Positions 1 through 64,000 of a DNA stretch of 64,000 nt are shown piece after piece; positions within the stretch are counted from its first letter, which is position 1, and every line of letters starts with the position of its first letter. The stretch lies in sequence record PZ445554.1; one strand, 5' to 3'. The position numbers were made by a program, and so were the translations under genes. The notes under the pieces were generated by a model. That model saw only the letters and a list, made by a program, of their open reading frames with translations, made no database searches and had not been told where the DNA came from. The stretch is from a phage.

Positions 1-169
1 AGTCCAAGCTTCATTTCTATTGGACATTATTTTTGTATATTCTGCTTTAAATGCATTCTTAAGCATAGATTCAGTAACTATATGCTCTTCATTAGAAAAA
101 TTATTTCTCAGAATATATCGTTTTATTTCAGGAATAGTTAATAGATGCTGTCCAGTTGAATATTCCATG
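1..169 (-). CDS. hypothetical protein, 5' part only (runs off window start)
   Basis: Minus-strand ATG at 169 preceded by GGAGGAAAAAC RBS; frame open to position 1 (MEYSTGQHLLTIPEIKRY...); immediately downstream of gene 46. Confidence 0.4.
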
Positions 170-223
170 TTTTTCCTCCATAGAGATTATACTCTAATAA
201 ATTAAAGCATAATCTCTTATAAA

Positions 224-1906
224 TTAAACCATTACAGTAAATCGACCAACTTTCTTCATTTGAAGATGCTGACCGTATTCTTGCGGGTCATGGTCTTTAT
301 GCGAAATTATAAAAACATTAGTGTTTTTCATTGAATTTATAATATTAGCTACACCTTTAATACCTTCGGCATCAAATGACCCATCAAACACTTCATCGAG
401 TATTAATGTACTAATACTAACACCAGATACAATAGAAGCAATATCACGCCAAGTAAATAAAAGAGCAATATCAATTCGCGCTTTTTCACCTTCACTAAAT
501 GAAGCATAACTAAAATCTTCGCGACCACGGGATTTAATTGTCTCATTAAATTCTTCATCTAATGTAAACACATAATCCGCTTCCATTATTTTAAGATAAT
601 GGTTAATCTGCTTATTAAATAATGGAATGTACTTTTTAATAATAGCACCTTTAATACCAGAATCTTTGAGCATATCAGTCAAAATTCCTCGGTGGTATTT
701 TTCCATTACTAAATTAGTTTTTGTCTTAACAATTTTATCAAGTTCTTCTTGAAGCAGTGCTATTTCATCAGCATGGTCAATAAACTCAGAAGATGCTTTT
801 TCTATAGCCGCTTTAACCTTTTTAGCTTTATCTACTGCTGCGATCAGAGATTGCTTTTTATTGCGAATATCATTTGCCAACGACTGCTGGGTTTTAATAT
901 TATCTCGGTATTCATCAACAAGAACTTTTAAATTATCACGGTGTGTTGAAAGCTGTTCAAACGAATGCGTACATTCAGAAACTTTATCTTTAATTTTAGA
1001 AACAACTTTATCACCGGAACTTAATTGTGACAAACAGGTTGGACATAATCCACCTTCGTGATACATATTAATGACTTTATTATACGAGTCAATTTTTGAT
1101 TTAATTAAAACTGCTTCTTGACCGATTTTATTAAATGCATCAGTCGGGTCTTCATCTAAAACAATATTAACTAATCTTTCATTAGCTTCTTCTATTTCAG
1201 ATTTTAGCGTTCTAGCTTCTTTTGCCAAATCATCATACATATTTTGTAGACGCGTAAGGTTGTCACCCGTTAATTTTTTCTGGCGTTCAACGTTATCATT
1301 ATATATTTTAATTTGTTGGATAATACTATCTTTTTTAACATCAAGCACTTGGTTTTGTGAATTTAATTCGCGTATTAGTGCTTTATTAAGCTTATCCATT
1401 TCAGCTAATGTTCCTACCTCGAGCAGGTCTTCCACAAGCTTTCTTCGCGCAGGGGTCGACAAACCCATGAAAGGGGTATACCCTGCTGTACCAAGGACAA
1501 CAATCTGCTTGAAACTGGCATATGACATTCCGATAAGCTGTTCAAATTCTGCTTGGAAATCTTTACTACTGGCAGATTCATTAAGACGTGTACCGTTAAC
1601 GGTGATTTCGAAAACGTTTGGTTTTTGTCCTCTTTTGATATAGTACTTTTTCTCATCATATTCCATCCACAGTTCAACTAAAAGTTCTTTCTTATTTGTG
1701 CTGTTTATTAATTGGCCTTTCTTTACATCACGAAATGGCTTGCCAAAAAGCCCAAATGTGATGGCTTCTAGCATAGTAGACTTACCACCGCCATTTCGTC
1801 CAGTAATAAGAGTTTTTTGAACCTTATCTAATTGAATGTCAATAGGATTTCCACCTACTGACATTATATTTTGATACCTAACTCGGTTTAGTTTAAAATT
1901 CTTCAC
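224..1906 (-). CDS. 46: recombination endonuclease subunit gp46 (Rad50/SbcC-like ATPase)
   Basis: 560 aa; Walker A GRNGGGKST near N-terminus, long central coiled-coil, CPTC zinc hook, C-terminal ABC signature/Walker B LILDEVFD; 4-nt overlap with gene 47. Confidence 0.93.
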   Translation of the reverse strand: MKNFKLNRVRYQNIMSVGGNPIDIQLDKVQKTLITGRNGGGKSTMLEAITFGLFGKPFRDVKKGQLINSTNKKELLVELWMEYDEKKYYIKRGQKPNVFEITVNGTRLNESASSKDFQAEFEQLIGMSYASFKQIVVLGTAGYTPFMGLSTPARRKLVEDLLEVGTLAEMDKLNKALIRELNSQNQVLDVKKDSIIQQIKIYNDNVERQKKLTGDNLTRLQNMYDDLAKEARTLKSEIEEANERLVNIVLDEDPTDAFNKIGQEAVLIKSKIDSYNKVINMYHEGGLCPTCLSQLSSGDKVVSKIKDKVSECTHSFEQLSTHRDNLKVLVDEYRDNIKTQQSLANDIRNKKQSLIAAVDKAKKVKAAIEKASSEFIDHADEIALLQEELDKIVKTKTNLVMEKYHRGILTDMLKDSGIKGAIIKKYIPLFNKQINHYLKIMEADYVFTLDEEFNETIKSRGREDFSYASFSEGEKARIDIALLFTWRDIASIVSGVSISTLILDEVFDGSFDAEGIKGVANIINSMKNTNVFIISHKDHDPQEYGQHLQMKKVGRFTVMV

Positions 1907-2118
1907 AAAAGATTCCTTTTAATGTATCTTTTAGACCATTCTATCATATCATCATAATCTAAAAAGTATTCATCAAATTCAGCCATGCAAACAACACCTT
2001 GTGCTGCTTTTGATGTGATATAAATTATTCCAACATATCTAGAATCTTCTTCGGTATAATCAATATTTGCTATGAATTCATCATTAATGTCAAATGTCGA
2101 AAACTTCACAGTATGCAT
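1903..2118 (-). CDS. hypothetical small protein (46.1-like position)
   Basis: ORF-track ORF 1903..2166; stop overlaps gene 46 start; start probably internal Met because of overlap with next ORF. Confidence 0.4.
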   Translation of the reverse strand: MHTVKFSTFDINDEFIANIDYTEEDSRYVGIIYITSKAAQGVVCMAEFDEYFLDYDDMIEWSKRYIKRNLL

Positions 2119-2353
2119 CCTTAATACAAGATACAGCCATATCTCGTAATGATTTAGGGGTGTCATTATCTAAAATGTTGAAGTTAAAAGATACAGCCCA
2201 GTCAGTGCAGACCGTAACCTTTTTAATACAATTATCTTCAACTTCTAGTGGTTCAAACCAGTATTCAATAATTTCTTTATGACCAATATCATCTTTTACT
2301 TCGCATTCAAAATGCTGACTCATCATAACATTTTTAAATTCATCAAAAGTCAT
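2090..2353 (-). CDS. hypothetical small protein (46.2-like position)
   Basis: 87-aa ORF; stop/start overlap with gene 47 (2350) typical of T4 coupling. Confidence 0.45.
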   Translation of the reverse strand: MTFDEFKNVMMSQHFECEVKDDIGHKEIIEYWFEPLEVEDNCIKKVTVCTDWAVSFNFNILDNDTPKSLRDMAVSCIKDAYCEVFDI

Positions 2354-3369
2354 TGTGTTGCCTCTACATATAGCTGATTTGCATATTGAATAAGTGCTTC
2401 ACGATCAGAATCAGTGATGTCTGGAATTGCATTAATATACTCTTCCATTAATGTCTGAAGCGATTGAACTTCAACTTCTTCACTGTCATCTGACTCGACA
2501 GAGTTATCAATCTTTGACACAACTCGTAATGAATGCACAACTTTTTCTAGTTCAGATTCGAATTTCGTCAGATTTTTGTCTACTTCAGTTACTATAACAC
2601 GTACTGATAGATTTGTAAAATCTTTATAGTCAATTTTTCCTTTAAATGGATAATGAATTCTACGATGCCAGGTAGTATTGTTTGGAATAAATTCCATTCG
2701 TTCTGTTTCTGTATCAAACATCCAGAACCCACGAGGGTCATTCTCGTCACCTGCTGTTAGTGTCCATGGTGTCCCAATATATCTGACGTTTGCAGCCTCA
2801 GAAATAGTATGGAAGTGACCAGACCACACTTCTTTATAAGTCTTAAGGAAATCAGGTTCAAGACCGTGAGATTTCATTCCTTTATAAAAATAAAATCCAT
2901 TCAGTTCCCAGTGACCAACACAAAAAGAAGCAGATGAAGTTTTGATGTGTTCAAGAATTTCACCAGTATTTTCTTCGCACATCCAAGGAATTAAATCAAT
3001 CAAACACCCGTCAAAATCTACTGTAGTAGGCTTATCATATACTTTAACATTAGGATATTTAGCCAAAAGCTCAGTAGAGGCATTTGGATGCATTACATTT
3101 TTGTAGTGGAGATCGTGATTTCCTACAATAGTATGTAATGTGATTCCAGCGTCATCAAGCATTTGAACTATTTCACGGGCAAACTCCATAGTTTTATGTG
3201 TGATTGCTTTTCGCACATCAAAAATATCACCATATTGAATCCATACAGTAATTCCATTTTTCTTAGAATATTCTATCGCTTGCTTAATTCCATCAATTTG
3301 AATACCGCGAATCCACTCATCATCAGCTTTAACGCCTAAATGCCAATCACCCAAGTTTAGTATTTTCAT
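2350..3369 (-). CDS. 47: recombination nuclease subunit gp47 (Mre11/SbcD-like phosphoesterase)
   Basis: 339 aa; N-terminal LGDWHLG and GNHD calcineurin-like phosphoesterase motifs; adjacent to gene 46 as in T4. Confidence 0.93.
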   Translation of the reverse strand: MKILNLGDWHLGVKADDEWIRGIQIDGIKQAIEYSKKNGITVWIQYGDIFDVRKAITHKTMEFAREIVQMLDDAGITLHTIVGNHDLHYKNVMHPNASTELLAKYPNVKVYDKPTTVDFDGCLIDLIPWMCEENTGEILEHIKTSSASFCVGHWELNGFYFYKGMKSHGLEPDFLKTYKEVWSGHFHTISEAANVRYIGTPWTLTAGDENDPRGFWMFDTETERMEFIPNNTTWHRRIHYPFKGKIDYKDFTNLSVRVIVTEVDKNLTKFESELEKVVHSLRVVSKIDNSVESDDSEEVEVQSLQTLMEEYINAIPDITDSDREALIQYANQLYVEATQ

Positions 3370-3970
3370 GGTGTCTTTTCCATCCTAATTTAGCTGCTTT
3401 TGAAACCAGTTCTTTAATTTTTCCTTTTGTCCATTCAGGACCAGGAGGTTCATGACATAACATTTGCTTAACTCCGTTATTATACCATTTTTTACCTTTA
3501 TTATGTGATGAAGCTTTAAATTTATTTGACCTTCCTTTTGCATAACCTTCTGGAATATAAGGCAAAAAGGCAGATTTTCCTGTTAATGGATCATGTGAAT
3601 GTATATTTCCTTTACAATTATGAGAACCATATAATGGATGATTTTGTCCTTTATTATCTCTTCCAAATGAACCTTTTGGAGCAGCATATGACATATTAAA
3701 GAATAATGGATTTTTAACTGCATCATGCAATCGTTGATAATATAACTCGCATTTAATAGCTTCTTCACGCGTATCAAATTCAGCTAAAATGCATGAATCA
3801 AATAAGTGAGGATTATCTGAAAGCTCTTTATTATAAATTTTCTTATACTTTTTAGATAAAACTGAACCATGATATCCAGCTAAATGCCTATCTAAAGACG
3901 TAGATCCAATATAAAAAGGAGGAAGTTTATCTCCACTATATATTGTTAAATAAGTTATATATTTTTTCAT
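3347..3970 (-). CDS. GIY-YIG family homing endonuclease (Seg-like)
   Basis: 207 aa; N-terminus YLTIYSGDKLPPFYIGST..R..H...ILAEFDTREEA..E fits GIY-(8-11)-YIG with conserved Arg/Glu; basic Gly/Lys-rich C-terminus typical of DNA-binding linker; overlaps gene 47 start by 23 nt. Confidence 0.7.
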   Translation of the reverse strand: MKKYITYLTIYSGDKLPPFYIGSTSLDRHLAGYHGSVLSKKYKKIYNKELSDNPHLFDSCILAEFDTREEAIKCELYYQRLHDAVKNPLFFNMSYAAPKGSFGRDNKGQNHPLYGSHNCKGNIHSHDPLTGKSAFLPYIPEGYAKGRSNKFKASSHNKGKKWYNNGVKQMLCHEPPGPEWTKGKIKELVSKAAKLGWKRHHENTKLG

Positions 3971-4107
3971 ATATCAAGAACCGTCATTGAAATGCAAAAT
4001 AAAATTATTGAAATAAATCCATCTGGAGTGCTAAAGAACCCAATCCAACATGCTCTAGTGAATAGATAAAATGCAAGAAAAAGTATCACATATCCAAGAA
4101 ATATCAT
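3967..4107 (-). CDS. putative small hydrophobic peptide (46 aa)
   Basis: Hand-translated MIFLGYVILFLAFYLFTRACWIGFF...; its TGA overlaps ATG of the GIY-YIG ORF (ATGA); below ORF-track size cut-off. Confidence 0.25.
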   Translation of the reverse strand: MIFLGYVILFLAFYLFTRACWIGFFSTPDGFISIILFCISMTVLDI

Positions 4108-4130
4108 TATATCAAACTCCGTATAAAGCT

Positions 4131-4148
4131 AAAGGGCCGAAGCCCTTT
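4131..4148 (-). terminator. rho-independent terminator after a-gt
   Basis: AAAGGGC-TTCG-GCCCTTT hairpin (minus strand) at the a-gt stop, followed by U-rich tract. Confidence 0.5.
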
Positions 4149-5349
4149 ATTTTGTAATAATGTCAAACTGTTCTTTAAAGCAGAAGCTTGAATCTTGATG
4201 CTGATACAAAAATTCATATGCTTTTTCTCGCTCACGGTCATAAAGAGCTCGGTCAGATGACAGTTCTTTAATACGTTCAAATGTTGATTCCATGTCATTT
4301 TCATCAAACCAAATGATACCGCTATCATGCGAGGTCAAAGGAGTATTATCAACACGGAATTTTAAATTTTCGCCAGTAGATTTCCAAAATACCGGAATTG
4401 TTCCACATGCACCAAGCTCGAGATGAGTATATTCTAAAGAACGTTGTAGATATTTTTTATCCAACTTACTCAACTGATAACCAAAACCGGATTTACTCAT
4501 GCGTTCAAGCATTTCGCTATTTACATAACGGTCAAGAATTTGCGTTGGCAAATTAGGAGCAATTTTAATTTGGTCTACTTGATGAAGACGATAATACTCG
4601 TATGGAATTCCTTTTTCTTTAATAGGAATGAACGCTGGAGAACGTTCCAGACCTTCCATAATAGTACTTAGTCCTGCAGGTTTAAGATGTTTTTCGTGAA
4701 AATCAAACATCTGATAAAAACCTTTCCATGTAGTCGTACGACCAATCCAACGATTGATATTCATGTTAATTTCAGAAACATCTTTCCAGTAGGTTGACCG
4801 AACCTTCGCAATATCCATAGGAGGCTGAAAGTTATATACTGTCGGCGCTTCTTCAATATCATCAAATAAAGAAACTGTTTCAGGATACCACTCTTTCATC
4901 AGAACTTTATTAAAATCACCATTATCAGAATGACTAAAAATAACATCAGCTCGACGAACAGTTTCTTCTAATCCCAAATTTCGGCGCAAAGAAAGAGAAG
5001 AGTGGTCATGTTGATAAACTACAACACGAACCGAAGGTTTAATGTTATCAATAATTTTTTTATAGTTATTAATAGTGTCTTCTTCAACTGAAGTAGCAGG
5101 AACTGAATTGATAATTAGAATATCACAATCATTTACCAGCTTAAGTGTTTTATCGTATTCTTTTGCCAATAAAACCGGAATTGAAAATGATTTATAATCA
5201 TGTGCACAGTTACGAGTAAATGATTTATCTTTAGCATAAACCAAAGTTACTTCATGACCATTTTTAATAAACCAATCACGTTGCTCAAGAGAAAATTTAG
5301 TTACACCACAACCTTCAAGACCCCGAGCCATAAAAATACATACTTTCAT
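4147..5349 (-). CDS. a-gt: DNA alpha-glucosyltransferase (hydroxymethylcytosine glucosylation)
   Basis: 400 aa; begins MKVCIFMARGLEGCGVTKFSLEQRDWFIKNGHEVTLVYAKDKSF, recognised as the T4 alpha-gt sequence; same length as T4 enzyme. Confidence 0.95.
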   Translation of the reverse strand: MKVCIFMARGLEGCGVTKFSLEQRDWFIKNGHEVTLVYAKDKSFTRNCAHDYKSFSIPVLLAKEYDKTLKLVNDCDILIINSVPATSVEEDTINNYKKIIDNIKPSVRVVVYQHDHSSLSLRRNLGLEETVRRADVIFSHSDNGDFNKVLMKEWYPETVSLFDDIEEAPTVYNFQPPMDIAKVRSTYWKDVSEINMNINRWIGRTTTWKGFYQMFDFHEKHLKPAGLSTIMEGLERSPAFIPIKEKGIPYEYYRLHQVDQIKIAPNLPTQILDRYVNSEMLERMSKSGFGYQLSKLDKKYLQRSLEYTHLELGACGTIPVFWKSTGENLKFRVDNTPLTSHDSGIIWFDENDMESTFERIKELSSDRALYDREREKAYEFLYQHQDSSFCFKEQFDIITK

Positions 5350-5400
5350 TTAATATCCTCTTTGTTTTGGTTTATTTTACCAAAAATTTATAAAGCAATA

Positions 5401-5418
5401 TAGGAGCCGAAGCTCCTA
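5401..5418 (-). terminator. rho-independent terminator
   Basis: TAGGAGC-TTCG-GCTCCTA hairpin overlapping stop of the upstream small ORF, followed by T-rich run on minus strand. Confidence 0.4.
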
Positions 5419-5589
5419 TCCACATAATACGCCATACAGAGGCTCGTTAGAACTTTTAAATTTTATGCGCTTATATGTTATAGTTCCTTCTGCTTTAGCT
5501 TTATCATGAGACTCTTTAAAGCGTCTCATCATTTCCTCTTTAGAGGAACGAATTTTATTATAATCTATTTCAGAAGTCTGGGTGTTCAT
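5416..5589 (-). CDS. putative small protein (57 aa)
   Basis: Hand-translated MNTQTSEIDYNKIRSSKEEMMRRFKESHDKAKAEG...; start 3 nt after stop of upstream ORF; not in ORF track (<60 aa). Confidence 0.3.
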   Translation of the reverse strand: MNTQTSEIDYNKIRSSKEEMMRRFKESHDKAKAEGTITYKRIKFKSSNEPLYGVLCG

Positions 5590-5592
5590 CTT

Positions 5593-5799
5593 TCATAACT
5601 GCCACCATTTTTTAACTTGATAAGAATCAACCCACACTTTCATATTAGGGTCTGCTCTTACAATAGGAGGATTAACTTCTTTAATTGAACTATCATGGTA
5701 TTCTTTTTCAGAAATTTTCACACAAAGATGACCATTCAAAGATTCAGTAAATCCTGCATTAATTTTAAGACGCTTGAATTTTACGTGTGTAAGCATCAA
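5593..5799 (-). CDS. hypothetical protein
   Basis: 68-aa ORF in the a-gt/55 intergenic cluster of small early genes. Confidence 0.4.
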   Translation of the reverse strand: MMLTHVKFKRLKINAGFTESLNGHLCVKISEKEYHDSSIKEVNPPIVRADPNMKVWVDSYQVKKWWQL

Positions 5800-6082
5800 T
5801 CATATCCTCAATCTGCGATCTAGTAGTCTTCCAAAGAATACTAATGAGTTCATCGTTATATGGCTGTTTTAGAATATCCCGACTTTTCTTGATAGCATAT
5901 TCGTATTGAGCAAAATTATTATTTTCAGCTGCAATCTGAGCGTGCTTATAAAGACGATTCAGTTCGCGTTTGTTTTTATGCAATAACTTATTTGCTTTTC
6001 TTTCTGCTTCAAGACGGTTCTTTTCTTCAATAGAAGAAATAAGCTTTTCCACTTCATCATTAATTTCGGGTTTATCAGTCAT
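5765..6082 (-). CDS. hypothetical protein
   Basis: 105-aa ORF, charged/helical; tightly packed with neighbours. Confidence 0.5.
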   Translation of the reverse strand: MTDKPEINDEVEKLISSIEEKNRLEAERKANKLLHKNKRELNRLYKHAQIAAENNNFAQYEYAIKKSRDILKQPYNDELISILWKTTRSQIEDMIDAYTRKIQAS

Positions 6083-6083
6083 A

Positions 6084-6329
6084 TTATTTCTCTAATATAA
6101 AATAAAAATCATCATCTGTTAAATGATACCGATAGTTTAATTCTACACCATTAGATTTAAAAGCGGTATCATACGGATTTTCTGGATCAATATCAATGTC
6201 AAGAGCTAAAACCTCCCTGAGATACATTTTAAGTAAATAGGGAATAGCTTCAACTTCAGGTATTTCTTCCAAGAATCCGGAGAGGTTAATCGTTAGCCTC
6301 ATATAAAAAATCCAAACTAGGAGAATCAT
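6084..6329 (-). CDS. hypothetical protein
   Basis: 81-aa ORF; start likely an internal Met because it overlaps the end of gene 55. Confidence 0.4.
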
Positions 6330-6843
6330 CTACAACACTTTTCTTTTCAGCCCCCGGTGTTCTATAGGTTGATTCTTCGTAATGCGTCATTTTATCGTAG
6401 ATGTCTTGAATAAAAGTTTCATCTACTAACGCAACCATATCGTCGTCACGGCTGTCATAGACATTGTGAACGAAGTAACTATATTTCTTTGCAACTTCCT
6501 TACGTTCCTTTTTAATACGTTGGACGAATGCATTAAAACAAGCTTGAGTTATATATGCATGTGGGTTTTTATATTTCGTTTCATCAAAATTATGAAGCCC
6601 CTTAATAGAAGCTTCTATACCATCTGCAATCATTTCTTGTTTCCAAGATTGGGTGTATCCTGAAAAGTTGAAACGTTTAGATAAGCCTTCTGCAATAAGC
6701 ATAATGGCTAATCCGATAGTATCATTCTGACGAACTACTTTATTTGGGTCTTTATTATTTGCTAATTCTGTTTTCCAATCAATAATAGCTTGTAAAAGCT
6801 CTTTATTGTTTACGTAATTATATTTAGGCTTAGTTTCTGACAT
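6286..6843 (-). CDS. 55: late-transcription sigma factor gp55
   Basis: [30 protein letters not shown]... recognised as T4 gp55; 185 aa from second Met. Confidence 0.93.
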
Positions 6844-6921
6844 TTTCACCTCTTAGCTCAATTCATAGATCTATTATATCATAATATTTGAAGATCTATC
6901 TTAAAGCATAGAGAATATCAG

Positions 6922-7191
6922 TTATCTAAGTAAGCAGTATGCTTGGAACACTTTCTCCATCATCTTTTTAAATTCATGAATATCTATATAATGACTAGTT
7001 AGATCAGCATGATATAAAAAGTCTAAAAACTTTTCATGTGTACTAACATATTCACTTTCATTTAATTCAGAAACATGACTTTCCCAATATCCAACACCAG
7101 TCTTATTTGGGAAAAATGAAATTTTCATGTATTGGTCAACATAGAAAATGCCATAATTTTCAATAGTAATAGAAATATTAATAAATTTCAT
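6922..7191 (-). CDS. hypothetical protein
   Basis: 89-aa ORF upstream of gene 55. Confidence 0.45.
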   Translation of the reverse strand: MKFINISITIENYGIFYVDQYMKISFFPNKTGVGYWESHVSELNESEYVSTHEKFLDFLYHADLTSHYIDIHEFKKMMEKVFQAYCLLR

Positions 7192-7409
7192 ACATTCATC
7201 AACTTAGCCGCTTCAAGAGCTGCATCTAGTGAATCAAATTGATCAACATATTCAATCAATTCGCCGTAATTGGCATATAACCACCATTGGCTAAATTCAT
7301 ACTCAAGGATGAATCCGTTTCCTTCAATTTGAGTTAAACCAATGCCATTTGTATTTACTTCATATCCGGCAAGACGCAAATCGTTAATAAGAGCTTCGTT
7401 CATATTCAT
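7188..7409 (-). CDS. hypothetical protein
   Basis: 73-aa acidic ORF; 4-nt overlaps with both neighbours. Confidence 0.5.
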   Translation of the reverse strand: MNMNEALINDLRLAGYEVNTNGIGLTQIEGNGFILEYEFSQWWLYANYGELIEYVDQFDSLDAALEAAKLMNV

Positions 7410-7732
7410 ACCTTAGCAATTTTCAGGTCTGCAAATTTTTTCTTGCGTTGATTTTTCATGCGACGAATAGTTTTATCGGAAATTTCATGCTTTTGATAAG
7501 CTTTAGATTCTACGCCAAAAGCTTTAACATCAAATTCCGACAAGATATATTGAACCAGCAATTCACGGACAGTATTACGTCCAATCTTCTGATCATTCTG
7601 TTTCATCGTCTGATGAAGCTCTTTTTCCCATTTATCCAAAATTTGAGGAGTTACAATATCGCCTTTTTCTAGCAAAGAAACTACTTTATCATATGCGTAA
7701 GAATTAATGACGTTTTTAATTTGAATAGTCAT
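7406..7732 (-). CDS. hypothetical protein
   Basis: 108-aa ORF, basic C-terminus. Confidence 0.5.
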   Translation of the reverse strand: MTIQIKNVINSYAYDKVVSLLEKGDIVTPQILDKWEKELHQTMKQNDQKIGRNTVRELLVQYILSEFDVKAFGVESKAYQKHEISDKTIRRMKNQRKKKFADLKIAKV

Positions 7733-7769
7733 ACATTATCCTCAATTACGTTAAAATTTTATTATCCAA

Positions 7770-7789
7770 AAAGGGCCGAAGCCCTTAGC
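7770..7789 (-). terminator. rho-independent terminator
   Basis: GGGC-TTCG-GCCC hairpin directly after stop at 7785, followed by TTTTT on minus strand. Confidence 0.55.
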
Positions 7790-7985
7790 TAAACTTTTTG
7801 GCACCCTTCCAGCCTTCGTACATCATTGCGACTGACAATGACAAAGCTCCTTCACATGCTGCATACTTATTATTCCAGAACCAATTTAGAAAAACTTCAT
7901 CCTCAATACCATTGTGTTTCATGTTCTGGAAAAATTTGGCGCGTTCTTCAGCAATTCGCTGCGATAATTTAGATTCAGGATTCAT
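7785..7985 (-). CDS. hypothetical protein
   Basis: 66-aa ORF. Confidence 0.5.
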   Translation of the reverse strand: MNPESKLSQRIAEERAKFFQNMKHNGIEDEVFLNWFWNNKYAACEGALSLSVAMMYEGWKGAKKFS

Positions 7986-8117
7986 TTAAATTTCCCAATT
8001 ACCATTTTCATCAATAAATTTAATCCAGTCATTTACTGACCACTTAGTTGTATCGCCTTTTGGAGTAGCATTTAAAGTATATAGCCCTTGCTTAAAAAGC
8101 ATTCGTTTGATATTCAT
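7986..8117 (-). CDS. hypothetical small protein
   Basis: ORF 7986..8201 trimmed to internal Met with GAGG RBS to avoid overlap. Confidence 0.3.
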   Translation of the reverse strand: MNIKRMLFKQGLYTLNATPKGDTTKWSVNDWIKFIDENGNWEI

Positions 8118-8124
8118 ATTTTCC

Positions 8125-8418
8125 TCAGCTGTAACGATAACACTCGTTTGATTTACGTTTAGCAACTCGTTGAGAAGTATTATAATCAAAATCATCGTCA
8201 ATGTAAACTGATTTTTTCAACTTTCTTACTTCACCGCGTAATTGACGATTTAACTCATCTTTAACTTCTGAATCAATACCTTTCATTCTACGCCATTTAT
8301 CTGAGCGAAAAATGTTTTCAACCATATCTTTATGACTTACACCATCAGGAGCTTTACGCTTTCCGAAATAGTCATAATCACGAACTTTCAAGTCTTTACG
8401 ACGATACGTTTTACCCAT
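8125..8418 (-). CDS. hypothetical basic protein
   Basis: ORF 8125..8457; probable start MGKTYRRKDL with AAGGA RBS. Confidence 0.45.
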   Translation of the reverse strand: MGKTYRRKDLKVRDYDYFGKRKAPDGVSHKDMVENIFRSDKWRRMKGIDSEVKDELNRQLRGEVRKLKKSVYIDDDFDYNTSQRVAKRKSNECYRYS

Positions 8419-8593
8419 GGAGTTTAATTTCCTTAGCAACTGAACTAAATGCAGCACGATCGCAAATCATGCGTTTATGTAACTTGAGTATAATATAGCA
8501 AACTTCAAAACTATTTACATGAGTAACACGAACAGCATTACCATTAATGAGATAATACTGTCCCTTTTTAATTTCTTTATCAACTACAACCAT
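8411..8593 (-). CDS. hypothetical protein
   Basis: 60-aa ORF. Confidence 0.4.
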   Translation of the reverse strand: MVVVDKEIKKGQYYLINGNAVRVTHVNSFEVCYIILKLHKRMICDRAAFSSVAKEIKLHG

Positions 8594-8734
8594 ATCAATT
8601 CCTCAAAGGTAATTCATATGTTAATAATACCATGGTTTGAACTTGTTGTAAACAACTTTGTGAAAAATATTTTAGGGAATGATAAGAAAGGAACGATAGC
8701 TTAGAATGGTAATATACAGAATGTGAGAAAGAAA

Positions 8735-8748
8735 GGCCCAGAGGGCCC
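8735..8748 (-). terminator. rho-independent terminator after nrdH
   Basis: GGCCC-AGA-GGGCC hairpin 4 nt past stop, then TTTCTTTCT on minus strand. Confidence 0.5.
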
Positions 8749-8751
8749 GTC

Positions 8752-9075
8752 TTAATCTTCTATGATATCTCTATCATATCCAAGTGAAATGAGAGTTTCT
8801 TTGAAGTGTTTAATGTTCTTTTGTCTAGAATCATTAATGAAAATGACTGGATAACGAATGTTAAGAGATGTGAATCCAGCGCGTTTAGCAAGAGATACAA
8901 TCAGTGGACGATCATACTCAATCTTACCATTATTTGTAAGAACTTTATAGAAAGTAAAAGGAGCATTGAGCTCCTTTAGAAGTTTTGTAACTGATTGACA
9001 TCCAGGACAACGACCTACTTCATCTGGAATTCCATAGACTTCAATCTTATTCTTTAAGTTCGAGTTTTGTTCCAC
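8752..9075 (-). CDS. nrdH: glutaredoxin-like protein NrdH
   Basis: KIEVYGIPDEVGRCPGCQS with CPGC redox motif; position upstream-adjacent to nrdG/nrdD; true start uncertain (no nearby ATG, GTG candidate at 9075). Confidence 0.6.
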   Translation of the reverse strand: MEQNSNLKNKIEVYGIPDEVGRCPGCQSVTKLLKELNAPFTFYKVLTNNGKIEYDRPLIVSLAKRAGFTSLNIRYPVIFINDSRQKNIKHFKETLISLGYDRDIIED

Positions 9076-9337
9076 GAGAAATAATTCCTTGGTAAGCCCA
9101 ATAAGGAGGATTAACAGAATCCTCGTCAGAGTTTTCTTCAGGAAAATAAACCTGGATAACAAATCCAGATGCATCAAAGGTAAAATAAACCGTAGGCAGT
9201 TCACCTAACAATTCGGCACGAGCATTAATTTCTTCGAGATCTCGTTCACGTCCAGCCCAAAAACTAGGATTTAGACTACATTCGTAAAAATAATAGTCAT
9301 TACCGAACATGTCAAAACCCTTCCAACTCTCTACCAC
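9047..9337 (-). CDS. hypothetical protein
   Basis: 96-aa ORF. Confidence 0.5.
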   Translation of the reverse strand: MVESWKGFDMFGNDYYFYECSLNPSFWAGRERDLEEINARAELLGELPTVYFTFDASGFVIQVYFPEENSDEDSVNPPYWAYQGIISRGTKLELKE

Positions 9338-9360
9338 ATACCGCTCAAAACTAATTATAA

Positions 9361-9576
9361 TTAAGCCTTTTTATCAAGAACAGAATTCAGCTTGTTAGTA
9401 ATTTTATCCAGACGCTCATTGAACTCACTAGAAGATAAGCCCTTTTCTGGAGAAATCAAACTAATCACGAAAAATATAGCAATAAAAGGAATAAGGAAAA
9501 TAGCTCCAACTGCCATAAACAGAAAGAATGTTACAGTTGTAAGAAAATCAGCTAAACCTTTACGAAATTTATACAT
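9361..9576 (-). CDS. small membrane protein
   Basis: 71 aa; hydrophobic stretch TVTFFLFMAVGAIFLIPFIAIFFVISLI. Confidence 0.5.
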   Translation of the reverse strand: MYKFRKGLADFLTTVTFFLFMAVGAIFLIPFIAIFFVISLISPEKGLSSSEFNERLDKITNKLNSVLDKKA

Positions 9577-9691
9577 ATTTTACCCTTAATTAATTAACCA
9601 AGCATTGATAAGCACTAAACTATATTGGGAATAAAATTCTGGACCAAAATGAAAAATCATATCATTTATAGTATCCATAATATAATTCAAT

Positions 9692-10162
9692 TTAATCATG
9701 TTTCCACACCCCATCGGTATTTGACCAAAGCCGCTGATTATCTGATCCTCGCCACAGCTTTTTAGTCGGAAGATTTTTCTCATACTTCCCATCAATAATA
9801 ACATCAACATATTTAAGCATTTCTAGTTGTTTAATATCTTCAAACTTATATCCTGTCCACAACCAAATGCTTTTATTGGGATAAAGATTTTTTACTGTTT
9901 GAACGATGCAATGAATAACATCTCGGTTATCAGGATAGAGAGGGTCTCCTCCAGTTATAGTTAATCCTTCTATATAATCATTATTCAAACATTCAATTAA
10001 TTGTTCTAGTGTTTCACCAGTGAATGGAATACCATTTCTAGCATTCCATGTTGATTTATTATAACACCCTTCACATTTATGCAAACAACCTGTAACGAAA
10101 AGAACGACCCTGCAACCAGGGCCATTCACAAAATCACAAGGATAAAATCTATCATAATTCAT
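9692..10162 (-). CDS. nrdG: anaerobic ribonucleotide reductase activating protein (radical SAM)
   Basis: 156 aa; CLHKCEGCYN radical-SAM cysteine cluster; 4-nt overlap with nrdD. Confidence 0.9.
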   Translation of the reverse strand: MNYDRFYPCDFVNGPGCRVVLFVTGCLHKCEGCYNKSTWNARNGIPFTGETLEQLIECLNNDYIEGLTITGGDPLYPDNRDVIHCIVQTVKNLYPNKSIWLWTGYKFEDIKQLEMLKYVDVIIDGKYEKNLPTKKLWRGSDNQRLWSNTDGVWKHD

Positions 10163-11976
10163 TGATGCTTAACCCTATGCATGATTTCTTTATTTTTACC
10201 GAGATTAAATCCGCGTTCGTTAGGATTTCCCAAATAACCACATGTTCTTCTTATTGTGTTCATCTTTTTAGGATCAGTTTCTCCACAAATAGAACAAACA
10301 AATCCGTTTTCAGTAGGAGTCATTTCATGGGTACTTCCGCATGTAAAACATTTATCTACCGGCATGTTAACACCAAAATAATCTAAATGTTGTGCAGCAT
10401 AATCCCATACGGCCTCAAGACCCTTTAAGTTATTTTTCATATCAGGAAGTTCAACATAAGAAATGTGACCACCTGTCGCAATGAAATGATATGGCGCTTC
10501 ACGAGAAATCTTTTCAAACGGAGTAATATTTTCTTCTACTGAGACATGGAAACTGTTAGTGTACCAGCCTTTATCGGTAACATCTTTTACGCTTCCATAT
10601 TTTTCTGTATCGAGTTTACAGAAGCGATAACAAAGGTTTTCAGCAGGAGTCGAATATAAACTAAAAGCAAATCCGGTTCTTTCAGTCCACTGTTTAAGAT
10701 GAGCATTCATTTTAGTTAAAATTTCTCGTCCAATATCACGACCGACAAGAATATTCAATTCGTGAATACCAATGTATCCTAAAGACACTGAACTTCTACC
10801 GTTTTTAAATAACTCAATTATGTCGTCATCAGGTTTAAGACGAACCCCAAATGCACCTTCTTGGTAAAGAATAGGAGCAACAGTAGCTTTAACTCCTTTT
10901 AAGGAACTAATTCTACACATCAAAGCTTCAAAACATAAATCCATTCGTTCATTGAATAATTCAACAAATTTCTGTTCATTGAACTGTGTTCCAATATAAG
11001 AATCTAACGCGATGCGAGGAAGATTCAATGTTACAACACCAAGATTATTACGTCCATCAAGAATTTCATTGCCAGTCGAATCTTTCCATACGCTCAAGAA
11101 ACTACGGCAACCCATTGGAGAAACAGGAACAGATGAACCAGTGATAGCTTTATTATTCTTAGCTGAAATAATATCAGGATACATTCTTTTGCTTGCACAC
11201 TCTAGAGCAAGCTGCTTAATATCATAGTTCGGATCGTCTTTATAAAGATTAACACCTTCTTCAACGAACATAACAAGCTTAGGGAAAATAGGAGTTATCC
11301 CATCACGACCAAGACCTTTAATACGATTTTTCAGAATTGCTTTCTGAATCATTCGTTCAGTCCAGTCAGTTCCCGTACCAAATGTAATTGTTACAAAAGG
11401 AGTCTGTCCGTTTGAACTAAAGAGAGTATTTACTTCATATTCATAAGCTTGGAATGCATCGTATACGTCTTTTTCTGTTTTAGATTGAGCATAATTCAAC
11501 GCATCAGCGATTTGCCATTTTTCTGCATCCTCAATATGTTTTGCATAGGTGCGTTTAACATAAGGAGAAAGTACTTTATCTACATTCGCAAAAGTCGTTC
11601 CGCCGTATTGGTGAGAAGCAACCTGTGCAGTAATTTGTGCCATAATTGCAGTAGCAACGCCAATTGATTTAGGAGTTTCAATCTGTGCATTACCAAGCTT
11701 AAATCCGTTCTCAAGCATTCCTTTTAAATCTACTAAACAGCAATTAGTAAATGGAAGAGCAGGGGAATAATCAATATCATGGAAATGAATAATTCCGCTT
11801 TCATGCGCTTTCATAATAAAAGACGGGACCATATTTTTGGCAATGTGTTTAGACACAATACCAGCCATAAGGTCCCGTTGAGTTGGAAAAACACGAGAAT
11901 CTTTATTAGCATTCTCGTTTAAAAGGTCTTTATTAGTTTTATGAATCAATCCTTCAATTTCTTTTTCAATTGTCAT
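10159..11976 (-). CDS. nrdD: anaerobic ribonucleoside-triphosphate reductase (glycyl radical enzyme)
   Basis: 605 aa; C-terminal glycyl-radical motif RTCGYLG and Zn-ribbon cysteines (CFTCGS...CSICG); one uninterrupted ORF. Confidence 0.95.
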   Translation of the reverse strand: MTIEKEIEGLIHKTNKDLLNENANKDSRVFPTQRDLMAGIVSKHIAKNMVPSFIMKAHESGIIHFHDIDYSPALPFTNCCLVDLKGMLENGFKLGNAQIETPKSIGVATAIMAQITAQVASHQYGGTTFANVDKVLSPYVKRTYAKHIEDAEKWQIADALNYAQSKTEKDVYDAFQAYEYEVNTLFSSNGQTPFVTITFGTGTDWTERMIQKAILKNRIKGLGRDGITPIFPKLVMFVEEGVNLYKDDPNYDIKQLALECASKRMYPDIISAKNNKAITGSSVPVSPMGCRSFLSVWKDSTGNEILDGRNNLGVVTLNLPRIALDSYIGTQFNEQKFVELFNERMDLCFEALMCRISSLKGVKATVAPILYQEGAFGVRLKPDDDIIELFKNGRSSVSLGYIGIHELNILVGRDIGREILTKMNAHLKQWTERTGFAFSLYSTPAENLCYRFCKLDTEKYGSVKDVTDKGWYTNSFHVSVEENITPFEKISREAPYHFIATGGHISYVELPDMKNNLKGLEAVWDYAAQHLDYFGVNMPVDKCFTCGSTHEMTPTENGFVCSICGETDPKKMNTIRRTCGYLGNPNERGFNLGKNKEIMHRVKHQ

Positions 11977-12446
11977 TTTAAACTCTTTCTAAGCTGCTTC
12001 TTAAATGAAGCTATTAACTGTGTTTTGGTGTCAGATTCATTATATTCAAATCCTCTTTGAAGCATCTCGGCCATCATTTCCTCTTTTCCTAAACGAGAAA
12101 ATTCCTTTGATTTATCTCCAACAAAGTTAGGGTGAATATTATTTTGGGTGTAATCGGATTTTAAATAAGTAAGTAAATTTTCTAACCATTCAAGATAATC
12201 AACACCTTGTCCCTTTAAGCCAGAACGATTAAATTTGTGCTTCATTTGACCTTCTGCGGCATTGCAGAGATTACAAAGCAATCCACGTACCTTTCCTGCT
12301 TTTGGTCCATTTAATTCATGGTCATGATCAAGATGATTAGCTTGAACATCAGGATTTAGTTCTCGTTGGCAAATTAAGCATTTACCGTTTTGTGCATTAT
12401 AAAATTTCTGTTTTTCTTCTTTGTATAATTTGCCAGTCAATAACAT
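11973..12446 (-). CDS. 49: endonuclease VII (Holliday junction resolvase)
   Basis: 157 aa; MLLTGKLYKEEKQKFY... with CLIC..HLDHDH..CNLCN zinc/HNH-like motifs, recognised as T4 gp49. Confidence 0.93.
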   Translation of the reverse strand: MLLTGKLYKEEKQKFYNAQNGKCLICQRELNPDVQANHLDHDHELNGPKAGKVRGLLCNLCNAAEGQMKHKFNRSGLKGQGVDYLEWLENLLTYLKSDYTQNNIHPNFVGDKSKEFSRLGKEEMMAEMLQRGFEYNESDTKTQLIASFKKQLRKSLK

Positions 12447-12454
12447 AATAAAAC

Positions 12455-12490
12455 CCTTACCTTAAATAGATAAGGGTATTTATTATTTTT
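12455..12490 (-). promoter_or_regulatory. RBS-sequestering hairpin upstream of gene 49
   Basis: Inverted repeat ACCCTTA..TAAGGGT encloses the gene 49 Shine-Dalgarno; matches known T4 gene 49 translational control. Confidence 0.4.
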
Positions 12491-12665
12491 AAGTATTGTA
12501 AAACATTCGATGCAATCGTTTATACTGTCGAATCATCTTTTTAGTAGGACGAGAATAGGTTCCTACGCAAGTGGTCATATGAGGGTCCGTAGAATGTCCT
12601 TTAATAAAAAGTTTCCAAACCTTACCGCCATTTAACTTTTCAGTATAAACCAATTCGGTTTTCAT
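12489..12665 (-). CDS. small ORF (58 aa) whose C-terminal 15 aa duplicate the pin C-terminus
   Basis: Hand-translated MKTELVYTEKLNGGKVWKLFIKGHSTDPHMTTCVGTYSRPTKKMIRQYKRLHRMFYNT; AAGG RBS; last 46 nt are a ~89% copy of the pin 3' end. Confidence 0.35.
   Translation of the reverse strand: MKTELVYTEKLNGGKVWKLFIKGHSTDPHMTTCVGTYSRPTKKMIRQYKRLHRMFYNT
12491..12536. repeat. 46-nt imperfect direct repeat, copy A (copy B at 12707-12752 is the pin 3' end)
   Basis: 41/46 identical; 4 of 5 differences synonymous in the encoded MIRQYKRLH(Q/R)MFYNT. Confidence 0.8.
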
Positions 12666-12676
12666 TAAAATGCCTT

Positions 12677-12779
12677 GTCAGAAAAAGAATTTTGAGTTTT
12701 TTTTTTCAAGTATTATAAAACATTTGATGCAATCGCTTATATTGCCGAATCATTTGGTCAGAAAAAGAATTTTGAGTTT
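12677..12779. repeat. perfect 23-nt direct repeat pair (12677-12699 and 12757-12779)
   Basis: GTCAGAAAAAGAATTTTGAGTTT occurs twice, flanking copy B of the 46-nt repeat; second copy encodes ETQNSFSD of pin. Confidence 0.85.
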
Positions 12780-13191
12780 CAAGCCATTCAATATATTCTG
12801 CCGCAGCTTGCATCAGGTTACCTTCATAATCATCAATATCTTTTTTCAATGCCACTTTAGCTAATGCATATGAAATACGTTCACCTTGAAAAGCGGCTTT
12901 AGGCTTCTGAACATCTTGGCTAGTTCTCTCTACAACTTCCTCGATTTCACCATTTTCAACGGATTCAGTATTCCACAAACACCAATACGTAATTGGCTTA
13001 TCATAGATGTTAATAATCTTTCCGTCGGAAAGTTCAATTTCAATAATTCCAGTGTCAGGCTCTATATCATCTTCACATTCTTTTGCAAGTTCACGAACTT
13101 TAAAGACAGTACCTGCACTAAGTTCCGGCCAGTAATTACATAGCCCTGTATCAACACGATTAATTCTAAACCACTTATCTACTGTAATCAT
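12706..13191 (-). CDS. pin: protease inhibitor Pin-like protein
   Basis: 161 aa from internal Met (MITVDKWF...) with GGAG RBS; position between 49 and nrdC as in T4. Confidence 0.7.
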   Translation of the reverse strand: MITVDKWFRINRVDTGLCNYWPELSAGTVFKVRELAKECEDDIEPDTGIIEIELSDGKIINIYDKPITYWCLWNTESVENGEIEEVVERTSQDVQKPKAAFQGERISYALAKVALKKDIDDYEGNLMQAAAEYIEWLETQNSFSDQMIRQYKRLHQMFYNT

Positions 13192-13314
13192 GTCCCATCT
13201 CCATATCAATTAAGTCATTTATCGTTGGTTCATTATATACTGTTTCTTCATCAGTGTAAACCGGTTCTTCCGGCTCTGGCTCTACAGTTTCCCATCTAGC
13301 CGCCCACCAAGGTT

Positions 13315-13635
13315 TTATAGCGTAATCCATTCTCGTACTGTCTGAGTTACTACACGTTCTCGAAGCTCAACCAGTTCAACGGTAGGAACTGCATAATACC
13401 AGTCAGAATGGTAAGAACCTGAGCGAGATTCATTTACAGCCACATGTACATTATGTTTTGGACTAAAATAAACACACTGACGATATTGGCATTTACCATC
13501 TTGCACCCAGTCTTCTATTTCGATAGGTTTAAGATAGTCGGAAAAATCGAAATCATAGTTTTCCGAAAATGCATCATGGTCTTCGATGATTTCACTCAGA
13601 ACTGCATCAACATCTAATTTATTTTCAATAGTCAT
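13315..13635 (-). CDS. hypothetical protein
   Basis: 106-aa acidic ORF. Confidence 0.5.
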   Translation of the reverse strand: MTIENKLDVDAVLSEIIEDHDAFSENYDFDFSDYLKPIEIEDWVQDGKCQYRQCVYFSPKHNVHVAVNESRSGSYHSDWYYAVPTVELVELRERVVTQTVREWITL

Positions 13636-13646
13636 TTTTTCACCAA

Positions 13647-13856
13647 TTAATTTCGCAATTTATTAAGTTCTTCATAATCAATCCAGGATTCTAATCCTGA
13701 TGGCAAATCAGATTCAATTTCCCACAGAAGTTCTTCAATTTTATGAAGACGATCTAATTCTTCAGCTGGAATAGTAACCATTGATGGAGCTCTTGATACA
13801 CTAATATCGTAAATCATATTTACCCCAGTTTGACCATACAATCGCCGTATTTCCAC
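13647..13856 (-). CDS. hypothetical protein
   Basis: 69-aa ORF. Confidence 0.5.
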   Translation of the reverse strand: MEIRRLYGQTGVNMIYDISVSRAPSMVTIPAEELDRLHKIEELLWEIESDLPSGLESWIDYEELNKLRN

Positions 13857-14035
13857 TTAGAAATAGACTTTTCGCCGTTAGAATAATAAACTTCGAGTTT
13901 AGCACGATTATTTTTAATTTGAATAACCTTGGCTGTCATTAAAGTTCCATACCCATAGTAAACTGCAACTTCATCACCTACATATACCGCGCTTCCGCGG
14001 TAATCATGGATATAATCAGTTCCTTCGAGCATCAT
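13820..14035 (-). CDS. hypothetical protein
   Basis: 71-aa ORF; 4-nt overlap with nrdC. Confidence 0.5.
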   Translation of the reverse strand: MMLEGTDYIHDYRGSAVYVGDEVAVYYGYGTLMTAKVIQIKNNRAKLEVYYSNGEKSISKWKYGDCMVKLG

Positions 14036-14295
14036 TTAAAGTATTCCCGCAATTGGTCAAATCCACCAATATGACTTCCATCAGGAGCAAATACCTGAGG
14101 CATTGTCAAGCCAATTTGAGTATCACGACCTAGTTTAGTCAGAAGCTCAGCAATTTTCTCATCGTCAAAAACACCTTTTTCCGGCATAATGTTGATAAAC
14201 TCAAACGGCTGTTTCTTCACGGTCAAAAGACGTTTTGCATTATCGCAATACACACATTTATGGATGTTGCTATCATAACCATATACTTTAAACAT
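14032..14295 (-). CDS. nrdC: glutaredoxin/thioredoxin NrdC
   Basis: 87 aa; MFKVYGYDSNIHKCVYCDNAKRLL with CVYC active site, recognised as T4 NrdC. Confidence 0.9.
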   Translation of the reverse strand: MFKVYGYDSNIHKCVYCDNAKRLLTVKKQPFEFINIMPEKGVFDDEKIAELLTKLGRDTQIGLTMPQVFAPDGSHIGGFDQLREYFK

Positions 14296-14296
14296 A

Positions 14297-14554
14297 TTAT
14301 TCCTTAATTCCTAGTACTTGTTTAAAAGTCTCGTCGTAATCAAGACTTTGACCCGTTTGTTCTTTATGTTTGTATATAATATCACTTACTTCTGATAGCA
14401 TATTTTTATATGAACGAGTTAAAGCAGATTTAAGCACGCTGTATCTATCAGGAAATTTACCGTGTTCATTATAATAAGCTATTGCTAATTCACGGACTGC
14501 CTTTTCGGCAGTCTCCATATATTCTTTACGCTTGGTCATTTTCTTCTCGGTCAA
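14297..14554 (-). CDS. hypothetical protein
   Basis: 85-aa ORF. Confidence 0.5.
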
Positions 14555-14840
14555 ATCGGTGTTTACAATGGCGACATTTATAACGAAGATTATTAGTCTG
14601 CCAATGGACTAATTGCACCTGTTCAGTTCCACATTCAGGGCAATTAGGAACGTTTTTAGAAGCACGTTCGCGGCGTTCAACCATGACCATTACAGAATCC
14701 CAATTAATAGGGCTGCTATAATCATCACAACCATGAATCTTTCCACGCATTTCCAGATCGTCTTCTTCACCAGCCATAATAATTTTAATTAGACTAGAAT
14801 TACTTGAAGCTGCAATGTCTTCTAATAGACGCTTTTTCAT
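14526..14840 (-). CDS. hypothetical zinc-ribbon protein
   Basis: 104 aa; CPECG...CRHCKH four-cysteine motif near C-terminus. Confidence 0.5.
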
Positions 14841-15766
14841 TTCAATACCTCAATAGCATTACGTAAACCATTTGCTTTTGCATTAAGAGCTTTTAACAAT
14901 TTGGTGTGTTCTTCAATTTGGGCTTCAACTTCAATCAAACGAGCATTGAGATATTCACGTTCTTCGCTCAAGTTATCAACCTTTTCTACTTTAGGTTCTT
15001 TTACAACTGGCTTATACGTATTAGGGTTCTTCAGTTTAATTAGAATGCGTGAACTGTATAACATTGAACCATTATCTTCGGTTTCATCATGCATTTCTAC
15101 TACGTCCATGATTTTTAACATCATGCGAAGTTTATAAGACAACGAACGAATAGTTTTGTTGTGCTTATTAATTTCTCTAGCTGTCATGGTGCCGAGATTA
15201 CGTGAGTAATAATAAGGAACCTGGATATTAATTAATACTGATGAACCACCTGGCTTGTGTGTTACTTCATCAGCAATAACCCAGTCCTTAACATGAACTG
15301 TATTTGTACGGTCATCGCCCATGGTAAACAGTTTGCGAGCATGCTTAAAAAGCATATTCACTTGAGTATTGAATTGACAAGCAAATTTATCAGCAAATTT
15401 AGTTTCAGGAATGGTAGATAACCAATCAGCCAAATGGGTCTTTTTAACATCGTTAATAATAGTAAATTCAACCAAATCGGTTATAGATGTCGCAGATTTA
15501 ATGAAGCTCGGCTTCATAAAGTTTTTAATGTTATCGCGAGCTACAGTAGAAGATAACATACGAGAACGTTTAAACCATTCAAGCAAATTGCCTAACGAAT
15601 GAGAATAAGCGTTTTGAGTATCTTTACAGATATGATTTTCCTGGCCAACATATTGAAGGAAATCACGAAGAATATTATTGATTACTGCTCTGTGCCCGAT
15701 CTGATAATTACGGTGTTTAGTAATAAGACTGTCAAAATAATCAATATAATGTTTACGAGTTTTCAT
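14837..15766 (-). CDS. hypothetical protein, paralogue family member A (C-terminal coiled-coil)
   Basis: 309 aa; shares FxxxRKLF and KxMDVV motifs with three following ORFs; C-terminal heptad-rich tail. Confidence 0.6.
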   Translation of the reverse strand: MKTRKHYIDYFDSLITKHRNYQIGHRAVINNILRDFLQYVGQENHICKDTQNAYSHSLGNLLEWFKRSRMLSSTVARDNIKNFMKPSFIKSATSITDLVEFTIINDVKKTHLADWLSTIPETKFADKFACQFNTQVNMLFKHARKLFTMGDDRTNTVHVKDWVIADEVTHKPGGSSVLINIQVPYYYSRNLGTMTAREINKHNKTIRSLSYKLRMMLKIMDVVEMHDETEDNGSMLYSSRILIKLKNPNTYKPVVKEPKVEKVDNLSEEREYLNARLIEVEAQIEEHTKLLKALNAKANGLRNAIEVLK

Positions 15767-15818
15767 GTTCTTCTCACTTGGTTAATGGTTTATACTCCGA
15801 GCCATCCTTGGCTTTAAA

Positions 15819-16871
15819 TTACTTAATTAACTGTAAAGCTTGTTCAAGACGATCCAGGCGATTAACAGATTCTTCCCAAATCCTTTTAGCCTGCTCATAT
15901 TCTTTCTGTGCTTTATTAGAAATTTCTAGAACTTCTTTATAAGCTTTTTCTAGTGCAATAACTTCTGGACGAATTTCTATCGGTTCAGGTGAATCGTCAA
16001 GACATTCCATTAGTTCCTCAAGGGTAGTTTCTTCTTTAGGAGTATTCACAATTTCATCACATTTTTGTTGGTAAATTTCTTTATCAGTCGGTGAGTACGC
16101 ACACTTTACTTCACGAAGACTAACTACAATTTTATATCCTTCCCAACCGCATATATTCTTAAAAGGATAAGTATGAATATTTTCTACTGTTTCCATACAA
16201 AGTAATGCAGTCTCTAACTGACGAGTTATATCACTAGCAATTGAGAAAAATTTATTAATGTTCTTTTGATTAGCTTCTGGTGTAAAAAATTCATAATTCA
16301 CAAAAATAGCTACTTTATTTTTATCAAGTTCATATTCTTTTATGATAATCATATCAGAAGCCAAAGGATGAATTTGACGATAATCGCCATAGCATAATTT
16401 AGAAGCTGATTTCAAAATTTGCTTCTTGAAAAGTCTAAAATTACTAACCCAACGACGAGTAAAAATATTCTCAGGGTCTTCTTTAATATTAAGATGATAA
16501 GAATTAACATCACCGAACCAATTGTATCCTACTACATCTTTAGTTCGTTTAATTTCTTTCCCAAATTTACTAAGAATATCTTGATTAACTAAATATGAAA
16601 GAAGACGAGACCCTTTAAAGGTTTCCTTAATATCATCTTTATCTGCACGACTAGAAATTTTATGAACTTCATGAATAAATTTGCTGGAAGAAACAATACT
16701 TGCATCAGTATTATTGAGCCATTGATTGATAATGGAAATAACGCTATTCTGACTAGACATAGGTTTAACTTTATCATCAATAACGCTATTGAATGATTTG
16801 ATATATTCGTTACGAGTCATATTAATCTCCTCAGTAGAAAGTAAGAACATTATACCACATCCTTGTGGCAA
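15819..16871 (-). CDS. hypothetical protein, paralogue family member B
   Basis: 350 aa (probable start MTRNEYIK); WVSNFRLFKKQILKSASKL and LCMETVENIH align with member C; C-terminal coiled-coil. Confidence 0.6.
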   Translation of the reverse strand: MPQGCGIMFLLSTEEINMTRNEYIKSFNSVIDDKVKPMSSQNSVISIINQWLNNTDASIVSSSKFIHEVHKISSRADKDDIKETFKGSRLLSYLVNQDILSKFGKEIKRTKDVVGYNWFGDVNSYHLNIKEDPENIFTRRWVSNFRLFKKQILKSASKLCYGDYRQIHPLASDMIIIKEYELDKNKVAIFVNYEFFTPEANQKNINKFFSIASDITRQLETALLCMETVENIHTYPFKNICGWEGYKIVVSLREVKCAYSPTDKEIYQQKCDEIVNTPKEETTLEELMECLDDSPEPIEIRPEVIALEKAYKEVLEISNKAQKEYEQAKRIWEESVNRLDRLEQALQLIK

Positions 16872-16877
16872 AGTAAA

Positions 16878-17897
16878 CTAGTTCAGTGCATTTAGTGCAT
16901 TATTCAGTTTAGAACGTTGCTTTGCCAGATTTTGAACCCTTGACTGAGCTTGTTCTAACACCTTTTCAGCTTCTAGCACTTCATTGGTCGCTTTAACGAG
17001 TTCATCATCTACTGCCTTGATAGACTTCTCAATCGCATCCGCGTGCCATTTTTCAACGGGTTTAAGACTCGGATTTTCAACAGGAAGAAAATTCACTTTA
17101 TTGAATTTCCATGCATCTTTATTACCTGAACTATACATCCAAAATTTAGGATCGTTTGATGAGTAATTAGATAAATTTAAGTTATCTTGCACTTCTTGCT
17201 TTTTCTCTTGCGGGACTTCGTCCTTTCTCAAAAAATCGTATTTAAATGAAACGACCATATCAAGTTCATATGTTGTTGTATGTTCCCAATTTCGCTCAAA
17301 ACGAGGTAAAATCTTAGAATGAACAGCGGCAACAACATCCATATACTTAAATGCTTCTGTCAACTGCGATTTAAGGCATTCACAAATTGAAAGAGAATTT
17401 TTTGTATTAGGTTTAAAGCTAATTCGCGCAGTTCTATTATTTTCTTTTAATGGTCTTACTTCCATCTGAAGAGTATAACCATCAAATTTCAGGTTCTTTA
17501 AGTTAATGTCAGAACCTTTTAATCGACTAGCCGTCGACAAAATTTGCTTTAATTGTTTACGGAATAGAGCAATAAATCTCCATTCAATACGATAATGATT
17601 TGGATTGAAAAATCCAGATGATAAATCGACCTTACTCTGACCAACACCTTGAACAAATAGAGGATTTTTATAATCAATAGTTTTACAGAAATCGGTGAGC
17701 TGCTCACGAGCAGTCATTTGTGTAATATACCCCGCTTTACTAAAATGACGTAATAATTCACTGCTATTTAGATATTTAAAGTGAATAGCACGATTAACTT
17801 TATCAGGGTCTAAATTATTTTCACACAAAAATGTCATAACATTACGAGTATCGCTGCCAGTACGAACCATATCTTCAATTTGAGAACGAGTTTTCAT
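16878..17897 (-). CDS. hypothetical protein, paralogue family member C
   Basis: 339 aa; EWRFIALFRKQLKQILSTASRL and FKYMDVVAAVH align with members A/B; C-terminal coiled-coil. Confidence 0.6.
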   Translation of the reverse strand: MKTRSQIEDMVRTGSDTRNVMTFLCENNLDPDKVNRAIHFKYLNSSELLRHFSKAGYITQMTAREQLTDFCKTIDYKNPLFVQGVGQSKVDLSSGFFNPNHYRIEWRFIALFRKQLKQILSTASRLKGSDINLKNLKFDGYTLQMEVRPLKENNRTARISFKPNTKNSLSICECLKSQLTEAFKYMDVVAAVHSKILPRFERNWEHTTTYELDMVVSFKYDFLRKDEVPQEKKQEVQDNLNLSNYSSNDPKFWMYSSGNKDAWKFNKVNFLPVENPSLKPVEKWHADAIEKSIKAVDDELVKATNEVLEAEKVLEQAQSRVQNLAKQRSKLNNALNALN

Positions 17898-17905
17898 GGT
17901 GTTCC

Positions 17906-18808
17906 TTAAGATTTAAGTAAATCAACAATTTTAATTAACTTTTCACGCTCAGATTTAGCTTTACTACTCAGTCCAGATAGTCTGAAAATTTCATCATCAT
18001 ATTGTTGAATAGAAATATTCAGCTCTTCAATCTGTTTATTAAAATAATCAATTTGTTCAGAATGTTTTTCGTTACTACGAAATGGTACAGGTTTTGTAGG
18101 CAATTTAGTTGAATTGGATTCATCCGGGCGATAAATTAAAATACAACTTGAACCAATCGGACATTTAGCACCAGATGAATATTCTAACGTTCCAGCTTCT
18201 TTTAAAACTTCAAAAGCTAAACAGAGATGATGCCCCATATTGACATAATCTGTAGAGCGAGCTCTGATATAATAATCATCGCCGCGAATACTAAATTTAA
18301 AGCATTTAAGGTCTTCTGTATTATTGGTCTTAAAAATCATTTGTTTATCTAGACCTTTAGCTAATCGAGCGCCTAATGCTAATAATCGTCGTTGATTTTC
18401 CCACAAATCCGCAATCATTTGATCGAATGATAATTTCGGCATTAGTCGACCATAAAGGTCATATCCTTTATTATAATTGCGAAGGATTTCACTCGCATTA
18501 ATACGAGACAACGCTCCAATTTTATTAAGGGCTTTCATGATGCGATTAGATAAACCCATTCCAGACCCGTTTGTTCGTTGTAAATGTTTATCTAATCCAA
18601 ACCCAATATCAACTTTAAATTTATCTAAAATTTCAGCATGAACATCTCTGTCAATAACATTCAAATCCAAAGTTGGGTTAAATCTATGAAAAAATTTATC
18701 TGGCTCTCCACGACGAAGTACAGTCCATTCATTTAATTTTTTATTAACTAAAGATTTAATTACTGCGTTGACATTATTAATTACTACTGACATATTTTCC
18801 TCACTCAA
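17906..18808 (-). CDS. hypothetical protein, probable paralogue family member D
   Basis: 300 aa; similar size and C-terminal coiled-coil; weaker similarity. Confidence 0.55.
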   Translation of the reverse strand: MSEENMSVVINNVNAVIKSLVNKKLNEWTVLRRGEPDKFFHRFNPTLDLNVIDRDVHAEILDKFKVDIGFGLDKHLQRTNGSGMGLSNRIMKALNKIGALSRINASEILRNYNKGYDLYGRLMPKLSFDQMIADLWENQRRLLALGARLAKGLDKQMIFKTNNTEDLKCFKFSIRGDDYYIRARSTDYVNMGHHLCLAFEVLKEAGTLEYSSGAKCPIGSSCILIYRPDESNSTKLPTKPVPFRSNEKHSEQIDYFNKQIEELNISIQQYDDEIFRLSGLSSKAKSEREKLIKIVDLLKS

Positions 18809-19209
18809 TTTTCAATTTTACTAAATACACAGAATATGATGGAAAAGACTATATAAGCACCGCATACAGATTGAACTAATACCATTCCAAAGAACCAAAC
18901 AATATTATCAAACAGTGTCTGTTTTACGTCGAAAGGACGTAAACTTACAGTAATATTATCACCTTTTTCTATTGAAGAATACATCTCTGGTGAAATATAT
19001 TCGCTAAATCTATAACCGTCTTTGAGTTCATATACGGCAATAAACGATAAACTAGACCCCTTTCCTTGAGTTCCTGTAAGGGTATTAACTACAGTAACAT
19101 CATAATCTTTATAATGCATATAATCATTAATTGCGTAATAACCATATGCAACTACTACACATAAACAGCATATCAATAAATTCAATCTTTTAATTATCAA
19201 CTGTTTCAT
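18805..19209 (-). CDS. membrane protein
   Basis: 134 aa; hydrophobic N-terminal (LLICCLCVVVAYGYYAI) and C-terminal (IVWFFGMVLVQSVCGAYIVFSIIFCVF) segments. Confidence 0.55.
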   Translation of the reverse strand: MKQLIIKRLNLLICCLCVVVAYGYYAINDYMHYKDYDVTVVNTLTGTQGKGSSLSFIAVYELKDGYRFSEYISPEMYSSIEKGDNITVSLRPFDVKQTLFDNIVWFFGMVLVQSVCGAYIVFSIIFCVFSKIEN

Positions 19210-19267
19210 AATAATAATCTCAATTAAAAGGGCTTAGAACCATTATACCATCCTTGGTATAAAGCGG

Positions 19268-19795
19268 TTATGCGAGTACCGTCTTTAACCGTTCTTCAAA
19301 CTTCCGAAGAGTATTTTGGCGTTCAGCTCTTTGCTTTTTGTAAGTTTCAATACGCTCTGAAATGAGATTGTATCGTTCATTTACTGATTCTTTCATAAAA
19401 TCAGGAATTTCACGAGAAGCTTTAATCTCGTCAAATTTATCAATAACAGCTTGCTCTTCAGCAATTAAGTTATCATACATCAAAATATCTTTCTTGATGA
19501 ACTCAATATCTTCTTGAGTTACACGAGATAATTTAGATGCTTTATCCTTTTTGTACTGTTCGTTAGTATCACGAGACCAGTGTAATGTACGATTTTTATT
19601 CGTATTCTTGTAAATTTCTACAATACCAATCTCATCGATAATAACGATCCAATTCCAACGGGATTTGTAAATTTGTCCTCCATCAACCGTGATTTCACCT
19701 CCGATTGAGATGTCATTAAAGAACTTGCTTTGTGCTTCAGATTTAAATTTACCATCGTTGTAATTTACCAGGTTGAAAATATCTTTAGCGTTCAT
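19268..19795 (-). CDS. hypothetical protein
   Basis: 175 aa; GGAGGAAC RBS; directly downstream of early promoter. Confidence 0.55.
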   Translation of the reverse strand: MNAKDIFNLVNYNDGKFKSEAQSKFFNDISIGGEITVDGGQIYKSRWNWIVIIDEIGIVEIYKNTNKNRTLHWSRDTNEQYKKDKASKLSRVTQEDIEFIKKDILMYDNLIAEEQAVIDKFDEIKASREIPDFMKESVNERYNLISERIETYKKQRAERQNTLRKFEERLKTVLA

Positions 19796-19823
19796 TTTGT
19801 GTTCCTCCGTAGTTGATAGTTGT

Positions 19824-19853
19824 ATAGTACCACAGAGGAACAGTCTTGTAAAC
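19824..19853 (-). promoter_or_regulatory. T4-type early promoter
   Basis: Minus strand GTTTAC-N18-TACTAT with upstream TGG; conserved module also at 21263, 24835, 36359. Confidence 0.5.
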
Positions 19854-19855
19854 CA

Positions 19856-20170
19856 CTAAAAGAAACTTCTTTCACAATTTTTTCCACTGAACCACGCGCT
19901 CACTGCTTTCTTAGTCTCAGGAGCAGTGTTATCCATAAACCATTCAAAGGCAGCCTTTTTATGATTCTGGAGGGCTTCTCGGGCTTTAATCTGCTCACGG
20001 TCTATTAACACTAACATATGAGCCTTTCTTGTCACCAAGGGCTTCTTATGATTCTTGGAGTATTCCCAGTCATTTGTCCAACGCATTGTCGTTGCGAACT
20101 GATGAACCGCGTCTTTAATTTTAGTTTCGTAAATTTCACGAGCCTTTGAGTATAACATCACTACCTCCAT
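19856..20170 (-). CDS. hypothetical protein
   Basis: 104-aa ORF. Confidence 0.5.
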   Translation of the reverse strand: MEVVMLYSKAREIYETKIKDAVHQFATTMRWTNDWEYSKNHKKPLVTRKAHMLVLIDREQIKAREALQNHKKAAFEWFMDNTAPETKKAVSAWFSGKNCERSFF

Positions 20171-20259
20171 TTACCAGTTTAATTCTAATCATCTTTTTGA
20201 TGGCAGTCCATATAATCTATTTCTGAACTGCCTTTTTGTCATAGAAGGCCTCTTATGAA

Positions 20260-21240
20260 TTATTTCAGAAGAGTAACCTCAGCAATTTCTTCCCAACCGT
20301 TTTTGTCGGTCATAATAAAGTCAGCAAGATAAAGTGCAGTACGCAGTGAAACATTGCGTAAACGATTAACATTGACTTTCATCCATGATAATGCTTTATA
20401 AGTTTCTTCATCAGAAAGACCGCGCTTTTGCATCATGTCAGTTGAAAGAATAACATCTTCAACCCTGACCATAATTTCTTCATTAGTGTGAACACCCAAA
20501 TCCAAATAAACTGAGCGGGACACTAATGCTTGTAAATGTGGAGCAAGTTTAGTACCACGGTCTAATTCGCGGTCAATATCAACGTTTGTGATAAAAACAA
20601 TTGTTCCTTTAAATTCAAACTCACGGTCAATGCCTTTTTCTTCTAAGTAAGAAGATGCAGTACTCCAGCAGACTTTACGGGTCTCTCCAGTGTCCAGAGC
20701 AGCTTTCAGAAGATTAAGAATGTCCATATCAGAGAAAACATCCACATCATCAATCAAAAGGACAGAATTCTCTTCACGATTATTCCAAAGCTGCTCATAA
20801 AGACCGATACCAGAGATTTTACCATTAATGCTTTTATACTCAATGTATCCAATATCATTTGCTTTATTTAAAGCTTTATCTAAAGAATACGTTTTACCAA
20901 TACCCGCCGCACCAGAGATAATTAATGAACGAATGTTTCCGTTAATAATACCATTCGTCATCATTCCCATAACATTAAATCTTTTATTAATGCGGGTTTT
21001 CATATCTTCATATGATTCTTTAACTTCTTCAACTTTTACGCCATCATATGAAATGTCTGATTTGTAAACCCAAACACCGCGACGTTTACCGTCAATTTCA
21101 ACAAAAACTTTACCATCTCCTTGTGCATCTACCGGAGCATTATCTGGGAACCATTCGCCTAAGAGCTCAAAAGTTCCAGAGATTTCTTTACCGAAGTAGA
21201 TACCCTTATTGATAGTTACAGTTTTCATTTTATTCTCCAA
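20260..21240 (-). CDS. AAA+ family ATPase
   Basis: 326 aa; Walker A GAAGIGKT, Walker B VLLIDDVD, sensor-like TIVFITN; ~90-aa N-terminal beta-rich domain. Confidence 0.7.
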   Translation of the reverse strand: MENKMKTVTINKGIYFGKEISGTFELLGEWFPDNAPVDAQGDGKVFVEIDGKRRGVWVYKSDISYDGVKVEEVKESYEDMKTRINKRFNVMGMMTNGIINGNIRSLIISGAAGIGKTYSLDKALNKANDIGYIEYKSINGKISGIGLYEQLWNNREENSVLLIDDVDVFSDMDILNLLKAALDTGETRKVCWSTASSYLEEKGIDREFEFKGTIVFITNVDIDRELDRGTKLAPHLQALVSRSVYLDLGVHTNEEIMVRVEDVILSTDMMQKRGLSDEETYKALSWMKVNVNRLRNVSLRTALYLADFIMTDKNGWEEIAEVTLLK

Positions 21241-21262
21241 ATCCGTATCAGTTGATAGTTGT

Positions 21263-21292
21263 ATAGTACCATAAAGCTTTATGCTTGTAAAC
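21263..21292 (-). promoter_or_regulatory. T4-type early promoter
   Basis: GTTTAC-N18-TACTAT (minus) followed by conserved leader ACAACTATCAACTG and GGAG RBS of the ATPase gene. Confidence 0.5.
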
Positions 21293-21322
21293 CGTTTTGT
21301 GAAAAATTTTTGAAATAAAAAA

Positions 21323-21340
21323 GGGAGCCCGAAGGCTCCC
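21323..21340 (-). terminator. rho-independent terminator
   Basis: GGGAGCC-TTCG-GGCTCCC hairpin immediately after the nucleotidyltransferase stop, then TTTTTT. Confidence 0.55.
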
Positions 21341-21342
21341 TA

Positions 21343-22356
21343 TCATTTATAATAACTTCGGTGGTTTTCAAGATAGACCTTCTCAAGGAAGTCATCCCAG
21401 AAACCCATGTCTACTTTTTGCTGCATACCGTTCTTAGAAGCTTCAGTAGATGCTGCTTCTACTTGATCGACCACATCTTCCAAAAACTCTTGAACTGTTT
21501 TAAATGGATGCTTACCCAACTTCACGTCGAGAATAAATGGAGCATCTTGGAGTGGATAAACCAAGTCACCGGTTTTGTAAATTTCCAATAGTTGAAGTCC
21601 ACCACGACAAGCATGGCTCAGAGCTTTCCAGTCAATACCTTCATTGGCTTCGGCCTTACGAGCACGTTCACCATATTCAGCATCTAATTTGTTCAGTGAC
21701 TGCTTAAGCTCAATAAGAGAAAGAGTTGTCTGATATTTACGACCCAACACAGTGTAGAACGTTTGTGGGCCTGTTTTCTCATGATTATAGAACACCCATT
21801 CACAGAATTCGTTTTCTGGAAGACGATGCTTAATATCTTCAACTTTAGTACGACGCTGCTTAATGGAACCGTCTTCTTGGTAATCAACCCATTGCTCAGG
21901 GATTTGATTAACTACTTTCAATACATCACGTAATGCAGCCAAACGAGAACCCTTGACACCGTATTTAGAAGCTTGCTTACGGACATATCCTAAATAGGAT
22001 TTCATGTTAGTCGTATAAAAACGAGAACGGTTGTCTTGAATAAACTTCCACACGTCAGGCAAATCAGATTTAACCACTAGCTCAGGTGGAGTGTGAAGCA
22101 TATCCAATGCTACAGTTTCACCATCTGCTGCTAATTTAAAGAAATATTTAAGACTGTATAGTTCATGGTCAATATCATCTTTAGTGTTTTTAGATGATGT
22201 GTTGTTAGTGTTTTTACTCATGTGCTCTTTGACATTTCCGATAAGAATATCGCGAGCAGGAGGAACAAAGATTTCTTTAAAATCTATATCAGATTCTGGG
22301 GTAGAAGTTCCATAAAGATGACTACCAAAATAGCTTTTCATTACTGTTTTCATCAT
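21343..22356 (-). CDS. nucleotidyltransferase-fold protein (Pol-beta superfamily)
   Basis: 337 aa; N-terminal GSHLYGTSTPESDIDF fits the GS-x(9-13)-DxD NTase motif; C-terminal ~200 aa of unknown fold. Confidence 0.65.
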   Translation of the reverse strand: MMKTVMKSYFGSHLYGTSTPESDIDFKEIFVPPARDILIGNVKEHMSKNTNNTSSKNTKDDIDHELYSLKYFFKLAADGETVALDMLHTPPELVVKSDLPDVWKFIQDNRSRFYTTNMKSYLGYVRKQASKYGVKGSRLAALRDVLKVVNQIPEQWVDYQEDGSIKQRRTKVEDIKHRLPENEFCEWVFYNHEKTGPQTFYTVLGRKYQTTLSLIELKQSLNKLDAEYGERARKAEANEGIDWKALSHACRGGLQLLEIYKTGDLVYPLQDAPFILDVKLGKHPFKTVQEFLEDVVDQVEAASTEASKNGMQQKVDMGFWDDFLEKVYLENHRSYYK

Positions 22357-22814
22357 TCAGCCTTATATTCAATAACAGGACATACTTTAGCTTTACGAGC
22401 TTTTAAAAATTCAACGATAACCGATTTCTTGGGTTGAATAGGAGGTAAACCTTTATACGCCCTATCAATATTTTCTACGTGTAAAGCATAATCCTTTTTC
22501 CATTTATAATCTTTATATTTTTCACGCAAATGTGCAGGAATAACAAATGAACCAATAATAAGTAAAACAACCAAAAGCGCAAGTATAAATGCCGATGGAA
22601 GAAGAGTCCATAAACTACCAAAAATAAGCCAGCGCTGTAAACTTTCTGCACAAATAATTGTTAGCCCTACGAGTATAGCACACCCAAAAATAGAAACGAA
22701 AAATGTAGGGATAACAATAGACCAAAAATATGCGCATAGTGTCTTAGGTCGTTGCCATTCATCGTTAAACAATTTGAATAATTTATAATGCCAAGAGTTT
22801 TCATTAATAATCAT
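22353..22814 (-). CDS. membrane protein
   Basis: 153 aa; two long hydrophobic segments. Confidence 0.55.
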   Translation of the reverse strand: MIINENSWHYKLFKLFNDEWQRPKTLCAYFWSIVIPTFFVSIFGCAILVGLTIICAESLQRWLIFGSLWTLLPSAFILALLVVLLIIGSFVIPAHLREKYKDYKWKKDYALHVENIDRAYKGLPPIQPKKSVIVEFLKARKAKVCPVIEYKAE

Positions 22815-22816
22815 AA

Positions 22817-23338
22817 TTATCCTTTCATTGAAGGTGTAACAGTTGTTAAATACTTAATCATAGCTTCAGCTTCTGATTTTGATAATGAAATTTCTCCATT
22901 GTTTTGACGAATAGAAATAAAATCCGGATGACGGTCACCACCAGCTTTTAAAACACACATATAAGTATCAACTTCGCCTTCAATATTTGAAATGATTGAA
23001 GCAGTTCCACATGAATGCGGTTTTTGATAAATCAATACAGCTTTTCTTCCGCCATTTGACTGCTCATAGGCTTTTAATACATCAAGCAAATCAGTTCTTT
23101 TATCAATAGCTAAAATGTTATTTTCATCTTCAATGTTAAATCCTTCAGATACTTCATAAAGCGTTACCCATAAATCACCAATGTCAATAACAGCATTTAC
23201 TTTTCCACGGCTTTCAAGAGTATGACAAATTTTCTTGATTTCGTCATAACTCATTTTAATAATATCATCTCCTTGACTAAGGAAGATGTCATTTTTAAAT
23301 TCAACACGAATTAAACCACTTCCACTTGAAATAAACAT
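22817..23338 (-). CDS. hypothetical protein (paralogue of next ORF)
   Basis: 173 aa; C-terminus ISLSKSEAEAMIKYLTTVTPSM matches ITLNKDEAIALKTYLDSVIPTM of 23345..23890. Confidence 0.55.
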   Translation of the reverse strand: MFISSGSGLIRVEFKNDIFLSQGDDIIKMSYDEIKKICHTLESRGKVNAVIDIGDLWVTLYEVSEGFNIEDENNILAIDKRTDLLDVLKAYEQSNGGRKAVLIYQKPHSCGTASIISNIEGEVDTYMCVLKAGGDRHPDFISIRQNNGEISLSKSEAEAMIKYLTTVTPSMKG

Positions 23339-23344
23339 ATTTCC

Positions 23345-23890
23345 TCACTTTGAAATCATAGTTGGAATAACAGAATCAAGATAAGTCTTTAACGCAATAG
23401 CTTCATCTTTGTTTAATGTAATGATATGTGATCGAAAATCGTCAATTTGACGAATAGATACTACATCTCCCTCTTCATAGCATTTTGACACATTTAAAAT
23501 AGTTTCATCATTCTGATTATAGGAGTTAGTAATAATAGCATTGCAATTTTTGAGCCATTTTAAACTATGTTTTCTTTCATTAGAATAATAAAAATATTTA
23601 ATCTTAGCTATAAAACTATCCCAATGGATAACTGATAAACACATTGACTCACTTTTAATATTAAATCCTGGGCATGAAGAATAAAAATGAATTTTGTGCT
23701 CATCATTGATGCTTACTATTTTATCAGTATAAGGATATTCAATTTGGGTTAAATGAATAATTTCACTAGGTGTAAAATACAGCATATCGTCTTCTTGCGT
23801 CAAACGATACATATTATTTACTTTTTCTATAGCCAATTCACCAAAAAGTGGACTAACTTCTAATACTAATCGTTTCGCCTCGCTCATCAT
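23345..23890 (-). CDS. hypothetical protein (paralogue of previous ORF)
   Basis: 181 aa; AGGAG RBS; shared C-terminal motif with 22817..23338. Confidence 0.55.
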   Translation of the reverse strand: MMSEAKRLVLEVSPLFGELAIEKVNNMYRLTQEDDMLYFTPSEIIHLTQIEYPYTDKIVSINDEHKIHFYSSCPGFNIKSESMCLSVIHWDSFIAKIKYFYYSNERKHSLKWLKNCNAIITNSYNQNDETILNVSKCYEEGDVVSIRQIDDFRSHIITLNKDEAIALKTYLDSVIPTMISK

Positions 23891-23994
23891 TACATACTCC
23901 TTTGAATCATATCAATAATATTGTTCACCAGATTATAGGTAAACAAAGGATAATTATATTGAATCATCACATACACAACAAACAAAATTTTCAT
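23890..23994 (-). CDS. putative 34-aa hydrophobic leader peptide
   Basis: Hand-translated MKILFVVYVMIQYNYPLFTYNLVNNIIDMIQRSM; GAGGAGAAGAGA RBS; TAATG overlap with the 181-aa ORF; just downstream of promoter. Confidence 0.3.
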   Translation of the reverse strand: MKILFVVYVMIQYNYPLFTYNLVNNIIDMIQRSM

Positions 23995-24022
23995 TCTCTT
24001 CTCCTCAGCAGTTGACAAGATT

Positions 24023-24052
24023 ACTATACCATAACCTTGCCAACTTGTAAAC
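24023..24052 (-). promoter_or_regulatory. T4-type early promoter
   Basis: Minus strand GTTTAC-N18-TATAGT. Confidence 0.45.
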
Positions 24053-24054
24053 CA

Positions 24055-24228
24055 TTAAATGACGTTTTCGATAAAATTCTGAAGCTTTGTATGAGCATCA
24101 ACCATGATTTTCATTTCTTCTTTGGCGAAAGCTATACCTCTTTCCCGAGAAGAACATTCATAGTCAGAAACTGCATTAGCGTATTCTTCAATTAGCTTCA
24201 TTAAAAACATCTGCTTTTCAGTTTTCAT
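24055..24228 (-). CDS. putative small protein (57 aa)
   Basis: Hand-translated MKTEKQMFLMKLIEEYANAVSDYECSS...; below ORF-track cut-off. Confidence 0.3.
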   Translation of the reverse strand: MKTEKQMFLMKLIEEYANAVSDYECSSRERGIAFAKEEMKIMVDAHTKLQNFIENVI

Positions 24229-24412
24229 TATTCCACCTAATCATTTCAAGATATTGAACTAACTTAGCTTTAGATTTATCCAAATCCTTTTTAGCTGCTT
24301 CTATACCGTCGTATGAATATCCTTCACAATGCTCAACTGCTAATTGATATGAATCTATTTCAATATCACGTGCTAATTTAATGATTTTTTCAAACTGTTC
24401 GCGTGTTAGCAT
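24218..24412 (-). CDS. hypothetical protein
   Basis: 64-aa ORF. Confidence 0.45.
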   Translation of the reverse strand: MLTREQFEKIIKLARDIEIDSYQLAVEHCEGYSYDGIEAAKKDLDKSKAKLVQYLEMIRWNNEN

Positions 24413-24414
24413 AC

Positions 24415-24654
24415 TTAAACTCTCGTATTATGATCGATAATTTCATCAAGAAACATATCTAACGCTTCTACAGCATTATTAACTTTATCTTCAAGTTCTT
24501 CAATACCTTTATTTGCAATGCCTGACGAAAACCAAGCAAAGTCACTAAGTTCCTCATCTGCTTTACGAATTAAAGCTACCAATTCCTTAATTTTATCCGC
24601 TTGTTCGATACTAATCATTATTCTACCACATATGAAAGAGAGAATATTGCACAC
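24415..24654 (-). CDS. hypothetical protein
   Basis: 79-aa ORF (start possibly internal Met). Confidence 0.45.
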
Positions 24655-24806
24655 GCCATGTGAGTTGCAACTTCATCACACATATTATAACGTTTCTTAA
24701 GAAGTTCTACAAGTTCTTCACTAGTAACTTCATCCATGTCGACGAAAAAATCACCATTAATGATGACGTAGATATTTCCTTCTTGATTGAGTGCTTCAAT
24801 TTTCAT
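24618..24806 (-). CDS. hypothetical protein
   Basis: ORF 24618..24851 trimmed to [10 protein letters not shown] start with AAGAGGAGAA RBS, downstream of the promoter's predicted start site. Confidence 0.45.
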
Positions 24807-24834
24807 GATGTTCTCCTCTTTATCTGATAGTTGT

Positions 24835-24864
24835 ATAGTACCACAACTCAAACGGAAAGTAAAC
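24835..24864 (-). promoter_or_regulatory. T4-type early promoter
   Basis: GTTTAC-N18-TACTAT plus conserved ACAACTATCA leader. Confidence 0.5.
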
Positions 24865-24879
24865 CGGTAAAATGAAAAA

Positions 24880-24897
24880 AGTCTCCCGAAGGAGACT
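24880..24897 (-). terminator. rho-independent terminator
   Basis: AGTCTCC-TTCG-GGAGACT hairpin after stop at 24902, followed by TTTTTT. Confidence 0.5.
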
Positions 24898-24901
24898 AAT
24901 G

Positions 24902-25288
24902 TTATTCGAGGGAAAGAAGATACTTACTCTGGTAAAACATTCCAGTAATATCATCTATCGTGCTTTGAATGGCTGGAGGCATTTCTTTATAAATGCTGTT
25001 AGATTGGTCTAGTATACGATCAATCATTTTAATTGTGTCGGTAGGAAGTTTACTGGCATTTGGAATTGAAGGTGTGTATTTTCTACCAGAATACCCCAAA
25101 TATTGCTCACCAAATTTATCAATCAAATCTGGCAACTCGGAGAAAATAAAATCGTATGCTTTGTGTCTAGCATAACTTTTAGTTTCAAAATGCGCAGAAT
25201 GAAAATAAGCTTGTGCAGCCATTAATAAACCTAAGTATTCATCTGCCTTTGAAGGTTTTCCACTTTGTGAAAAGTCGCTGAATTTCAT
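24902..25288 (-). CDS. hypothetical protein
   Basis: 128-aa ORF; 4-nt overlap with rI. Confidence 0.55.
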
Positions 25289-25578
25289 TCAGTCTCCAAT
25301 TTAATATTCATAATTCTAGCGTATGATTGTGCCATCTCCGCGCCTCGTTCTATACATTCAAAATCAGAAGAGCACGGGTCATTTTTATAGGTCGTTCTCA
25401 TAAAACTATAGAATTGTTCAGACGATTCTACGCTTTTATTTTCAAAAAGCATATAAACGTGTCTAATACCAGATTCCATAAATTTATCAAAATGAGGATC
25501 GACATTCGCTTCAATCGGTGGAGATAAAGCAAACGCTAATCCTAGCATGGCAAATAGTGCCGTTGCTTTTAAGGCCAT
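25285..25578 (-). CDS. rI: lysis inhibition regulator rI
   Basis: 97 aa; MALKATALFAMLGLAFALSPPIEANVDPHFDKFMESG... signal-anchor plus periplasmic domain, recognised as T4 RI. Confidence 0.85.
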   Translation of the reverse strand: MALKATALFAMLGLAFALSPPIEANVDPHFDKFMESGIRHVYMLFENKSVESSEQFYSFMRTTYKNDPCSSDFECIERGAEMAQSYARIMNIKLETE

Positions 25579-25590
25579 AAAGGCCTCCTA

Positions 25591-25803
25591 TCATTTTTGT
25601 CCTGTATTTACTTTATGCCGATGCACGGCCTTAACTTTATCAAGGTATTTTTCAAAATTTCGCAATCTAGTATAGTCTGCCGGAGATTGATTGAGTGATA
25701 CTTCTCGACGCAAAGCTGAAATAACATTTCCAACTTCCCTACGAATTTCATCTAATTGAAGCACAGTAAGATTGCGAAGTTGCTTTTCAGTTAATTGTAG
25801 CAT
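25591..25803 (-). CDS. hypothetical protein
   Basis: 70-aa basic ORF upstream of rI. Confidence 0.5.
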
Positions 25804-25828
25804 ATATACCCCTTTAGTTAGATAAACC

Positions 25829-25836
25829 TATTTATA
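25829..25836 (-). promoter_or_regulatory. putative late promoter
   Basis: Exact TATAAATA on minus strand 25 nt upstream of ATG at 25803. Confidence 0.35.
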
Positions 25837-25845
25837 ACTTTTGCA

Positions 25846-26427
25846 CTAACCGAGCTTTTTAGTTAATTCATTCCAATGTTTTCTACACAAGGAAACATAA
25901 ATTTCATCGCCAATACAGATTTGATTACCCTCTTTAACTGGTGTTCCATCTTCCATTAATCGAGCTGTCATAATCGCTTTTTTACCACAATGACAAACTG
26001 CTTTTAGTTCAATAAGTTTATCTGCAATCGCCAAAAGTTCTTTAGAACCTTCAAACAATTTTCCAGCGAAATCAGTCCTTAGCCCATAAGCCATAACAGG
26101 AACATTATATGTATCAACAATTCGACTTAATTGATGCACTTGTTCAGTTTTTAAAAACTGAGCTTCATCTACAAATACGCAATGAATATCTTTTTGTGCT
26201 TCAGCCCATTTATAGAACTCAAAAATATCCATATCATCTGTAATAATATTCGCTTCCTGCTTAATTCCAATGCGAGAAACGACTTCACAGACAGAATCGC
26301 GAGTATCAATAGCAGGCTTAAGAACTAATACACTCATTCCACGTTCTTTATAATTATGTGCAGCAGTCAAAAGAGAAGCAGATTTTCCAGCATTCATTGC
26401 TGCATAAGTAAAAATTAAACTCGCCAT
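25846..26427 (-). CDS. tk: thymidine kinase
   Basis: 193 aa; P-loop AAMNAGKS, zinc-ribbon cysteines (CHCGKKA...C..C), recognised as T4 Tk. Confidence 0.93.
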   Translation of the reverse strand: MASLIFTYAAMNAGKSASLLTAAHNYKERGMSVLVLKPAIDTRDSVCEVVSRIGIKQEANIITDDMDIFEFYKWAEAQKDIHCVFVDEAQFLKTEQVHQLSRIVDTYNVPVMAYGLRTDFAGKLFEGSKELLAIADKLIELKAVCHCGKKAIMTARLMEDGTPVKEGNQICIGDEIYVSLCRKHWNELTKKLG

Positions 26428-26428
26428 C

Positions 26429-26617
26429 TTAGTCCTTAGTTAAATTTTCTAAATATGTTTCTAAATCATTTTCAGCTTTATCGATAGATTTTACTAATTC
26501 GTAATATGTTTCGGCATCTCCATATTCAGAAGATATTTCAAAAGACAAATCCTTTTCTAAACTAATAATTTCACCAACTAAAAATAATATTTCGTTCTTT
26601 TGTTCGCGAGTAATCAT
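26429..26617 (-). CDS. hypothetical small acidic protein
   Basis: 62 aa; paralogue of next ORF (MITREQKNEILFL vs MSLSKEQKDKLFSL). Confidence 0.5.
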   Translation of the reverse strand: MITREQKNEILFLVGEIISLEKDLSFEISSEYGDAETYYELVKSIDKAENDLETYLENLTKD

Positions 26618-26799
26618 AAGGAATTTATATAATTAATAAGTTCTTGTTCTTTATTATCGAATTCTTTAGAAAGTTCTTCGTACTCGTTTGCACTAAAAGG
26701 ACCGCATTCATTACAAACTTTTTCCAATTCGCTATTTTTATCCATAACTTCGTGGATAAGAGAAAAGAGTTTGTCTTTTTGTTCTTTGCTTAGGCTCAT
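26614..26799 (-). CDS. hypothetical small acidic protein
   Basis: 61 aa; 4-nt overlap with previous ORF. Confidence 0.5.
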   Translation of the reverse strand: MSLSKEQKDKLFSLIHEVMDKNSELEKVCNECGPFSANEYEELSKEFDNKEQELINYINSL

Positions 26800-26969
26800 A
26801 TATTAATTTCCAGAAGTTTTAAAATAATTCGCTTTTGCTTAAATATTTCCATAGTTAAATGATCAGTATCTTTTTGACCAATTCCAATGGCAAAACCTTT
26901 ATTAGCAGCGAGTTCAATTAAATTATCAAGTTCACGTAACACTTCGTACTGTAACTCAGAACTATTCAT
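26796..26969 (-). CDS. putative small protein (57 aa)
   Basis: Hand-translated MNSSELQYEVLRELDNLIELAANKGFAIGIGQKD...; ATGA overlaps at both ends with neighbouring genes. Confidence 0.45.
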   Translation of the reverse strand: MNSSELQYEVLRELDNLIELAANKGFAIGIGQKDTDHLTMEIFKQKRIILKLLEINI

Positions 26970-27178
26970 TTCGGTTTACCTTCTTTAACGAAATCTGGAT
27001 AAGGATAAAATCCCGAATAAAATCCTTCACCTTTATGATTGATGCATCCTTTATTAGAACAATAGCACCAATAATCGAAATCACAAGCCATTTCATCGTT
27101 GCATAAAGCAAAAACAACCGGCCACTTACACTTTTCACAATGGGCATTTTTAAGAATACTAGTTTGGCTCATAACCAT
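26966..27178 (-). CDS. cysteine-rich small protein
   Basis: 70 aa with 8 Cys (CEKCKW...CNDEMACDFDYWCYCSNKGC). Confidence 0.5.
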   Translation of the reverse strand: MVMSQTSILKNAHCEKCKWPVVFALCNDEMACDFDYWCYCSNKGCINHKGEGFYSGFYPYPDFVKEGKPK

Positions 27179-27396
27179 GTCACCTTTAAGCAGTATTCTT
27201 CTACATGCTGTTTACGACCTTTCTTATCAATAAAGGTATATTCAACGAATGTTCCAATGTAGTCTTTATCTACATCATGTGGACTATTAATTGGACATTT
27301 AGTACGGCAAATGCGTTCCCATTGACGAATAATTACTGCCTTATTCTTTGGGTCATACGGATGTGGATAATGTATATTCATAATAACGGTTCCCAA
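27169..27396 (-). CDS. hypothetical protein
   Basis: 75-aa ORF. Confidence 0.45.
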   Translation of the reverse strand: MGTVIMNIHYPHPYDPKNKAVIIRQWERICRTKCPINSPHDVDKDYIGTFVEYTFIDKKGRKQHVEEYCLKVTWL

Positions 27397-27845
27397 TCAA
27401 CAATCACAATTTCTAATTTAGAGGAATATGTATCTAAAATCCCCTCAATAATATCCCAGTTCCCTTTACCTATGCCTGCACCAATCCTAGGCATATAGAT
27501 TGTAGGTTTAATCAGTTTATTTTCACCAAACTCATTTAATTCTAACATACAATTCATTAAAGCGGAATACTCAAAATTTGGCCCCGGTTGAAATTGAGTA
27601 TAAAGATTGAAGCAGTAAGCTTTATGAGTCCTAAAGTATTTTTCATAGACTGAGTAAGAACCGAGTTTAGTTACATCGCCCCATTCTGTCTGTAATTTAT
27701 CAGCTTCCAAAATTTTAGGGAAAGCTTTGGTTAATTGACCCGCTACGCCTGAACCCATAGTATGAAAACAATTGCATCCATGCGCAATATTTTTACCTTC
27801 AGCGAAAAGGGCGACAATATCGCCCTTGATATATTTTACAATCAT
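27378..27845 (-). CDS. macro domain protein (ADP-ribose binding/processing)
   Basis: 155 aa; GDIV...NIAHGCNC...GSGVAGQL and later PRIGAGIGKG match macro-domain motifs. Confidence 0.65.
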   Translation of the reverse strand: MIVKYIKGDIVALFAEGKNIAHGCNCFHTMGSGVAGQLTKAFPKILEADKLQTEWGDVTKLGSYSVYEKYFRTHKAYCFNLYTQFQPGPNFEYSALMNCMLELNEFGENKLIKPTIYMPRIGAGIGKGNWDIIEGILDTYSSKLEIVIVDWEPLL

Positions 27846-28189
27846 CTAGTACTCAATCCTCGATTATAAGAATCTACCAAACGGTCAACCATTGAATGAC
27901 AAGCGGCTTTATCTTTCTCCTCCGCAACTGAGCATTCTAAGGTATTCCACTTTTTAGCATATCGTTTTAATAATGTATCGTTTTTGTATCTGCTTGATTT
28001 ATCTCTTTCTCCGTCTTTATATGCATATATTAATTTCTGTGCAAATTCAGCTTGGCATGCTTTATTTTTCCCACAATAATCTGCCGCAGTGCGGTTTACA
28101 TATTCTCTAATTTCAGTATATGATGTATCTGCTGATGCAGAAGCAGAAAATGAAATTAATCCTATACATAAAACCAAAATTTTAGTCAT
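27842..28189 (-). CDS. secreted/periplasmic small protein
   Basis: 115 aa; N-terminal signal peptide MTKILVLCIGLISFSASASA; four Cys. Confidence 0.55.
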   Translation of the reverse strand: MTKILVLCIGLISFSASASADTSYTEIREYVNRTAADYCGKNKACQAEFAQKLIYAYKDGERDKSSRYKNDTLLKRYAKKWNTLECSVAEEKDKAACHSMVDRLVDSYNRGLSTR

Positions 28190-28727
28190 TTACTATTTCC
28201 AAAAGTTTATTATTTTTAAGGTAATTAGCCTTTTCTAGGACTTCAGAAGCATATTTAGAACCTGCTTTAACATTCCATCCCGAATTATAAGAGGATATTG
28301 CTTTTCTTATATCGCCCTTATGTATATTTAACCAATAAGAAAGTTCAATGTACGCCCAGGAAGCTGAATTGGATCGTTTATTCAACATTCTTTTTATTTC
28401 AGCATCAGTCATATTATAACCAAGTTCCTTAACTCTCGCTCGCATAGTAGGCAAATAATTTTGGAACATTCCATAAGCGTGATGCTTTGGTTTAGATTTT
28501 AAATTAACTCCGCCAGAGCTTTCTTGCCATAAAATGGCTGCCATTATATGACCTAATCCGCTCTTGTGGATATTTTTATGTGTTTTATATTTTCCATCCT
28601 TAGAAAATTGTTCCCCGAATTGATACGCGTAACGCATGTTATCGAGTTGGACATTACTGAAAGTATGCTCGGAGCTATGTGCCATCATTGAAATGGCCAA
28701 TAGACCAGCGAGTAGTGCTTTTCTCAT
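28182..28727 (-). CDS. secreted lytic transglycosylase-like protein (SLT domain)
   Basis: 181 aa; signal peptide MRKALLAGLLAISMMAHS; ES...GMFQ...YNSG motifs resembling family-1 lytic transglycosylases. Confidence 0.6.
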   Translation of the reverse strand: MRKALLAGLLAISMMAHSSEHTFSNVQLDNMRYAYQFGEQFSKDGKYKTHKNIHKSGLGHIMAAILWQESSGGVNLKSKPKHHAYGMFQNYLPTMRARVKELGYNMTDAEIKRMLNKRSNSASWAYIELSYWLNIHKGDIRKAISSYNSGWNVKAGSKYASEVLEKANYLKNNKLLEIVND

Positions 28728-28734
28728 GCTTACC

Positions 28735-29196
28735 TCATTGAGTTTTAATTACTGCTTTAGAAGCCTTTCCTGGTAAACGACGACTGTTAATAATTGCCAT
28801 CCTACATTGAAGTGACGGGTCTTTGAACTTCTCGTTAGGTTTACAAACTGTAAATCCAAGCCAAAGATTTCCATCTGTGATTTCTAAACGTCCAGGACGA
28901 TATTCAACCCCATCAATAAAATCCTCGTCAATGTCAGGACGCGGAGGCATACTCAGGAATTCATTAACTTCTAAAACATGGTCTTTTATTTTATGGAATA
29001 ATTCAAAAACATATGTCTCATCAATCTCCCGCTGAATTGCGCGATCAAGAAGATGCTGAGAATATTTTAGATGAAACGATGAGACCCTTGCTGCTTTTGA
29101 TGCCTCACGAATCTCATTGTTAATTTGACGAAACTCCGACTCAAAGTGACGACGAAGCTTATTTCGACGGATAAAAACTTCTGTATTGATAGTCAT
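28735..29196 (-). CDS. regB: site-specific endoribonuclease RegB
   Basis: 153 aa; MTINTEVFIRRNKLRRHFESEFRQINNEIRE... recognised as T4 RegB. Confidence 0.9.
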   Translation of the reverse strand: MTINTEVFIRRNKLRRHFESEFRQINNEIREASKAARVSSFHLKYSQHLLDRAIQREIDETYVFELFHKIKDHVLEVNEFLSMPPRPDIDEDFIDGVEYRPGRLEITDGNLWLGFTVCKPNEKFKDPSLQCRMAIINSRRLPGKASKAVIKTQ

Positions 29197-29223
29197 GTTG
29201 TTCTCCTCTTAACTGATAGAAAA

Positions 29224-29253
29224 ATTATACCACAGTCAAGAGGAAAAGTAAAC
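29224..29253 (-). promoter_or_regulatory. T4-type early promoter upstream of regB
   Basis: GTTTAC-N18-TATAAT with TGG extension; GAGGAGAA RBS follows. Confidence 0.5.
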
Positions 29254-29255
29254 AG

Positions 29256-29576
29256 TTATTCTTTAAATCTAATCAATTTATTCATAGACTTTGAAACTTC
29301 TGCACGAACCTCATGTAGATTTTTGAGCTGTTCAAGACGCTGCGTATAGTAAGCAATTTCATCTTCTTCGAGACAGTCCTGCGAATCTTCTTTAAGATAA
29401 CGTGCATAGTCCTGAAAAGCGTTACGGATTACTTCCTGGAAGTCATCAAGACTTTGAATTTTCTTAGGAGCAGCAGATACACGACGAGGGGCAGTATAAT
29501 ACTCATAACCAAACCCTGCGCTTAATTGAGCCATTAGTATTTTTCCTCTGGTTGGAACACTGCACGACAAGCCCAC
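29256..29576 (-). CDS. hypothetical protein
   Basis: 106-aa ORF (likely start MAQLSAGF). Confidence 0.5.
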
Positions 29577-29836
29577 ATACTGGCTTCTTTGAGTTTCGTT
29601 TTAGCAATAGTTAACTGATCGAGGCTTTCGGCGTAATTCTTCGCGAGTTCATCATCTTCACAGCTATCAAATGCTTCCCAAAATTCATCGTATAAAGCAT
29701 CAAAGATAAGTCCTAAACGAACTTCAGCGTCTTTAATAGCATTTACTTTACCGATTTTTTCGTCGGTATGTGGCTTATAACCTTTAATATCTTCAATCAT
29801 ATTTGACTTCCTCACCAGTACATAAATCGTATTCAA
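29534..29836 (-). CDS. hypothetical small helical protein
   Basis: 100-aa ORF (likely start MIEDIKGY); by position could correspond to T4 vs.4, not verifiable here. Confidence 0.5.
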
Positions 29837-30014
29837 CTAAACGAATAGGTTCATGAATGCCATATCCCTGAACAGAAATTTCTGTAGTAGGATAAATTCC
29901 ATTAATATCACCCATGTTCCATGCTTCGTTAAATTGCTGTTCGCCTGAATTACTAAACCATTCAGCGAAAGCATTTAGCACATCTTCAGAACCTTCAATA
30001 ATTATCTTTGCCAT
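29793..30014 (-). CDS. hypothetical protein
   Basis: 73-aa acidic ORF. Confidence 0.5.
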   Translation of the reverse strand: MAKIIIEGSEDVLNAFAEWFSNSGEQQFNEAWNMGDINGIYPTTEISVQGYGIHEPIRLVEYDLCTGEEVKYD

Positions 30015-30376
30015 TACAAACTCTCGGTAAAGGTACGAGCGATAACATCGCGCTGCTGTTCCGGAGTCAGAGAGTTAAAGCGAACTGCATAACCGGATAC
30101 ACGGATGGTCAGCTGCGGATATTTTTCCGGATGCTTAACTGCATCTTCCAGAGTTTCGCGACGCAGAACGTTAACGTTCAGGTGTTGACCACCTTCAATT
30201 TTAACTGTAGGCTGTTGCTCAATTTCAATTTCACGGGCATGCAAACCGTAGAAAATTTCTGGGTCTACAAAAGAGTCCTCTTTAAAGGTTTTGGAGACAA
30301 TAATTCGTGCTTGAATACCATCTTCAAAATAAATAGTACCTTTATGTGTGCCTTCAAGAATTTGATATGCTTTCAT
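30014..30376 (-). CDS. autonomous glycyl radical cofactor (GrcA/YfiD-like)
   Basis: 120 aa; C-terminal [59 protein letters not shown] is the PFL/GrcA glycyl-radical domain (RVSGY). Confidence 0.85.
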
Positions 30377-30383
30377 ATAAACC

Positions 30384-30713
30384 TCAATTAGAAAATAAAT
30401 TTATCCAAGATTGTTCTTTAATTAAAAATGGCTCAGAATCATATGCCATTAAACTTTGCGTAATTAATCCTTTAAAAGGTCCATCAATAAATTCCATGGT
30501 AAAATATGGAATTTTATTCATTAGCCGTGCATTAGGAGCAGTGCACAAAACTCTGCATCCTTTGAATACGCCTTTTTGTAATTTGTATTGCTTAGGATAA
30601 AATTCACTTAAAATGTTATTTTTTGCCAAAATTTCAAAATGATTCACCAATTTATTTTTAATAGTTTTTGGCGAAAAATAAAGATATTCGAAAAGCTGAG
30701 TGTCTGTCATCAT
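30384..30713 (-). CDS. hypothetical protein
   Basis: ORF 30384..30764 trimmed to ATGATGA-coupled start. Confidence 0.5.
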
Positions 30714-31249
30714 TGCATTCCAATCACAAAAAATTGAGGACGAGTAATACCACCAATGCAACATTTACTATTACAGCAGTAGTGTACAGTGTCAATATGG
30801 ACACTATAAATCTTATCCATATCAGGAGATTTGACAGGCTCATCAATTATATACAAAATTCGCGAAAGCGATAAACCTCTGAACTTGCTTCCTTTATTAC
30901 CAATAAAACTGCGCACAGAATCAGTAAATAAACGAAAACGTATATCATCATTAGAATAACGCGAAAATTCCTTTTTAATGTTATTTGCAGAAATTTTAGC
31001 GTAAGCTGAAGTATTAGAAAGAACAATAACTGTTCCGCCATCATACAGCCAATTAGCAGCAAAGTTAGTCACAGCAATTGATTTACCAGATTGACGTCCA
31101 CCGTCTAGTCGAAGTGTGCAGTACTGTTTAAGTAATTCTTCAAATGGCGGGATATATTCGTTTTTACAAATTTCTTCTACTCTAGCATCAGAATGGTGTG
31201 TAAAAGCATTCATCAGGGATAGATAAGGACCAGTTAAAAATGTTCTCAT
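30710..31249 (-). CDS. small P-loop NTPase-like protein
   Basis: 179 aa; Walker A GGRQSGKS and Walker B-like ILYIIDEP. Confidence 0.55.
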   Translation of the reverse strand: MRTFLTGPYLSLMNAFTHHSDARVEEICKNEYIPPFEELLKQYCTLRLDGGRQSGKSIAVTNFAANWLYDGGTVIVLSNTSAYAKISANNIKKEFSRYSNDDIRFRLFTDSVRSFIGNKGSKFRGLSLSRILYIIDEPVKSPDMDKIYSVHIDTVHYCCNSKCCIGGITRPQFFVIGMQ

Positions 31250-31389
31250 TTCTTCTCTCTAAGTTTGGGCCATTCCATGGCGCATGAATTGTCCATTTCT
31301 GTATTTACCCATTACCGCGCTTTGGCTCGACCTTATCACAGGTTGGCGGGAATCCCTCATAGAATCATGAGGTCCAGGTTGTTCCCATA

Positions 31390-31863
31390 TTATTTGAACG
31401 ATTTAACGTACTGAATAGAACCTTTACTATTCACGAAAGCGATTTTACCATTTTTATTATACATGGTAGCAGTACGTTGATAGCCATAAGTTTGTTTACC
31501 AGATTGATAACCAACTAATGCAAAATTATCTTCACCCATTTTATTCTGTTTAGCGCGAATGCGTTCATGACCATGTGCCATAAGAACCTTAGCATCACCA
31601 GTTGCAATGGATCGACGAGTTTTTTCATCTTCAACTGTATTAACAAAGTCGTCAAATGAATCAAATTTAGCATGAGATTTATTATACAATTTTCCATCTA
31701 CTGCATAATTATATCCCTGTACATCCATCTCAACTTCTGTACCATCATCCAATACAGCAGTGATTTTTTGACCTTTTTTAAATTTCAAAAGATCAGTAAA
31801 AGATTCAGCAATAATTTGAGAATTAATAGCTGCTTCAGTAATAAATTCTTGATATGTTTTCAT
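31390..31863 (-). CDS. internal protein-like (capsid targeting sequence-bearing)
   Basis: 157 aa; N-terminus MKTYQEFITEA matches the T-even internal-protein targeting leader. Confidence 0.6.
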   Translation of the reverse strand: MKTYQEFITEAAINSQIIAESFTDLLKFKKGQKITAVLDDGTEVEMDVQGYNYAVDGKLYNKSHAKFDSFDDFVNTVEDEKTRRSIATGDAKVLMAHGHERIRAKQNKMGEDNFALVGYQSGKQTYGYQRTATMYNKNGKIAFVNSKGSIQYVKSFK

Positions 31864-31872
31864 ATGTTTCCT

Positions 31873-32289
31873 TTAAATGTAAATATTTTTGCCGTAATAC
31901 TTGTACCAGTGTGGCTTCATTAAAATTTTTTCATCAAGTCGTTGTTGACTCAATTTAATAGCTGATTTGCATGGATTATAATCATTTTTCCATTCTGCTG
32001 GAATATCGCTGATGTCAGGAACTTCAGTATCTTTTATACTGAACCCGCGTTTTAAGCATTCCGTTATAATGTCTAATTGACGCTTTCGCAAAAATTCTAA
32101 CTTATCGTAAAAGAAAGTAACATGACCAGAACCTAAAATAAATTTAGAAGATATTTTAAAATCTTTAACGCGCTTACCGTTTGCCACATGCTTACGAACT
32201 ATACCAAAAACACGTGGCAATTCACGGTATTCTGCTATTAAATGTTGATCAGCAAGTTCAGATACTAAAGTCAAATTAATACGAGTCAT
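31873..32289 (-). CDS. denV: endonuclease V (pyrimidine-dimer DNA glycosylase)
   Basis: 138 aa; [43 protein letters not shown] recognised as T4 DenV. Confidence 0.92.
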
Positions 32290-32314
32290 TTTATCCCTCC
32301 AAGTAACTGTGAAT

Positions 32315-32344
32315 ATACTATCACAATTCTAGGAGAAAGTAAAC
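32315..32344 (-). promoter_or_regulatory. T4-type early promoter upstream of denV
   Basis: GTTTAC-N18-TAGTAT (minus), GGAGGGA RBS follows. Confidence 0.45.
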
Positions 32345-32348
32345 AACT

Positions 32349-32879
<531 letters not shown>

Positions 32880-33335
32880 TTAAAAGAGGTTGTTCATTAT
32901 TCGGTAAAGTGAAGGACCCATCACATATTGCCACTGAGTACGAGGAATAAGAGCAAAAGCATCCATCTCTGGAATCATAACGCCATCTTTATTTTCAAAA
33001 TAAGACTCACAATAGCAATTTCTGAACATCTCATGCTCTACTGGAATCGTATAATAAAATAACTGTAAGTCTTTATTACTAGAATATTTAAATACACCTA
33101 GGTCTTCTAGAAGGTCTGGATTATAATTGCTAAAACCAGTCTCTTCTAAGCATTCTCTTCGTGCTGCATCTAGTGCGCTTAAATCAGAATTTTCTACGCG
33201 GCCCTTTGGAATATCCCAACGATGTGCCATCATTCCAGGCTTACGAGAACCAGTAACCCGACCCATAAATAAATCTTTATCTTCTGTCATAAAGATAATA
33301 CCAGCTGATAATGTTTTCATTTTAATTTCCTGCAT
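32880..33335 (-). CDS. nudE: Nudix hydrolase
   Basis: 151 aa; Nudix box GRVENSDLSALDAARRECLEETG. Confidence 0.85.
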   Translation of the reverse strand: MQEIKMKTLSAGIIFMTEDKDLFMGRVTGSRKPGMMAHRWDIPKGRVENSDLSALDAARRECLEETGFSNYNPDLLEDLGVFKYSSNKDLQLFYYTIPVEHEMFRNCYCESYFENKDGVMIPEMDAFALIPRTQWQYVMGPSLYRIMNNLF

Positions 33336-33805
33336 TCAGTGATAAAGTTATTTAAATTTTGAGCATATTTCTTTTCATCAAAAATCTTTTGTTGTCTGCG
33401 TAACCGCCATGGCATTTCAATGAACACACACCATATTCCGGATAATATTGCTGCAGTAAAAATATTAACAAATATAGTACAAAGAGCCCAATCTCCTATT
33501 CTGTCCATTGGATTTTTTCCAAAGAAGTAAAATACGAATGATGACGCAGGAAGACTAATGATATACCACAGAAGCATATTCTTATCCGTAAACCATTCAG
33601 CGTTCGTTAACTTAGCACGACCGTTTTGAATACAAACGAATTTATCGTCTGTTACAGTAGATGGCTTAACTGCTTGATATCCCATTCTAAACTCCCTAAT
33701 CAACAAATTTTTCATATCTTCGGAACAGCCATTCCAATCAACTCTATCAACTGGAATGCCATCATCTCCATCATCTAAATCATACCAGCGAGTTTTTAAA
33801 ATCAT
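33317..33805 (-). CDS. membrane protein, junction-repeat family member
   Basis: 162 aa; two hydrophobic segments; C-terminus ...FITECRKLK. Confidence 0.55.
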   Translation of the reverse strand: MILKTRWYDLDDGDDGIPVDRVDWNGCSEDMKNLLIREFRMGYQAVKPSTVTDDKFVCIQNGRAKLTNAEWFTDKNMLLWYIISLPASSFVFYFFGKNPMDRIGDWALCTIFVNIFTAAILSGIWCVFIEMPWRLRRQQKIFDEKKYAQNLNNFITECRKLK

Positions 33806-34176
33806 TTAATTTTCCTGCAATCACTCACAAACTCTTCCATTGATTCTTTTTCAATATAAGACATGTAGTTATTATATTCTTTTAATTGTATTTTGTAATC
33901 TTTTTTTCTTTGCCAATTTATTTTAAAATTATCATAATGAAAATATAACATGGTACCAAAGAATGAAAATAATGAAATCGCTATAGTATAATGAAGTTCA
34001 CTCCAAACTTCTATTATATCTATTATACCGCTGACGTTACTACGGATGTTTAAAATAAAACAGTCAATTAACAATCCAATAAGACTACCTGCAAGAGCTG
34101 CAAATGCTGATACGGCAAGAATTAATAGTGCCTCTGGAAACGAATATTTAACTTTATTTAGTTTTGGCTTTTGCAT
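33802..34176 (-). CDS. membrane protein, junction-repeat family member
   Basis: 124 aa; hydrophobic segments; C-terminus ...EFVSDCRKIK. Confidence 0.55.
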   Translation of the reverse strand: MQKPKLNKVKYSFPEALLILAVSAFAALAGSLIGLLIDCFILNIRSNVSGIIDIIEVWSELHYTIAISLFSFFGTMLYFHYDNFKINWQRKKDYKIQLKEYNNYMSYIEKESMEEFVSDCRKIK

Positions 34177-34571
34177 CGTGATTCCTTAACAAATTTCATA
34201 ATTTCATCAAATTCATACGCAGCAAGTTTAAGCTGATGTTCCTTTTTAATCTTTTTACACTGAGCTTTCCATTCGCGTACGCGTTTACGATAATGTCTTC
34301 CTTGATACCAGTATCCTACCCAATTTACAGGTACTAATAAAAATGGAACTACTAATGGAAGAATTAATACTAACAGAAATACTGCGTCTGATTCAATATC
34401 AGTAGTAACATCTATAACTATTCCAATAATCATTAGGATTATAAATGATACAGCTGTCACAGGACCTACTAATACATCAGTAGGAATTAGCTGGCGCTTT
34501 AATTCATACTTCAACGGTTTACTTGGAAGGTATAGTGATGGTTTTGACATATTCTCTACATTCCTTAACAA
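34158..34571 (-). CDS. membrane protein, junction-repeat family member
   Basis: 137 aa; hydrophobic segments; C-terminus ...KFVKESRCKSQN. Confidence 0.55.
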   Translation of the reverse strand: MLRNVENMSKPSLYLPSKPLKYELKRQLIPTDVLVGPVTAVSFIILMIIGIVIDVTTDIESDAVFLLVLILPLVVPFLLVPVNWVGYWYQGRHYRKRVREWKAQCKKIKKEHQLKLAAYEFDEIMKFVKESRCKSQN

Positions 34572-35127
34572 ATTTTTCTAATAATAAATCGCTTTCAAAA
34601 TTGGGATTTTCTACGAATTTATCAAAAAGATCATCAACAATAGTTAAGATATTCTTTTTACTAAGAATACGTTTATTTTCATGCTTCGTTTCAGAATCAA
34701 CTATAAGAGTAAAGAAATATTTCTTTCCCTGAAATTTTACCGTAGTATCAATATAAAATAAATTTGACTTTTGTAAATTACGTTTAAACCATGCGTCGCT
34801 TAAACTATAAACACCGAGATAATCAAAATCGTCGTTTAAATAACATACGGTCCATTCAGGAGAAATGAAATCAGTAAATTCAACATCAAAATCGCATGTC
34901 AATGAATAAATTGATTCAATACTGTTAATAAGTATTCCAGGACGTATTAAAGACTTTTTACCTCTGGAAAATCTTCCAGAAAGACTTTCATCAGTTTCAT
35001 ATGAAGAACCCCAATAATAATTACGTCCTTCTGCCATACGTTTAAGAGCATTTAGCAATTGGTCTGGAACATCAACCTGTCTTTGGAACTCTTCAAACAT
35101 TGAATTGAAATCACTTTGCATTTTCAT
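34519..35127 (-). CDS. hypothetical protein sharing C-terminal KFVKECR motif
   Basis: 202 aa, soluble; C-terminus ...EKFVKECREYVK. Confidence 0.55.
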   Translation of the reverse strand: MKMQSDFNSMFEEFQRQVDVPDQLLNALKRMAEGRNYYWGSSYETDESLSGRFSRGKKSLIRPGILINSIESIYSLTCDFDVEFTDFISPEWTVCYLNDDFDYLGVYSLSDAWFKRNLQKSNLFYIDTTVKFQGKKYFFTLIVDSETKHENKRILSKKNILTIVDDLFDKFVENPNFESDLLLEKFVKECREYVKTITIPSK

Positions 35128-35148
35128 TCCTATTTACTCCAAGTAATA

Positions 35149-35162
35149 GGGGCCGAAGCCCC
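35149..35162 (-). terminator. possible rho-independent terminator
   Basis: GGGGC-TTCG-GCCCC hairpin after stop at 35169; weak U-tract. Confidence 0.35.
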
Positions 35163-35168
35163 TTATCA

Positions 35169-35762
35169 TTATTTCAGAGAATTAATATATTCCTGAACAT
35201 CGGCAGAGGTAGTTTCAACCCCAGAAATATTACCATTAAAGGTTTCAACTCGAGCAAGAGTATCTTCAATATCAACCTTAGTCAGTGCTGCAATTTCAAC
35301 TACATCATCAGCAGTACTAATTCCAAGTGCATTCGCTGCACGAGTTTCACGGATATATTCCAATTTAACTGCAAGTTCTTGGCGAGCATCATCTAACTCA
35401 ACTACTTTCTTGGCGATTTCAATTCGCATTTCAGCATACCCATCAGCTTTAGTAGTCAACTGCTCAGCTGTTCGACGATATAGCAAGCCGAGTTTAGCAT
35501 GCATTGTTACATCTTGACCTTCGGAAAGAAGCTTGCGAATTTCACGCTCTTTTGATTCAGCCTGTTTATTCTTTTCAACAATAAGTTCACGAATACGCTT
35601 TTCTTCATTAATAGATTTAACAGAAGCAGTTTTTAGATCTTTAATCTTATCAAGTAGTTTTGCTGCTGCAGCAGTATACTGTTCTTCAACAGATAGATTT
35701 TTAGCCATAGCAGAACCAAGTTTAGTGCGAATAAACTCAACAATTTTCTTCAGTGTGTTCAT
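35169..35762 (-). CDS. coiled-coil protein
   Basis: 197 aa; predominantly heptad/charged helical sequence. Confidence 0.55.
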
Positions 35763-35806
35763 AGTATTTCCTTAGGTTAATTAAGATTTAAAATCCATGA
35801 GAGTAT

Positions 35807-35983
35807 TATACTCCGGATAGTTTGTAAACTATTTCAACATCGCCTTTTGCTGCTTTATAACCTTCAGCCCAAGATACAACCGAGTTTTTATCTGAAGATT
35901 CAAATTCTGGCATTGGGCTTTCGCCAATGTTCACGCAGTATGTTTCTTCATTTTCGTCAAACCAAATAATTAAAGTAGTCATT
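35807..35983 (-). CDS. putative small acidic protein (58 aa)
   Basis: Hand-translated MTTLIIWFDENEETYCVNIGESPMPEF...; ACGGAGAAATAA RBS; below ORF-track cut-off. Confidence 0.3.
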
Positions 35984-36051
35984 TATTTCTCCGTTTTCTG
36001 TATTTGTTTTGATAAGTCTATAATAACACCGTCCTTGGCGTTTGTACACAA

Positions 36052-36327
36052 TTATTTCATATTATTGAAATATTCTTCTGCAATTTCGTCGTTATCATGG
36101 TAAACTTTAGAAGACAGTTTAACATAACCTTCAGCAGTGAACATGTTAATCACAACCTTTACAGTATACCACTGACCGTCTTCATTACCCATTACTGCAT
36201 AAGTTTCAAACATCGGATGGTCAGGACCGATAACTTTAATATCATTCACCGTACGACCAAAATCTTCTGAAACACATTTCATAAAGAAGTTGAACAGTTC
36301 ACCGTAATTATCCATTTCATTCTCCAA
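36052..36327 (-). CDS. hypothetical protein
   Basis: 91-aa ORF, GGAGAATGAA RBS, downstream of early promoter. Confidence 0.5.
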   Translation of the reverse strand: MENEMDNYGELFNFFMKCVSEDFGRTVNDIKVIGPDHPMFETYAVMGNEDGQWYTVKVVINMFTAEGYVKLSSKVYHDNDEIAEEYFNNMK

Positions 36328-36358
36328 GTTGTTTTCTGTATCAGCAGTTGATAGTTGT

Positions 36359-36388
36359 ATAGTACCATGGAAGAACAGGGATGTAAAC
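36359..36388 (-). promoter_or_regulatory. T4-type early promoter
   Basis: GTTTAC-N18-TACTAT with conserved ACAACTATCAACTG leader and A/T-rich upstream element. Confidence 0.5.
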
Positions 36389-36496
36389 AGTTTTGTGAAA
36401 AAATTTTTAAAAAGTTTTAGGGAATTCTAGGGTCAGGAGGGGCAATTAAAAGGTAGGATAATATATTATAAAGGGTATAAACTAAATGATGCCTAG

Positions 36497-36548
36497 AGAG
36501 GCCCGAAAAGGCCTAGATACCAAAAAGCCCCAACCTTTCGGTCGGGGC
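36497..36548 (-). terminator. tandem rho-independent terminators ending the tRNA/stable-RNA operon
   Basis: GCCCCGACC-GAAA-GGTTGGGGC followed by TTTTTG (36521-36548) and AGGCC-TTTTCG-GGCCT (36499-36514) on minus strand. Confidence 0.6.
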
Positions 36549-36836
36549 TAAGCCTTGCGGCAACCTTGTCGGGGTTCCACCTGCTAAGGCAAGTGTTTGT
36601 ACGAAACGCCGGGACTTGAACCCGGTTATTAAGTAGTTGACGCTACTCAATATTTTTAAAAGGCCATATCTCGACCATATCCGAACGTTCCGTCAAAAAC
36701 GCTACTCGGCTTACGGCAAAGATATTTCCTCGAATCGATAATTCGGTGCGCCGTTTCTGCTGTGATGTAAGAGGGCATCAATAAACGCAAAGATTATTAA
36801 CGCAATTCCTTACTCAGGGAACATCAGTCCGACGAC
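36549..36836 (-). ncRNA. probable small stable RNA(s) downstream of tRNA-Arg
   Basis: No ORF; GC-richer than surroundings; contains tRNA T-arm-like CCGGGTTCAAGTCCCGG; by position analogous to T4 stable RNA species; boundaries not defined. Confidence 0.3.
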
Positions 36837-37391
36837 TTACCGGTAGCGACCCGGTTTCTCATTTGGTATTTCAAATTGTGTAGATTTAGTATCTAATTTT
36901 TTAACTATGGAACTTATGTCATGAAAGAAAAACCATTCACCATTTATATGGTCCTGATTATAAATGCTGTGCATATATTTTTCAAGTTCTACTGCATCCT
37001 GGGAATATCTAAATGATACTATTTTAAAACTTTTAAACGGTGAAAATGTATTTGCTGTTATAACTCTAACATCAGGTTCTATACTTCTTCCTATTTTATA
37101 ATAATTAGGATTTGTAGTATCTACCATTATGTATACGAAAGCCTGTCGATAGCTTTTTTCTATATCAAATTCATCTTTAAATTTCAAAAGATTTAGGGCG
37201 GCAGTCCTACAAAATACTTTCCATTTTGACAAGCGTTTGGCTTTAGTCATAGAAAAGAATTTTTTCTTATCTGTTATTTTAAGAAAAGCAACATTTTCAA
37301 TTAGTTCTTGTGTTATTTCAAAATTACCATGGTATATTAATCCAGCTTTTATAGCCAAATTAATTTGGTCCCAGTCTACATCACTTCTCAT
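36837..37391 (-). CDS. T5orf172-domain protein (GIY-YIG superfamily, putative mobile endonuclease-like)
   Basis: 184 aa; C-terminal half FVYIMVDTTNPNYYKIGRS...SQDAVELEKYMHSIYNQDHINGEWFFF matches the T5orf172 core (YKIGxT...E..xH...GEWF). Confidence 0.65.
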   Translation of the reverse strand: MRSDVDWDQINLAIKAGLIYHGNFEITQELIENVAFLKITDKKKFFSMTKAKRLSKWKVFCRTAALNLLKFKDEFDIEKSYRQAFVYIMVDTTNPNYYKIGRSIEPDVRVITANTFSPFKSFKIVSFRYSQDAVELEKYMHSIYNQDHINGEWFFFHDISSIVKKLDTKSTQFEIPNEKPGRYR

Positions 37392-37412
37392 AATATTATT
37401 CTCTCAATAATT

Positions 37413-37489
37413 TGGCCAGGGTGAAAGGATTCTAACCTTTAACCTGCGGTTTAGAGGACCGCTACTCTATACAATTGAGTTACACCCCG
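37413..37489 (-). tRNA. tRNA-Arg (anticodon TCT)
   Basis: Cloverleaf: acceptor CGGGGTG/CACCCTG, D-stem ACTC/GAGT, anticodon stem GCGGT/ACCGC loop CCTCTAA, T-arm AAAGG-TTAGAAT-CCTTT, CCA encoded; unusual C33. Confidence 0.6.
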
Positions 37490-37615
37490 TAATTAGTTCA
37501 CAGCAATACCTACTCCAACAATCAAGATGTCTTCACACGAAATTAAGAGAAGAGTGATCAGTTCAACCCCTATAATCGCGTCAAGTAGATATTAATGTGA
37601 CAACTGTCACAAGTT

Positions 37616-37690
37616 TGGCGGACGTGATAGGATTCGAACCTATAACCAATCGCTTAACAGGCGATCGCTCTGCCATTGAGCTACACATCC
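37616..37690 (-). tRNA. tRNA-Asn (anticodon GTT)
   Basis: Acceptor GGATGTG/CACGTCC, D-arm GCTC-AATGGCA-GAGC, anticodon loop CTGTTAA, T-arm ATAGG-TTCGAAT-CCTAT, GCCA 3' end. Confidence 0.7.
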
Positions 37691-37694
37691 AAAT

Positions 37695-37781
37695 TGGTGG
37701 GGAGTGGTGGAGTCGAACCACCCGAGTCGCAATGACAATGAATTTACAGTCCACACCGCTACCTCTACGGGATAACTCCCC
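37695..37781 (-). tRNA. tRNA-Tyr (anticodon GTA)
   Basis: Class II tRNA, long variable arm; acceptor GGGGAGT/ACTCCCC, anticodon loop CTGTAAA, T-arm GGTGG-TTCGACT-CCACC, CCA encoded. Confidence 0.6.
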
Positions 37782-37794
37782 CTAATTCGTAATT

Positions 37795-37869
37795 TGGTGA
37801 CCCTGGGTGGAATTGAACCACCATCTGGCGATTATGAGTCGCTTGCTTGAACCTTCCAGCTACAGGGCC
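37795..37869 (-). tRNA. tRNA-Ile (anticodon CAT, lysidine type)
   Basis: Anticodon stem-loop GCGACTCATAATCGC identical to E. coli tRNA-Ile2; acceptor GGCCCTG/CAGGGTC; T-arm GGTGG-TTCAATT-CCACC; CCA encoded. Confidence 0.65.
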
Positions 37870-37870
37870 T

Positions 37871-37946
37871 TGGTGCTGATTGACGGAATCGAACCGCCGA
37901 CGTCCTCATTACAAGTGAGGTGCTCTACCTACTGAGCTAAATCAGC
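37871..37946 (-). tRNA. tRNA-Thr (anticodon TGT)
   Basis: Acceptor GCTGATT/AATCAGC, D-arm GCTC-AGTAGGTA-GAGC, anticodon stem CCTCA/TGAGG loop CTTGTAA, T-loop TTCGATT, CCA encoded. Confidence 0.7.
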
Positions 37947-37951
37947 AAAAC

Positions 37952-38041
37952 TGGCGGAGGCGATAGGATTTGAACCTATGAGTCGCCGGAGCGACTGCCG
38001 GTTTTCAAGACCGGTGCATTAAACCACTCTGCCACGCCTCC
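37952..38041 (-). tRNA. tRNA-Ser (anticodon TGA)
   Basis: Class II; acceptor GGAGGCG/CGCCTCC, anticodon stem CCGGT/ACCGG loop CTTGAAA, long variable arm, T-arm ATAGG-TTCAAAT-CCTAT, CCA encoded. Confidence 0.7.
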
Positions 38042-38043
38042 AG

Positions 38044-38117
38044 TCTCCGTGGCAGGATTTGAACCTACGACATTCTGCTCCCAAAGCAGACGCTCTACCA
38101 AACTGAGCTACACGGAG
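38044..38117 (-). tRNA. tRNA-Pro (anticodon TGG)
   Basis: Acceptor CTCCGTG/CACGGAG, D-arm GCTC-AGTTTGGTA-GAGC, anticodon stem TCTGC/GCAGA loop TTTGGGA; CCA not encoded. Confidence 0.65.
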
Positions 38118-38127
38118 TAAATTAAAT

Positions 38128-38201
<74 letters not shown>

Positions 38202-38206
38202 AAATT

Positions 38207-38293
38207 TGGTGCGAGAAGTGGGACTCGAACCCACAAGGAAATCATTCCGCAGCATTTTAAGTGCTGTGCCTTTACCAATTTGACCATTCTCGC
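38207..38293 (-). tRNA. tRNA-Leu (anticodon TAA)
   Basis: Class II; GCGAGAATGGTCAAATTGGTAAAGGCACAGCACTTAAAATGCTGCGG...GGGTTCGAGTCCCACTTCTCGCACCA recognised as T4 tRNA-Leu. Confidence 0.8.
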
Positions 38294-38294
38294 G

Positions 38295-38367
38295 CTGGGA
38301 ATAAAGGACTCGAACCTTTGCATCCTGGAATCAAAATCCAGTGCCTTACCAACTTGGCTAATTCCCA
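38295..38367 (-). tRNA. tRNA-Gln (anticodon TTG)
   Basis: Acceptor TGGGAAT/ATTCCCA, anticodon stem CTGGA/TCCAG loop TTTTGAT, T-arm AAAGG-TTCGAGT-CCTTT; CCA not encoded; 1 nt from tRNA-Leu. Confidence 0.7.
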
Positions 38368-38436
38368 ATTATTAACAAAGGCTCTCTAACAAGAACCCTT
38401 GATGATAGAGGGTATTAATCAGTGCGGTATGAGTTA

Positions 38437-38462
38437 ATAATAACAAATAATTCTTAAAGCAT
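38437..38462 (-). promoter_or_regulatory. candidate MotA-dependent middle promoter for the tRNA operon
   Basis: Minus strand ATGCTTTA (MotA-box-like) followed 12 nt later by TATTAT, ~70 nt upstream of tRNA-Gln. Confidence 0.3.
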
Positions 38463-38464
38463 AT

Positions 38465-38752
38465 TTACCATTTATGCTGATACATATTTACGATGCATTC
38501 AAGACCCAAAGGATTCTTGAAAATATCATATTCAAGAGGACCTTTTTCTGTTTCAATAAAGAAATCAAAATTTACTGTGTTAAATTTACGGTCTTCCTTC
38601 ACTAATTTAACTTGAGAAGATGAACGGTCAACATAAACCTTTTCAACTTCAAAACATGTTAAAATGCCATAATCATCAATCAAGGCTTTAGCTGCTTCTT
38701 GATCATATTTATATCCATTTTCAATGGATGATACTTTAGCATAAAGAATCAT
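38465..38752 (-). CDS. hypothetical protein
   Basis: 95-aa ORF. Confidence 0.5.
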   Translation of the reverse strand: MILYAKVSSIENGYKYDQEAAKALIDDYGILTCFEVEKVYVDRSSSQVKLVKEDRKFNTVNFDFFIETEKGPLEYDIFKNPLGLECIVNMYQHKW

Positions 38753-38789
38753 TATCAGCCTCTATCAACGATAGTATGAGTATGGGCAT

Positions 38790-39164
38790 TTACGATTTGC
38801 CACCAATCAAAGCGATTGGAACCATAATCCGGTTTATTTCATTTTCTTTAATGATATCACGTAGTTTATCTTCTGTTTCAGCATACGCAATTAAATCATC
38901 ATATCCACCACAAGGATAATAATTATCACCTGCAAATAAAAGAAAATTTACCTTAGATGGATTTACGTAATAATGGTCTTTAGGATATTTAGTTCCTCTC
39001 CAATCAGTTACTTCAACATAACGGTAAGAAAATCCATTTTTACTTTCAATCCAACTCCACGCTTCAAAAGGAGTATTAAAAACTTTATCAGGTATTAAAT
39101 TACCTTCAAAATGAGAAGGATTTGCATAATCCCCAGCATAAACATAATATTCGTTAATACTCAT
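38790..39164 (-). CDS. hypothetical protein
   Basis: 124-aa ORF, Tyr/aromatic-rich. Confidence 0.5.
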   Translation of the reverse strand: MSINEYYVYAGDYANPSHFEGNLIPDKVFNTPFEAWSWIESKNGFSYRYVEVTDWRGTKYPKDHYYVNPSKVNFLLFAGDNYYPCGGYDDLIAYAETEDKLRDIIKENEINRIMVPIALIGGKS

Positions 39165-39350
39165 TTATTCACCTTTAGAAATTTTATCCATAACAATAGC
39201 AATTAAACCAATTAAAAATGCTACTACAAGTGAAAACACATTTTCTGCTGTAGTCAATAATCCACATATAAATCCAACAAACATTGAAAAACTAAAAGCG
39301 GAAGCAGAAATTGCAATAGCAACATTTCGAATTAATTCACAACGTTTCAT
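39165..39350 (-). CDS. small membrane protein
   Basis: 61 aa; two hydrophobic helices. Confidence 0.5.
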   Translation of the reverse strand: MKRCELIRNVAIAISASAFSFSMFVGFICGLLTTAENVFSLVVAFLIGLIAIVMDKISKGE

Positions 39351-39378
39351 TTTATTCTCCTCAGTAGTAGATAGGGTA

Positions 39379-39408
39379 ATAGTATCACTACCCTATCTAA
39401 AAGTAAAC
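39379..39408 (-). promoter_or_regulatory. T4-type early promoter inside an 11-bp inverted repeat
   Basis: GTTTAC-N18-TACTAT; -10 element lies in loop of perfect inverted repeat TAGATAGGGTA/TACCCTATCTA (39368-39399). Confidence 0.5.
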
Positions 39409-39642
39409 TTATTTTTTACGAAAAATTGATTTATTTTCTGCTGCCCATTTTTCAATAACTGCAGCAGGACCAGTAACAACAATTTTATCACCGTAATCTT
39501 CTGCGGCGAGTTGACCGAAATTATCTAATGCATCACGAAGAACTCCATGAGGCATTTCACCCATTTTATCTTTCTTGCCAGTGTAAATAAACTCAACTTT
39601 TACATCAGCAGTTTCAGCAATAAATTCTTGGTAAGTTTTCAT
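39409..39642 (-). CDS. internal protein-like (IPI-type position, capsid targeting leader)
   Basis: ORF 39409..39654; from MKTYQEFIAE 77 aa; leader matches T-even internal-protein capsid targeting sequence. Confidence 0.6.
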   Translation of the reverse strand: MKTYQEFIAETADVKVEFIYTGKKDKMGEMPHGVLRDALDNFGQLAAEDYGDKIVVTGPAAVIEKWAAENKSIFRKK

Positions 39643-39676
39643 TTTGATTTCCATTTGGTTTTGTTTTGATAGGGTA

Positions 39677-39706
39677 ATAGTATCACAACTAAAACCCTAT
39701 GTAAAC
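39677..39706 (-). promoter_or_regulatory. T4-type early promoter inside inverted repeat
   Basis: GTTTAC-N18-TACTAT; flanked by ATAGGGT/ACCCTAT; 30-nt upstream block GTAAACAACTTTGTGAAATTATTTTAAATC repeated at 40031. Confidence 0.5.
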
Positions 39707-39718
39707 AACTTTGTGAAA

Positions 39719-39976
39719 TTATTTTAAATCTTCTAATCGTTTCTTCATCTTAGAACCGTTCTTAGCGATTTCGCCTGCATCAGAGCATAATGCTAAAAGC
39801 GCTTTAACTTTAGTTTGATCTCCTTTAAAAGATGAAGGATCAACAGCAGCAGCAAGTTCTTTAATACGAGAGAAAAGGCGCTCAGCTTCAGCTAAAGCCA
39901 TTCCAAGCTTTACTTCCATACCGTGGGAAGATTCAGTAATAGTAGTTTTTGTAGCAAACTCTTTGAAAGTTTTCAT
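39719..39976 (-). CDS. internal protein-like (capsid targeting leader variant)
   Basis: 85 aa; N-terminus MKTFKEFATK resembles the internal-protein leader; helical. Confidence 0.55.
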   Translation of the reverse strand: MKTFKEFATKTTITESSHGMEVKLGMALAEAERLFSRIKELAAAVDPSSFKGDQTKVKALLALCSDAGEIAKNGSKMKKRLEDLK

Positions 39977-40006
39977 TTTATTTTCCTAATTAATTTTGAT
40001 GAGATA

Positions 40007-40036
40007 ATAGTATCACTACCTCATCAGTATGTAAAC
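40007..40036 (-). promoter_or_regulatory. T4-type early promoter inside inverted repeat
   Basis: GTTTAC-N18-TACTAT; flanked by TGATGAG/CTCATCA inverted repeat. Confidence 0.5.
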
Positions 40037-40048
40037 AACTTTGTGAAA

Positions 40049-40733
<685 letters not shown>

Positions 40734-40734
<1 letters not shown>

Positions 40735-41459
40735 TATAGTACCTTTAGTGTATTTTTAATTTTAGAAAAAAGTTCTTCAAGAGAACCATCGTTTGTAATT
40801 ACTAAATCGCCATCACGAATTGGCAATCCAGCTTCTGTAATATGTGTATCATTGGATTTTTGACCAGGACGAACTACATGAATTACTGTAGCACCCATCG
40901 CCCTAGCCGCATCCATTTCATGATCTTGACGGGTATCAGGAACGATATAATAATCATAACCTGAGTTAAATTTATCAAGATAATCTAAAGCAAATAATTT
41001 TACCCAGTACATGCGGTCGAAGTTATTAACAATCAAATCCGTACCTAGGGCTTGCATCAGACGACGGACTGACCATTGATCTTCAATATTATTTATAACG
41101 TCAATAATCTTGTTAAATGCTACGGAATTAACTGATTCTTGTCCTTCGTCATCAAAAACAAACACACCTTTAATTGGGCTTTTACCATTAAGATAGCAAA
41201 ATGCTTGTTCCATAATCGTGATTACTTCTAATTTAGTCAGATTTAAATTAGTCTCACGATCATAGTCAATTCCTTCAAACTCTTTACGAGTTAAGCAAGG
41301 ATAGTCAGTGTTTGCTGCAAATACTCCCCATGCATAAGCCAATGCATCCTTAATAGGACCGGCAAGTTGGTATTTAACTGCAGAATAATTGCTCATGATA
41401 AAATCAGCAGTAGTATCTTTTCCACTACGCTTTACACCGCTTAAAAAGATTAGTTTCAT
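40734..41459 (-). CDS. 1: deoxynucleoside monophosphate kinase gp1
   Basis: 241 aa from MKLIFLSGVKRSGKDT (P-loop), GAGGAGAAAC RBS; ORF-track version has a 13-aa N-terminal extension. Confidence 0.9.
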
Positions 41460-41508
41460 GTGTTTCTCCTCAAATTTAATTAAGATTATAACACACAAAA
41501 CTGAAGCA

Positions 41509-42039
41509 TTAAACTTCTGCTATAATTTTACCATCTTTTTCTACTTGAAAATACGTATAAGGAATCGTAGCTGTACATACTAAAGCCGGGTCTGAATCTT
41601 CTGTGTAGCTAAATTCTACTTCAGATAGGTCAGAAACCCAAGGCTTATAAAAATTTATTGACATCACGATTTCAGTTTTGCTATTATCTAAGATGTAAAG
41701 CGTAATGTACTCAGGACCTGTTTTTTGAGCAGTATTTTCACCTGTAAGATAGTTGCTAGTTCCTAGCATCCATTCATACATTCCTATCCATGACTTAAGT
41801 TCTTCATCAACTATAAATCTCACAATGAGTGGATCATACTCAAATGTAACACCTGGACGTTGTGCTCGACCCAGGCCAAATGGCCCAGTCACGGTATCAG
41901 TAACAGGTATTCTAATTCCTGGAATAGGAACTGACTGAGCATTTAAAGTAAAAGCAGATGTAGTATTACTATGTGGTATTGATACTACAAAGTTAGTTGT
42001 ATTTGCTTGGTTAAAAATTTGTTGCAGAGCTTGCGACAT
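41509..42039 (-). CDS. 3: tail tube terminator/tail completion protein gp3
   Basis: 176 aa from MSQALQQIFNQANTTNF with GAGGAA RBS; ORF-track ORF is longer. Confidence 0.8.
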   Translation of the reverse strand: MSQALQQIFNQANTTNFVVSIPHSNTTSAFTLNAQSVPIPGIRIPVTDTVTGPFGLGRAQRPGVTFEYDPLIVRFIVDEELKSWIGMYEWMLGTSNYLTGENTAQKTGPEYITLYILDNSKTEIVMSINFYKPWVSDLSEVEFSYTEDSDPALVCTATIPYTYFQVEKDGKIIAEV

Positions 42040-42145
42040 ATATTCCTCATAATGCTTTATAACTGTTGGTGGTATAATGGGTCTAAGTCCCTTCCATTCA
42101 ATTCCATTTAGAACAAACAACAGAAAAGAATGGAAGATAATAGAA

Positions 42146-42970
42146 TTAGATATTTGACCAGACTTTGTTTGCAGAGAAACGTTTTCCTTTTGAAACGAAC
42201 TGCTGAAGTGGCATTAACACAACGTTCGCCCAGTCTTTCGGGGCGATTTCAACAAGGCTACCCATAACATTACCAGGTATATATGCCTTAATCATTTGGT
42301 CTGCACCCCTAAATCCTTTCACTTGACTCCAATCAATTTTTAATTTCGTTTTATTAGTAATAGTCGGTGTATTTGCATATTGCTTTAAAAGCTCTTCTAG
42401 GAATTGCTGGCGAGCTTTAGGTGGAATATAGTGCAAGTTCAATCCGTACATTAAATTATGCTTACCTAAACCAAGGTAAATTATTAAAGGAAATTTATCC
42501 CAGTAAGGAAGAGTTTCCTTGTGTTTAGCATCATAAGCAAAAGCATATATTCGTCCCGGCTGCGGGCGAACAACTTTATGTCCTTTTACTTGCTTAATAG
42601 TTTCAGCAAACCACTTTCTGGTTTTATTATTAATTGCTGCACCTTCATTACGAATTTTATCACGCAATGTTTGTCTGAATGAATTTATCATAAGCAGTTG
42701 TCTTTCTTGCTTATTGAGTTTATTCATTGGTTTTGATTCAAGCTTTTGAATCTTTTCAGCCGTTTTAATTCCTGAAGCATATTTTGACATTGCCGAAGTA
42801 AACGTAGAGTATTTGATTCCTCTTTCTTCAGCAAATTGCTTTCCTGTCATTCCTTTTGCTTTGGCCTTTTTATATTCAAGACCTATCTGAATCCATTTCT
42901 TTTCGTTTAATGATTGCTTAACCTTTGGAACTTGGGGAGTGCTTTCATTAATTATTTGAAAAATAGCCAT
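42146..42970 (-). CDS. 2: DNA end-protector protein gp2
   Basis: 274 aa, basic; position between genes 3 and 4; T4 gp2 length. Confidence 0.85.
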
Positions 42971-43422
42971 TATGCCCCCTTAAAGCCAAGAGCTCGTAAT
43001 CCATCTTCTGTTAGAATTCTAAATTTTATTCCACGCTTTTCAGCTAAAGATTGTGCTGCTTTCCATTTGTCGGTATTAACAGACCAGGTATAAATTTCAT
43101 TCATAAATCTTTTCTTCGCTGCGGTTGTTAGATGTGCTGGTTTAACCGGTGGTTGTGTTTCTTTTTTAGGTTTTATTTCAATAAAAAATTCTTGTCCAGA
43201 AGAATCTTTCATCCAAATATCCATGAAGTATCTACGTTTTTTTCCTTCTGCATTACAAAAATAAGGAATTACTGCTGTTTCACTACCCCATGCAATAATT
43301 TCTGGATTTTTATCTAACCATTCAAAAAAGAATTTTTCCCAATTTGATCTATACGTAATTTTTTTAGGGTCACCTCTATACTTTGATATATTTTTAGGAA
43401 CCCATTTTCCAGAATATGCCAT
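42970..43422 (-). CDS. 4: head completion protein gp4
   Basis: 150 aa; divergent from gene 53 across a late-promoter region. Confidence 0.85.
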
Positions 43423-43433
43423 TGGATTCTCCT

Positions 43434-43456
43434 TATAAATAGATAATATATTTATA
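43434..43456. promoter_or_regulatory. divergent late promoters for gene 53 (+) and gene 4 (-)
   Basis: TATAAATA on plus strand 43434-43441 (29 nt before gene 53 ATG) and on minus strand 43449-43456 (27 nt before gene 4 ATG). Confidence 0.7.
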
Positions 43457-43469
43457 AACAGGAGGGCCC

Positions 43470-44060
43470 ATGCTCTTTACATTTTTTGATCCGATTGAAT
43501 ATGCGGCCAAAACGGTGAATAAAAACGCGCCGACTATTCCTATGACAGATATTTTTAGAAACTATAAAGACTATTTTAAACGCGCTCTTGCGGGATACCG
43601 CTTACGTACTTATTATATCAAAGGTTCACCACGCCCGGAAGAATTAGCAAATACTATATATGGAAATCCACAGCTGTATTGGGTTTTATTGATGTGTAAT
43701 GATAATTATGATCCGTATTATGGATGGATTACTTCACAAGAAGCAGCTTATCAAGCATCTATACAAAAATACAAAAATGTAGGTGGAGACCAAATAGTAT
43801 ATCATGTGAATGAGAACGGTGAAAAATTTTATAATTTAATATCATACGATGATAATCCATATGTTTGGTATGATAAAGGTGATAAAGCTAGAAAATATCC
43901 TCAATATGAAGGAGCACTTGCTGCTGTTAATACGTATGAAGATGCTGTTCTTGAAAATGAAAAACTTCGTCAAATAAAAATAATAGCAAAATCAGACATT
44001 AATTCATTTATGAACGACCTTATACGTATAATGGAGAAATCTTATGGAAATGATAAGTAA
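43470..44060 (+). CDS. 53: baseplate wedge protein gp53
   Basis: 196 aa; GGAGGG RBS; first late gene downstream of late promoter. Confidence 0.88.
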   Translation: MLFTFFDPIEYAAKTVNKNAPTIPMTDIFRNYKDYFKRALAGYRLRTYYIKGSPRPEELANTIYGNPQLYWVLLMCNDNYDPYYGWITSQEAAYQASIQKYKNVGGDQIVYHVNENGEKFYNLISYDDNPYVWYDKGDKARKYPQYEGALAAVNTYEDAVLENEKLRQIKIIAKSDINSFMNDLIRIMEKSYGNDK

Positions 44061-45771
44061 TAACCTTAATTGGTTTGTTGGTGTTGTTGAAGATAGAATG
44101 GACCCATTAAAATTAGGTCGTGTTCGTGTTCGTGTGGTTGGTCTGCATCCACCTCAAAGAGCACAAGGTGATGTAATGGGTATTCCAACTGAAAAATTAC
44201 CATGGATGTCAGTTATTCAACCTATAACTTCTGCAGCAATGTCTGGAATTGGAGGTTCCGTTACTGGACCGGTAGAAGGAACTAGAGTTTATGGTCATTT
44301 TTTAGACAAATGGAAAACTAACGGAATTGTCCTTGGCACGTATGGTGGAATAGTTCGCGAAAAACCGAATAGACTTGAAGGATTTTCTGACCCAACTGGT
44401 CAATATCCTAGACGTTTAGGAAATGATACTAACGTATTAAACCAAGGCGGAGAAGTAGGATATGATTCGTCTTCTAACATTATCCAAGATAGTAACTTAG
44501 ACACCGCAATAAATCCCGATGATAGACCGCTATCAGAAATTCCAACTGATGATAATCCAAATATGTCAATGGCTGAAATGCTTCGCCGTGATGAAGGATT
44601 AAGACTAAAAGTTTATTGGGATACAGAAGGATATCCAACAATTGGTATTGGTCATCTTATCATGAAGCAGCCAGTTCGTGATATGGCTCAAATTAATAAA
44701 GTTTTATCAAAACAAGTTGGTCGTGAAATTACTGGAAACCCAGGTTCTATTACAATGGAAGAAGCGACGACTTTATTTGAACGTGATTTGGCTGATATGC
44801 AACGGGACATTAAATCACATTCTAAAGTAGGACCAGTCTGGCAAGCTGTCAACCGTTCTCGTCAAATGGCGTTAGAAAATATGGCATTTCAAATGGGTGT
44901 TGGCGGTGTAGCTAAATTTAACACAATGTTAACTGCTATGTTAGCCGGAGATTGGGAAAAAGCATATAAAGCCGGTCGTGATTCATTGTGGTATCAACAA
45001 ACAAAAGGCCGTGCATCCCGTGTTACCATGATTATTCTTACGGGGAATTTGGAATCATATGGTGTTGAAGTGAAAACCCCGGCTAGGTCTCTATCAGCAA
45101 TGGCTGCTACTGTAGCTAAATCTTCTGACCCTGCTGACCCTCCTATTCCAAATGACTCGAGAATTTTATTCAAAGAACCAGTTTCTTCATATAAAGGCGA
45201 ATATCCTTATGTGCATACAATGGAAACTGAAAGCGGACATATTCAGGAATTTGATGATACTCCTGGGCAAGAACGATACAGATTAGTTCATCCGACTGGA
45301 ACTTATGAAGAAGTATCACCGTCAGGAAGAAGAACAAGAAAAACTGTCGATAATTTGTATGATATAACCAACGCTGATGGTAATTTTTTGGTAGCCGGTG
45401 ATAAAAAGACTAACGTCGGTGGATCAGAAATTTATTACAACATGGATAATCGTTTACATCAAATCGATGGAAGCAATACAATATTTGTACGTGGCGATGA
45501 AACTAAGACAGTTGAAGGTAATGGAACTATCCTAGTTAAAGGTAATGTTACTATTGTAGTTGAAGGTAATGCTGACATCACAGTTAAAGGAGATGCTACC
45601 ACTTTAGTTGAAGGTAATCAAACTAATACAGTAAATGGAAATCTTTCTTGGAAAGTTGCTGGGACAGTTGATTGGGACGTTGGTGGTGATTGGACAGAAA
45701 AAATGGCATCTATGAGTTCTATTTCATCCGGTCAATACACAATTGATGGATCGAGGATTGACATTGGCTAA
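44044..45771 (+). CDS. 5: baseplate hub/cell-puncturing protein gp5 with lysozyme domain
   Basis: 575 aa; internal T4-lysozyme-like segment MAEMLRRDEGLRLKVYWDTEGYPTIGIGHLI; C-terminal VxGxxxxxV beta-helix repeats. Confidence 0.93.
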   Translation: MEMISNNLNWFVGVVEDRMDPLKLGRVRVRVVGLHPPQRAQGDVMGIPTEKLPWMSVIQPITSAAMSGIGGSVTGPVEGTRVYGHFLDKWKTNGIVLGTYGGIVREKPNRLEGFSDPTGQYPRRLGNDTNVLNQGGEVGYDSSSNIIQDSNLDTAINPDDRPLSEIPTDDNPNMSMAEMLRRDEGLRLKVYWDTEGYPTIGIGHLIMKQPVRDMAQINKVLSKQVGREITGNPGSITMEEATTLFERDLADMQRDIKSHSKVGPVWQAVNRSRQMALENMAFQMGVGGVAKFNTMLTAMLAGDWEKAYKAGRDSLWYQQTKGRASRVTMIILTGNLESYGVEVKTPARSLSAMAATVAKSSDPADPPIPNDSRILFKEPVSSYKGEYPYVHTMETESGHIQEFDDTPGQERYRLVHPTGTYEEVSPSGRRTRKTVDNLYDITNADGNFLVAGDKKTNVGGSEIYYNMDNRLHQIDGSNTIFVRGDETKTVEGNGTILVKGNVTIVVEGNADITVKGDATTLVEGNQTNTVNGNLSWKVAGTVDWDVGGDWTEKMASMSSISSGQYTIDGSRIDIG

Positions 45772-45781
45772 TATACTTCCA

Positions 45782-46300
45782 ATGAGCGCTGATTTAGGAG
45801 AATCCATGGAAGGTTCTTCTATCGACGTCACCTTTACCGCTCAATTAGAAACAGGTGAAACGTTAGTATCTATAAATATAACTAGTTACGAAGAAACTCC
45901 TGGGGTTTTAGTAGAAGAAAATCGCTTATATGGAACATATGAATCTGTGTTTGGATTTGGAAATGACGCGTTGAAATATCGTTTAGTTGATGAATTTAAA
46001 ACTGCTGCTTCATGGGAAGACCTTCCAACTGATTCTAATACTCAGTTATATTTATGGAAAGCTCCTCAAAACCTCCAGAAGACATTCACTTACGAAGTAA
46101 CATTAATATATGACTACCAAGAACAAAGTGAATCTGGAGGTTCTGGCAGTAATTCTAGATCATCTTCTGATACTACTGAACCGACAGATCCTCCTGCTCT
46201 AGTAAGAAAAACTCTCGTTAAAAATTATACTAAAACTATAGTTGGAAATTGGAGTCGTTGGGCTAATAAATTAAGAAGCTATGTGTATGAGAGGTCATAG
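45782..46300 (+). CDS. hypothetical protein (5.1 position)
   Basis: ORF 45743..46300 trimmed to first Met after gene 5 stop. Confidence 0.5.
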
Positions 46301-46594
46301 ATGTCAGGATTAAGTTATGATAAATGTGTTACTGCTGGTCATGAAGCATGGCCTCCAACAGTTGTGAATGCTACACAAAGTAAAGTATTCACTGGAGGAA
46401 TTGCTGTTCTCGTAGCAGGTGATCCAATTACAGAACATACAGAAATTAAAAAGCCATATGAAACACATGGCGGAGTGACACAACCCAGAACTTCTAAGGT
46501 ATATGTCACTGGAAAGAAAGCTGTTCAAATGGCTGATCCAATATCATGCGGTGATACTGTGGCTCAGGCATCATCTAAAGTATTCATTAAATAG
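46301..46594 (+). CDS. 5.4: PAAR-repeat spike tip protein gp5.4
   Basis: 97 aa; small Gly/Val-rich PAAR-like protein following gene 5. Confidence 0.75.
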
Positions 46595-46602
46595 GATTTA
46601 AA

Positions 46603-48585
46603 ATGGCAAATACCCCTGTAAATTATCAATTAACAAGAACAGCAAATGCTATTCCCGAGATATTCGTCGGGGGTACGTTTGCTGAAATAAAACAAAACCT
46701 CATTGAATGGCTTAATGGCCAAAATGAATTTTTGGATTATGATTTTGAAGGCTCAAGATTAAACGTTCTGTGTGACCTTTTGGCTTATAATACATTGTAC
46801 ATTCAGCAGTTTGGTAATGCTGCTGTGTATGAAAGCTTTATGCGTACTGCTAACTTACGAAGTTCAGTTGTTCAAGCTGCACAAGATAACGGATATTTAC
46901 CTACTTCAAAATCCGCTGCGCAGACCGAAATTATGTTAACATGCACCGACGCATTGAATAGGAATTACATTACTATTCCTCGCGGAACTCGCTTTTTAGC
47001 ATATGCAAAAGATACTTCTGTTAATCCATATAACTTTGTATCTACCGAAGATGTTATTGCTATTCGTGATAAAAATAACCAATATTTTCCACGATTAAAA
47101 TTGGCCCAAGGACGTATAGTAAGAACTGAAATCATTTATGATAAATTGACACCTATTATCATTTATGATAAAAATATTGATAGAAACCAGGTTAAATTAT
47201 ACGTTGATGGAGCGGAATGGATTAACTGGACAAGAAAGTCAATGGTTCATGCTGGTTCTACATCAACAATTTACTACATGCGTGAAACTATTGATGGAAA
47301 CACTGAATTCTATTTTGGCGAAGGTGAAATTTCCGTTAATGCTTCTGAAGGAGCTCTAACTGCTAACTATATTGGAGGTCTTAAACCTACCCAGAACTCT
47401 ACTATTGTTATTGAGTACATCAGTACTAACGGTGCAGATGCGAACGGCGCAGTCGGATTTTCATATGCAGATACATTGACAAATATAACTGTCATCAACA
47501 TTAATGAAAACCCAAATGATGACCCAGATTTTGTTGGGGCTGATGGCGGTGGCGATCCAGAAGATATTGAGCGTATTCGCGAATTAGGTACTATTAAACG
47601 CGAAACCCAGCAACGCTGCGTAACCGCAACTGACTATGATACATTTGTCTCAGAAAGATTTGGTTCTATTATTCAAGCTGTTCAGACTTTCACTGATTCT
47701 ACTAAACCCGGGTATGCATTTATTGCTGCTAAACCTAAATCAGGATTGTATTTAACTACTGTGCAACGTGAAGATATTAAAAATTATCTCAAAGACTATA
47801 ATTTAGCTCCTATTACGCCATCAATTATTTCTCCTAATTATCTTTTTATTAAGACTAATTTAAAAGTCACATATGCTTTAAATAAACTACAAGAATCCGA
47901 ACAGTGGCTTGAAGGTCAAATAATTGATAAAATTGATCGCTATTATACCGAAGATGTAGAAATTTTTAACTCGTCTTTTGCCAAGTCTAAAATGTTAACT
48001 TACGTAGATGATGCAGATCATTCTATCATTGGTTCATCAGCTACTATTCAAATTGTTCGTGAAGTACAAAACTTCTATAAAACGCCTGAAGCAGGTATTA
48101 AATACAATAATCAAATAAAAGATCGTTCTATGGAATCTAATACGTTTTCATTTAATTCTGGACGAAAGGTTGTAAATCCTGATACTGGTTTAGAAGAAGA
48201 TGTATTATATGACGTTCGTATAGTATCAACAGACCGAGATTCTAAAGGAATTGGTAAAGTTATTATTGGTCCATTTGCTTCTGGCGATGTTACAGAAAAT
48301 GAAAACATTCAGCCGTATACGGGCAACGATTTTAACAAATTAGCAAATTCTGATGGACGCGACAAATACTATGTTATCGGTGAAATAAATTATCCAGCTG
48401 ACATGATTTATTGGAATATCGCTAAAATTAATTTAACATCTGAAAAATTTGAAGTTCAGACTATTGAATTATATTCTGACCCAACCGATGATGTTATCTT
48501 TACTCGCGATGGTTCACTGATTGTATTTGAAAATGACTTACGTCCACAATACTTAACTATCGATTTGGAGCCTATATCACAATGA
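46603..48585 (+). CDS. 6: baseplate wedge protein gp6
   Basis: 660 aa; position and size as T4 gp6. Confidence 0.9.
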   Translation: MANTPVNYQLTRTANAIPEIFVGGTFAEIKQNLIEWLNGQNEFLDYDFEGSRLNVLCDLLAYNTLYIQQFGNAAVYESFMRTANLRSSVVQAAQDNGYLPTSKSAAQTEIMLTCTDALNRNYITIPRGTRFLAYAKDTSVNPYNFVSTEDVIAIRDKNNQYFPRLKLAQGRIVRTEIIYDKLTPIIIYDKNIDRNQVKLYVDGAEWINWTRKSMVHAGSTSTIYYMRETIDGNTEFYFGEGEISVNASEGALTANYIGGLKPTQNSTIVIEYISTNGADANGAVGFSYADTLTNITVININENPNDDPDFVGADGGGDPEDIERIRELGTIKRETQQRCVTATDYDTFVSERFGSIIQAVQTFTDSTKPGYAFIAAKPKSGLYLTTVQREDIKNYLKDYNLAPITPSIISPNYLFIKTNLKVTYALNKLQESEQWLEGQIIDKIDRYYTEDVEIFNSSFAKSKMLTYVDDADHSIIGSSATIQIVREVQNFYKTPEAGIKYNNQIKDRSMESNTFSFNSGRKVVNPDTGLEEDVLYDVRIVSTDRDSKGIGKVIIGPFASGDVTENENIQPYTGNDFNKLANSDGRDKYYVIGEINYPADMIYWNIAKINLTSEKFEVQTIELYSDPTDDVIFTRDGSLIVFENDLRPQYLTIDLEPISQ

Positions 48586-51500
48586 CAGTAAAAGCACCTT
48601 CAGTCACTAGTCTCAGAATTTCCAAGTTATCCGCAAATCAGGTGCAAGTACGCTGGGATGACGTTGGTGCTAATTTCTACTATTTTGTAGAAATCGCTGA
48701 GACAAAAACAAACTCGGGGGAAAATCTCCCGAGTAATCAATACAGATGGATTAACTTAGGATATACTGCAAATAACAGCTTCTTTTTTGATAATGCTAAT
48801 CCATTGACATCGTACATTATCAGAGTAGCTACAGCTGCGCAAGATTTTGAGCAGTCTGATTGGATTTATACCGAAGAGTTTGAAACTTTTGCTACAAATG
48901 CTTATACATTTCAAAACATGATTGAAATGCAATTAGCCAATAAATTCATTCAGGAAAAATTTACTCTTAATAATTCTGATTATGTTAATTTTAATAATGA
49001 CACTATAATGGCTGCATTGATGAATGAATCATTTCAATTCAGCCCATCGTATGTTGATGTTTCATCAATAAGTAATTTTATTATTGGTGAAAATGAGTAT
49101 CATGAAATACAAGGTTCTATTCAGCAAGTGTGTAAGGATATTAACCGAGTTTATTTGATGGAATCAGAAGGAATTCTATATCTTTTTGAGCGCTATCAAC
49201 CTGTAGTTAAAGTATCCAATGATAAAGGACAAACCTGGAAAGCCGTAAAGCTCTTCAATGACCGTGTAGGATATCCTTTATCTAAGACAGTATATTACCA
49301 ATCTGCGAACACAACATACGTTCTAGGATACGACAAGATTTTCTATGGCGGCCGTAAATCGACTGACGTTAGATGGTCAGCAGATGATGTCAGATTCAGT
49401 TCGCAGGATATAACATTTGCTAAACTTGGTGACCAGTTACATTTAGGATTTGATGTAGAAATTTTTGCCACTTACGCGACTTTACCAGCGAATGTATACC
49501 GCATTGCAGAAGCTATTACTTGTACAGATGATTACATTTACGTTGTTGCCAGAGATAAAGTTAGATATATAAAAACGAGTAATGCACCTATAGATTCTGA
49601 CCCGTTATCACCAACATACTCGGAAAGACTTTTTGAACCTGATACAATGACTATAACTGGAAATCCTAAAGCAGTATGCTATAAAATGGATTCTATCGGT
49701 GATAAAGTTTTTGCTCTTATTATTGGTGAAGTTGAAACATTAAATGCCAATCCGAGAACTTCAAAAATAATTGATTCTGCTGATAAAGGAATATATGTTT
49801 TAAATCATGACGAAAAAACATGGAAAAGAGTTTTCGGTAATACCGAAGAAGAAAGAAGACGTATTCAACCTGGATACGCAAACATGTCAACTGACGGTAA
49901 ATTAGTTTCTCTGTCTTCGAGTAATTTTAAATTTTTAAGTGATAATGTTGTTAATGACCCTGAAACTGTGGTGAAATATCAGTTAATCGGTGCTGTTAAA
50001 TATGAATTTCCCCGTGAATGGTTAGCTGATAAGCATTATCATATGATGGCATTTATAGCGGATGAAAAATCTGATTGGGAGACTTTTACTCCTCAACCAA
50101 TGAAATACTACGCAGAACCGTTCTTTAATTGGTCTAAAAAATCTAACACACGCTGTTGGATAAACAACTCTAATAGAGCTGTAGTAGTTTATGCTGATTT
50201 AAAATACACTAAAGTTATAGAAAATATTCCGGAAACATCACCAGATAGATTAGTTCATGAATACTGGGATGATGGTGATTGTACGATAGTAATGCCAAAT
50301 GTTAAATTCACGGGATTTAAAAAATATGCGTCTGGGATGCTTTTTTATAAATCTTCTGGTGAAATAATTTCTTATTATGATTTTAACTATCGTGTGAGAG
50401 ATACAGTAGAAATTATTTGGAAGCCGACTGGAGTATTTTTAAAAGCATTTTTACAAAACCAAGAGCATGAGACTCCTTGGTCGCCAGAAGAAGAGCATGG
50501 ATTAGCTGACCCTGATTTAAGACCATTAATTGGCACAATGATGCCTGATTCTTATTTGTTGCAGGATTCGAATTTTGAGGCATTTTGTGAAGCATATATT
50601 CAATATCTTTCTGACGGATACGGAACTCAGTATAATAATTTACGAAATTTAATTCGTAATCAGTATCCACGAGAAGAGCATGCGTGGGAATATTTGTGGT
50701 CAGAGATATATAAAAGAAACATTTATTTAAATGCTGACAAACGTGATGCTGTTGCAAGATTTTTTGAATCACGTAGTTATGATTTTTATTCTACTAAAGG
50801 AATTGAAGCATCATACAAATTTCTTTTTAAAGTTCTTTATAATGAAGAAGTTGAAATTGAAATTGAATCTGGAGCTGGTACTGAATATGATATAATCGTT
50901 CAATCTGATTCTTTGACTGAGGATTTAGTAGGACAAACGATTTATACAGCTACAGGAAGATGTAATGTTACTTATATAGAAAGAAGCTATTCTAATGGTA
51001 AATTGCAATGGACCGTAACTATTCATAATCTTTTGGGACGATTAATTGCTGGTCAAGAAGTTAAAGCAGAAAGACTCCCTAGTTTCGAAGGCGAAATTAT
51101 TCGCGGGGTTAAAGGAAAGGATTTGCTTCAAAACAATATAGACTATATTAATAGAAGTAGATCATACTATGTAATGAAAATTAAATCCAATTTACCTTCT
51201 TCCCGCTGGAAATCTGACGTTATTCGTTTTGTTCATCCAGTAGGATTTGGATTTATAGCAATCACGCTTTTAACTATGTTTATTAATGTCGGTTTAACTC
51301 TTAAACACACAGAGACAATAATTAATAAATATAAAAACTACAAATGGGATTCTGGATTACCTACTGAATACGCAGATCGTGTAGCTAAATTGACTCCAAC
51401 TGGTGAAATTGAGCATGATTCGGTAACAGGCGAAGCAATTTATGAGCCTGGCCCAATGGCTGGTGTAGAATATCCTCTTCCTGATGACTATAATGCTGAA

Positions 51501-51683
51501 AATAACAATTCAATATTTCAAGGTCAATTGCCGTCTGAACGACGTAAATTAATGAGTCCTTTATTTGATGCATCTGGAACAACATTTGCGCAATTTAGAG
51601 ATTTAGTTAATAAACGTCTAAAAGACAATATAGGAAATCCGAGAGACCCTAAAAATCCAACACAGGTTAAAATAGATGAATGA
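48582..51683 (+). CDS. 7: baseplate wedge protein gp7
   Basis: 1033 aa; 4-nt overlap with gene 6. Confidence 0.9.
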   Translation: MTVKAPSVTSLRISKLSANQVQVRWDDVGANFYYFVEIAETKTNSGENLPSNQYRWINLGYTANNSFFFDNANPLTSYIIRVATAAQDFEQSDWIYTEEFETFATNAYTFQNMIEMQLANKFIQEKFTLNNSDYVNFNNDTIMAALMNESFQFSPSYVDVSSISNFIIGENEYHEIQGSIQQVCKDINRVYLMESEGILYLFERYQPVVKVSNDKGQTWKAVKLFNDRVGYPLSKTVYYQSANTTYVLGYDKIFYGGRKSTDVRWSADDVRFSSQDITFAKLGDQLHLGFDVEIFATYATLPANVYRIAEAITCTDDYIYVVARDKVRYIKTSNAPIDSDPLSPTYSERLFEPDTMTITGNPKAVCYKMDSIGDKVFALIIGEVETLNANPRTSKIIDSADKGIYVLNHDEKTWKRVFGNTEEERRRIQPGYANMSTDGKLVSLSSSNFKFLSDNVVNDPETVVKYQLIGAVKYEFPREWLADKHYHMMAFIADEKSDWETFTPQPMKYYAEPFFNWSKKSNTRCWINNSNRAVVVYADLKYTKVIENIPETSPDRLVHEYWDDGDCTIVMPNVKFTGFKKYASGMLFYKSSGEIISYYDFNYRVRDTVEIIWKPTGVFLKAFLQNQEHETPWSPEEEHGLADPDLRPLIGTMMPDSYLLQDSNFEAFCEAYIQYLSDGYGTQYNNLRNLIRNQYPREEHAWEYLWSEIYKRNIYLNADKRDAVARFFESRSYDFYSTKGIEASYKFLFKVLYNEEVEIEIESGAGTEYDIIVQSDSLTEDLVGQTIYTATGRCNVTYIERSYSNGKLQWTVTIHNLLGRLIAGQEVKAERLPSFEGEIIRGVKGKDLLQNNIDYINRSRSYYVMKIKSNLPSSRWKSDVIRFVHPVGFGFIAITLLTMFINVGLTLKHTETIINKYKNYKWDSGLPTEYADRVAKLTPTGEIEHDSVTGEAIYEPGPMAGVEYPLPDDYNAENNNSIFQGQLPSERRKLMSPLFDASGTTFAQFRDLVNKRLKDNIGNPRDPKNPTQVKIDE

Positions 51684-52680
51684 TTCAAGTGTTATCTATC
51701 GTGCGATAGTTACTTCAAAATTTAGAACAGAAAAAATGTTGAATTTTTATAATTCAATTGGAAGTGGTCCGGATAAAAACACTATCTTTATCACATTTGG
51801 AAGATCAGAACCGTGGTCATCAAATGAAAATGAGGTGGGCTTTGCCCCACCTTATCCAACCGATTCTGTATTAGGCGTAACTGACATGTGGACGCATATG
51901 ATGGGAACAGTAAAGGTTCTTCCATCAATGCTTGACGCAGTTATTCCTCGTCGAGATTGGGGAGATACTAGATATCCGGATCCATACACATTTAGAATTA
52001 ACGATATTGTAGTGTGTAACTCAGCTCCTTACAACGCTACTGAATCAGGCGCAGGGTGGTTAGTATATCGTTGTTTAGATGTTCCTGATACTGGAATGTG
52101 TTCAATCGCATCTTTAACTGATAAGGATGAATGCCTTAAATTAGGCGGAAAATGGACACCTTCTGTTAGGTCAATGACTCCTCCTGAAGGTCGAGGAGAT
52201 GCTGAAGGAACAATTGAACCTGGGGACGGGTATGTATGGGAATATCTTTTTGAGATTCCGCCTGATGTATCTATAAATAGATGCACGAATGAATATATCG
52301 TGGTTCCTTGGCCTGAGGAATTAAAAGAAGACCCGACTAGATGGGGATATGAAGATAATCTCACTTGGCAACAAGATGATTTTGGATTAATTTACCGGGT
52401 TAAGGCAAATACTATCCGTTTTAAAGCATATTTAGATTCAGTTTATTTTCCTGATGCTGCATTGCCAGGAAATAAAGGATTTAGACAAATATCAATAATC
52501 ACGAATCCTCTTGAAGCTAAAGCTCATCCAAATGACCCAAACGTTAAAGCTGAAAAGGATTATTATGATCCAGAAGATTTAATGAGGCATTCGGGCGAAA
52601 TGATTTATATGGAAAATAGGCCACCTATTATCATGGCAATGGATCAAACAGAAGAAATCAATATTCTGTTTACATTTTAA
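51676..52680 (+). CDS. 8: baseplate wedge protein gp8
   Basis: 334 aa; 8-nt overlap with gene 7. Confidence 0.9.
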   Translation: MNDSSVIYRAIVTSKFRTEKMLNFYNSIGSGPDKNTIFITFGRSEPWSSNENEVGFAPPYPTDSVLGVTDMWTHMMGTVKVLPSMLDAVIPRRDWGDTRYPDPYTFRINDIVVCNSAPYNATESGAGWLVYRCLDVPDTGMCSIASLTDKDECLKLGGKWTPSVRSMTPPEGRGDAEGTIEPGDGYVWEYLFEIPPDVSINRCTNEYIVVPWPEELKEDPTRWGYEDNLTWQQDDFGLIYRVKANTIRFKAYLDSVYFPDAALPGNKGFRQISIITNPLEAKAHPNDPNVKAEKDYYDPEDLMRHSGEMIYMENRPPIIMAMDQTEEINILFTF

Positions 52681-52685
52681 ATTAA

Positions 52686-52709
52686 GGGAGCCCATGGGCT
52701 CCCTTTTTT
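52686..52709 (+). terminator. rho-independent terminator after gene 8
   Basis: GGGAGCCC/GGGCTCCC palindrome followed by TTTTTT. Confidence 0.7.
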
Positions 52710-52712
52710 CTT

Positions 52713-52720
52713 TATAAATA
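52713..52720 (+). promoter_or_regulatory. late promoter for gene 9
   Basis: Exact TATAAATA 24 nt upstream of gene 9 ATG. Confidence 0.65.
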
Positions 52721-52744
52721 TTATAAACTCATAAGGAAACCGCT

Positions 52745-53611
52745 ATGTTCATTCAAGAACCAAAGAAATTGATTGATACCGGCGAAATTGGTAACGCTTC
52801 TACTGGTGATATCTTATTCGACGGTGGTAATAAAATTAATAGTGATTTTAATGCAATTTATAACGCGTTTGGCGATCAGCGTAAAATGGCAGTAGCAAAT
52901 GGCACTGGCGCTGACGGGCAAATTATCCATGCTACTGGGTATTATCAAAAACACTCTATTACAGAGTACGCAACTCCAGTGAAAGTTGGCACTAGACATG
53001 ATATTGATACCTCTACTGTAGGTGTTAAAGTTATTATTGAAAGAGGCGAACTCGGCGATTGTGTTGAATTCATTAACTCTAATGGATCAATATCAGTTAC
53101 TAATCCTTTAACAATTCAAGCTATTGATTCAATTAAAGGTGTTTCAGGTAATTTAGTAGTAACTAGCCCATATAGTAAAGTAACTTTACGCTGTATTTCA
53201 TCTGATAATTCTACATCGGTTTGGAATTATTCTATTGAAAGTATGTTTGGACAAAAGGAATCACCAGCTGAAGGTACATGGAATATTTCTACATCCGGAT
53301 CAGTTGATATTCCACTATTTCATCGCACTGAATACAATATGGCTAAATTGTTAGTTACGTGCCAATCGGTAGATGGAAGAAAAATTAAAACGGCAGAAAT
53401 AAATATTCTTGTAGATACTGTTAATTCAGAAGTCATTTCTTCTGAATATGCTGTCATGCGGGTTGGAAATGAAACAGAAGAAGACGAAATCGCTAATATT
53501 GCATTTAGTATTAAAGAAAATTATGTAACGGCAACTATAAGTTCTTCAACTGTCGGTATGAGATCAGCAGTTAAAGTTATCGCTACGCAGAAAATCGGGG
53601 TGGCTCAATAA
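52745..53611 (+). CDS. 9: baseplate wedge/tail-fibre socket protein gp9
   Basis: 288 aa. Confidence 0.9.
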   Translation: MFIQEPKKLIDTGEIGNASTGDILFDGGNKINSDFNAIYNAFGDQRKMAVANGTGADGQIIHATGYYQKHSITEYATPVKVGTRHDIDTSTVGVKVIIERGELGDCVEFINSNGSISVTNPLTIQAIDSIKGVSGNLVVTSPYSKVTLRCISSDNSTSVWNYSIESMFGQKESPAEGTWNISTSGSVDIPLFHRTEYNMAKLLVTCQSVDGRKIKTAEINILVDTVNSEVISSEYAVMRVGNETEEDEIANIAFSIKENYVTATISSSTVGMRSAVKVIATQKIGVAQ

Positions 53612-55416
53612 TGAAACAAAATATTAATATCGGTAATGTTGTAGATGATGGTACCGGTGACTACCTGCGTAAAGGTGGTATAAAAATAAATGAAAACTTT
53701 GATGAGCTTTATTACGAGCTTGGTGATGGAGATGTTCCATATTCAGCCGGTGCCTGGAAAACTTATAATGCTTCATCAGGACAAACATTAACAGCAGAAT
53801 GGGGAAAATCATATGCTATTAACACTTCATCTGGAAGAGTAACTCTACAACTTCCTAAAGGAACCGTTAATGATTATAATAAAGTAATTAAAGCTAGGGA
53901 TGTATTTGCAACATGGAATGTTAATCCAGTTACTCTAGTAGCCGCTTCTGGTGATACTATTAAAGGATCATCGTCATCAGTTGAAATTAATGTTCAATTT
54001 AGCGATTTAGAGTTAGTTTATTGTGCTCCAGGACGTTGGGAATATGTCAAAAACAAACAAATTGACAAAATTATTAGTTCAGATATTAGTAATGTAGCAC
54101 GTAAAGAATTTTTAGTCGAAGTTCAAGGACAAACAGACTTTTTAGATGTTTTCCGCGGAACTAGCTATAATGTTAATAACATCCGAGTAAAACACCGTGG
54201 TAATGAATTATATTACGGCGATGTATTTAGTGAAAACAGTGACTTTGGCTCTCCTGGGGAAAATGAAGGAGAATTGATTCCTCTTGATGGATTTAATATT
54301 AGGTTAAGACAGCCTTGTAATATTGGTGACACTGTTCAAATTGAAACATTTATGGATGGTATATCACAATGGAGAAGTTCATATACAAGACGCCAAATAA
54401 AAGTATTAGATTCAAAATTAACGTCAAAAACTTCTTTAGAAGGAAGTATTTACGTTACTGATTTATCAACAATGAAATCAATTCCATTCTCTGCATTTGG
54501 ATTAATTCCTGGAGAACCTATTAATCCTAATTCTCTTGAAGTTCGTTTTAATGGAATTTTACAACAACAAGCTGGAACAGCAGGATATCCTCTGTTTTTG
54601 TGTGAAGGTGCTAACTCAGATACGCAAGCAGGATGTATATCTCTTGGTGGTGAATGGAAAGAATCGAACACAGATTATTCTATAGAATATGAAGATGGAA
54701 AACCTGTCAGTCTTTTATTTGATAGAAAATTTGAATCAGGTGATATAATCGTTATAACATGGTTTAATAATGATTTAGGAACTCTTTTAGAAAAAGATGA
54801 CATTATTGAATTAACTGATGACCGTTATGTTAGTAAAGGATCATCTACTGAAGTTACTGGGGATGTAGCCTTAACAGATTTTGATAAAATCGGTTGGCCA
54901 AATGTTGAAAAAGTTGATTCTTATACTAGAACGTATAATTCAATATCATCTATTTTCGACAGCATTTATCCTGTTGGTTCAATTTATGAAAATGCTATAA
55001 ACCCAAATAATCCGGTGACTTATATGGGATTTGGTTCATGGAAATTATTTGGTAAAGGACAAGTTTTAGTAGGATGGAATGATGATGTTACGGATCCAAA
55101 CTTTGCTTTAAACAATAATGATTTAGATTCTAGCGGAAATCCTTCACATACTGCCGGTGGAACAGTTGGTACAACATCAGTAACGCTTGAAAACGCAAAT
55201 CTTCCTGCGACTAAAACTGATGAAAGAGTTTTAATTGAAGACGAAAATGGATCAGTTATTATTGGAGGATGTCAATATGACCCAGACGAAACTGGTCCTA
55301 TATATACAAAATATCGTGAAGACTACGCAACAACAAACTCTTCACATACTCCTCCTACTAATATTAGTAATATTCAACCGTCTATTACTGTATACCGTTG
55401 GATAAGGATTGCATAA
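53611..55416 (+). CDS. 10: baseplate wedge protein gp10
   Basis: 601 aa; TAATG coupling to gene 11. Confidence 0.9.
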
Positions 55417-56075
55417 TGAGTTTACTTAATAATAAAGCGGGAGTTATTTCCCGCTTAGCAGATTTTCTTGGTTTTAGAACTAAGAAAAATGATATTTCGG
55501 TTATGAATAATCAGCCGGTAGGCGCTGTAACAATTTCACAAATAGCAAAAGGTTTTTATGACTCAAATGTAGAATCTGCTATCAATGATGTTAGAAATAT
55601 GGCAGAGCAACAGGTTGGAGCTGTATTAATTAATATAAGCGGCGTATCTCCTACTGGCGTGCAACAAACCGACTATTGGTCATTTGAAGGAACTGTTACT
55701 GATACTTCAGCCAAACCAGGTGACCCAGTTATTGTTAACATGTTTGGTATTCCGGTTAAAGCTACTAATGGAATGACTTCAATTGAATTTACTAGTGCTG
55801 TTAGAACAGCTCTACAGGAAATGGTTGTAAAATTTATTGCAATTGATTCATTTGAAGACCATCCTACTATAGGGAATAAAATACAAGTTAAGTATTTAGA
55901 TAACCAAGAACATATCTTAGAGCAATACTCTGATAAAGGAATTACTTTCAAACAAGAAATAATTTCTCCTTCTAAACCCGGGTATGGAACTTGGCAATTA
56001 TTAGGTGCGCAAACTGTTACGCTAGATAGTCATACACAACCTACAGTATTTTATTATTTTGAGAGAATAGCATGA
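55416..56075 (+). CDS. 11: baseplate wedge protein gp11 (short tail fibre attachment)
   Basis: 219 aa from MSLLNNKAG; ORF-track ORF starts 6 codons earlier. Confidence 0.88.
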
Positions 56076-57622
56076 GTAACAATACATATCAGCACGTATC
56101 AAATGAATCAAAATATGTTAAATTCGATCCCACTGGATCGAATTTTCCTGGCACTGTTACGACAGTACAGTCTGCATTATCAAAAATAAGTAATATCGGC
56201 GTAAATGGTATTCCTGATGCAACTATGGAAGTTAAAGGAATAGCAATGATTGCATCAGAGCAAGAGGTTTTAGATGGAACAAATAATTCTAAAATCGTTA
56301 CACCAGCTACATTAGCAACAAGATTATTGTATCCAAATGCTACTGAAACTAAATATGGTTTAACGCGCTATTCAACAAATGAAGAAACATTAGAAGGCTC
56401 AGATAATAATTCATCAATAACGCCGCAAAAACTGAAATACCATACTGATGATGTGTTCCGAAATAGATATTCATCTGAGTCATCAAACGGGGTTATTAAA
56501 ATATCATCTACGCCTGCAGCTTTGGCTGGTGTCGATGATACTACGGCGATGACTCCGTTGAAAACCCAAAAACTTGCAATAAAATTAATTTCACAAATAG
56601 CTCCTTCAGAAGACACTGCAACAGAATCGGTGAGAGGAGTAGTTCAATTATCTACTGTTGCACAAACTCGTCAAGGAACTCTCCGCGAAGGATATGCAAT
56701 TTCCCCATATACCTTTATGAATTCTGTTGCAACACAAGAATATAAGGGTGTTATACGTCTAGGAACACAAGCAGAAATTAATAATAATTTGGGGGATGTT
56801 GCAGTAACAGGTGAAACACTAAATGGTCGAGGAGCTACCGGTTCTATGCGTGGGGTAGTAAAATTAACGACGCAGGCCGGTATTGCTCCTGAAGGCGATA
56901 GCTCTGGGGCATTAGCCTGGAACGCAGACGTAATTAATACTCGTGGTGGACAAACTATTAATGGTTCTTTAAATTTAGATCATCTCACAGCAAATGGAAT
57001 TTGGTCGCGCGGCGGAATGTGGAAAAATGGCGATCAACCTGTTGCCACTGAAAGATACGCGTCCGAAAGAGTTCCAGTTGGAACTATTATGATGTTTGCG
57101 GGTGATTCAGCACCTCCAGGTTGGATTATGTGTCATGGTGGAACCGTGTCAGGTGACCAATTTCCTGATTATAGAAACGTAGTTGGAACAAGATTTGGTG
57201 GCGATTGGAATAATCCTGGCATTCCTGATATGCGGGGTCTTTTCGTCAGAGGAGCTGGCACAGGCGGTCATATTTTAAATCAACGAGGACAAGATGGTTA
57301 TGGAAAGGATAGACTTGGCGTAGGATGTGACGGAATGCATGTTGGCGGTGTTCAAGCACAACAAATGTCATACCATAAACACGCTGGTGGTTGGGGAGAA
57401 TATAACAGAAGTGAAGGTCCATTTGGCGCGTCTGTTTATCAAGGATATCTTGGAACTAGAAAATATTCCGACTGGGATAACGCTTCATACTTCACCAATG
57501 ATGGATTTGAATTAGGTGGACCGAGAGATGCCCTTGGTACACTTAATCGCGAAGGATTAATTGGTTATGAAACTAGACCATGGAATATATCATTAAACTA
57601 TATTATTAAAGTTCATTACTAA
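56072..57622 (+). CDS. 12: short tail fibre protein gp12
   Basis: 516 aa; repetitive Gly/Thr/Ser-rich beta segments; ATGA overlap with gene 11. Confidence 0.9.
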
Positions 57623-59089
<1,467 letters not shown>

Positions 59090-59092
59090 CAT

Positions 59093-59108
59093 GGGGCCGC
59101 AAGGCCCC
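59093..59108 (+). terminator. possible terminator after wac
   Basis: GGGGCC-GCAA-GGCCCC hairpin right after wac stop; weak U-tract. Confidence 0.4.
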
Positions 59109-59120
59109 AAAGGATTTTAA

Positions 59121-60822
<1,702 letters not shown>

Positions 60823-60863
60823 TAAATATTATAAACTAATTAAAGCCCAGATTAGGAGAAATC

Positions 60864-64000
<3,137 letters not shown>

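Follow-up and report, generated by a model that had tools for sequence, protein, structure and literature searches.

Within the 64,000-nucleotide stretch of phage DNA that we analysed (the window), the minus-strand open reading frame at 27378..27845 is the T4-type gene tk.4, since renamed adfM (anti-DarT factor, macrodomain). We consider it probable that its product is a stand-alone macrodomain that protects the phage from the DarTG2 defence, most likely by hydrolysing thymidine-linked ADP-ribose (ADPr) in the manner of the Streptomyces coelicolor protein SCO6735. DarTG2 modifies thymidines in DNA with ADP-ribose and so prevents the phage from replicating. The function of tk.4 in escape from DarTG2 has already been published, in a preprint that is the source of the genetics (10.1101/2025.11.20.689424). 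Because that story has been told for an identical T4 protein, the gene adds no new system to the means by which T-even phages defeat DNA ADP-ribosylation, which are base-matched erasers: the NADAR-type enzyme AdfN for guanosine (DarTG1) and the macrodomain AdfM for thymidine (DarTG2). What is new here is the assignment of the T4 AdfM active site to a probable Gln type that resembles SCO6735 and is unlike those of DarG and of the AdfM of phage PhiKZ, the apparent independence of T4 AdfM from the Lys-type PhiKZ protein, and a wider family of stand-alone macrodomains that share a YTQ motif.

The tk.4 gene and its role in escape from DarTG2

The reading frame runs from an ATG to a TGA codon and specifies 155 amino acids, exactly as described in an earlier account of the window that drew on its letters alone (hereafter the sequence-only reading). 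The product has a computed mass of 17.5 kDa and a computed pI of 5.9, and all 155 of its residues are identical to those of T4 Tk.4 (NP_049723). The genome that carries it is nevertheless not T4. The window belongs to a Tequatrovirus, with DNA 98.5-99.8% identical to Tequatrovirus genomes, and around tk.4 its nearest relatives are phages TadeuszReichstein (99.8% identity) and RB27 (99.3%), with T2 at 98.5%.

As in T4 and T2, tk.4 is flanked by vs, which encodes the valyl-tRNA synthetase modifier, and by tk.3, and in the records of both phages regB and vs.1 precede it and tk follows it. An ATGA at 27842..27845 (-) contains both the stop codon of vs and the start codon of tk.4, and a second ATGA, at 27378..27381 (-), joins the tk.4 stop to the tk.3 start, matching the annotation of T2 and T4; GGA/GAG bases resembling a Shine-Dalgarno sequence lie 8-14 nt upstream of the tk.4 start. 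The overlap with vs suggests translational coupling, and the presence of such overlaps at both ends of tk.4 points to a tightly packed, probably translationally coupled string of minus-strand genes. Tk.4 would be made as part of this regB-vs.1-vs-tk.4-tk.3-tk string. A scan for sigma-70-like promoters returned 22 sites compared with 22.7 in shuffled sequence, which is no excess, and we claim no promoter; with the scan as a whole at the shuffled level, a good TTTACT-17-TATAAT site does lie upstream of regB.

Close to the start codon, over tk.4 codons 7-14, is a perfect inverted repeat (27807..27827; stem AAGGGCGA, 5-nt loop), which RNAfold folds into a 9-bp hairpin in the mRNA strand and which was scored as terminator-like in a scan of the opposite (+) strand. 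Since the repeat partly overlaps the codons for the conserved residues G8-D9, it may be incidental to coding. According to a RIL-seq preprint in which tk.4 is wrongly called a putative thymidine kinase, the T2 tk.4 transcript is contacted on Hfq by several sRNAs, the host's ArcZ among them, and in phage T2 the level of Tk.4 protein is unchanged in an arcZ deletion (10.64898/2026.06.19.733364).

The gene was sequenced earlier as 'ORF 60.5' in GenBank record X04567, the A1pp/macro match of its orthologues was reported in 2006 (PMC1524935), and the T4 record annotates Tk.4 as 'phosphatase; contains A1pp phosphatase motif'. The sequence-only reading, which correctly called a macro protein, missed that this is a named T4 gene, tk.4, with an A1pp/macro annotation dating from 2006 at the latest. 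A1pp is a historical domain name and not the result of an assay, and the label 'phosphatase' that many phage records attach to tk.4 is probably misleading. Elsewhere the gene is labelled 'hypothetical protein', 'macro domain protein' or, once, 'DNA binding protein', and several records carry clearly wrong names over the vs/regB region, such as 'putative baseplate hub protein' and 'terminase small subunit'.

Two published lines of genetics bear on its function. [quoted passage not shown] In the HIDEN-SEQ preprint of November 2025, a T4 transposon library was grown on a host expressing DarTG2, and tk.4 was the single significant T4 gene, with insertions in it lost specifically on that host (10.1101/2025.11.20.689424). 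A clean deletion of tk.4 makes T4 sensitive to DarTG2, and the gene is dispensable on plain E. coli K-12 and important only when DarTG2 is present (10.1101/2025.11.20.689424). As the window protein is identical to T4 Tk.4, this phenotype transfers directly to it, and it agrees with the suggestion in the sequence-only reading that a phage macrodomain could reverse a host defence based on ADP-ribosylation. The authors of the preprint noted a structural likeness to Mtb DarG and renamed the gene adfM, and wrote of enzymatic removal of ADP-ribose from DNA only that it 'seems likely' (10.1101/2025.11.20.689424). In the literature that we searched there was no biochemical assay of T4 Tk.4, and the reviews and the CmdTAC, AdfN and NADAR papers that we examined hold no data on the protein.

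Macro fold, conserved residues and relation to DarG

Profile, fold and motif conservation all uphold the macrodomain call. Tk.4 matches the Pfam Macro profile PF01661 above its gathering score (27.7 bits against 22; E 2.9e-6) over profile positions 2-113 of 118, and PHROG 335 at E 1.3e-65; its sequence matches in the PDB include BT1257, Poa1p, TARG1/OARD1, SCO6735 and the DarG macrodomains. An AlphaFold2 model built with 54 homologues (pLDDT 95.6, pTM 0.90) consists of alternating strand and helix elements in a three-layer alpha/beta macro fold. The model gave 133 matches to PDB structures at E<=0.001, and the 50 of these that were listed are all macrodomains or proteins engineered on a macro scaffold. 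In structure it lies closest to TARG1, DarG, Poa1p and SCO6735, and not to macrodomains of the MacroD, PARG or macroH2A types. By this model Tk.4 is a stand-alone macrodomain of the ALC1/TARG1 class, with a predicted fold of the kind found in TARG1, Poa1p and DarG.

The motifs from which the macrodomain had been recognised, GDIV (residues 8-11), GSGVAGQL (31-38) and GAGIGKG (122-128), are present in Tk.4, and both Gly-rich loops, MGSG and IGAGIGKG, are kept in an alignment of 54 family sequences from which all of our conservation counts derive. Fourteen residues are invariant in this alignment: G23, N25, C26, G33, A35, D49, N80, Y82, T83, Q84, P119, I121, G122 and G124. The N-terminal turn G8-D9-I10-V11 (27813..27824; this and the following features are on the minus strand) has Gly in 52 of the 54 sequences, followed by Asp or Asn in all of them. 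In the H22-G23-C24-N25-C26 motif (27768..27782), H22 is present in 53 of the 54. Alignments to Poa1p and DarG, with residue roles taken from PMC9411070 and PMC5179494, identify N25 as the near-universal macrodomain Asn, equivalent to DarG N22 and SCO6735 N27, and H22 as the equivalent of Poa1p H23 and SCO6735 H24. Gly-rich loop 1, G31-S32-G33-V34-A35-G36-Q37-L38 (27732..27755), which is predicted to bind phosphate, is without the Lys found there in DarG (MGKG, aligned as VMGKG). D49 (27699..27701) and, in the N80-L81-Y82-T83-Q84 signature (27594..27608), N80, Y82, T83 and Q84 are conserved in 54 of 54 sequences. The second predicted phosphate-binding loop, P119-R-I-G-A-G-I-G-K-G-N-W130 (27456..27491), keeps G128 and W130 in at least 90% of the family.

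It is the signature that most plainly separates Tk.4 from DarG, for which our comparators were the DarG or DarG2 proteins of Taq (5m31/5m3e), Mtb (5m3i) and T. africanus (7omu). Alignment with hhalign places NLYTQ84 of Tk.4 opposite NFPTK80 of Taq DarG, so that Gln84, like the Gln in every one of the 54 family members, replaces the catalytic Lys80 of the N-F-P-T-K motif; mutation of K80 inactivates DarG (PMC5179494). In a profile alignment YTQ84 likewise lies opposite LITK84 of TARG1, and Tk.4 is thus without the catalytic Lys of its usual comparators. Whereas DarG proteins are about 330-360 aa long, the 155-aa Tk.4 is without the C-terminal DarT-binding domain. It scores 30.3 bits against the NCBIfam DarG equivalog (cut-off 250), over positions 2-146 of 338, and 36 bits against the PADLOC DarG profile, over positions 2-145 of 329. 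There is also no darT gene beside tk.4, whose neighbours are vs and tk.3. Since three defining features fail, namely the catalytic Lys, the C-terminal domain together with the equivalog score, and the darT neighbour, we rejected a filing of Tk.4 as DarG.

The solved folds nearest to Tk.4 are those of human TARG1/OARD1, yeast Poa1p and Bacteroides BT1257 (2fg1/2afc). BT1257 is the best sequence match (profile E 4e-17) and, like Tk.4, has N...Q at the signature position. Poa1p shares the H-x-C-N-C motif, with H22 of Tk.4 aligned to its active-site His23 and T29 to Ser30; it differs in being an ADP-ribose-1''-phosphate phosphatase with Ser at the catalytic position, in the sequence FTSS where Tk.4 has YTQ. 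Unlike TARG1, with its Lys84/Asp125 dyad, Tk.4 has Q84 and G126, the latter at the position of the catalytic Asp125 (TARG1 GCGLDRLQW aligned to GaGiaggdW).

The name AdfM is also borne by gp104 of phage PhiKZ, a chimallivirus DarG2-like macrodomain that is imported into the phage nucleus and that removes DarT2-installed ADP-ribose from a TNTC oligonucleotide in vitro (Cell Reports 2026, PMC13309987). Tk.4 resembles gp104 in being a phage-encoded, stand-alone macrodomain that counters DarTG2, presumably with the same substrate. However, gp104 is truly DarG-like and belongs to the Lys type (E 9.4e-25 against Mtb DarG, an FPTK motif and 133 bits against PADLOC DarG), in contrast to the Gln-type Tk.4, and BLASTP between the two gives E 0.005 over only 23 aa. 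This difference of subfamily, taken with the minimal similarity, makes the two AdfM proteins look like independent recruitments for the same job.

A Gln-type active site and the proposed mechanism

SCO6735 (PDB 5e3b) provides a precedent for catalysis by a macrodomain with Gln at the critical position. This ALC1-like macrodomain, which stands alone, cleaves thymidine-linked ADPr on ssDNA efficiently and rescues DarT toxicity (PMC9411070). Where DarG and TARG1 have their catalytic Lys, SCO6735 has Gln85, and either Q85A or Q85E abolishes all activity; N27, which locks Gln85 in place, is also needed, and in the mechanism proposed by the authors water initiates the reaction and Gln85 serves to position the distal ribose (PMC9411070). 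Tk.4 is similarly stand-alone (both proteins are roughly 150-180 aa) and has no cognate DarT adjoining it, and it shares with SCO6735 the Gln at the catalytic-Lys position, the Asn (N27 in SCO6735, N25 in Tk.4), the His three positions ahead of that Asn (H24 and H22, respectively) and Gly-rich loop 2; it differs in being a phage gene product used as a counter-defence. Similarity between the two is low (E 3.3e-4 for the single sequence, 1.5e-13 for the Tk.4 profile), and the equivalence of Q84 and SCO6735 Q85 is transitive, by way of the DarG and TARG1 alignments and a statement in PMC9411070. On this transitive alignment, the Tk.4 active site appears to have the SCO6735-type Gln layout. The two lysines with which SCO6735 positions DNA, K34 in loop 1 and K89 after the Gln, would correspond to S32 and G88 of Tk.4 by numbering offset rather than by alignment, and on that footing appear to be missing from Tk.4; family members have Ala, Ser or Gly at the first of these positions and Gly at the second (52 of 54), and other basic residues could substitute for K34 and K89.

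In light of the SCO6735 precedent and the matching residues H22, N25 and Q84, we propose that Tk.4 is a Gln-dependent thymidine-ADPr DNA glycohydrolase. Upon infection, DarT2 attaches ADP-ribose to thymidines of TNTC motifs that are single-stranded in replicating DNA. Most likely, Tk.4 uses its two Gly-rich loops to bind the ADP-ribose and then hydrolyses the N-glycosidic bond between ribose and thymine, which would restore replicable DNA. Q84, probably held by N25, would orient the distal ribose, with water or the substrate assisting the chemistry, in contrast to the nucleophilic Lys of DarG and TARG1. A macrodomain by itself suffices as an antitoxin to DarT (PMC5179494). Several points speak against the proposal: Tk.4 is without the DarG catalytic Lys and apparently without the two DNA-positioning lysines of SCO6735, it is mildly acidic, with a pI of 5.9 compared with 9.0 for the Taq DarG macrodomain, and in both sequence and structure BT1257 and the phosphatase Poa1p match it better than DarG does.

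Protection could also come about without catalysis, if Tk.4 were to act as a stoichiometric mimic of the antitoxin by binding and inhibiting DarT2 or by capping ADP-ribosylated sites. Absence of the DarG catalytic Lys would suit such a role, as would the observation that dead SCO6735 Q85A inhibits DarT in vitro more than do DarG K80A or TARG1 K84A (PMC9411070). Other phage anti-DarT factors are described as having been found through escape mutants (PMC11825919), and AdfB has been called an antitoxin mimic (PMC11481870). However, Tk.4 has no counterpart of the C-terminal domain with which DarG binds DarT, and the isolated Taq DarG macrodomain carrying K80A failed to inhibit DarT (PMC5179494). 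Moreover, the residues invariant in the family are exactly those of the ADP-ribose pocket and the catalytic position, an enzyme-like pattern that is also held in bacterial relatives with no DarT nearby, and we regard a non-catalytic mode of protection as unlikely. We give equally little chance to a role for Tk.4 mainly on small ADP-ribose derivatives, with the DarTG2 phenotype secondary, which is what the 'phosphatase' label implies. Candidate substrates would be ADP-ribose-1''-phosphate, as for Poa1p, O-acetyl-ADP-ribose, or immune signals or toxins derived from ADPr. While its likeness to Poa1p and the wide spread of the family would fit with such a role, the Ser of Poa1p stands where Tk.4 has Gln, A1pp is a name inherited from the history of the domain, and the only phenotype reported is specific to DarTG2, tk.4 having been the single match in that screen. 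We also know of no Tpt1/KptA step of T4's own that would generate Appr-1''-p.

The sequence-only reading had raised a further idea, control of the phage's own ADP-ribosyltransferases, which we did not retain; that Tk.4 reverses or tunes ADP-ribosylation or RNAylation by Alt, ModA and ModB is very improbable. T4-like phages do encode three ADP-ribosyltransferases and an ADP-ribose-active Nudix enzyme, NudE, in the same region. Yet Alt, ModA and ModB modify arginine, whereas the closest characterised relatives of Tk.4 act on thymidine-DNA ADPr, Glu/Asp-protein ADPr or ADP-ribose-1''-phosphate, the TARG1/DarG/SCO6735 class having Glu/Asp esters and thymidine as its targets. The one arginine-specific macrodomain that we found in the literature searched is described as a Legionella effector (PMC10951314). 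In addition, tk.4 matters only with DarTG2 and can be dispensed with on plain E. coli K-12, and Tk.4 homologues occur in many phages and bacteria.

The YTQ family and other genes of the window

A search with tblastn identified a Tk.4 homologue in 2,751 of 50,697 phage records, including, by label or name, T4-like phages, rV5 and Escherichia/Salmonella phages of ~85-90 kb. The hosts of these phages range from Escherichia and Klebsiella to Pseudomonas, Vibrio and Bacillus. Bacterial relatives were found at at least 515 loci in a scan of one genome per species. Among the best 80 of these loci, identity is 33-43%, the YTQ motif is present in 71 of the 73 ORFs that were recognised, and most of the relatives are stand-alone proteins of about 150 aa. 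When we clustered 1,421 flanking ORFs from the 80 loci all against all, no family of neighbours recurred in more than eight loci, apart from an antisense-ORF artefact. Eight of ten neighbour families sampled have housekeeping-type Pfam domains (for example semialdehyde dehydrogenase, ABC-F, SecA and M23 peptidase), and the other two have no Pfam match. A DarT partner for the bacterial relatives was not upheld, there being no conserved toxin neighbour in the 80 loci. Given that most of the relatives at these loci are stand-alone, with no recurrent neighbour and no DarT among the neighbour families sampled, they look like a widespread orphan macrodomain similar to SCO6735, and not like a captured DarTG antitoxin.

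A bacterial origin for tk.4, to which its nearest 'bacterial MAG' homologues might have pointed, was rejected: both contigs examined (P0072 and P0118) proved to be DNA of T4-like phages, with genes for Rnl1, Pnk, a Dda-type helicase, spanin and dCMP deaminase.

A tentative joint reading, possible but on balance doubtful, is that the N-x-Y-T-Q proteins are a separate Gln-type clade of stand-alone macrodomains, spanning thousands of phages and hundreds of bacterial chromosomes without a toxin partner, and that T4 AdfM is SCO6735-like in mechanism and was recruited apart from PhiKZ AdfM. If this reading were true, AdfM may be a broad eraser of nucleic-acid ADPr, and perhaps also of Glu/Asp-linked ADPr on proteins, regardless of the transferase responsible, and could give protection from ADP-ribosylating defences beyond DarTG2.

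Several other genes of the window deserve mention. Based upon its position relative to the T4 map, the ORF at about 32880..33335 (-), some 5 kb upstream of tk.4 and oriented like it, should be nudE; NudE is annotated in T4 as a Nudix hydrolase whose substrates include ADP-ribose. Were this ORF nudE, the phage would encode, not far from tk.4, an enzyme that could degrade the free ADP-ribose released by a macrodomain hydrolase. Vs (27842..28189 (-)), classically a cytoplasmic modifier of valyl-tRNA synthetase, starts MTKILVLCIGLISFSASASA, an N-terminus that looks like a cleavable signal peptide, and the SLT transglycosylase-like Vs.1 (28182..28727 (-)) also has a signal-like N-terminus. In the HIDEN-SEQ experiments, vs was the most depleted T4 gene in minimal medium (10.1101/2025.11.20.689424).

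Between tk.2 and tk.3 lie two small ORFs, of 57 aa (26796..26969 (-)) and 70 aa (26966..27178 (-)), which correspond to the hypothetical proteins T2_114 and T2_115 of T2; T4 has neither, its tk.2 directly adjoining tk.3. Of the two products, the 70-aa one is rich in Cys (CEKC...C..C......C.C....C), a pattern that suggests a small zinc-binding protein. Finally, a cluster at 37413..38367 (-) contains 10 tRNA genes (Gln, Leu, Gly, Pro, Ser, Thr, Met(CAT), Tyr, Asn and Arg); T4 carries 8 tRNA genes. The gene with the CAT anticodon is probably the lysidine-modified tRNA-Ile of T-even phages.

Follow-up and report, generated by a model that had tools for sequence, protein, structure and literature searches.

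The adjacent early genes vs.1 and vs of a T4-like phage probably encode a pair of Sec-exported proteins, one of them a lytic transglycosylase, which together would act on the envelope of the infected cell; this is the reading that best explains the locus as a whole, and we hold it with somewhat better than even confidence. The genes lie in the window, by which we mean the whole 64,000-nucleotide stretch of phage DNA that was analysed (PZ445554.1), which comes from a Tequatrovirus and is 98.7% identical to T4 over the 2-kb stretch searched (window positions 27300-29300). Computation identifies the 181-aa minus-strand ORF at 28182..28727 as T4 vs.1 (ORF 61.4) and the 115-aa minus-strand ORF at 27842..28189 as T4 vs (ORF 60.9), each product being 100% identical to that of T4. 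Both ORFs begin with ATG, have exactly the coordinates given in the original prediction and overlap by 8 nt, and the gene order regB-vs.1-vs-tk.4 is that of T4. With the same protein (20.7 kDa) and the same neighbours, vs.1 shows no difference from its T4 counterpart: the gene is the same one, carried by a close relative of T4. The locus is already covered by the T4 literature and by database annotation, and it adds no new kind of system. What makes it worth attention is a small, predicted exported transglycosylase that is transcribed early, widely conserved and dispensable for lysis, with an apparent contribution to fitness, next to a protein whose export signals contradict its functional label.

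The four genes would be transcribed from an early-type sigma-70 promoter upstream of regB (TTTACT-17-TATAAT with TG; 29224..29252, minus strand). This site, with 10/12 matches and an extended -10 TG, is the best promoter-like site in 27300-29700; it likely drives the regB-vs.1-vs-tk.4 transcript and would in this way serve vs.1 and vs. Early expression had been proposed for both genes and is supported by this promoter and by published omics of T4, where the two fall in the class "early RNA, middle protein". The upstream neighbour regB (28735..29196, minus; Pfam REGB_T4, E = 2.8e-68, and T4 annotation) encodes a site-specific endoribonuclease, and its TGA stop codon (28735-28737) is overlapped by a Shine-Dalgarno GAGG for vs.1 that was read from the sequence (28733..28736, minus), at the place where the X04567 annotation has a potential ribosome-binding site for ORF 61.4. 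The overlap between the vs.1 stop and the vs start (AATGACTAA; 28182..28189, minus) has the geometry of translational coupling; because the vs start overlaps the vs.1 stop, Vs would probably be made by coupled ribosomes coming from vs.1. The downstream neighbour, tk.4 (27378..27845, minus), encodes a macro domain according to Pfam, and its product is called AdfM, anti-DarTG2, in the 2025 HIDEN-SEQ preprint.

Both proteins had been predicted to carry signal peptides, and both have N-termini of the Sec pattern. The start of Vs.1 parses as MRK / ALLAGLLAISMMA / AHS|S and that of Vs as MTK / ILVLCIGLISF / SASASA|D, each with one or two basic residues, a hydrophobic core of 11-13 residues, small residues at -3/-1 and an acidic start to the mature part, so that the predicted signal peptides comprise residues 1-18 of Vs.1 (MRKALLAGLLAISMMAHS|S; 28674..28727, minus) and residues 1-20 of Vs (MTKILVLCIGLISFSASASA|D; 28130..28189, minus). 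These calls come from our own rule-based test, which asks for a basic n-region, a hydrophobic h-region of 7-15 residues, small residues at the -3/-1 cleavage site and a mature part free of positive charge at its beginning. Of the window's 134 ATG ORFs with a length of 60 aa or more, only 6 pass, and among the 25 annotated T4 genes of the region only rI, vs and vs.1 do so, the first of which we take to encode an exported antiholin. The cytoplasmic E. coli controls all failed the test, and Slt70 and TreA were missed, so the test is conservative. Of 76 full-length Vs.1 homologues, 74 keep the pattern, as do all 15 Vs homologues, and in one Vs homologue (P0096) a lipoprotein box, LSGC, stands where the cleavage site would be. 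Mean pairwise column identity is 0.31 in the signal part of Vs.1 against 0.57 in its mature part (alignment A2), and 0.38 against 0.59 in Vs (alignment A1); despite this faster drift of residues, the hydropathy of both signal regions stays near +2.3. In the AF2 model of Vs.1, residues 1-20 have a pLDDT of only 52-56. Taken from sequence, these features support export of both Vs.1 and Vs via Sec. We infer that the Vs.1 precursor would be cleaved after Ser18, giving a basic, single-domain mature form without cysteine (18.8 kDa, pI 9.65), and Vs likewise after Ala20, its 13.1-kDa precursor giving a mature form of 11.0 kDa.

The N-terminus of Vs.1 might instead be an uncleaved signal-anchor-release (SAR) tether, holding an auxiliary endolysin inactive at the inner membrane until holin depolarisation frees it. 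The hydrophobic core of the T4 protein (ALLAGLLAISMMA) is rich in Ala, Gly and Ser, and the nearby rI protein of T4 presumably uses a SAR domain; Felixounavirus homologues are, moreover, called "putative lysin" in some records. We nevertheless consider this quite improbable, as the uncharged N-terminal run of the homologues (median 16 residues, range 8-24) is short for a membrane span and in 74 of 76 cases closes with a good -3/-1 cleavage site, the cores of homologues are rich in Leu, Ile and Phe, and the RNA of vs.1 is of the early and not the late class. Dispensability argues in the same direction: vs.1 is non-essential, whereas insertions in e are strongly under-represented (2.5 and 3.9) and none are seen in t. 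When Vs.1 was judged as a SAR endolysin, 50 residues were found to lie between the N-terminal run and the catalytic Glu, which, with the -3/-1 site, made this assignment unlikely.

Membership of Vs.1 in the SLT family (Pfam PF01464, GH23, family-1-like) is supported by score and by motifs. The SLT domain covers residues 61-154 (28266..28547, minus) at 25.1 bits (E = 1.4e-5), above the gathering cut-off of 21.3 bits, and several homologues carry a precomputed PF01464 match. The score is only modestly over the cut-off. Vs.1 also belongs to phrog_600, and its secondary PHROG matches are lytic tail proteins and endolysin domains, including tail and internal-virion lysins; NCBIfam has no model for either Vs.1 or Vs. 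The ES, GMFQ and YNSG motifs on which the lytic transglycosylase-like call had rested are present and form part of a complete set of the four family-1 motifs (I, E69-S70; II, G86-M-F-Q89; III, S146-Y-N-S-G150; IV, Y159). Residues E69, G86, Q89, Y147, N148, G150 and Y159 are invariant from T4 through Det7 (Ackermannviridae) to finno (Felixounavirus), that is, in three phage families and down to 30% identity, with E69 invariant in alignments A2 and A4. Such invariance marks an active site that has been maintained. The rival idea of a catalytically dead SLT-fold protein, able only to bind peptidoglycan or another glycan, would agree with the marginal Pfam score and with the fact that no activity is reported in the literature searched, but the invariance of the catalytic Glu and of all family-1 motif residues makes such a protein highly improbable.

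Structural comparison points to the same family. The predicted catalytic acid, Glu69 (codon at 28521..28523, minus), lies in the E-S pair that closes helix 59-70 at its C-terminal end in the AF2 model. Alignment with hhalign puts E69-S70 on the E-S motifs and GMFQ on the GLMQ motifs of E. coli Slt70 and MltE, with Glu69 opposite E505 of Slt70 (precursor numbering) and the E-S glutamate of MltE, in pairwise alignments that are individually not significant. The model itself (pLDDT 88.4 overall, above 90 in the domain) was matched by Foldseek in the PDB to MltD, Slt, LtgA, a GH23 chitinase, goose-type lysozyme, phi6 P5 and T7 gp16; the top matches (MltD, GH23 chitinase, g-type lysozyme, Slt and LtgA) had probabilities of 0.96-1.0, TM values of about 0.45-0.54 and an E of 7e-3 at best. 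As modelled, then, Vs.1 has the goose-lysozyme / SLT fold. Sequence searches of PDB chains with the single proteins gave nothing significant for Vs.1 or Vs (only centrin and an antibody chain), and the Vs.1 profile reached g-type lysozyme in the PDB sequences at E = 0.42, which is not significant. The separation of Vs.1 from the two lysozymes of the phage also stands: the lysozyme e gene (32349-32843, minus) and the gp5 lysozyme domain (about 44563-45060, plus) are distinct from vs.1 in the same window, and Vs.1 has no significant BLAST similarity to e.

The SLT likeness of Vs.1 was already known: it was published in 2003-2006, Nolan et al. 2006 (PMC1524935), who cite the 2003 review of the T4 genome, giving it for T4 and also for five T4-like phages, and some GenBank records already name the protein SLT, recent ones as "transglycosylase SLT domain-containing protein". 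The original prediction overlooked this, as it did the identity of the two ORFs with the named T4 genes vs.1 and vs and the valyl-tRNA synthetase (ValRS) modifier annotation of the 115-aa protein. A full-text literature search found no experimental function for Vs.1 and, beyond the HIDEN-SEQ preprint, no modern study of Vs or Vs.1 function; a Mosigvirus early-protein toxicity screen does not mention vs.1. The clade consists solely of phage proteins of 170-205 aa, and a protein of the Vs.1 type is conserved among virulent myoviruses (T4-like phages, Ackermannviridae, Felixounavirus), with over 2000 records; no plasmid relatives were found by tblastn among 72,556 plasmids.

If Vs.1 acts as its family suggests, the mature protein would use Glu69 of the E-S motif as its single catalytic acid and would cut the MurNAc-beta-1,4-GlcNAc bonds of the host sacculus, leaving 1,6-anhydro-MurNAc ends. 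Vs would reside in the same compartment and probably take part in the same process, and we infer a joint role in the controlled remodelling of murein or envelope in the infected cell, not in final lysis. Final lysis by T4 depends on holin t with lysozyme e.

The pairing of the two genes is conserved. All 30 loci with a Vs homologue have a vs.1 homologue immediately upstream, with the vs start -8 to +3 nt from the vs.1 stop, and the pair persists in Acinetobacter-type T4-like phages, in which it is no longer flanked by regB and tk.4. No examined locus had Vs without Vs.1, while Vs.1 did occur without Vs. Adjacency as such is weak evidence for a partnership between the proteins, because T4-like genomes in general are tightly packed and conserve gene order; vs and tk.4, for instance, overlap as well. 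Phage fitness data bear on both genes. Like vs.1, vs is non-essential, and the mean transposon insertion counts in the LB control are 26.6 for vs and 22.6 for vs.1, against 178.6 for regB, 289.6 for tk.4 and 652.1 for vs.3. These counts indicate that vs.1 contributes to fitness, and its scarce insertions could also be due to polarity on vs. In M9 medium, vs insertions are depleted with a log2FC of -2.19 (adjusted p = 0) and vs.1 insertions with one of -0.87 (p = 0.0055, adjusted 0.155), and a vs knockout makes poor plaques on M9 glucose medium (HIDEN-SEQ 2025 preprint).

In one form that a partnership could take, Vs would be a periplasmic protein dedicated to inhibiting or regulating Vs.1, similar to an immunity protein, and would restrain the early transglycosylase until late infection; loss of vs alone would then leave Vs.1 uncontrolled and damage the cell. 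The one-sided occurrence of Vs, always alongside and directly downstream of Vs.1 with the geometry of coupled translation, can be read in this manner, as can the faster divergence of Vs at equal phylogenetic distance (e.g. 46% against 67% identity for Vs.1) and the stronger depletion of vs than of vs.1 insertions in M9. The roughly ten-fold under-representation of vs.1 insertions in LB, however, is unexpected if losing the enzyme (and, by polarity, its inhibitor) were harmless, and Vs has no fold likeness to Spackle or to known lysozyme or transglycosylase inhibitors; we therefore regard a dedicated inhibitor as improbable. Spackle (Sp) of T4 is a small, helical periplasmic protein with a signal peptide that inhibits the gp5 lysozyme, and by analogy it is a possible functional counterpart of Vs. 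No fold or profile similarity was found between Vs and the known periplasmic inhibitors (Spackle, Ivy, MliC/PliC and LprI), nor was any known fold relative found for Vs.

The conflict between the sequence hallmarks of export in Vs and its textbook role as a cytoplasmic ValRS modifier is the only real surprise of the locus. Vs, the tau factor of T4, is an identical protein in both phages; its annotated role is cytoplasmic, while its signal peptide, the lipobox variant and four invariant cysteines point to export. It matches phrog_1256 (E = 1.7e-39) and its homologues carry PF26829 (ValRS_modifier), and all databases label the family "valyl-tRNA synthetase modifier". In the AF2 model, residues 1-20 have a pLDDT below 50 and are not packed against the fold, and helices 22-39, 43-63, 70-86 and 91-112 are modelled at above 90. 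Four of the ten invariant residues are cysteines, and in the predicted four-helix protein they lie at two helix-hairpin turns (C39/C45 and C86/C97), an arrangement which in the model fits the disulfides expected to be made by DsbA; the four cysteines could bind a metal instead of forming disulfides. An exhaustive profile search for distant relatives among 1.84 billion representatives returned only 8 proteins, all T4-like, so there are no bacterial relatives from which a function could be borrowed. A leaderless cytoplasmic form was ruled out: past the signal peptide there is no in-frame ATG, GTG or TTG, and only an ATT at codon 27.

The annotation of Vs as a ValRS-binding polypeptide reportedly stems from classical biochemistry and genetics. 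If it is right, Vs is cytoplasmic and binds host ValRS, its N-terminus is unused or inefficiently used for export, its place beside vs.1 is a matter of synteny only, and Vs.1 alone is periplasmic. Mutations in vs are said to alter plating on valS(ts) relA hosts, which would suggest an interaction in vivo. Overlapping genes are common in T4, the family name is uniform in the databases, and the minimal-medium defect of the vs knockout is in line with a role in aminoacylation under conditions that require amino acid synthesis. Depletion in M9 is also stronger for vs than for vs.1. We nonetheless hold this textbook role to be rather unlikely as the full account of Vs. It does not explain the canonical Sec signal peptide that all 15 homologues keep in spite of sequence drift, the lipoprotein box in one of them, the unpacked residues 1-20, the four invariant cysteines at hairpin turns or the lack of a canonical start for a leaderless form, and full-length Vs with an N-terminal tag is insoluble in the E. 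coli cytoplasm. In extracts, tau is also said to bind ValRS spontaneously, and the size reported for it, about 10 kDa, is nearer to that of cleaved Vs than to that of the precursor. In addition, no primary evidence was found that would connect ORF 60.9 with the tau peptide or with mutations in vs, and X04567, the original sequence record, does not name this ORF.

An exclusively periplasmic Vs would be hard to reconcile with the ValRS-binding annotation. Tentatively, and with low confidence, we propose that Vs is not, or not only, a cytoplasmic ValRS modifier and is a Sec-exported, disulfide-stapled periplasmic partner of Vs.1 (as regulator, inhibitor or cofactor). The tau-ValRS complex would then form when cell breakage mixes the compartments, or the vs phenotype would have been pinned on the wrong ORF. 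The evidence for export contradicts a 50-year-old functional label that has been copied to all T4-like genomes; should it prove wrong or incomplete, the classic story of host translation modification would need revision, and the vs phenotype reported in 2025 for minimal medium would need another explanation. If the periplasmic partnership is real, vs.1-vs would serve phages as a conserved means of resetting the host's cell-wall state at an early stage of infection, which would explain both the fitness cost of disrupting either gene and the fact that vs matters most in minimal medium.

The predicted properties of Vs.1 can be set against several known transglycosylases. With family-1 GH23 enzymes (E. 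coli Slt70, MltE/EmtA and MltD) it shares the Pfam SLT domain, the E-S, G-[LM]-[MF]-Q and [AS]-Y-N-x-G motifs and the conserved Tyr, as well as a catalytic Glu at a helix end, a periplasmic location (predicted for Vs.1) and a structural match. It differs from Slt70, MltE and MltD in being only about 15% identical, in consisting of a single small domain without a superhelical, LysM or lipid-anchor module, in belonging to a phage-only clade and in having an activity that is predicted. A signal peptide followed by one SLT domain in 150-200 aa is also the plan of P19 (plasmid R1), IpgF, IagB and VirB1, which belong to secretion and conjugation systems and are thought to open local gaps in the murein and not to lyse the cell. 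The architecture of Vs.1 resembles theirs, with the Pfam domain as common ground, but tblastn found no plasmid-borne relative of Vs.1 and no trans-envelope machine is encoded beside vs.1. Finally, Vs.1 shares its fold with virion-borne enzymes such as T7 gp16, phi6 P5 and tail lysins (structural matches 9jyy_I, 6yt5_G and 4dq5, and the PHROG matches). These are structural proteins that are made late and act from outside at entry, whereas Vs.1 is a stand-alone, non-essential protein with a predicted signal peptide, early RNA and middle protein.

The two ORFs at 27842-28727, both on the minus strand, are already known: they are the T4 genes vs.1 (28182-28727, 181 amino acids) and vs (27842-28189, 115 amino acids), which overlap, and the SLT annotation of the first has been published. 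Over a 2-kb query from the window (27300-29300), identity reaches 99.8% with Escherichia phage TadeuszReichstein and 98.7% with T4; the features annotated there are regB, vs.1, vs and tk.4, and the Vs.1 and Vs proteins are 100% identical to T4 ORFs 61.4 and 60.9 of the 1986 record X04567. This DNA and protein identity makes the window a Tequatrovirus and its two ORFs the named T4 genes. Directly 3' of vs, with a 4-nt overlap, lies tk.4 (27378-27845, minus strand), encoding a macro-domain protein (Pfam Macro) named AdfM, an anti-DarTG2 factor, in the 2025 HIDEN-SEQ preprint, a transposon-insertion study of T4. The original prediction of two secreted early proteins, one lytic-transglycosylase-like, is confirmed as an observation, and its interpretation is supported by all computations run. 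Two points of interest remain: an early transglycosylase that is widely conserved yet unexplained, and export features of Vs that clash with a long-standing annotation.

The sole Pfam match of Vs.1 is SLT (PF01464), covering residues 61-154 at 25.1 bits, above the gathering score of 21.3; among PHROGs, it matches phrog_600 ("unknown function") and, more weakly, lytic tail proteins and endolysin domains. Across 26 homologues, the most distant at 41% identity, E69, G86, F88, Q89, Y147, N148 and G150 never vary. When an Aeromonas and an Acinetobacter T4-like phage, Salmonella phage Det7 (Ackermannviridae) and Escherichia phage finno (Felixounavirus) were added, taking the alignment down to 30% identity, the invariant residues were E69, G86, Q89, N90, Y147, N148, G150 and Y159. 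By alignment, these residues are the four consensus motifs of the family-1 lytic transglycosylases, the family first proposed, and we find it hardly credible that Vs.1 is catalytically dead. hhalign pairs E69-S70 with the E-S motif, and G-M-F-Q with the G-L-M-Q motif, in Slt70 and MltE from E. coli, at pairwise scores that are not significant alone. The AlphaFold model (pLDDT 88.4) is confident except for residues 1-20 and places E69 at the end of helix 59-70; its top PDB structural matches are MltD, a GH23 chitinase, goose-type lysozyme, Slt, LtgA, phi6 P5 and T7 gp16, with probabilities up to 1.0 yet E-values of 7e-3 or worse. Vs.1 is also distinct, as predicted, from the window's other murein enzymes, showing significant similarity neither to lysozyme e (32349-32843, minus strand) nor to the lysozyme domain of gp5 (about 44563-45060, plus strand). 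The SLT annotation is not new: Nolan et al. 2006 (PMC1524935) reported the similarity for six T4-like phages, corroborating earlier T4 matches (their ref. 15), and several GenBank and UniRef records already read "transglycosylase SLT domain-containing protein". Many Vs.1 homologues, among them those of Salmonella phage Maynard, Citrobacter phage CF1, Yersinia phage phiR1-RT and Escherichia phages vB_EcoM_3HA11 and vB_EcoM-ZQ1, go under the name "RegB site-specific RNA endonuclease" or "endoribonuclease", which looks like an annotation slip propagated from the neighbouring gene, and one Klebsiella phage record reads "C-type lysozyme/alpha-lactalbumin family protein". Unlike T4 Vs.1, which has no cysteine, Det7 gp70 (L007:1953-2570) and finno_46 (L008:2001-2549) carry one right behind the signal peptide and another close to the C-terminus, which could form an N-to-C disulfide.

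Signal peptides were assessed with our own conservative rule set, which asks for a basic n-region, for 10 or more consecutive uncharged residues around a strongly hydrophobic core, and for either a -3/-1 site or a lipobox. Of the window's 134 ATG ORFs with 60 or more amino acids, only 6 pass, including vs.1 and vs; among 25 annotated T4 genes from rI to ipIII, 3 do: vs, vs.1 and rI, which encodes an exported antiholin. None of the cytoplasmic E. coli controls passed; the lipoprotein EmtA was found, while Slt70 and TreA, both with long n-regions, were missed. Full-length Vs.1 homologues (74/76) and Vs homologues (15/15) pass as well. In both proteins the N-terminal segment drifts in sequence faster than the mature part with its hydrophobicity kept, and is unpacked against the fold in AlphaFold models. 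Uncharged runs with a median of 16-17 residues, ending in small-residue sites, point to cleaved Sec signals rather than to membrane anchors or SAR domains and make it very unlikely that Vs.1 is a SAR-type auxiliary endolysin. Other ORFs passing the test are 18805-19209 (134 amino acids, MKQLIIKRLNLLICCLCVVVA...) and 39165-39350 (61 amino acids) on the minus strand, and the short plus-strand ORFs 15411-15602 and 24993-25175, which may be spurious.

A Vs profile picked out 27 IMG/VR loci, which keep the order regB-vs.1-vs-tk.4. With Acinetobacter phage Mokit and two metagenomic contigs added, all 30 loci have a vs.1 homologue immediately 5' of vs, and the distance from the vs.1 stop to the vs start codon is -8 to +3 nt. 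The pair is retained in Mokit though Vs there is just 21% identical to T4 Vs and the flanks differ, with a SegB-like homing endonuclease 5' and, 3', two further proteins with hydrophobic N-termini followed by the antiholin gene rI. A 99-amino-acid protein with a hydrophobic N-terminus and rI (L006:3249-3847) follow the Mokit block within 1 kb, so that the pair sits there among genes for the envelope and for lysis control. T4-like phages of the Acinetobacter type have a third gene immediately 3' of vs, the start and stop codons overlapping (L006:2824-3249, L036:4324-4743, L037:778-1185). Its products (135-141 amino acids, two cysteines, a signal-peptide-like N-terminus, ...A|WE...) are mutually homologous (E from 1e-13 to 1e-35), so that these lineages carry a three-gene block of putatively exported proteins; the window has no counterpart. 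Aeromonas phage 31, Det7 and finno have Vs.1 but no detectable Vs, and tblastn hits come from 2046 phage records for Vs.1 and from 796 for Vs. Such a distribution would fit a role of Vs as an accessory to Vs.1; the pairing argument is suggestive only, since T4-like genomes are generally syntenic and tightly packed. That the accessory would be an inhibitor of Vs.1 seems unlikely.

Vs matches phrog_1256 and Pfam PF26829, both titled "valyl-tRNA synthetase modifier", and these names speak for the textbook cytoplasmic protein, whose place behind vs.1 would be merely syntenic. We consider this reading doubtful, because of the conserved signal peptide, the invariant cysteines, a distant member with a lipoprotein box (LSGC) in place of the type-I signal, and the lack of any in-frame canonical start codon 3' of the signal peptide for a leaderless form. 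The family is tiny: 5.8 billion proteins yielded 13 clusters, and 1.84 billion searched exhaustively gave 8 representatives, all of them from T4-like phages. Ten residues are invariant throughout, including in three very distant members, and four of them are C39, C45, C86 and C97. In the model, residues 1-20 are disordered and precede four helices at pLDDT >90, with C39/C45 and C86/C97 at the H1/H2 and H3/H4 turns. Together, these predicted features are marks of an exported, disulfide-stabilised protein and conflict with the annotated cytoplasmic function. The tau factor, of about 10 kDa, binds ValRS spontaneously in extracts; the calculated mass of Vs is 13.06 kDa as precursor and 11.05 kDa when mature. 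ORF 60.9 is unnamed in X04567, and in the papers searched we did not find how the ValRS-modifier role came to be assigned to it. A published expression survey found full-length Vs with an N-terminal His tag to be insoluble in the cytoplasm of E. coli.

Early expression, also part of the original prediction, is borne out by a T4 time course that classes vs.1 and vs as "early RNA, middle protein", the latter implying that both proteins were detected in infected cells, and by a strong early-type promoter 5' of regB. In HIDEN-SEQ both genes are non-essential (TA sites hit 30/32 in vs and 46/52 in vs.1). In its LB-versus-M9 competition, mean insertion counts fell from 26.6 to 5.0 in vs (log2FC -2.19, p and adjusted p both 0) and from 22.6 to 11.9 in vs.1 (-0.87, p 0.0055, adjusted p 0.155); values for the neighbours were 289.6 and 275.0 for tk.4 (-0.07, n.s.), 178.6 and 403.0 for regB (+1.17, p 0.049, adjusted p 0.80) and 652.1 and 626.2 for vs.3 (-0.06, n.s.). 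Two other comparisons again put vs and vs.1 about ten-fold below vs.3, and a clean vs knockout forms poor plaques on M9 glucose medium. Thus vs and vs.1 have in common a phenotype absent from their neighbours, which could reflect a common pathway or polarity of vs.1 insertions on vs. Insertions in e were strongly under-represented and none were recovered in the holin gene t, whereas vs.1 is dispensable, which argues against a place in the lysis machinery. Best supported by sequence and models is that Vs.1 would be a single-domain lytic transglycosylase of the GH23 family-1 type, produced from an early transcript and exported by Sec, with Vs co-translated and co-exported, both probably working in the envelope and adding to fitness outside the lysis machinery. 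In the literature searched, we found no experimental test of the purpose of the early periplasmic transglycosylase.

The same LB-versus-M9 comparison (Extended Data Table 6, sheet S8) shows insertions up in dda (+1.71), nrdA, nrdB and td, and down in a-gt (-1.04) and b-gt (-0.64). Within the window, a plus-strand terminator-like hairpin, AAGGGCGACAATATCGCCCTT, with a T-rich run lies at 27807-27827, antisense within the 5' end of tk.4; 3 such sites were found against 1.6 expected by chance. Finally, vs.6 (30014-30376, minus strand) encodes a 120-amino-acid protein ending in a glycyl-radical motif (...RVSGYAV...), like the small "spare part" glycyl-radical proteins; its Gly_radical Pfam match is given in the literature.

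Follow-up and report, generated by a model that had tools for sequence, protein, structure and literature searches.

Why does a virulent phage carry a gene of which one half is nearly identical to a host chromosomal gene, while the other half is its own? In the 64,000-nucleotide stretch of phage DNA analyzed here (PZ445554.1; the window), an earlier note made from the letters alone had placed a GrcA/YfiD-type glycyl-radical spare-part protein at 30014–30376, and had suggested that it could rescue oxygen-damaged host pyruvate formate-lyase (PFL) during anaerobic infection. The locus raises two questions: what the protein does, and how its C-terminal half came to match that of the bacterium.

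The vs.6 gene and its product

The window belongs to the genome of a T4-type phage, a Tequatrovirus, and the open reading frame is gene vs.6. Megablast bears out the phage origin: of 730 matching phage records, 720 cover 80% or more of the ORF, and identity reaches 99.7%. At the DNA level it is 98%–99% identical to vs.6 of AR1 and T4. From low to high window coordinates the genes run vs, vs.1, regB, vs.3, vs.4, a vs.5-like gene, vs.6, vs.7, vs.8, Ip4, denV and e (lysozyme), and the order of regB and vs.3 to vs.8 around vs.6 agrees with that in T4 and AR1. The T4 gene, which likewise lies between vs.5 and vs.7, downstream of denV and vs.8 and upstream of regB, encodes a protein of the same 120 residues, 118 of them identical; T4 differs by Q54P and R73H. 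The exact protein of the window is found on 167 contigs in public databases, where it is called "autonomous glycyl radical cofactor," an annotation already present on hundreds of phage records. The features discussed below are collected in the table.

Table. Features of the window, with positions numbered from its first nucleotide
Feature	Coordinates	Strand	Remarks
nrdG, 156 aa	9692..10162	-	Pfam Fer4_12 + Radical_SAM; radical-SAM activase
nrdD, 605 aa	10159..11976	-	Pfam NRDD (571.8 bits) + Gly_radical; anaerobic ribonucleotide reductase
Match to E. coli strain BE104	21274..21325		52 nt
vs.4	29534..29836	-	Pfam Acb2_Tad1_hairpin, 70.4 bits
ORF antisense to vs.6	30008..30391	+	127 aa, TTG start
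vs.6 CDS	30014..30376	-	ATG start, 120 aa + stop; phage GrcA/Y06I ortholog
vs.6 3′ half, aa 60-120	30017..30199	-	glycyl-radical domain, host-derived patch
Perfect 151-nt run vs E. coli grcA	30048..30198	-	alignment to the strain ER1709 copy
RVSGYAVRF glycyl-radical motif	30077..30103	-	residues 92-100; aligned to PflB G734 region
Gly95 codon	30092..30094	-	radical glycine; RVSGY = residues 92-96
vs.6 5′ half, aa 1-59	30200..30376	-	phage-specific, AT-rich; remote homolog of disordered GrcA N-terminus
Predicted GAGG Shine-Dalgarno	30382..30385	-	5 nt before vs.6 ATG; read from sequence
TGA stop of vs.7	30384..30386	-	shares bases with the vs.6 GAGG site
TTGACA-17-AATAGT	30795..30767	-	upstream of vs.7; consensus match alone
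Internal-protein locus	31390..32289	-	e, denV, Ip4, vs.8
tRNA cluster	37413..38367	-	ten genes: Arg, Asn, Tyr, Met/CAT, Thr, Ser, Pro, Gly, Leu, Gln
Asn/Tyr tRNA part	37653..37786	-	83%-88% match to tRNA genes on some E. coli plasmids

The vs.6 product has a mass of 13.9 kDa and contains no cysteine. Its sole Pfam match is Gly_radical (PF01228), which covers residues 60–101 at 67 bits (cutoff 22.2). The C-terminal 60 residues, previously described as nearly identical to those of E. coli GrcA, are in fact fully so, with 60/60 identities between E61–L120 of vs.6 and E68–L127 of GrcA. Comparison with the structure of E. coli GrcA (PDB 6owr) gives E = 9e-42, well outside anything that chance would produce, and the assignment of this intact 120-residue ORF to the GrcA/YfiD type therefore holds. 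Residues 58–120 align with PflB 697–759 (1h16 and others) with 49/63 identities (78%; E = 5e-26), and the G734 loop of PflB, RVSGYAVRF, lies within this alignment. Replacement of the radical glycine, the change that the earlier note had named as contradicting its proposal, is not seen on alignment to GrcA and PflB: Gly95 is intact in RVSGY. Unlike PflB, vs.6 has neither the catalytic barrel of ∼700 residues nor the Cys418/Cys419 pair; lacking the barrel and any cysteine, it is no lyase on its own.

The N-terminal half is a different matter. Residues 1–59 are phage-specific and ∼30% identical to the corresponding part of GrcA, compared with which vs.6 is seven residues shorter overall. BLASTP of this half against GrcA 1–66 returns a weak but specific match (E = 3e-5, 13/39 identical, 33%). 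It is because of this divergence that vs.6 scores 154.9 bits over residues 20–120 against TIGR04365, the NCBIfam GrcA equivalog, and stays below the curated cutoff of 170 bits; the T4 ortholog nonetheless carries the GrcA name in RefSeq. The structural hallmarks of GrcA are all present in vs.6, and the TIGR04365 cutoff is the one formal failure. The genomic settings also differ, with host grcA at a regulated locus between ung and eamB and vs.6 in a phage operon. Scanning 29000..32500 for promoters and terminators gave 14 promoter-like sites, where chance alone predicts 13.5; the one upstream of vs.7 given in the table is a consensus match alone. No support as a gene was found for the ORF on the opposite strand; in all likelihood it is a shadow ORF, produced by the codon bias of the host-like segment.

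Several features of the genome around vs.6 were recorded in passing. The window phage differs from T4 in having Ip4 in place of ipII/ipIII and a larger vs.5. The order at its internal-protein locus may be compared with e, ipIII, ipII, denV, vs.8 in T4 and with e, Ip4, vs.8, without denV, in AR1. Two genes downstream of vs.6 lies vs.4, which encodes Acb2, known from T4-like phages as a cyclic-nucleotide sponge that counters CBASS. Both nrdD and nrdG, which the earlier note had ascribed to the phage, are present in the window (together 9692..11976, minus strand). Here nrdD is a single uninterrupted ORF; T4 nrdD is split by a group I intron, and the window phage appears to carry the intron-less allele.

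Probable repair of host pyruvate formate-lyase

The function of vs.6 has a published basis. E. coli YfiD and T4 Y06I were found by Knappe and coworkers to be spare-part proteins of ∼14 kDa (Wagner et al., 2001; pmid 11444864, as cited in PMC8683613). According to the passage of PMC8683613 that cites this work, PFL activating enzyme provides them with a glycyl radical, and activity is regained in the complex with oxygen-cleaved PFL; the finding is cited again in a 2026 review (PMC13450708). In YfiD, the C-terminal half is a duplicate of the radical domain of PFL; the N-terminal ∼60 residues, which are disordered, aid binding of cleaved PFL and permit activation, and there is essentially no activation unless cleaved PFL is present (PMC8683613). 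Y06I of the 2001 paper is T4 vs.6 (UniProt P13316, GRCA_BPT4, "autonomous glycyl radical cofactor"). Thus, both the identity of vs.6 and its PFL-repair function are already known, from the T4 protein and from the RefSeq annotation.

The radical domain of the window protein is identical to that of GrcA and its N-terminal half is distantly homologous, and the GrcA/YfiD mechanism can therefore be assigned to it with high confidence. By analogy with the T4 ortholog in vitro, vs.6 is very probably a spare part for repair of the host's O2-cleaved PflB, and the benefit to the phage is what we infer from this role. The earlier proposal of PFL rescue is thus supported through the 118/120 identity to a protein whose in vitro rescue of PFL is published, as reported in the citing passage of PMC8683613. 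Since the N-terminal half matters for binding and activation in YfiD and has diverged in the phage, vs.6 may differ from YfiD in affinity or regulation.

In the proposed mechanism, O2 meeting active PflB reacts with the Gly734 radical, and the chain is cut at this position, leaving the enzyme dead. The vs.6 protein (14 kDa, its radical domain the same as that of host GrcA) would bind the cleaved PflB, and host PflA, using SAM and reduced flavodoxin, would install a new glycyl radical on Gly95. The radical loop of vs.6 would then enter the active site of PflB, and pyruvate would again be converted to acetyl-CoA and formate; for the T4 ortholog, this series of reactions has been described in vitro. 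T4-type infection shuts off host expression, leaving the cell with no new PflB (a 170 kDa dimer) and no new host GrcA; because resynthesis of both would be blocked, a spare part made by the phage would preserve fermentative ATP and formate. Under microaerobic gut conditions, vs.6 would keep existing PflB running, and the ATP supply would be sustained by way of acetyl-CoA, acetyl-phosphate and acetate. E. coli-type class III ribonucleotide reductases use formate as their reductant (Mulliez, 1995, as cited in PMC11226230). PFL-derived formate could therefore feed the phage enzyme encoded by nrdD and nrdG, which would tie vs.6 functionally to these two genes. An advantage of vs.6 during anaerobic infection is what we infer from this scheme; a search of the searchable literature found no in vivo phenotype, such as burst size, for a vs.6 mutant.

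Whether PflB is the right target has to be considered, and vs.6 might instead be a spare part for another glycyl-radical enzyme, namely host TdcE (2-ketobutyrate formate-lyase) or phage NrdD. TdcE has a PflB-like C terminus, and E. coli genomes contain a median of three places resembling the vs.6 3′ half, of which the top matches listed are grcA and the others presumably pflB and tdcE. NrdD, too, loses its C terminus upon exposure to O2, its gene and nrdG are encoded on the same strand ∼18 kb from vs.6, and a comparative paper of 2006 speculated, from the common Pfam domain, that the protein serves nucleotide metabolism (PMC1524935). The NrdD part of this idea is rejected, as vs.6 has no detectable similarity to the NrdD of the window (BLASTP E = 2.7) and the radical motifs are unlike: that of NrdD is RRTCGYLG behind a zinc ribbon, that of vs.6 RVSGYAVRF. 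Because the vs.6 domain matches that of host GrcA at every residue and the PflB C terminus at 78%, a target other than PflB is unlikely, and TdcE is a possible extra target, not a substitute for PflB.

Viruses often mimic host domains exactly, and it could be asked whether vs.6 is a decoy or inhibitor that soaks up the PFL activase or blocks PflB and thereby redirects host metabolism. The strong divergence of the N-terminal half, which controls binding and activation in YfiD, would fit such a role. A decoy would need no radical glycine, however, and in vs.6 the glycine and the whole catalytic loop are strictly kept. Moreover, the T4 ortholog restores PFL activity in vitro and does not inhibit it, according to the passage in PMC8683613. 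On these two grounds, a decoy is very improbable.

Least probable of all is that vs.6 is a piece of host DNA with no function, acquired not long ago and awaiting loss: its 3′ 183 nt are indeed ∼97% identical to E. coli grcA and host-like in composition (GC 0.49 against ∼0.35 in the 5′ half), but the ORF is intact and 120 residues long in all T-evens, it is syntenic in >900 full-length phage copies, its 5′ half is old, phage-specific and under purifying selection (dN/dS ∼0.15 among phages), and the T4 protein is biochemically active. Homologs are intact in >1,500 phage records of Straboviridae, T5-like and jumbo phages, with divergent forms kept in several phage families; neither frequent frameshifts or stops among natural isolates nor an N-half dN/dS near 1 was seen. 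Repair of host PflB thus remains the preferred reading of vs.6.

The 3′ half of vs.6 and host grcA

The two halves of the gene relate to the host in different ways. In the 3′ 183 nt, 177 positions (96.7%; 96%–98% overall) are identical to E. coli grcA, and the perfect 151-nt run begins at position 2 of the C-half. In the 5′ 177 nt, identity is ∼47% for DNA and ∼30% for protein. GC content rises from 0.35 (GC3 0.24) in the 5′ half to 0.49 in the 3′ half. Measured against E. coli grcA, dS has reached saturation in the 5′ half, compared with 0.12 in the 3′ half. For these comparisons the 3′ half of vs.6 was set against loci L002:1302-1685, L011:3019-3402, L003, L004 and L016-L018. T4 vs.6 shows the same mosaic with E. 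coli grcA.

The match is to the normal chromosomal locus, since grcA at that position is ∼97% identical to the patch in 5426/5426 complete E. coli genomes. When the whole 64-kb window was compared with the 5,426 genomes by megablast, the grcA patch was the sole stretch found in every genome. The other matches were tRNA-like, on a few plasmids, and a single 52-nt stretch in one genome; the latter is 96.2% identical to an unannotated region of strain BE104 and matches no other genome. Between E. coli and Klebsiella pneumoniae grcA, the N-half has a dS of 0.63 and the C-half one of 0.54. The bacterial genes are therefore not mosaic, and the direction of transfer is from host to phage.

The same architecture, a variable N-terminal half joined to a conserved radical domain, occurs in Jiaodavirus, Slopekvirus, the Krischvirus RB49, T5-like Tequintavirus and jumbo phages. 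In these other phages the 3′ halves are 71%–86% identical to E. coli grcA at the DNA level, in contrast to ∼97% for vs.6 of the window. Copies from the sister genus Jiaodavirus, represented by Klebsiella phages, match Klebsiella grcA instead: the 3′ half is of K. pneumoniae type, with perfect runs of 101–131 nt, and the residues LLDAVE are those of K. pneumoniae where the E. coli type has LEDAVK. When one genome for each of 185,579 species was searched for a 44-nt stretch specific to the Jiaodavirus 3′ half, exact matches turned up only in Klebsiella (three records) and in one grcA each of Serratia and Pantoea.

Reciprocal BLAST searches give a corresponding picture. With K. pneumoniae grcA as the query, 106 phage records match at 95%–99%, all of those listed being Klebsiella phages, and the E. 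coli T-evens match at 86%–88%. With E. coli grcA, 633 phage records match at 95%–99%, those listed being T-evens of E. coli, Shigella, Yersinia and Salmonella, including RB69, and the Klebsiella phages match at 86.5%–89%. The cross-host identity of ∼87% equals the divergence between E. coli and Klebsiella grcA themselves. Carriers of the E. coli-type 3′ half belong to Tequatrovirus and Mosigvirus. In neither search did a phage record match beyond the 3′ half of host grcA, and the 5′ junction is common to both lineages, the match always beginning at host nt 199–202. In bootstrap analysis of the 183 columns, the own-host genus provides the nearest bacterial gene in 99.8%–100% of replicates, and in 96%–99.9% phage and host lie closer together than E. 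coli and Klebsiella do; the base-by-base comparison drew on a single reference genome for each species and on a few phages.

On the evidence of these sequences, the pattern indicates at least two independent host-to-phage gene conversions in the 3′ half of vs.6. Within a genus, a test of independent conversions by N-half and C-half differences between PSE-D1 and 311F was not significant (p = 0.23). The common junction probably marks the end of the homology needed for recombination, or may instead reflect selection to retain the phage-specific N-half. Selection for a precise match to host PflB and PflA may lie behind the host-like 3′ half.

Tracking of the host is not seen everywhere. In the Klebsiella phage PSKm4DII (Slopekvirus; L005:401-763), the C-half protein is identical to Klebsiella GrcA at 61/61 residues, but the synonymous sites are saturated (dS >1.4), and RB49, a phage of E. 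coli, also carries LLDAVE. For these reasons Slopekvirus was not counted as host tracking, and its Klebsiella-type C-half could be an ancestral retention, an old conversion or the outcome of selection for host-type residues. The compared copies of RB49, the T5-like phages and Slopekvirus show no tracking of the host at the DNA level, and the phenomenon is therefore a property of Tevenvirinae and not universal.

Implications for T-even phages

The gene itself is a textbook-level T4 accessory gene, here re-identified. A search of the searchable literature found no demonstration of what the phage gains from it at low oxygen, as in the gut, the habitat of T-evens, nor of a coupling of formate to NrdD. 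The match of the 3′ half to the host emerged as a side result. A keyword search of the same literature, with key older papers lying outside it, found no description of the vs.6 mosaic. That the radical-domain half is repeatedly overwritten, through homologous gene conversion, by grcA of the current host genus while the N-half evolves separately, and that this process is both real and previously undescribed, is a proposition we regard as evenly balanced. If true, it would be an unusually clean and recurrent case of host DNA flowing into a virulent hydroxymethylcytosine phage. The host-matching 3′ half would then offer a natural experiment on the rate at which a virulent phage recombines with the host chromosome, and on the need for an exact fit of a spare part to the enzyme it repairs.

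Follow-up and report, generated by a model that had tools for sequence, protein, structure and literature searches.

A phage T4 vs.8 orthologue encodes a predicted terminase-like P-loop domain and is preceded by a conserved structured RNA

The DNA analysed here is a stretch of 64,000 nucleotides from a phage (sequence record PZ445554.1), hereafter the window. The window is a Tequatrovirus genome. A megablast search with positions 29500-32500 matched 834 phage records, the best of them at 97-98% identity, and the matches listed were all T4-like coliphages and close relatives. The locus holds the following features:

32349-32843, T4 lysozyme gene e
31873-32289, denV
31390-31863, gene of an internal virion protein with the capsid-targeting start MKTYQEFITEA (DUF7412, E 5.7e-96)
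31250-31392, minus strand, conserved structured non-coding RNA directly 5' of vs.8 (from covariance and conservation)
31312-31342, minus strand, core of this RNA, CCUGUGAUAAGGUCGAGCCAAAGCGCGGUAA
30710-31249, minus strand, vs.8 coding sequence, 179 aa plus stop (ORF list; phrog_1488; AR1, ime09 and T4 records)
31079-31102, minus strand, Walker A or P-loop motif GGRQSGKS, residues 50-57, with a terminase-style R52 in the loop (invariant in the alignment)
30836-30859, minus strand, Walker B motif ILYIIDEP, residues 131-138, with catalytic-type D136-E137 and the invariant R124-G125 before it
30713-30733, minus strand, C-terminal strand FFVIGMQ, residues 173-179 (F173, G177 and Q179 invariant)
30707-30713, minus strand, ATGATGA junction, the stop TGA (30712-30710) lying over the start ATG (30713-30711)
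30384-30713, minus strand, vs.7, 109 aa, beginning MMTDTQ (phrog_2049, E 3.7e-54)
30014-30376, gene of a GrcA-like glycyl-radical protein, vs.6 (Gly_radical, E 2.5e-18)

The gene order e-denV-(ip)-vs.8-vs.7-vs.6(GrcA) is kept at the locus, with vs.8 placed after the denV/ip genes, overlapping vs.7 and followed in turn by the GrcA-like vs.6. T4 itself carries vs.8 in the same position before vs.7 and vs.6 and with the same leader sequence, although there the gene comes directly after denV, whereas in the window the internal-virion-protein gene (DUF7412) lies in between. vs.8 is the head of an accessory block, vs.8-vs.7-vs.6-vs.5-vs.4-vs.3.

[quoted passage not shown] The ORF is indeed present on the minus strand, with its ATG start codon at 31249, and both motifs (GGRQSGKS and ILYIIDEP) are found at residues 50-57 and 131-138, in the contexts LRLDGGRQSGKSIAV and SRILYIIDEPVK, respectively. 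Its small size holds as well, at 179 aa versus 610 aa in gp17, and so does the label "unknown function", under which PHROGs files phrog_1488. This profile matched Vs.8 with E 3.9e-79 (its residues 3-179 cover positions 2-177 of the 177-position profile) and was matched by all 40 members of a wider Vs.8 family alignment. Judged by sequence, the ORF is the orthologue of phage T4 vs.8 (PHROG 1488): the protein is identical to residues 41-219 of T4 Vs.8 (NP_049732) at 177 of 179 positions, and in the AR1, ime09 and T4 records this gene bears the name vs.8, with the two genes after it called vs.7 and vs.6. In the T4 RefSeq record vs.8 is given as 219 aa, including a 40-aa N-terminal extension, i.e. 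the CDS starts 40 codons further upstream. In the window, the corresponding stretch is closed by an in-frame TAG located 4 codons 5' of the ATG at 31249. As this stretch is moreover a conserved non-coding RNA (see below), the 179-aa reading is the correct one. Searches of Pfam, NCBIfam and PADLOC profiles with Vs.8 gave no significant match, and sequence and profile searches of the PDB gave marginal matches only (a TraB-like coupling protein and FtsY, E ~0.07). A "Conotoxin" match (E 0.003) was traced to the abundance of Cys in residues 157-167 and discarded as an artefact.

By tblastn, vs.8 was found in 1010 phage records, full length in 1008 of them, which corresponds to about 1000 sequenced T4-like phages; the lowest identities, ~37%, occur in T4-like genera of Klebsiella, Serratia, Erwinia and Salmonella. 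The gene is under purifying selection with dN/dS about 0.1 (0.08-0.12 versus relatives of 88-98% identity). In an alignment of 19 sequences with identities down to 40%, the entire P-loop is invariant (D49, G50, G51, R52, Q53, S54, G55 and K56), as are R113, R124, G125, I134, I135, E137, P138, F173, G177 and Q179, while D136 is nearly so. Vs.8 is thus a strongly conserved predicted ATPase with intact catalytic motifs in the best-studied phage. These data bear on the possibility that vs.8 is a fragment left by a duplicated terminase gene and now in decay, or encodes a functionless protein. Its shortness, the lack of a curated family and the variable, Cys-rich, low-confidence residues 157-167 would suit such a fragment, but a dN/dS of about 0.1, the retention of length and motifs down to 33-40% identity across Tevenvirinae genera, the conserved translational coupling and an experimental phenotype with EcAvs2 (PMC13601566) all speak against it. 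Decay is extremely improbable and, on the sequence record, appears already refuted for practical purposes.

When 1.84 billion representatives were searched exhaustively with HMMER, only 50 relatives reached E ≤0.001, all of them small (57-259 aa). The family is narrow and phage-borne. In some of the remote relatives the Walker A lysine is replaced by histidine and Walker B is devoid of its glutamate, so that the fold must act there without hydrolysis; catalysis would hence appear dispensable to the wider fold family. Such hydrolysis-free lineages fit better with a binding or decoy function than with a motor.

An alignment-based AlphaFold2 model of Vs.8 (pLDDT 81, pTM 0.83) consists of a single alpha/beta domain, in which five strands (residues 45-48, 73-78, 107-111, 131-136 and 172-176) alternate with helices. 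Disorder is confined to the variable Cys-rich loop of residues 160-167, and confidence is low over residues 157-167. Foldseek matched the model to RecA-like helicase domains in the PDB (SLFN11, RadD, DSH9, RecD and DDX53), and further to the phi29 packaging ATPase (5hd9) and the ATPase of P74-26 TerL (4znk/7ks4), with probabilities of 0.97-1.0 and TM values of 0.37-0.51; the helicase RecA domains rank on a par with the terminases. Vs.8 is accordingly modelled as an ASCE/RecA-like P-loop domain. The P-loop fold on which the preliminary description hinged is thereby recovered in the AlphaFold2 model and among its RecA-like structural neighbours, and the profile and structure searches it had proposed returned P-loop NTPase neighbours and terminase-leaning profile matches. 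In BFVD, the neighbours of Vs.8 are uncharacterised stand-alone P-loop proteins of ~145-180 aa (TMq 0.45-0.66, probability 1.0), including proteins of Proteus phage phiP4-3, Vibrio phage JSF10, Aeromonas phage Aes012 and Pseudomonas phages 201phi2-1 and PhiPA3. Their identity to Vs.8 is 10-25%, and the likeness is at the level of size and predicted fold.

As the top Foldseek matches are domain 1 of SF1/SF2 helicases (SLFN11, RadD, DSH9, RecD and DDX53), a nucleic-acid-dependent NTPase has to be considered, i.e. a helicase-like single RecA domain that would act together with Vs.7 on RNA or DNA; host transcripts or the structured leader of vs.8 itself could be such substrates. We regard this as unlikely. 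One RecA domain cannot make the inter-domain cleft of SF1/SF2 helicases, Vs.8 is devoid of helicase motifs beyond I and II, and the profile evidence favours terminase above helicase families.

The terminase large subunit profile phrog_2 matched Vs.8 with E 1.2e-5 and 18 of the 40 family members, with a best E of 3.9e-8. The Pfam profile Terminase_6N (PF03237) gave 12.7 bits (E 0.1) for Vs.8, below its cut-off of 22, and reached 16 of the 40 members, likewise sub-threshold (best 1.4e-4). It is noted that every single-profile terminase match of Vs.8 lies under curated thresholds. When Vs.8 was aligned by hhalign to one gp17 sequence, that of phage AR1, the probability was 11.7% and the motifs were co-linear: GGRQSGKS falls on LSRQLGKT (gp17 residues 160-167), R124-G125 (FRG) on VRGNSF, and YIIDEP on IYIDECAF. 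Vs.8 FFVIGMQ was compared with gp17 KIIITTT by eye, on the basis of position; from this we infer that the G-x-Q of Vs.8 (G177-M178-Q179, which is also the C terminus) would occupy the position of the terminase C (coupling) motif TTT.

The order of elements in Vs.8 is that of a terminase, namely strand, P-loop with internal Arg, helix, strand, helix, R-G, hhhhDE, helix and strand. The likeness is to N-subdomain I of gp17, with which Vs.8 shares the ASCE fold, the internal Arg of the P-loop (RQxGK[ST]), the R-G preceding Walker B, the hhhhDE signature and a co-linear secondary structure. As expected of a terminase, Walker A holds an internal arginine and Walker B reads hhhhDE, with K56, R52 and E137 invariant. 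Conversely, the T-T-T or S-S-T of the terminase C motif is replaced by G177-M178-Q179, and a single domain is found in place of the two-domain architecture (subdomains I and II plus an RNase H-like nuclease). Only ~140 of the 610 residues of gp17 have a counterpart in Vs.8, which has no equivalent of the first 150 residues (the N-terminal regulatory part), of subdomain II or of the nuclease and would thus be unable to package DNA by itself. The HMMER search of 1.84 billion representatives with Vs.8 did not return a terminase directly. As one round misses TerL, the link rests on the recurrence of sub-threshold PHROG and Pfam matches, on hhalign and on published PSI-BLAST. Taken together, sequence comparison shows Vs.8 as a putative paralogue of N-subdomain I of the ATPase of the T4-type large terminase (gp17).

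Since the homologous portion of gp17 is the very one that builds the motor ring and holds the nucleotide site, the question arises whether Vs.8 regulates DNA packaging, by binding gp16, gp17 or the portal and entering or capping the pentameric motor; the invariant R113 and R124 could then be trans-acting fingers. The effect could be to slow or adjust packaging, or else to cripple the terminase belonging to a co-infecting phage or satellite. Regulation of packaging is nonetheless considered improbable. A gene of the gp17 type belongs to the late packaging genes, whereas vs.8 resides in the accessory vs block, at a distance from gene 17 that exceeds 30 kb in AR1. Moreover, the motif coupling hydrolysis to translocation is not terminase-like (G-M-Q versus T-T-T), and relatives beyond the vs.8 group are few and remote (50 representatives at E ≤0.001), whereas terminase is universal in tailed phages.

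The stop codon TGA of vs.8 overlaps the ATG of vs.7 (minus strand 30718-30702, ATG CAA TGA TGA CAG AC), and the coupling to the next gene that had been read from the ATGATGA string is borne out. The junction was surveyed in 37 T4-like loci, comprising the window, T4 and 35 IMG/VR contigs. In nearly all of them the start codon that follows vs.8 overlaps its stop or directly adjoins it (CAATGATGA or CAATAATG), and in most the next gene encodes a Vs.7 homologue whose core reads GPFKG...C.AP..LMN..P.F..EFI.GP.KG..SL..YD. Vs.7 was found in 930 phage records. An AlphaFold2 model of Vs.7 built with database homologues (pLDDT 88.9) shows two N-terminal helices and a small beta-barrel, for which the best Foldseek matches are Kin17 KOW, Spt5 KOW5, NusG and ribosomal L24-type domains. 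These matches are weak (E 0.03-1), and the barrel is tentatively described as KOW/SH3-like. Vs.8 and Vs.7 look like a two-gene module; new in this respect are the retention of the vs.8-vs.7 overlap across genera and the prediction of a KOW/SH3-like Vs.7. A fold typical of nucleic-acid or ribosome binders in the partner would suit the nucleic-acid-dependent NTPase discussed above, but the KOW match has an E value of 0.03 or worse.

As an ORF of T4, vs.8 has been on record for decades; that its product resembles the terminase ATPase and can trigger Avs2 was recognised in 2026. A study in Nat Commun (August 2026; PMC13601566) arrived at Vs.8 by screening T4 proteins against EcAvs2 with AlphaFold 3, and called it an uncharacterised ATPase-like protein that resembles the ATPase of the T4 terminase in sequence and structure, Walker motifs included. 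[quoted passage not shown] The authors suggested that non-terminase activators may be anti-defence proteins which Avs2 has learned to detect (PMC13601566). The terminase-like nature of Vs.8 and its link to Avs2 are therefore already known, and the protein-level finding is not new, since that paper describes Vs.8 as a terminase-like ATPase. The Vs.8 of the window differs from the Avs2-triggering T4 protein at 2 of 179 residues.

Other members of the accessory block have been connected with phage defence. Vs.4 is the cGAMP-sequestering (cGAMP-binding) protein of the Acb2 type. Vs.3 is the type IV Thoeris sponge TadIV-1 (PMC13243611). The presence of both in the same block is an observation in favour of an immune role, and vs.8, as the head of a block with two proven anti-defence sponges, is a good candidate for a counter-defence factor or an immune trigger. 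An anti-defence role of Vs.8 is thereby assigned through guilt by association.

The mechanism we propose is as follows. Vs.8 would bind ATP-Mg through K56/S57 and would probably hydrolyse it as part of an oligomer or together with a partner. Hydrolysis is considered probable because E137, R113 and R124 are invariant across genera, and D136 nearly so; an oligomer or partner would be needed because a lone RecA-like domain requires a second subunit to complete the site. Translation of Vs.8 is coupled to that of Vs.7. The toxicity of co-expression reported in the literature suggests that the ATP-bound, terminase-like face of Vs.8 may be read by the STAND sensor EcAvs2. Vs.8 itself may serve as an anti-defence or decoy factor directed at systems that monitor the terminase or phage proteins that bind ATP, and at least one sensor of the host would have evolved in turn to detect it. 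That Vs.8 is a terminase look-alike in the phage-host immune contest is put forward tentatively and with considerable doubt. The Avs2 datum makes Vs.8 a trigger and not an inhibitor, the opposite of a simple decoy, and the activation of Avs2 was observed upon over-expression, not infection.

Ksap1 and Ksap2, compared here by their published description, are similar cases, i.e. small, lineage-restricted phage proteins with a terminase-ATPase-like sheet that trigger Avs2 when co-expressed with it. They differ from Vs.8 in their origin (Dhillonvirus and Stephanstirmvirinae), and Vs.8 keeps complete Walker motifs. Taken as a whole, the best explanation of the gene, namely an orthologue of T4 vs.8 encoding a minimal terminase-type ATPase that is coupled to Vs.7 and may have a role in the immune contest, is considered fairly probable.

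The most novel feature of the neighbourhood is the covarying RNA upstream of vs.8, which is present in about 1000 sequenced phages, T4 included, and absent from Rfam. Between the internal-protein gene and vs.8 lie 140 nt that are ~95% identical to T4 despite the differing upstream gene, and blocks of the RNA are nearly invariant in genera where the identity of Vs.8 is only 33-45%. A coding function was rejected: 20 of 23 loci have stops in all frames and the conserved blocks shift their relative frame, from which it follows that the element is not coding. Across the 23 loci its GC content is ~0.48, versus 0.35 for the vs.8 gene. From 5' to 3' the RNA comprises a hairpin domain, the core, and a hairpin GCCAUGGAAUGGC close to the ribosome-binding site.

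A secondary structure of eight helices and 33 pairs was drawn by hand from compensatory changes. P1 is GGGAA/UUCCC in the T4 group and AAAGG/CCUUU, AAAGC/GCUU, AAAGA/UCUUU or GGGAG/CUCCC elsewhere. P2/P3 form an inner hairpin domain, in which a compensatory deletion of one C:G pair was observed. Pa (CCC/GGG, CUGG/CCAG, ACC/GGU, ACU/AGU or CGCG/UGCG) encloses Pb, an invariant hairpin ACCU-GUAAUA-AGGU, as well as Pc, GC-loop-GC. P4 alternates between ACAU/AUGU and ACAA/UUGU, and P5 between GCCA-AGGAA-UGGC and GGCA...UGCC. With the MAFFT alignment, 87.7% of cells are paired in this structure versus 22-46% when the partners are slid, and 11 pairs show compensatory double changes. The covariation score of 0.198 compares with 0.094 in shuffles and was reached by none of 500. 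For 46 distinct RNA sequences, 20 of the 33 pairs are compensatory and 88.8% of cells are paired, in an alignment that was fitted to the model and is thus biased towards the structure. G-U pairs are frequent, which identifies the folded strand as the sense strand of vs.8. RNAalifold recovered 9 pairs only on the MAFFT alignment, and single-sequence folding of the upstream RNA was no better than that of shuffles (z -0.35).

A covariance model of the element gave a single match in the window, at 31247-31392 (116.5 bits, E 8e-36). Of the other T4-like loci searched, all but L040 contain one full copy. In the T4-like loci, the copy always heads vs.8 or the internal-protein gene that precedes vs.8. 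Rfam returned no match at E ≤1 for the region of the window and 8 T4-like loci, and none to the element at E ≤0.1 for 8 non-T4 loci, in which only tRNAs and group I introns were found elsewhere. No RNA annotation is present at the element among the matches listed for 1036 BLAST-matching records, and a literature search by its sequence strings found nothing.

Other identities were considered and rejected. Against a promoter, scans for sigma-70 sites and terminators scored no better than chance, and candidate -35 and -10 boxes differ in spacing from lineage to lineage. PeSL cassettes are short composite terminator/promoter elements with one simple stem-loop, of which many copies are dispersed in hyperplastic regions (PMC4122927), whereas the upstream RNA is single-copy in the 64-kb window, 140-170 nt long, and folds into eight covarying helices. 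A copied host RNA was discarded because one doubtful match was obtained in 185,579 bacterial and archaeal genomes, which argues for a phage motif.

The core of the RNA (Pa, Pb and Pc together with the 5' hairpin) also occurs outside the T4-like phages, in rV5-like phages (~138 kb), in a set of contigs of ~46 kb as well as further contigs, and in records labelled as Salmonella, Campylobacter and Pseudomonas phages. It follows the invariant formula (Pa)-AA-CCUGUAAUAAGG-UCGAGC-N5-6-GCGGUAA-(Pa'). In many of the non-T4 contigs inspected, the core lies a few hundred bases from a tRNA cluster, usually on the same strand. What is new here is thus a covarying RNA of 140-170 nt before the operon, with a core that recurs near tRNA clusters in unrelated phages. 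Its position 5' of the operon would be in line with an RNA substrate for a nucleic-acid-dependent Vs.8, but the RNA is also found in phages and positions without vs.8.

Several functions can be envisaged for the element. In T4-like phages it stands before the operon with Vs.8 and the anti-defence sponges Vs.4 and Vs.3, and one candidate role is that of a leader which responds to a ligand or protein and gates the expression of anti-defence genes. It could also be an autonomous RNA, such as a processing signal or a decoy, and Vs.8 could for its part be a terminase mimic that evolved against terminase-sensing immunity. The combined reading, in which 31250-31392 is an undescribed class of structured phage RNA with its core in unrelated phages, acting as a responsive leader or an autonomous RNA ahead of a terminase mimic, is given slightly less than even credence. 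It is speculation that the GGA-containing hairpin loop beside the ribosome-binding site serves as a protein-binding translational operator, and equally speculative that the tRNA-cluster contexts reflect an RNA that is autonomous or connected with processing. Two of the T4-like loci (L016 and L027) carry, besides the full copy, a partial tandem repeat of the core. As a further observation on the upstream region, Vs.3-Vs.8 have each been expressed on a plasmid from "the promoter of vs.8" (PMC13243611).

Directly upstream of vs.8, a conserved structured RNA of eight helices and 33 pairs, with covariation, was identified, and copies of it were located at T4-like and further phage loci:

Window 31250-31392, minus strand: structured RNA 5' of vs.8
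L006 (T4 locus) 3299-3445, minus strand: copy of the leader RNA
L007-L041 (T4-like IMG/VR contigs), around 2800-3000: copies of the leader RNA
L055 (phage contig) 5301-5415, minus strand: occurrence of the RNA core
L080 (phage contig) 8714-8827, minus strand: occurrence of the RNA core
L109 (further phage locus) 1274-1407: occurrence of the RNA

With the exception of L040, each T4-like locus searched holds one full copy. Rfam contains no family for this RNA, and none of the phage records listed carries an RNA annotation at the vs.8 leader. The core, CCUGUAAUAAGGUCGAGC-N5-6-GCGGUAA, is common to T4-like, rV5-like and other unrelated phages, and in the latter two groups it adjoins tRNA clusters. 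The window has a tRNA cluster of its own, in which the leader model found no match:

Window 37413-38367, minus strand: 10 tRNA genes (Gln, Leu, Gly, Pro, Ser, Thr, Met, Tyr, Asn, Arg)

In this cluster, tRNA-Asn and tRNA-Arg are separated by a 126-nt gap.

In the T4 RefSeq record vs.8 is 219 aa long, including a 40-aa N-terminal extension, and the corresponding region was compared with window 31250-31369:

L006 3294-3413 (NC_000866 64793-64912): T4 vs.8 extension region

Because the extension spans the non-coding leader and an in-frame TAG closes that frame in the window, it is probably an annotation artefact. Some database clusters (195-196 aa) hold a comparable call. Separately, vs.8 and vs.7 are named “endoribonuclease” or “RegB domain-containing” in several GenBank phage records (H4, H10, H13, H39, H44, H47, H50). 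The sequences lend this label no support, and it appears to be a name carried over from the nearby regB gene.

The genes surrounding vs.8 and its leader are as follows:

Window 31390-31863, minus strand: internal virion protein, 157 aa (DUF7412, phrog_3155), with the capsid-targeting start MKTYQEFITEA
Window 30384-30713, minus strand: Vs.7, 109 aa
Window 29256-30376, minus strand: vs.6, vs.5, vs.4 and vs.3, downstream of vs.8, assigned by T4 synteny

The DUF7412 gene sits between denV and the leader, whereas T4 has no gene at this position; its ipII and ipIII lie between e and denV. Some phages of the Klebsiella type (L022-L024, L035, L073, L089) have the RNA ahead of an ip gene of this kind rather than ahead of vs.8. 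Downstream, vs.6 is GrcA-like (Gly_radical, E 2.5e-18). According to the literature Vs.4 is an Acb2-type cGAMP sponge, and Vs.3 is TadIV-1, a Thoeris IV sponge (PMC13243611); the block that begins with vs.8 is thus rich in anti-defence genes.

Vs.7 is predicted, at high model confidence (pLDDT 88.9), to form two helices and a small barrel, the latter giving weak KOW/SH3-like matches. Pfam PF26834 is assigned to its database homologues and was not reported by the local Pfam copy. Other genera have short forms (76-88 aa) without the N-terminal helices. Among remote Vs.8 relatives in the 40-member family alignment A2, seven (P0056, P0058, P0060, P0064, P0065, P0067, P0068) replace G-K-[ST] of the P-loop by G-H-[ST], and their Walker B reads D-[VCS] or lacks the acidic pair. 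These proteins resemble catalytically inactive variants of the small Vs.8 fold.

A second, partial copy of the RNA core follows the element in tandem in some T4-like phages of the Enterobacter/Klebsiella type (L016 2710-2990, L027 2717-2990, L115), where the core sequence has diverged, e.g. CCUGUAAUAAGGCCAGUCCGCGACGGUAAGGGG in L115. L055 and L080, contigs of about 46 kb, have long non-coding regions 5' of tRNA clusters. Besides the shared core, several structured modules recur within the ~600 nt around the motif, among them CACAACACACAACAGGUAAUG and CAUUUCCGUUGUGACGAAAGC, and these may be further uncharacterised phage RNAs.

Follow-up and report, generated by a model that had tools for sequence, protein, structure and literature searches.

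The window, a 64,000-nucleotide stretch of phage DNA (PZ445554.1), contains three genes whose products begin with MKTYQEF or MKTFKEF, that is, with the capsid-targeting sequence MKT(Y/F)(Q/K)EF of the T-even internal proteins (IPs). A six-frame scan of the 64 kb for the pattern MK[TS][YFWL].[ED][FYL] returned exactly three leader-bearing ORFs, which encode 157, 85 and 77 aa and start with MKTYQEFITEA, MKTFKEFATKTTITES and MKTYQEFIAET, respectively. All three genes sit at one of two IP loci, the first running from e to vs.8 and the second from 57B to trna.4; the loci are about 7 kb apart, with the tRNA cluster in between (Table 1). For comparison, the T4 orders are e-ipIII-ipII-denV-vs.8 and 57B-ipI-trna.4. 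The original prediction had described e and denV as adjacent, a 157-aa leader-bearing gene downstream of denV, and two further leader-bearing genes in the ipI locus, each with its own early promoter. This description held, as did its comparison with the T4 gene order and its recognition, from the sequence motif, of a capsid-targeting leader on all three proteins.

Table 1. Features of the two internal protein loci, each listed in minus-strand order. Leaders are predicted; the residue that follows each predicted cut is given after the slash.
Feature	Position	Strand	Basis or remark
nudE	32880-33335	minus	upstream of e
Two TATAAATA late-promoter motifs	32857-32864, 32870-32877	minus	motif scan; just upstream of e
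Gene e, T4-type lysozyme, 164 aa	32349-32843	minus	Pfam Phage_lysozyme; aligned with T4 and RB51 e; upstream boundary of first locus
Early promoter/stem-loop (PeSL) between e and denV	32315-32344	minus	exact pattern match; counterpart of the T4 pre-ipIII promoter
denV, endonuclease V/pyrimidine-dimer glycosylase, 138 aa	31873-32289	minus	Pfam Pyr_excise, phrog_1183; alignment with T4 and RB51
Shared 5' boundary of Ip4 cassette	31840-31890	minus	51 of 51 nt identical to T4 ipII 5' UTR plus leader
Ip4 leader MKTYQEFITE/A, codons 1-10	31834-31863	minus	predicted
Ip4 internal protein gene, 157 aa	31390-31863	minus	DUF7412, phrog_3155, RB51 Ip4
Spacer 3' of Ip4, 140 nt	31250-31389	minus	holds the 33-aa ORF
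33-aa ORF (MRDSRQPVIRSS...)	31259-31360	minus	matches T4 vs.8 N-terminus
vs.8-like gene, 179 aa	30710-31249	minus	phrog_1488; RB51 vs.8 in same position; downstream boundary of first locus
57B, Acb1 anti-CBASS phosphodiesterase family	40049-40507	minus	Pfam Acb1 PF23474, E=2.7e-60; T4 57B position; upstream boundary of second locus
PeSL-A, early promoter/stem-loop before Ip5	40007-40036	minus	TTTACA-17-TACTAT, extended -10 TG
Ip5 leader MKTFKEFATKTTITE/S	39932-39976	minus	predicted
Ip5 internal protein gene, 85 aa	39719-39976	minus	T4 ipI slot; phrog_3499, RB51 Ip5, PST ipV
PeSL-B left copy, early promoter/stem-loop before Ip6	39677-39706	minus	pattern match, repeat
Ip6 leader MKTYQEFIAE/T	39613-39642	minus	predicted
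Ip6 internal protein gene, 77 aa	39409-39642	minus	phrog_8111, PST ipVI
PeSL-B right copy, early promoter/stem-loop before trna.4	39379-39408	minus	pattern match, shared GTGATACTATTACCCTATC
trna.4 homologue, 61 aa	39165-39350	minus	phrog_1692; same position in T4, RB51 and PST; downstream boundary of second locus

At the first locus the gap between e and denV is 59 nt and holds no IP gene, and the Ip4 gene starts 9 nt past the denV stop codon. Alignment with T4 shows that the sequence beginning GGGAACAACCTGGACCTCATG, which lies directly after denV in T4, lies directly after Ip4 in the window. The GC-richer 140-nt spacer that follows Ip4 was considered as a candidate RNA element and rejected, as the alignment identifies it with the 5' end region of T4 vs.8. 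In the window the vs.8 region consists of the 33-aa and 179-aa ORFs, and it is likewise split in RB51, whereas in T4 the same 5' sequence begins one longer vs.8 gene.

The second locus holds Ip5 in place of T4 ipI, followed by an Ip6 cassette that is extra in comparison with T4 and RB51 but is present in T6 and PST. The gene product of 57B matches the Acb1 family, so that a known counter-defence gene adjoins the IP locus. The stretch between the two loci carries ten tRNA genes on the minus strand (37413-38367; Arg, Asn, Tyr, Met/Ile-CAU, Thr, Ser, Pro, Gly, Leu and Gln), and the segB homing-endonuclease gene is absent from this cluster. The T4 cluster differs in having eight tRNA genes and, after tRNA-Arg, a segB insertion. 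The source of the window is an ordinary Tequatrovirus (T4-like phage), and the 20 kb round the cassettes shows 96-97% identity to many phages, for example REP3, JK38, vB_Eco_Some and RB14.

Sequence comparisons gave clear family assignments for the three proteins. The 157-aa protein is 99.4% identical to RB51 Ip4, matches Pfam DUF7412 over residues 1-157 of 158 (E=5.7e-96, 319 bits against a cut-off of 27) and matches phrog_3155, 'internal virion protein', over its full length (E=6e-102). The 85-aa protein shares 96.5% identity with RB51 Ip5, whose counterpart is labelled ipV in the PST annotation, and matches phrog_3499, 'internal head protein', over residues 1-85 of 85 (E=1.2e-49). For the 77-aa protein the match is to phrog_8111 (residues 1-77 of 77, E=1.2e-52); it corresponds to the annotated ipVI of PST and to the same gene in T6, the locus being 96.9-97.5% identical to those two phages, and its relatives are named 'Ip6 putative internal head protein' in UniRef and in the top BFVD match. 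By these similarities the three genes are the named Ip4, Ip5 and Ip6, gene names that are already annotated in RB51, PST, wV7 and others. Repoila et al. are reported to have named the T-even family of Ip4, Ip5 and Ip6 in 1994, and polymorphism of the T-even IP loci, the feature described here, has been known since that year.

The three T4 proteins are not among them. When T4 IPI, IPII and IPIII were compared with the window by tblastn the alignments were confined to the leaders, and BLASTP of the mature parts with leaders removed gave no significant match (best E 0.047 in a six-sequence database). Orthology to T4 IPI, IPII or IPIII was accordingly rejected, the similarity ending at the leader in both searches. 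A weak tblastn match of the IPIII leader at 2731-2847 was also dismissed, as a chance match inside the gene for a 339-aa SbcD-like nuclease subunit (probably gene 47). The alignment to known IP families that the original prediction had proposed thus cuts both ways: it bears out that these are not the T4 proteins, as full-length orthology is replaced by a likeness limited to the leader, and it removes the claim of a novel set, as Ip4, Ip5 and Ip6 already have names and are found in hundreds of Tequatrovirus genomes.

How common the cassettes are was measured in a collection of 50,697 phage records. Mature Ip4 was found in 471 records (292 of them at at least 99% identity), mature Ip5 in 495 and mature Ip6 in 231; T4 IPI was found in 291. 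The contiguous e-denV-Ip4 layout was counted in 289 records and that of Ip5 plus Ip6 in 223, whereas the T4 denV-ipII-ipIII layout occurs in 31. With 289 records showing the layout of the window against 31 with that of T4, it is T4 that is the unusual one. Instead of 'rearranged', it is better to say that cassettes have been gained, lost and replaced at two polymorphic loci that were already known. REP2/REP3 and vB_EcoM_OE5505 also carry the trio of Ip4, Ip5 and Ip6 in these positions, and a scan of the whole 168-kb REP3 genome found IPI, IPII and IPIII absent.

Several other arrangements were seen in these comparisons. The first locus of PST reads e-ipIII-ipIV-vs.8, without denV or ipII (PST locus piece 5427-6520). 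In T6 e abuts regB, and denV, any IP gene and vs.3-vs.8 are missing from this locus (T6 locus piece 3013-3507, 2490-2951). REP3 carries on the minus strand, at 101459-101623 of its record, a 54-aa ORF beginning MKTYKEFIKEDMVAGDSGG with a leader-like N-terminus and a lysine/glutamate-rich tail, which adjoins the DNA primase gene; it is annotated as hypothetical and does not occur in the window.

Each of the three leaders is closed by an (L/I)-x-E motif, namely ITE10/A in Ip4, IAE10/T in Ip6 and ITE15/S in Ip5, from which the cleavage sites are predicted. The T4 proteins IPI, IPII and IPIII show the same I-x-E leader end. The 10-residue leaders of IpII and IpIII are annotated as removed in T4 record X04567, and for IPI, with ITE19/A, the mature IPI* of 76 residues fits cleavage after ITE19 (PMC3012670). 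The predicted mature proteins would be 147 aa with a pI of 9.1 for Ip4, 70 aa with a pI of 9.2 for Ip5 and 67 aa with a near-neutral pI of 6.5 for Ip6.

Within the first 20 residues of Ip4 (31804-31863), Glu10 and Glu20 are both invariant in the family alignment. Glu20 stands in a conserved I/M/L-x-E context followed by S or A, which makes it a second possible prohead-protease site. A cut there would give Ip4 a 20-residue leader, to be compared with the 19-residue leader of T4 IPI, and this second hydrophobic-x-E site might signal a longer leader that is processed in two steps.

Could these ORFs be decaying relics that are neither packaged nor functional? They are short and, by analogy with T4, non-essential, and we found nothing more specific that would point this way. 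On the other side, the reading frames are unbroken, their Shine-Dalgarno sequences and promoters are good, and the ORFs are 95-100% conserved across hundreds of genomes. Ip4 has a narrow family of 14 clusters, every one of them from T4-like phages, and its homologues at 61-82% identity retain 64 invariant columns, the leader Glu included. We regard decay as extremely improbable.

We then considered the signals that flank the cassettes. The T4-early pattern GTTTAC-N15-TGATANTAT has 9 matches in the whole window against 0.16 expected, all on the minus strand, and four of the 9 are cassette borders, lying before denV, Ip5, Ip6 and trna.4. A generic sigma-70 scan picked out TTTACA-17-TACTAT with an extended -10 before both ipI-locus genes; as a whole, however, little could be learned from scanning for generic sigma-70 promoters and terminators, the counts being at the level of shuffled sequence, and the T4-specific pattern was needed. 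An inverted repeat surrounds the -10 element at each of the four border promoters. The predicted hairpins differ in strength, with -18 kcal/mol (z -5.0) at the trna.4 promoter and -13.7 kcal/mol (z -3.1) at the Ip6 promoter, whereas those at the denV promoter (-9.0 kcal/mol, z -1.6) and the Ip5 promoter (z -0.7) are weak and no better than in shuffled sequence. The borders thus carry the elements of a PeSL (a TTTACW-N17-TAYWAT promoter and a stem-loop, with Shine-Dalgarno sequence and start codon, recurring from border to border), with strong hairpins at two of the four sites.

The scan with the T4-early pattern found no promoter belonging to the 157-aa Ip4 gene itself, and Ip4 is co-transcribed with denV from the early promoter between e and denV. 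Just ahead of e there are two TATAAATA late-promoter motifs. Since this motif is not enriched over the window as a whole (11 found, 11.3 expected), it is only the position of the two copies that is suggestive; from that position they could drive late read-through transcripts of e, denV and Ip4.

Alignments with T4, RB51 and T6 show that every cassette junction falls in repeated sequence. The 59 nt that separate e from denV are the counterpart of the T4 spacer between e and ipIII, with a 22-nt exact core, GAATTGTGATAGTATATTCACA. As the T4-type ipIII promoter/stem-loop is here joined to the ribosome-binding site of denV, about 1.07 kb with ipIII and ipII is absent. At the 5' side of the Ip4 cassette the 51-nt shared block covers the last 18 nt of denV and the 9-nt Shine-Dalgarno spacer and extends 24 nt into Ip4; it matches the T4 locus piece at 2246..2196 and includes a 39-nt exact match to the 5' end of ipIII. 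The last denV codons and the stop codon are supplied by the conserved 5' UTR of an IP cassette, placing the junction inside the denV reading frame, and the C-terminus of DenV reads GKNIYI in the window where T4 has GKAIYA, each directly before the stop. The Ip4 cassette is situated exactly between the denV stop codon and GGGAACAACCTGG, which in T4 directly follows denV.

At the second locus Ip5 takes the place of ipI from the promoter element that follows 57B to the next such element. PeSL-A is near-identical in the window, T6, RB51 and T4. 57B and Ip5 are each followed by the same direct repeat (GATTTAAAATAATTTCACAAAGTTGTTTACA, at least 31 nt long), in which their final codons and stop codon are included. 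The two PeSL-B copies share GTGATACTATTACCCTATC, so that the Ip6 cassette is bracketed by them.

These arrangements are consistent with a model in which cassettes would be gained, lost and swapped through homologous recombination between PeSLs or between shared 5' UTR-leader repeats. We infer such exchange from its end products in the sequence, and it fits the published model. The PeSL consensus given for the PST/T4 pair is the one found here, TTTACW-N17-TAYWAT, and PST and T4 were reported to differ at five IPs (PMC4122927). The same article names Repoila et al. 1994 as the first to have observed shuffling at the IP locus (PMC4122927). Recombination mini-circles have been sequenced, and their crossovers lay downstream of the -10 element and ahead of the start codon (PMC2839356).

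The function of Ip4, Ip5 and Ip6 is approached through their T4 relatives in position. By analogy with T4, the leader would carry each IP into the scaffold core of the prohead, where the prohead protease gp21 would cut it off after I-x-E; the mature small protein would stay in the head with the DNA and would be injected together with it. Once in the host, Ip4, Ip5 and Ip6 would neutralise a nuclease that attacks glucosyl-hydroxymethylcytosine DNA, and on the analogy with T4 Ip1, Ip2 and Ip3 we consider this their most likely role. Mature IPs of T4 enter the host along with the DNA. Ip1, Ip2 and Ip3 each inactivate a single GmrSD type IV restriction enzyme, a different one for each protein, and do not cross-protect (PMC12373910), and the IPs as a group have been described as a diverse defence set of which the capsid-targeting sequence is the sole common part (PMC3012670). 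As Ip1, Ip2 and Ip3 each disable a GmrSD of their own, it is reasonable to expect, as the original prediction did, that a different IP set would bring different anti-restriction specificities.

Predicted structures offered no clue to a nuclease-inhibitor role. No meaningful sequence match to a solved structure was found for any of the three proteins. For Ip4 the AlphaFold2 model, built on an alignment of 13 sequences, was too poor to support a fold search (mean pLDDT 51); that of Ip6 was acceptable (pLDDT 82) and shows a ferredoxin-like beta-alpha-beta fold, a generic fold with no informative structural neighbours. Ip4, Ip5 and Ip6 are unrelated to each other in sequence and in predicted fold.

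The charge of the mature proteins raises the question of a mainly structural function, in which Ip4, Ip5 and Ip6 would neutralise charge and aid the condensation and ejection of DNA without a specific host target. Mature Ip4 and Ip5 are basic, like T4 IPII and IPIII, and lysines of internal proteins touch DNA phosphates in the T4 head (PMC3012670). The additional ip genes tested also gave no GmrSD target (PMC12373910). Mature Ip6, however, is near neutral, and all three T4 IPs have specific targets (PMC12373910). Furthermore, unrelated families with rapid turnover among very close phages are the pattern of an arms race rather than of a structural component, and we regard a purely structural role as quite unlikely.

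The same screen, in which ten ip genes were set against five further active GmrSD systems and gave no new inhibition (PMC12373910), is the one direct published test of function that we found, and its negative outcome speaks against the role proposed above. It also bears on another possibility, namely that Ip4, Ip5 and Ip6 are injected anti-defence proteins directed at systems other than GmrSD, such as other modification-dependent nucleases or abortive infection. The differences in sequence and predicted fold among the three proteins agree with this, as does the presence of the counter-defence gene Acb1/57B beside the ipI locus. Against it, every IP of known target (Ip1, Ip2 and Ip3) acts on a GmrSD variant, and the diversity of GmrSD is very large while the sample tested so far is small. 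Taken together these points leave an account of this kind possible but on the doubtful side, and the narrower statement that Ip4, Ip5 or Ip6, once injected, inhibits a host defence of a non-GmrSD type seems to us somewhat unlikely. If it were true, these common cassettes would be handles for finding a new pair of defence and counter-defence.

Collectively, we consider it highly probable that the window comes from a Tequatrovirus with two known polymorphic IP loci, in which Ip4 replaces ipIII and ipII, and Ip5 and Ip6 replace ipI, with the proposed repeat-mediated exchange and the proposed role of the injected proteins against nucleases. Ip4, Ip5 and Ip6 are widespread, and all three T4 IPs proved to be specific inhibitors of type IV restriction. 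Knowledge of the targets of Ip4, Ip5 and Ip6 would aid the prediction and engineering of host range in therapeutic T4-like phages.

In comparison with T4 Ip1, Ip2 and Ip3, the proteins of the window are alike in having an I-x-E leader, in their small size, in the two slots that they occupy and in the type of early promoter, but differ in their mature parts, between which there is no detectable sequence similarity. The cassette borders resemble those of PeSL shuffling (Arbiol et al. 2010; Comeau et al. 2014), in that TTTACA-N17-TACTAT with an inverted repeat, a Shine-Dalgarno sequence and ATG flank the cassettes, and the indel junctions occupy the interval from the -10 element to the start codon, where the crossovers of the sequenced PeSL mini-circles also lie. 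Two differences from that system were seen. The published figure legend for PST places the inverted repeat upstream of the promoter, whereas in the window the repeat encloses the -10 element; and at the 5' junction of Ip4 the shared sequence is the IP 5' UTR and leader rather than a PeSL. The closest likeness is to the Ip4, Ip5 and Ip6 of T2, T6, RB51, RB70 and PST, which have 96-100% amino acid identity to those of the window with the same loci, leaders and promoters, and show no substantive difference from them. The window thus joins a first locus of the RB51/T2 type (denV-Ip4) to a second locus of the T6/PST type (Ip5 plus Ip6), a combination that already exists elsewhere.
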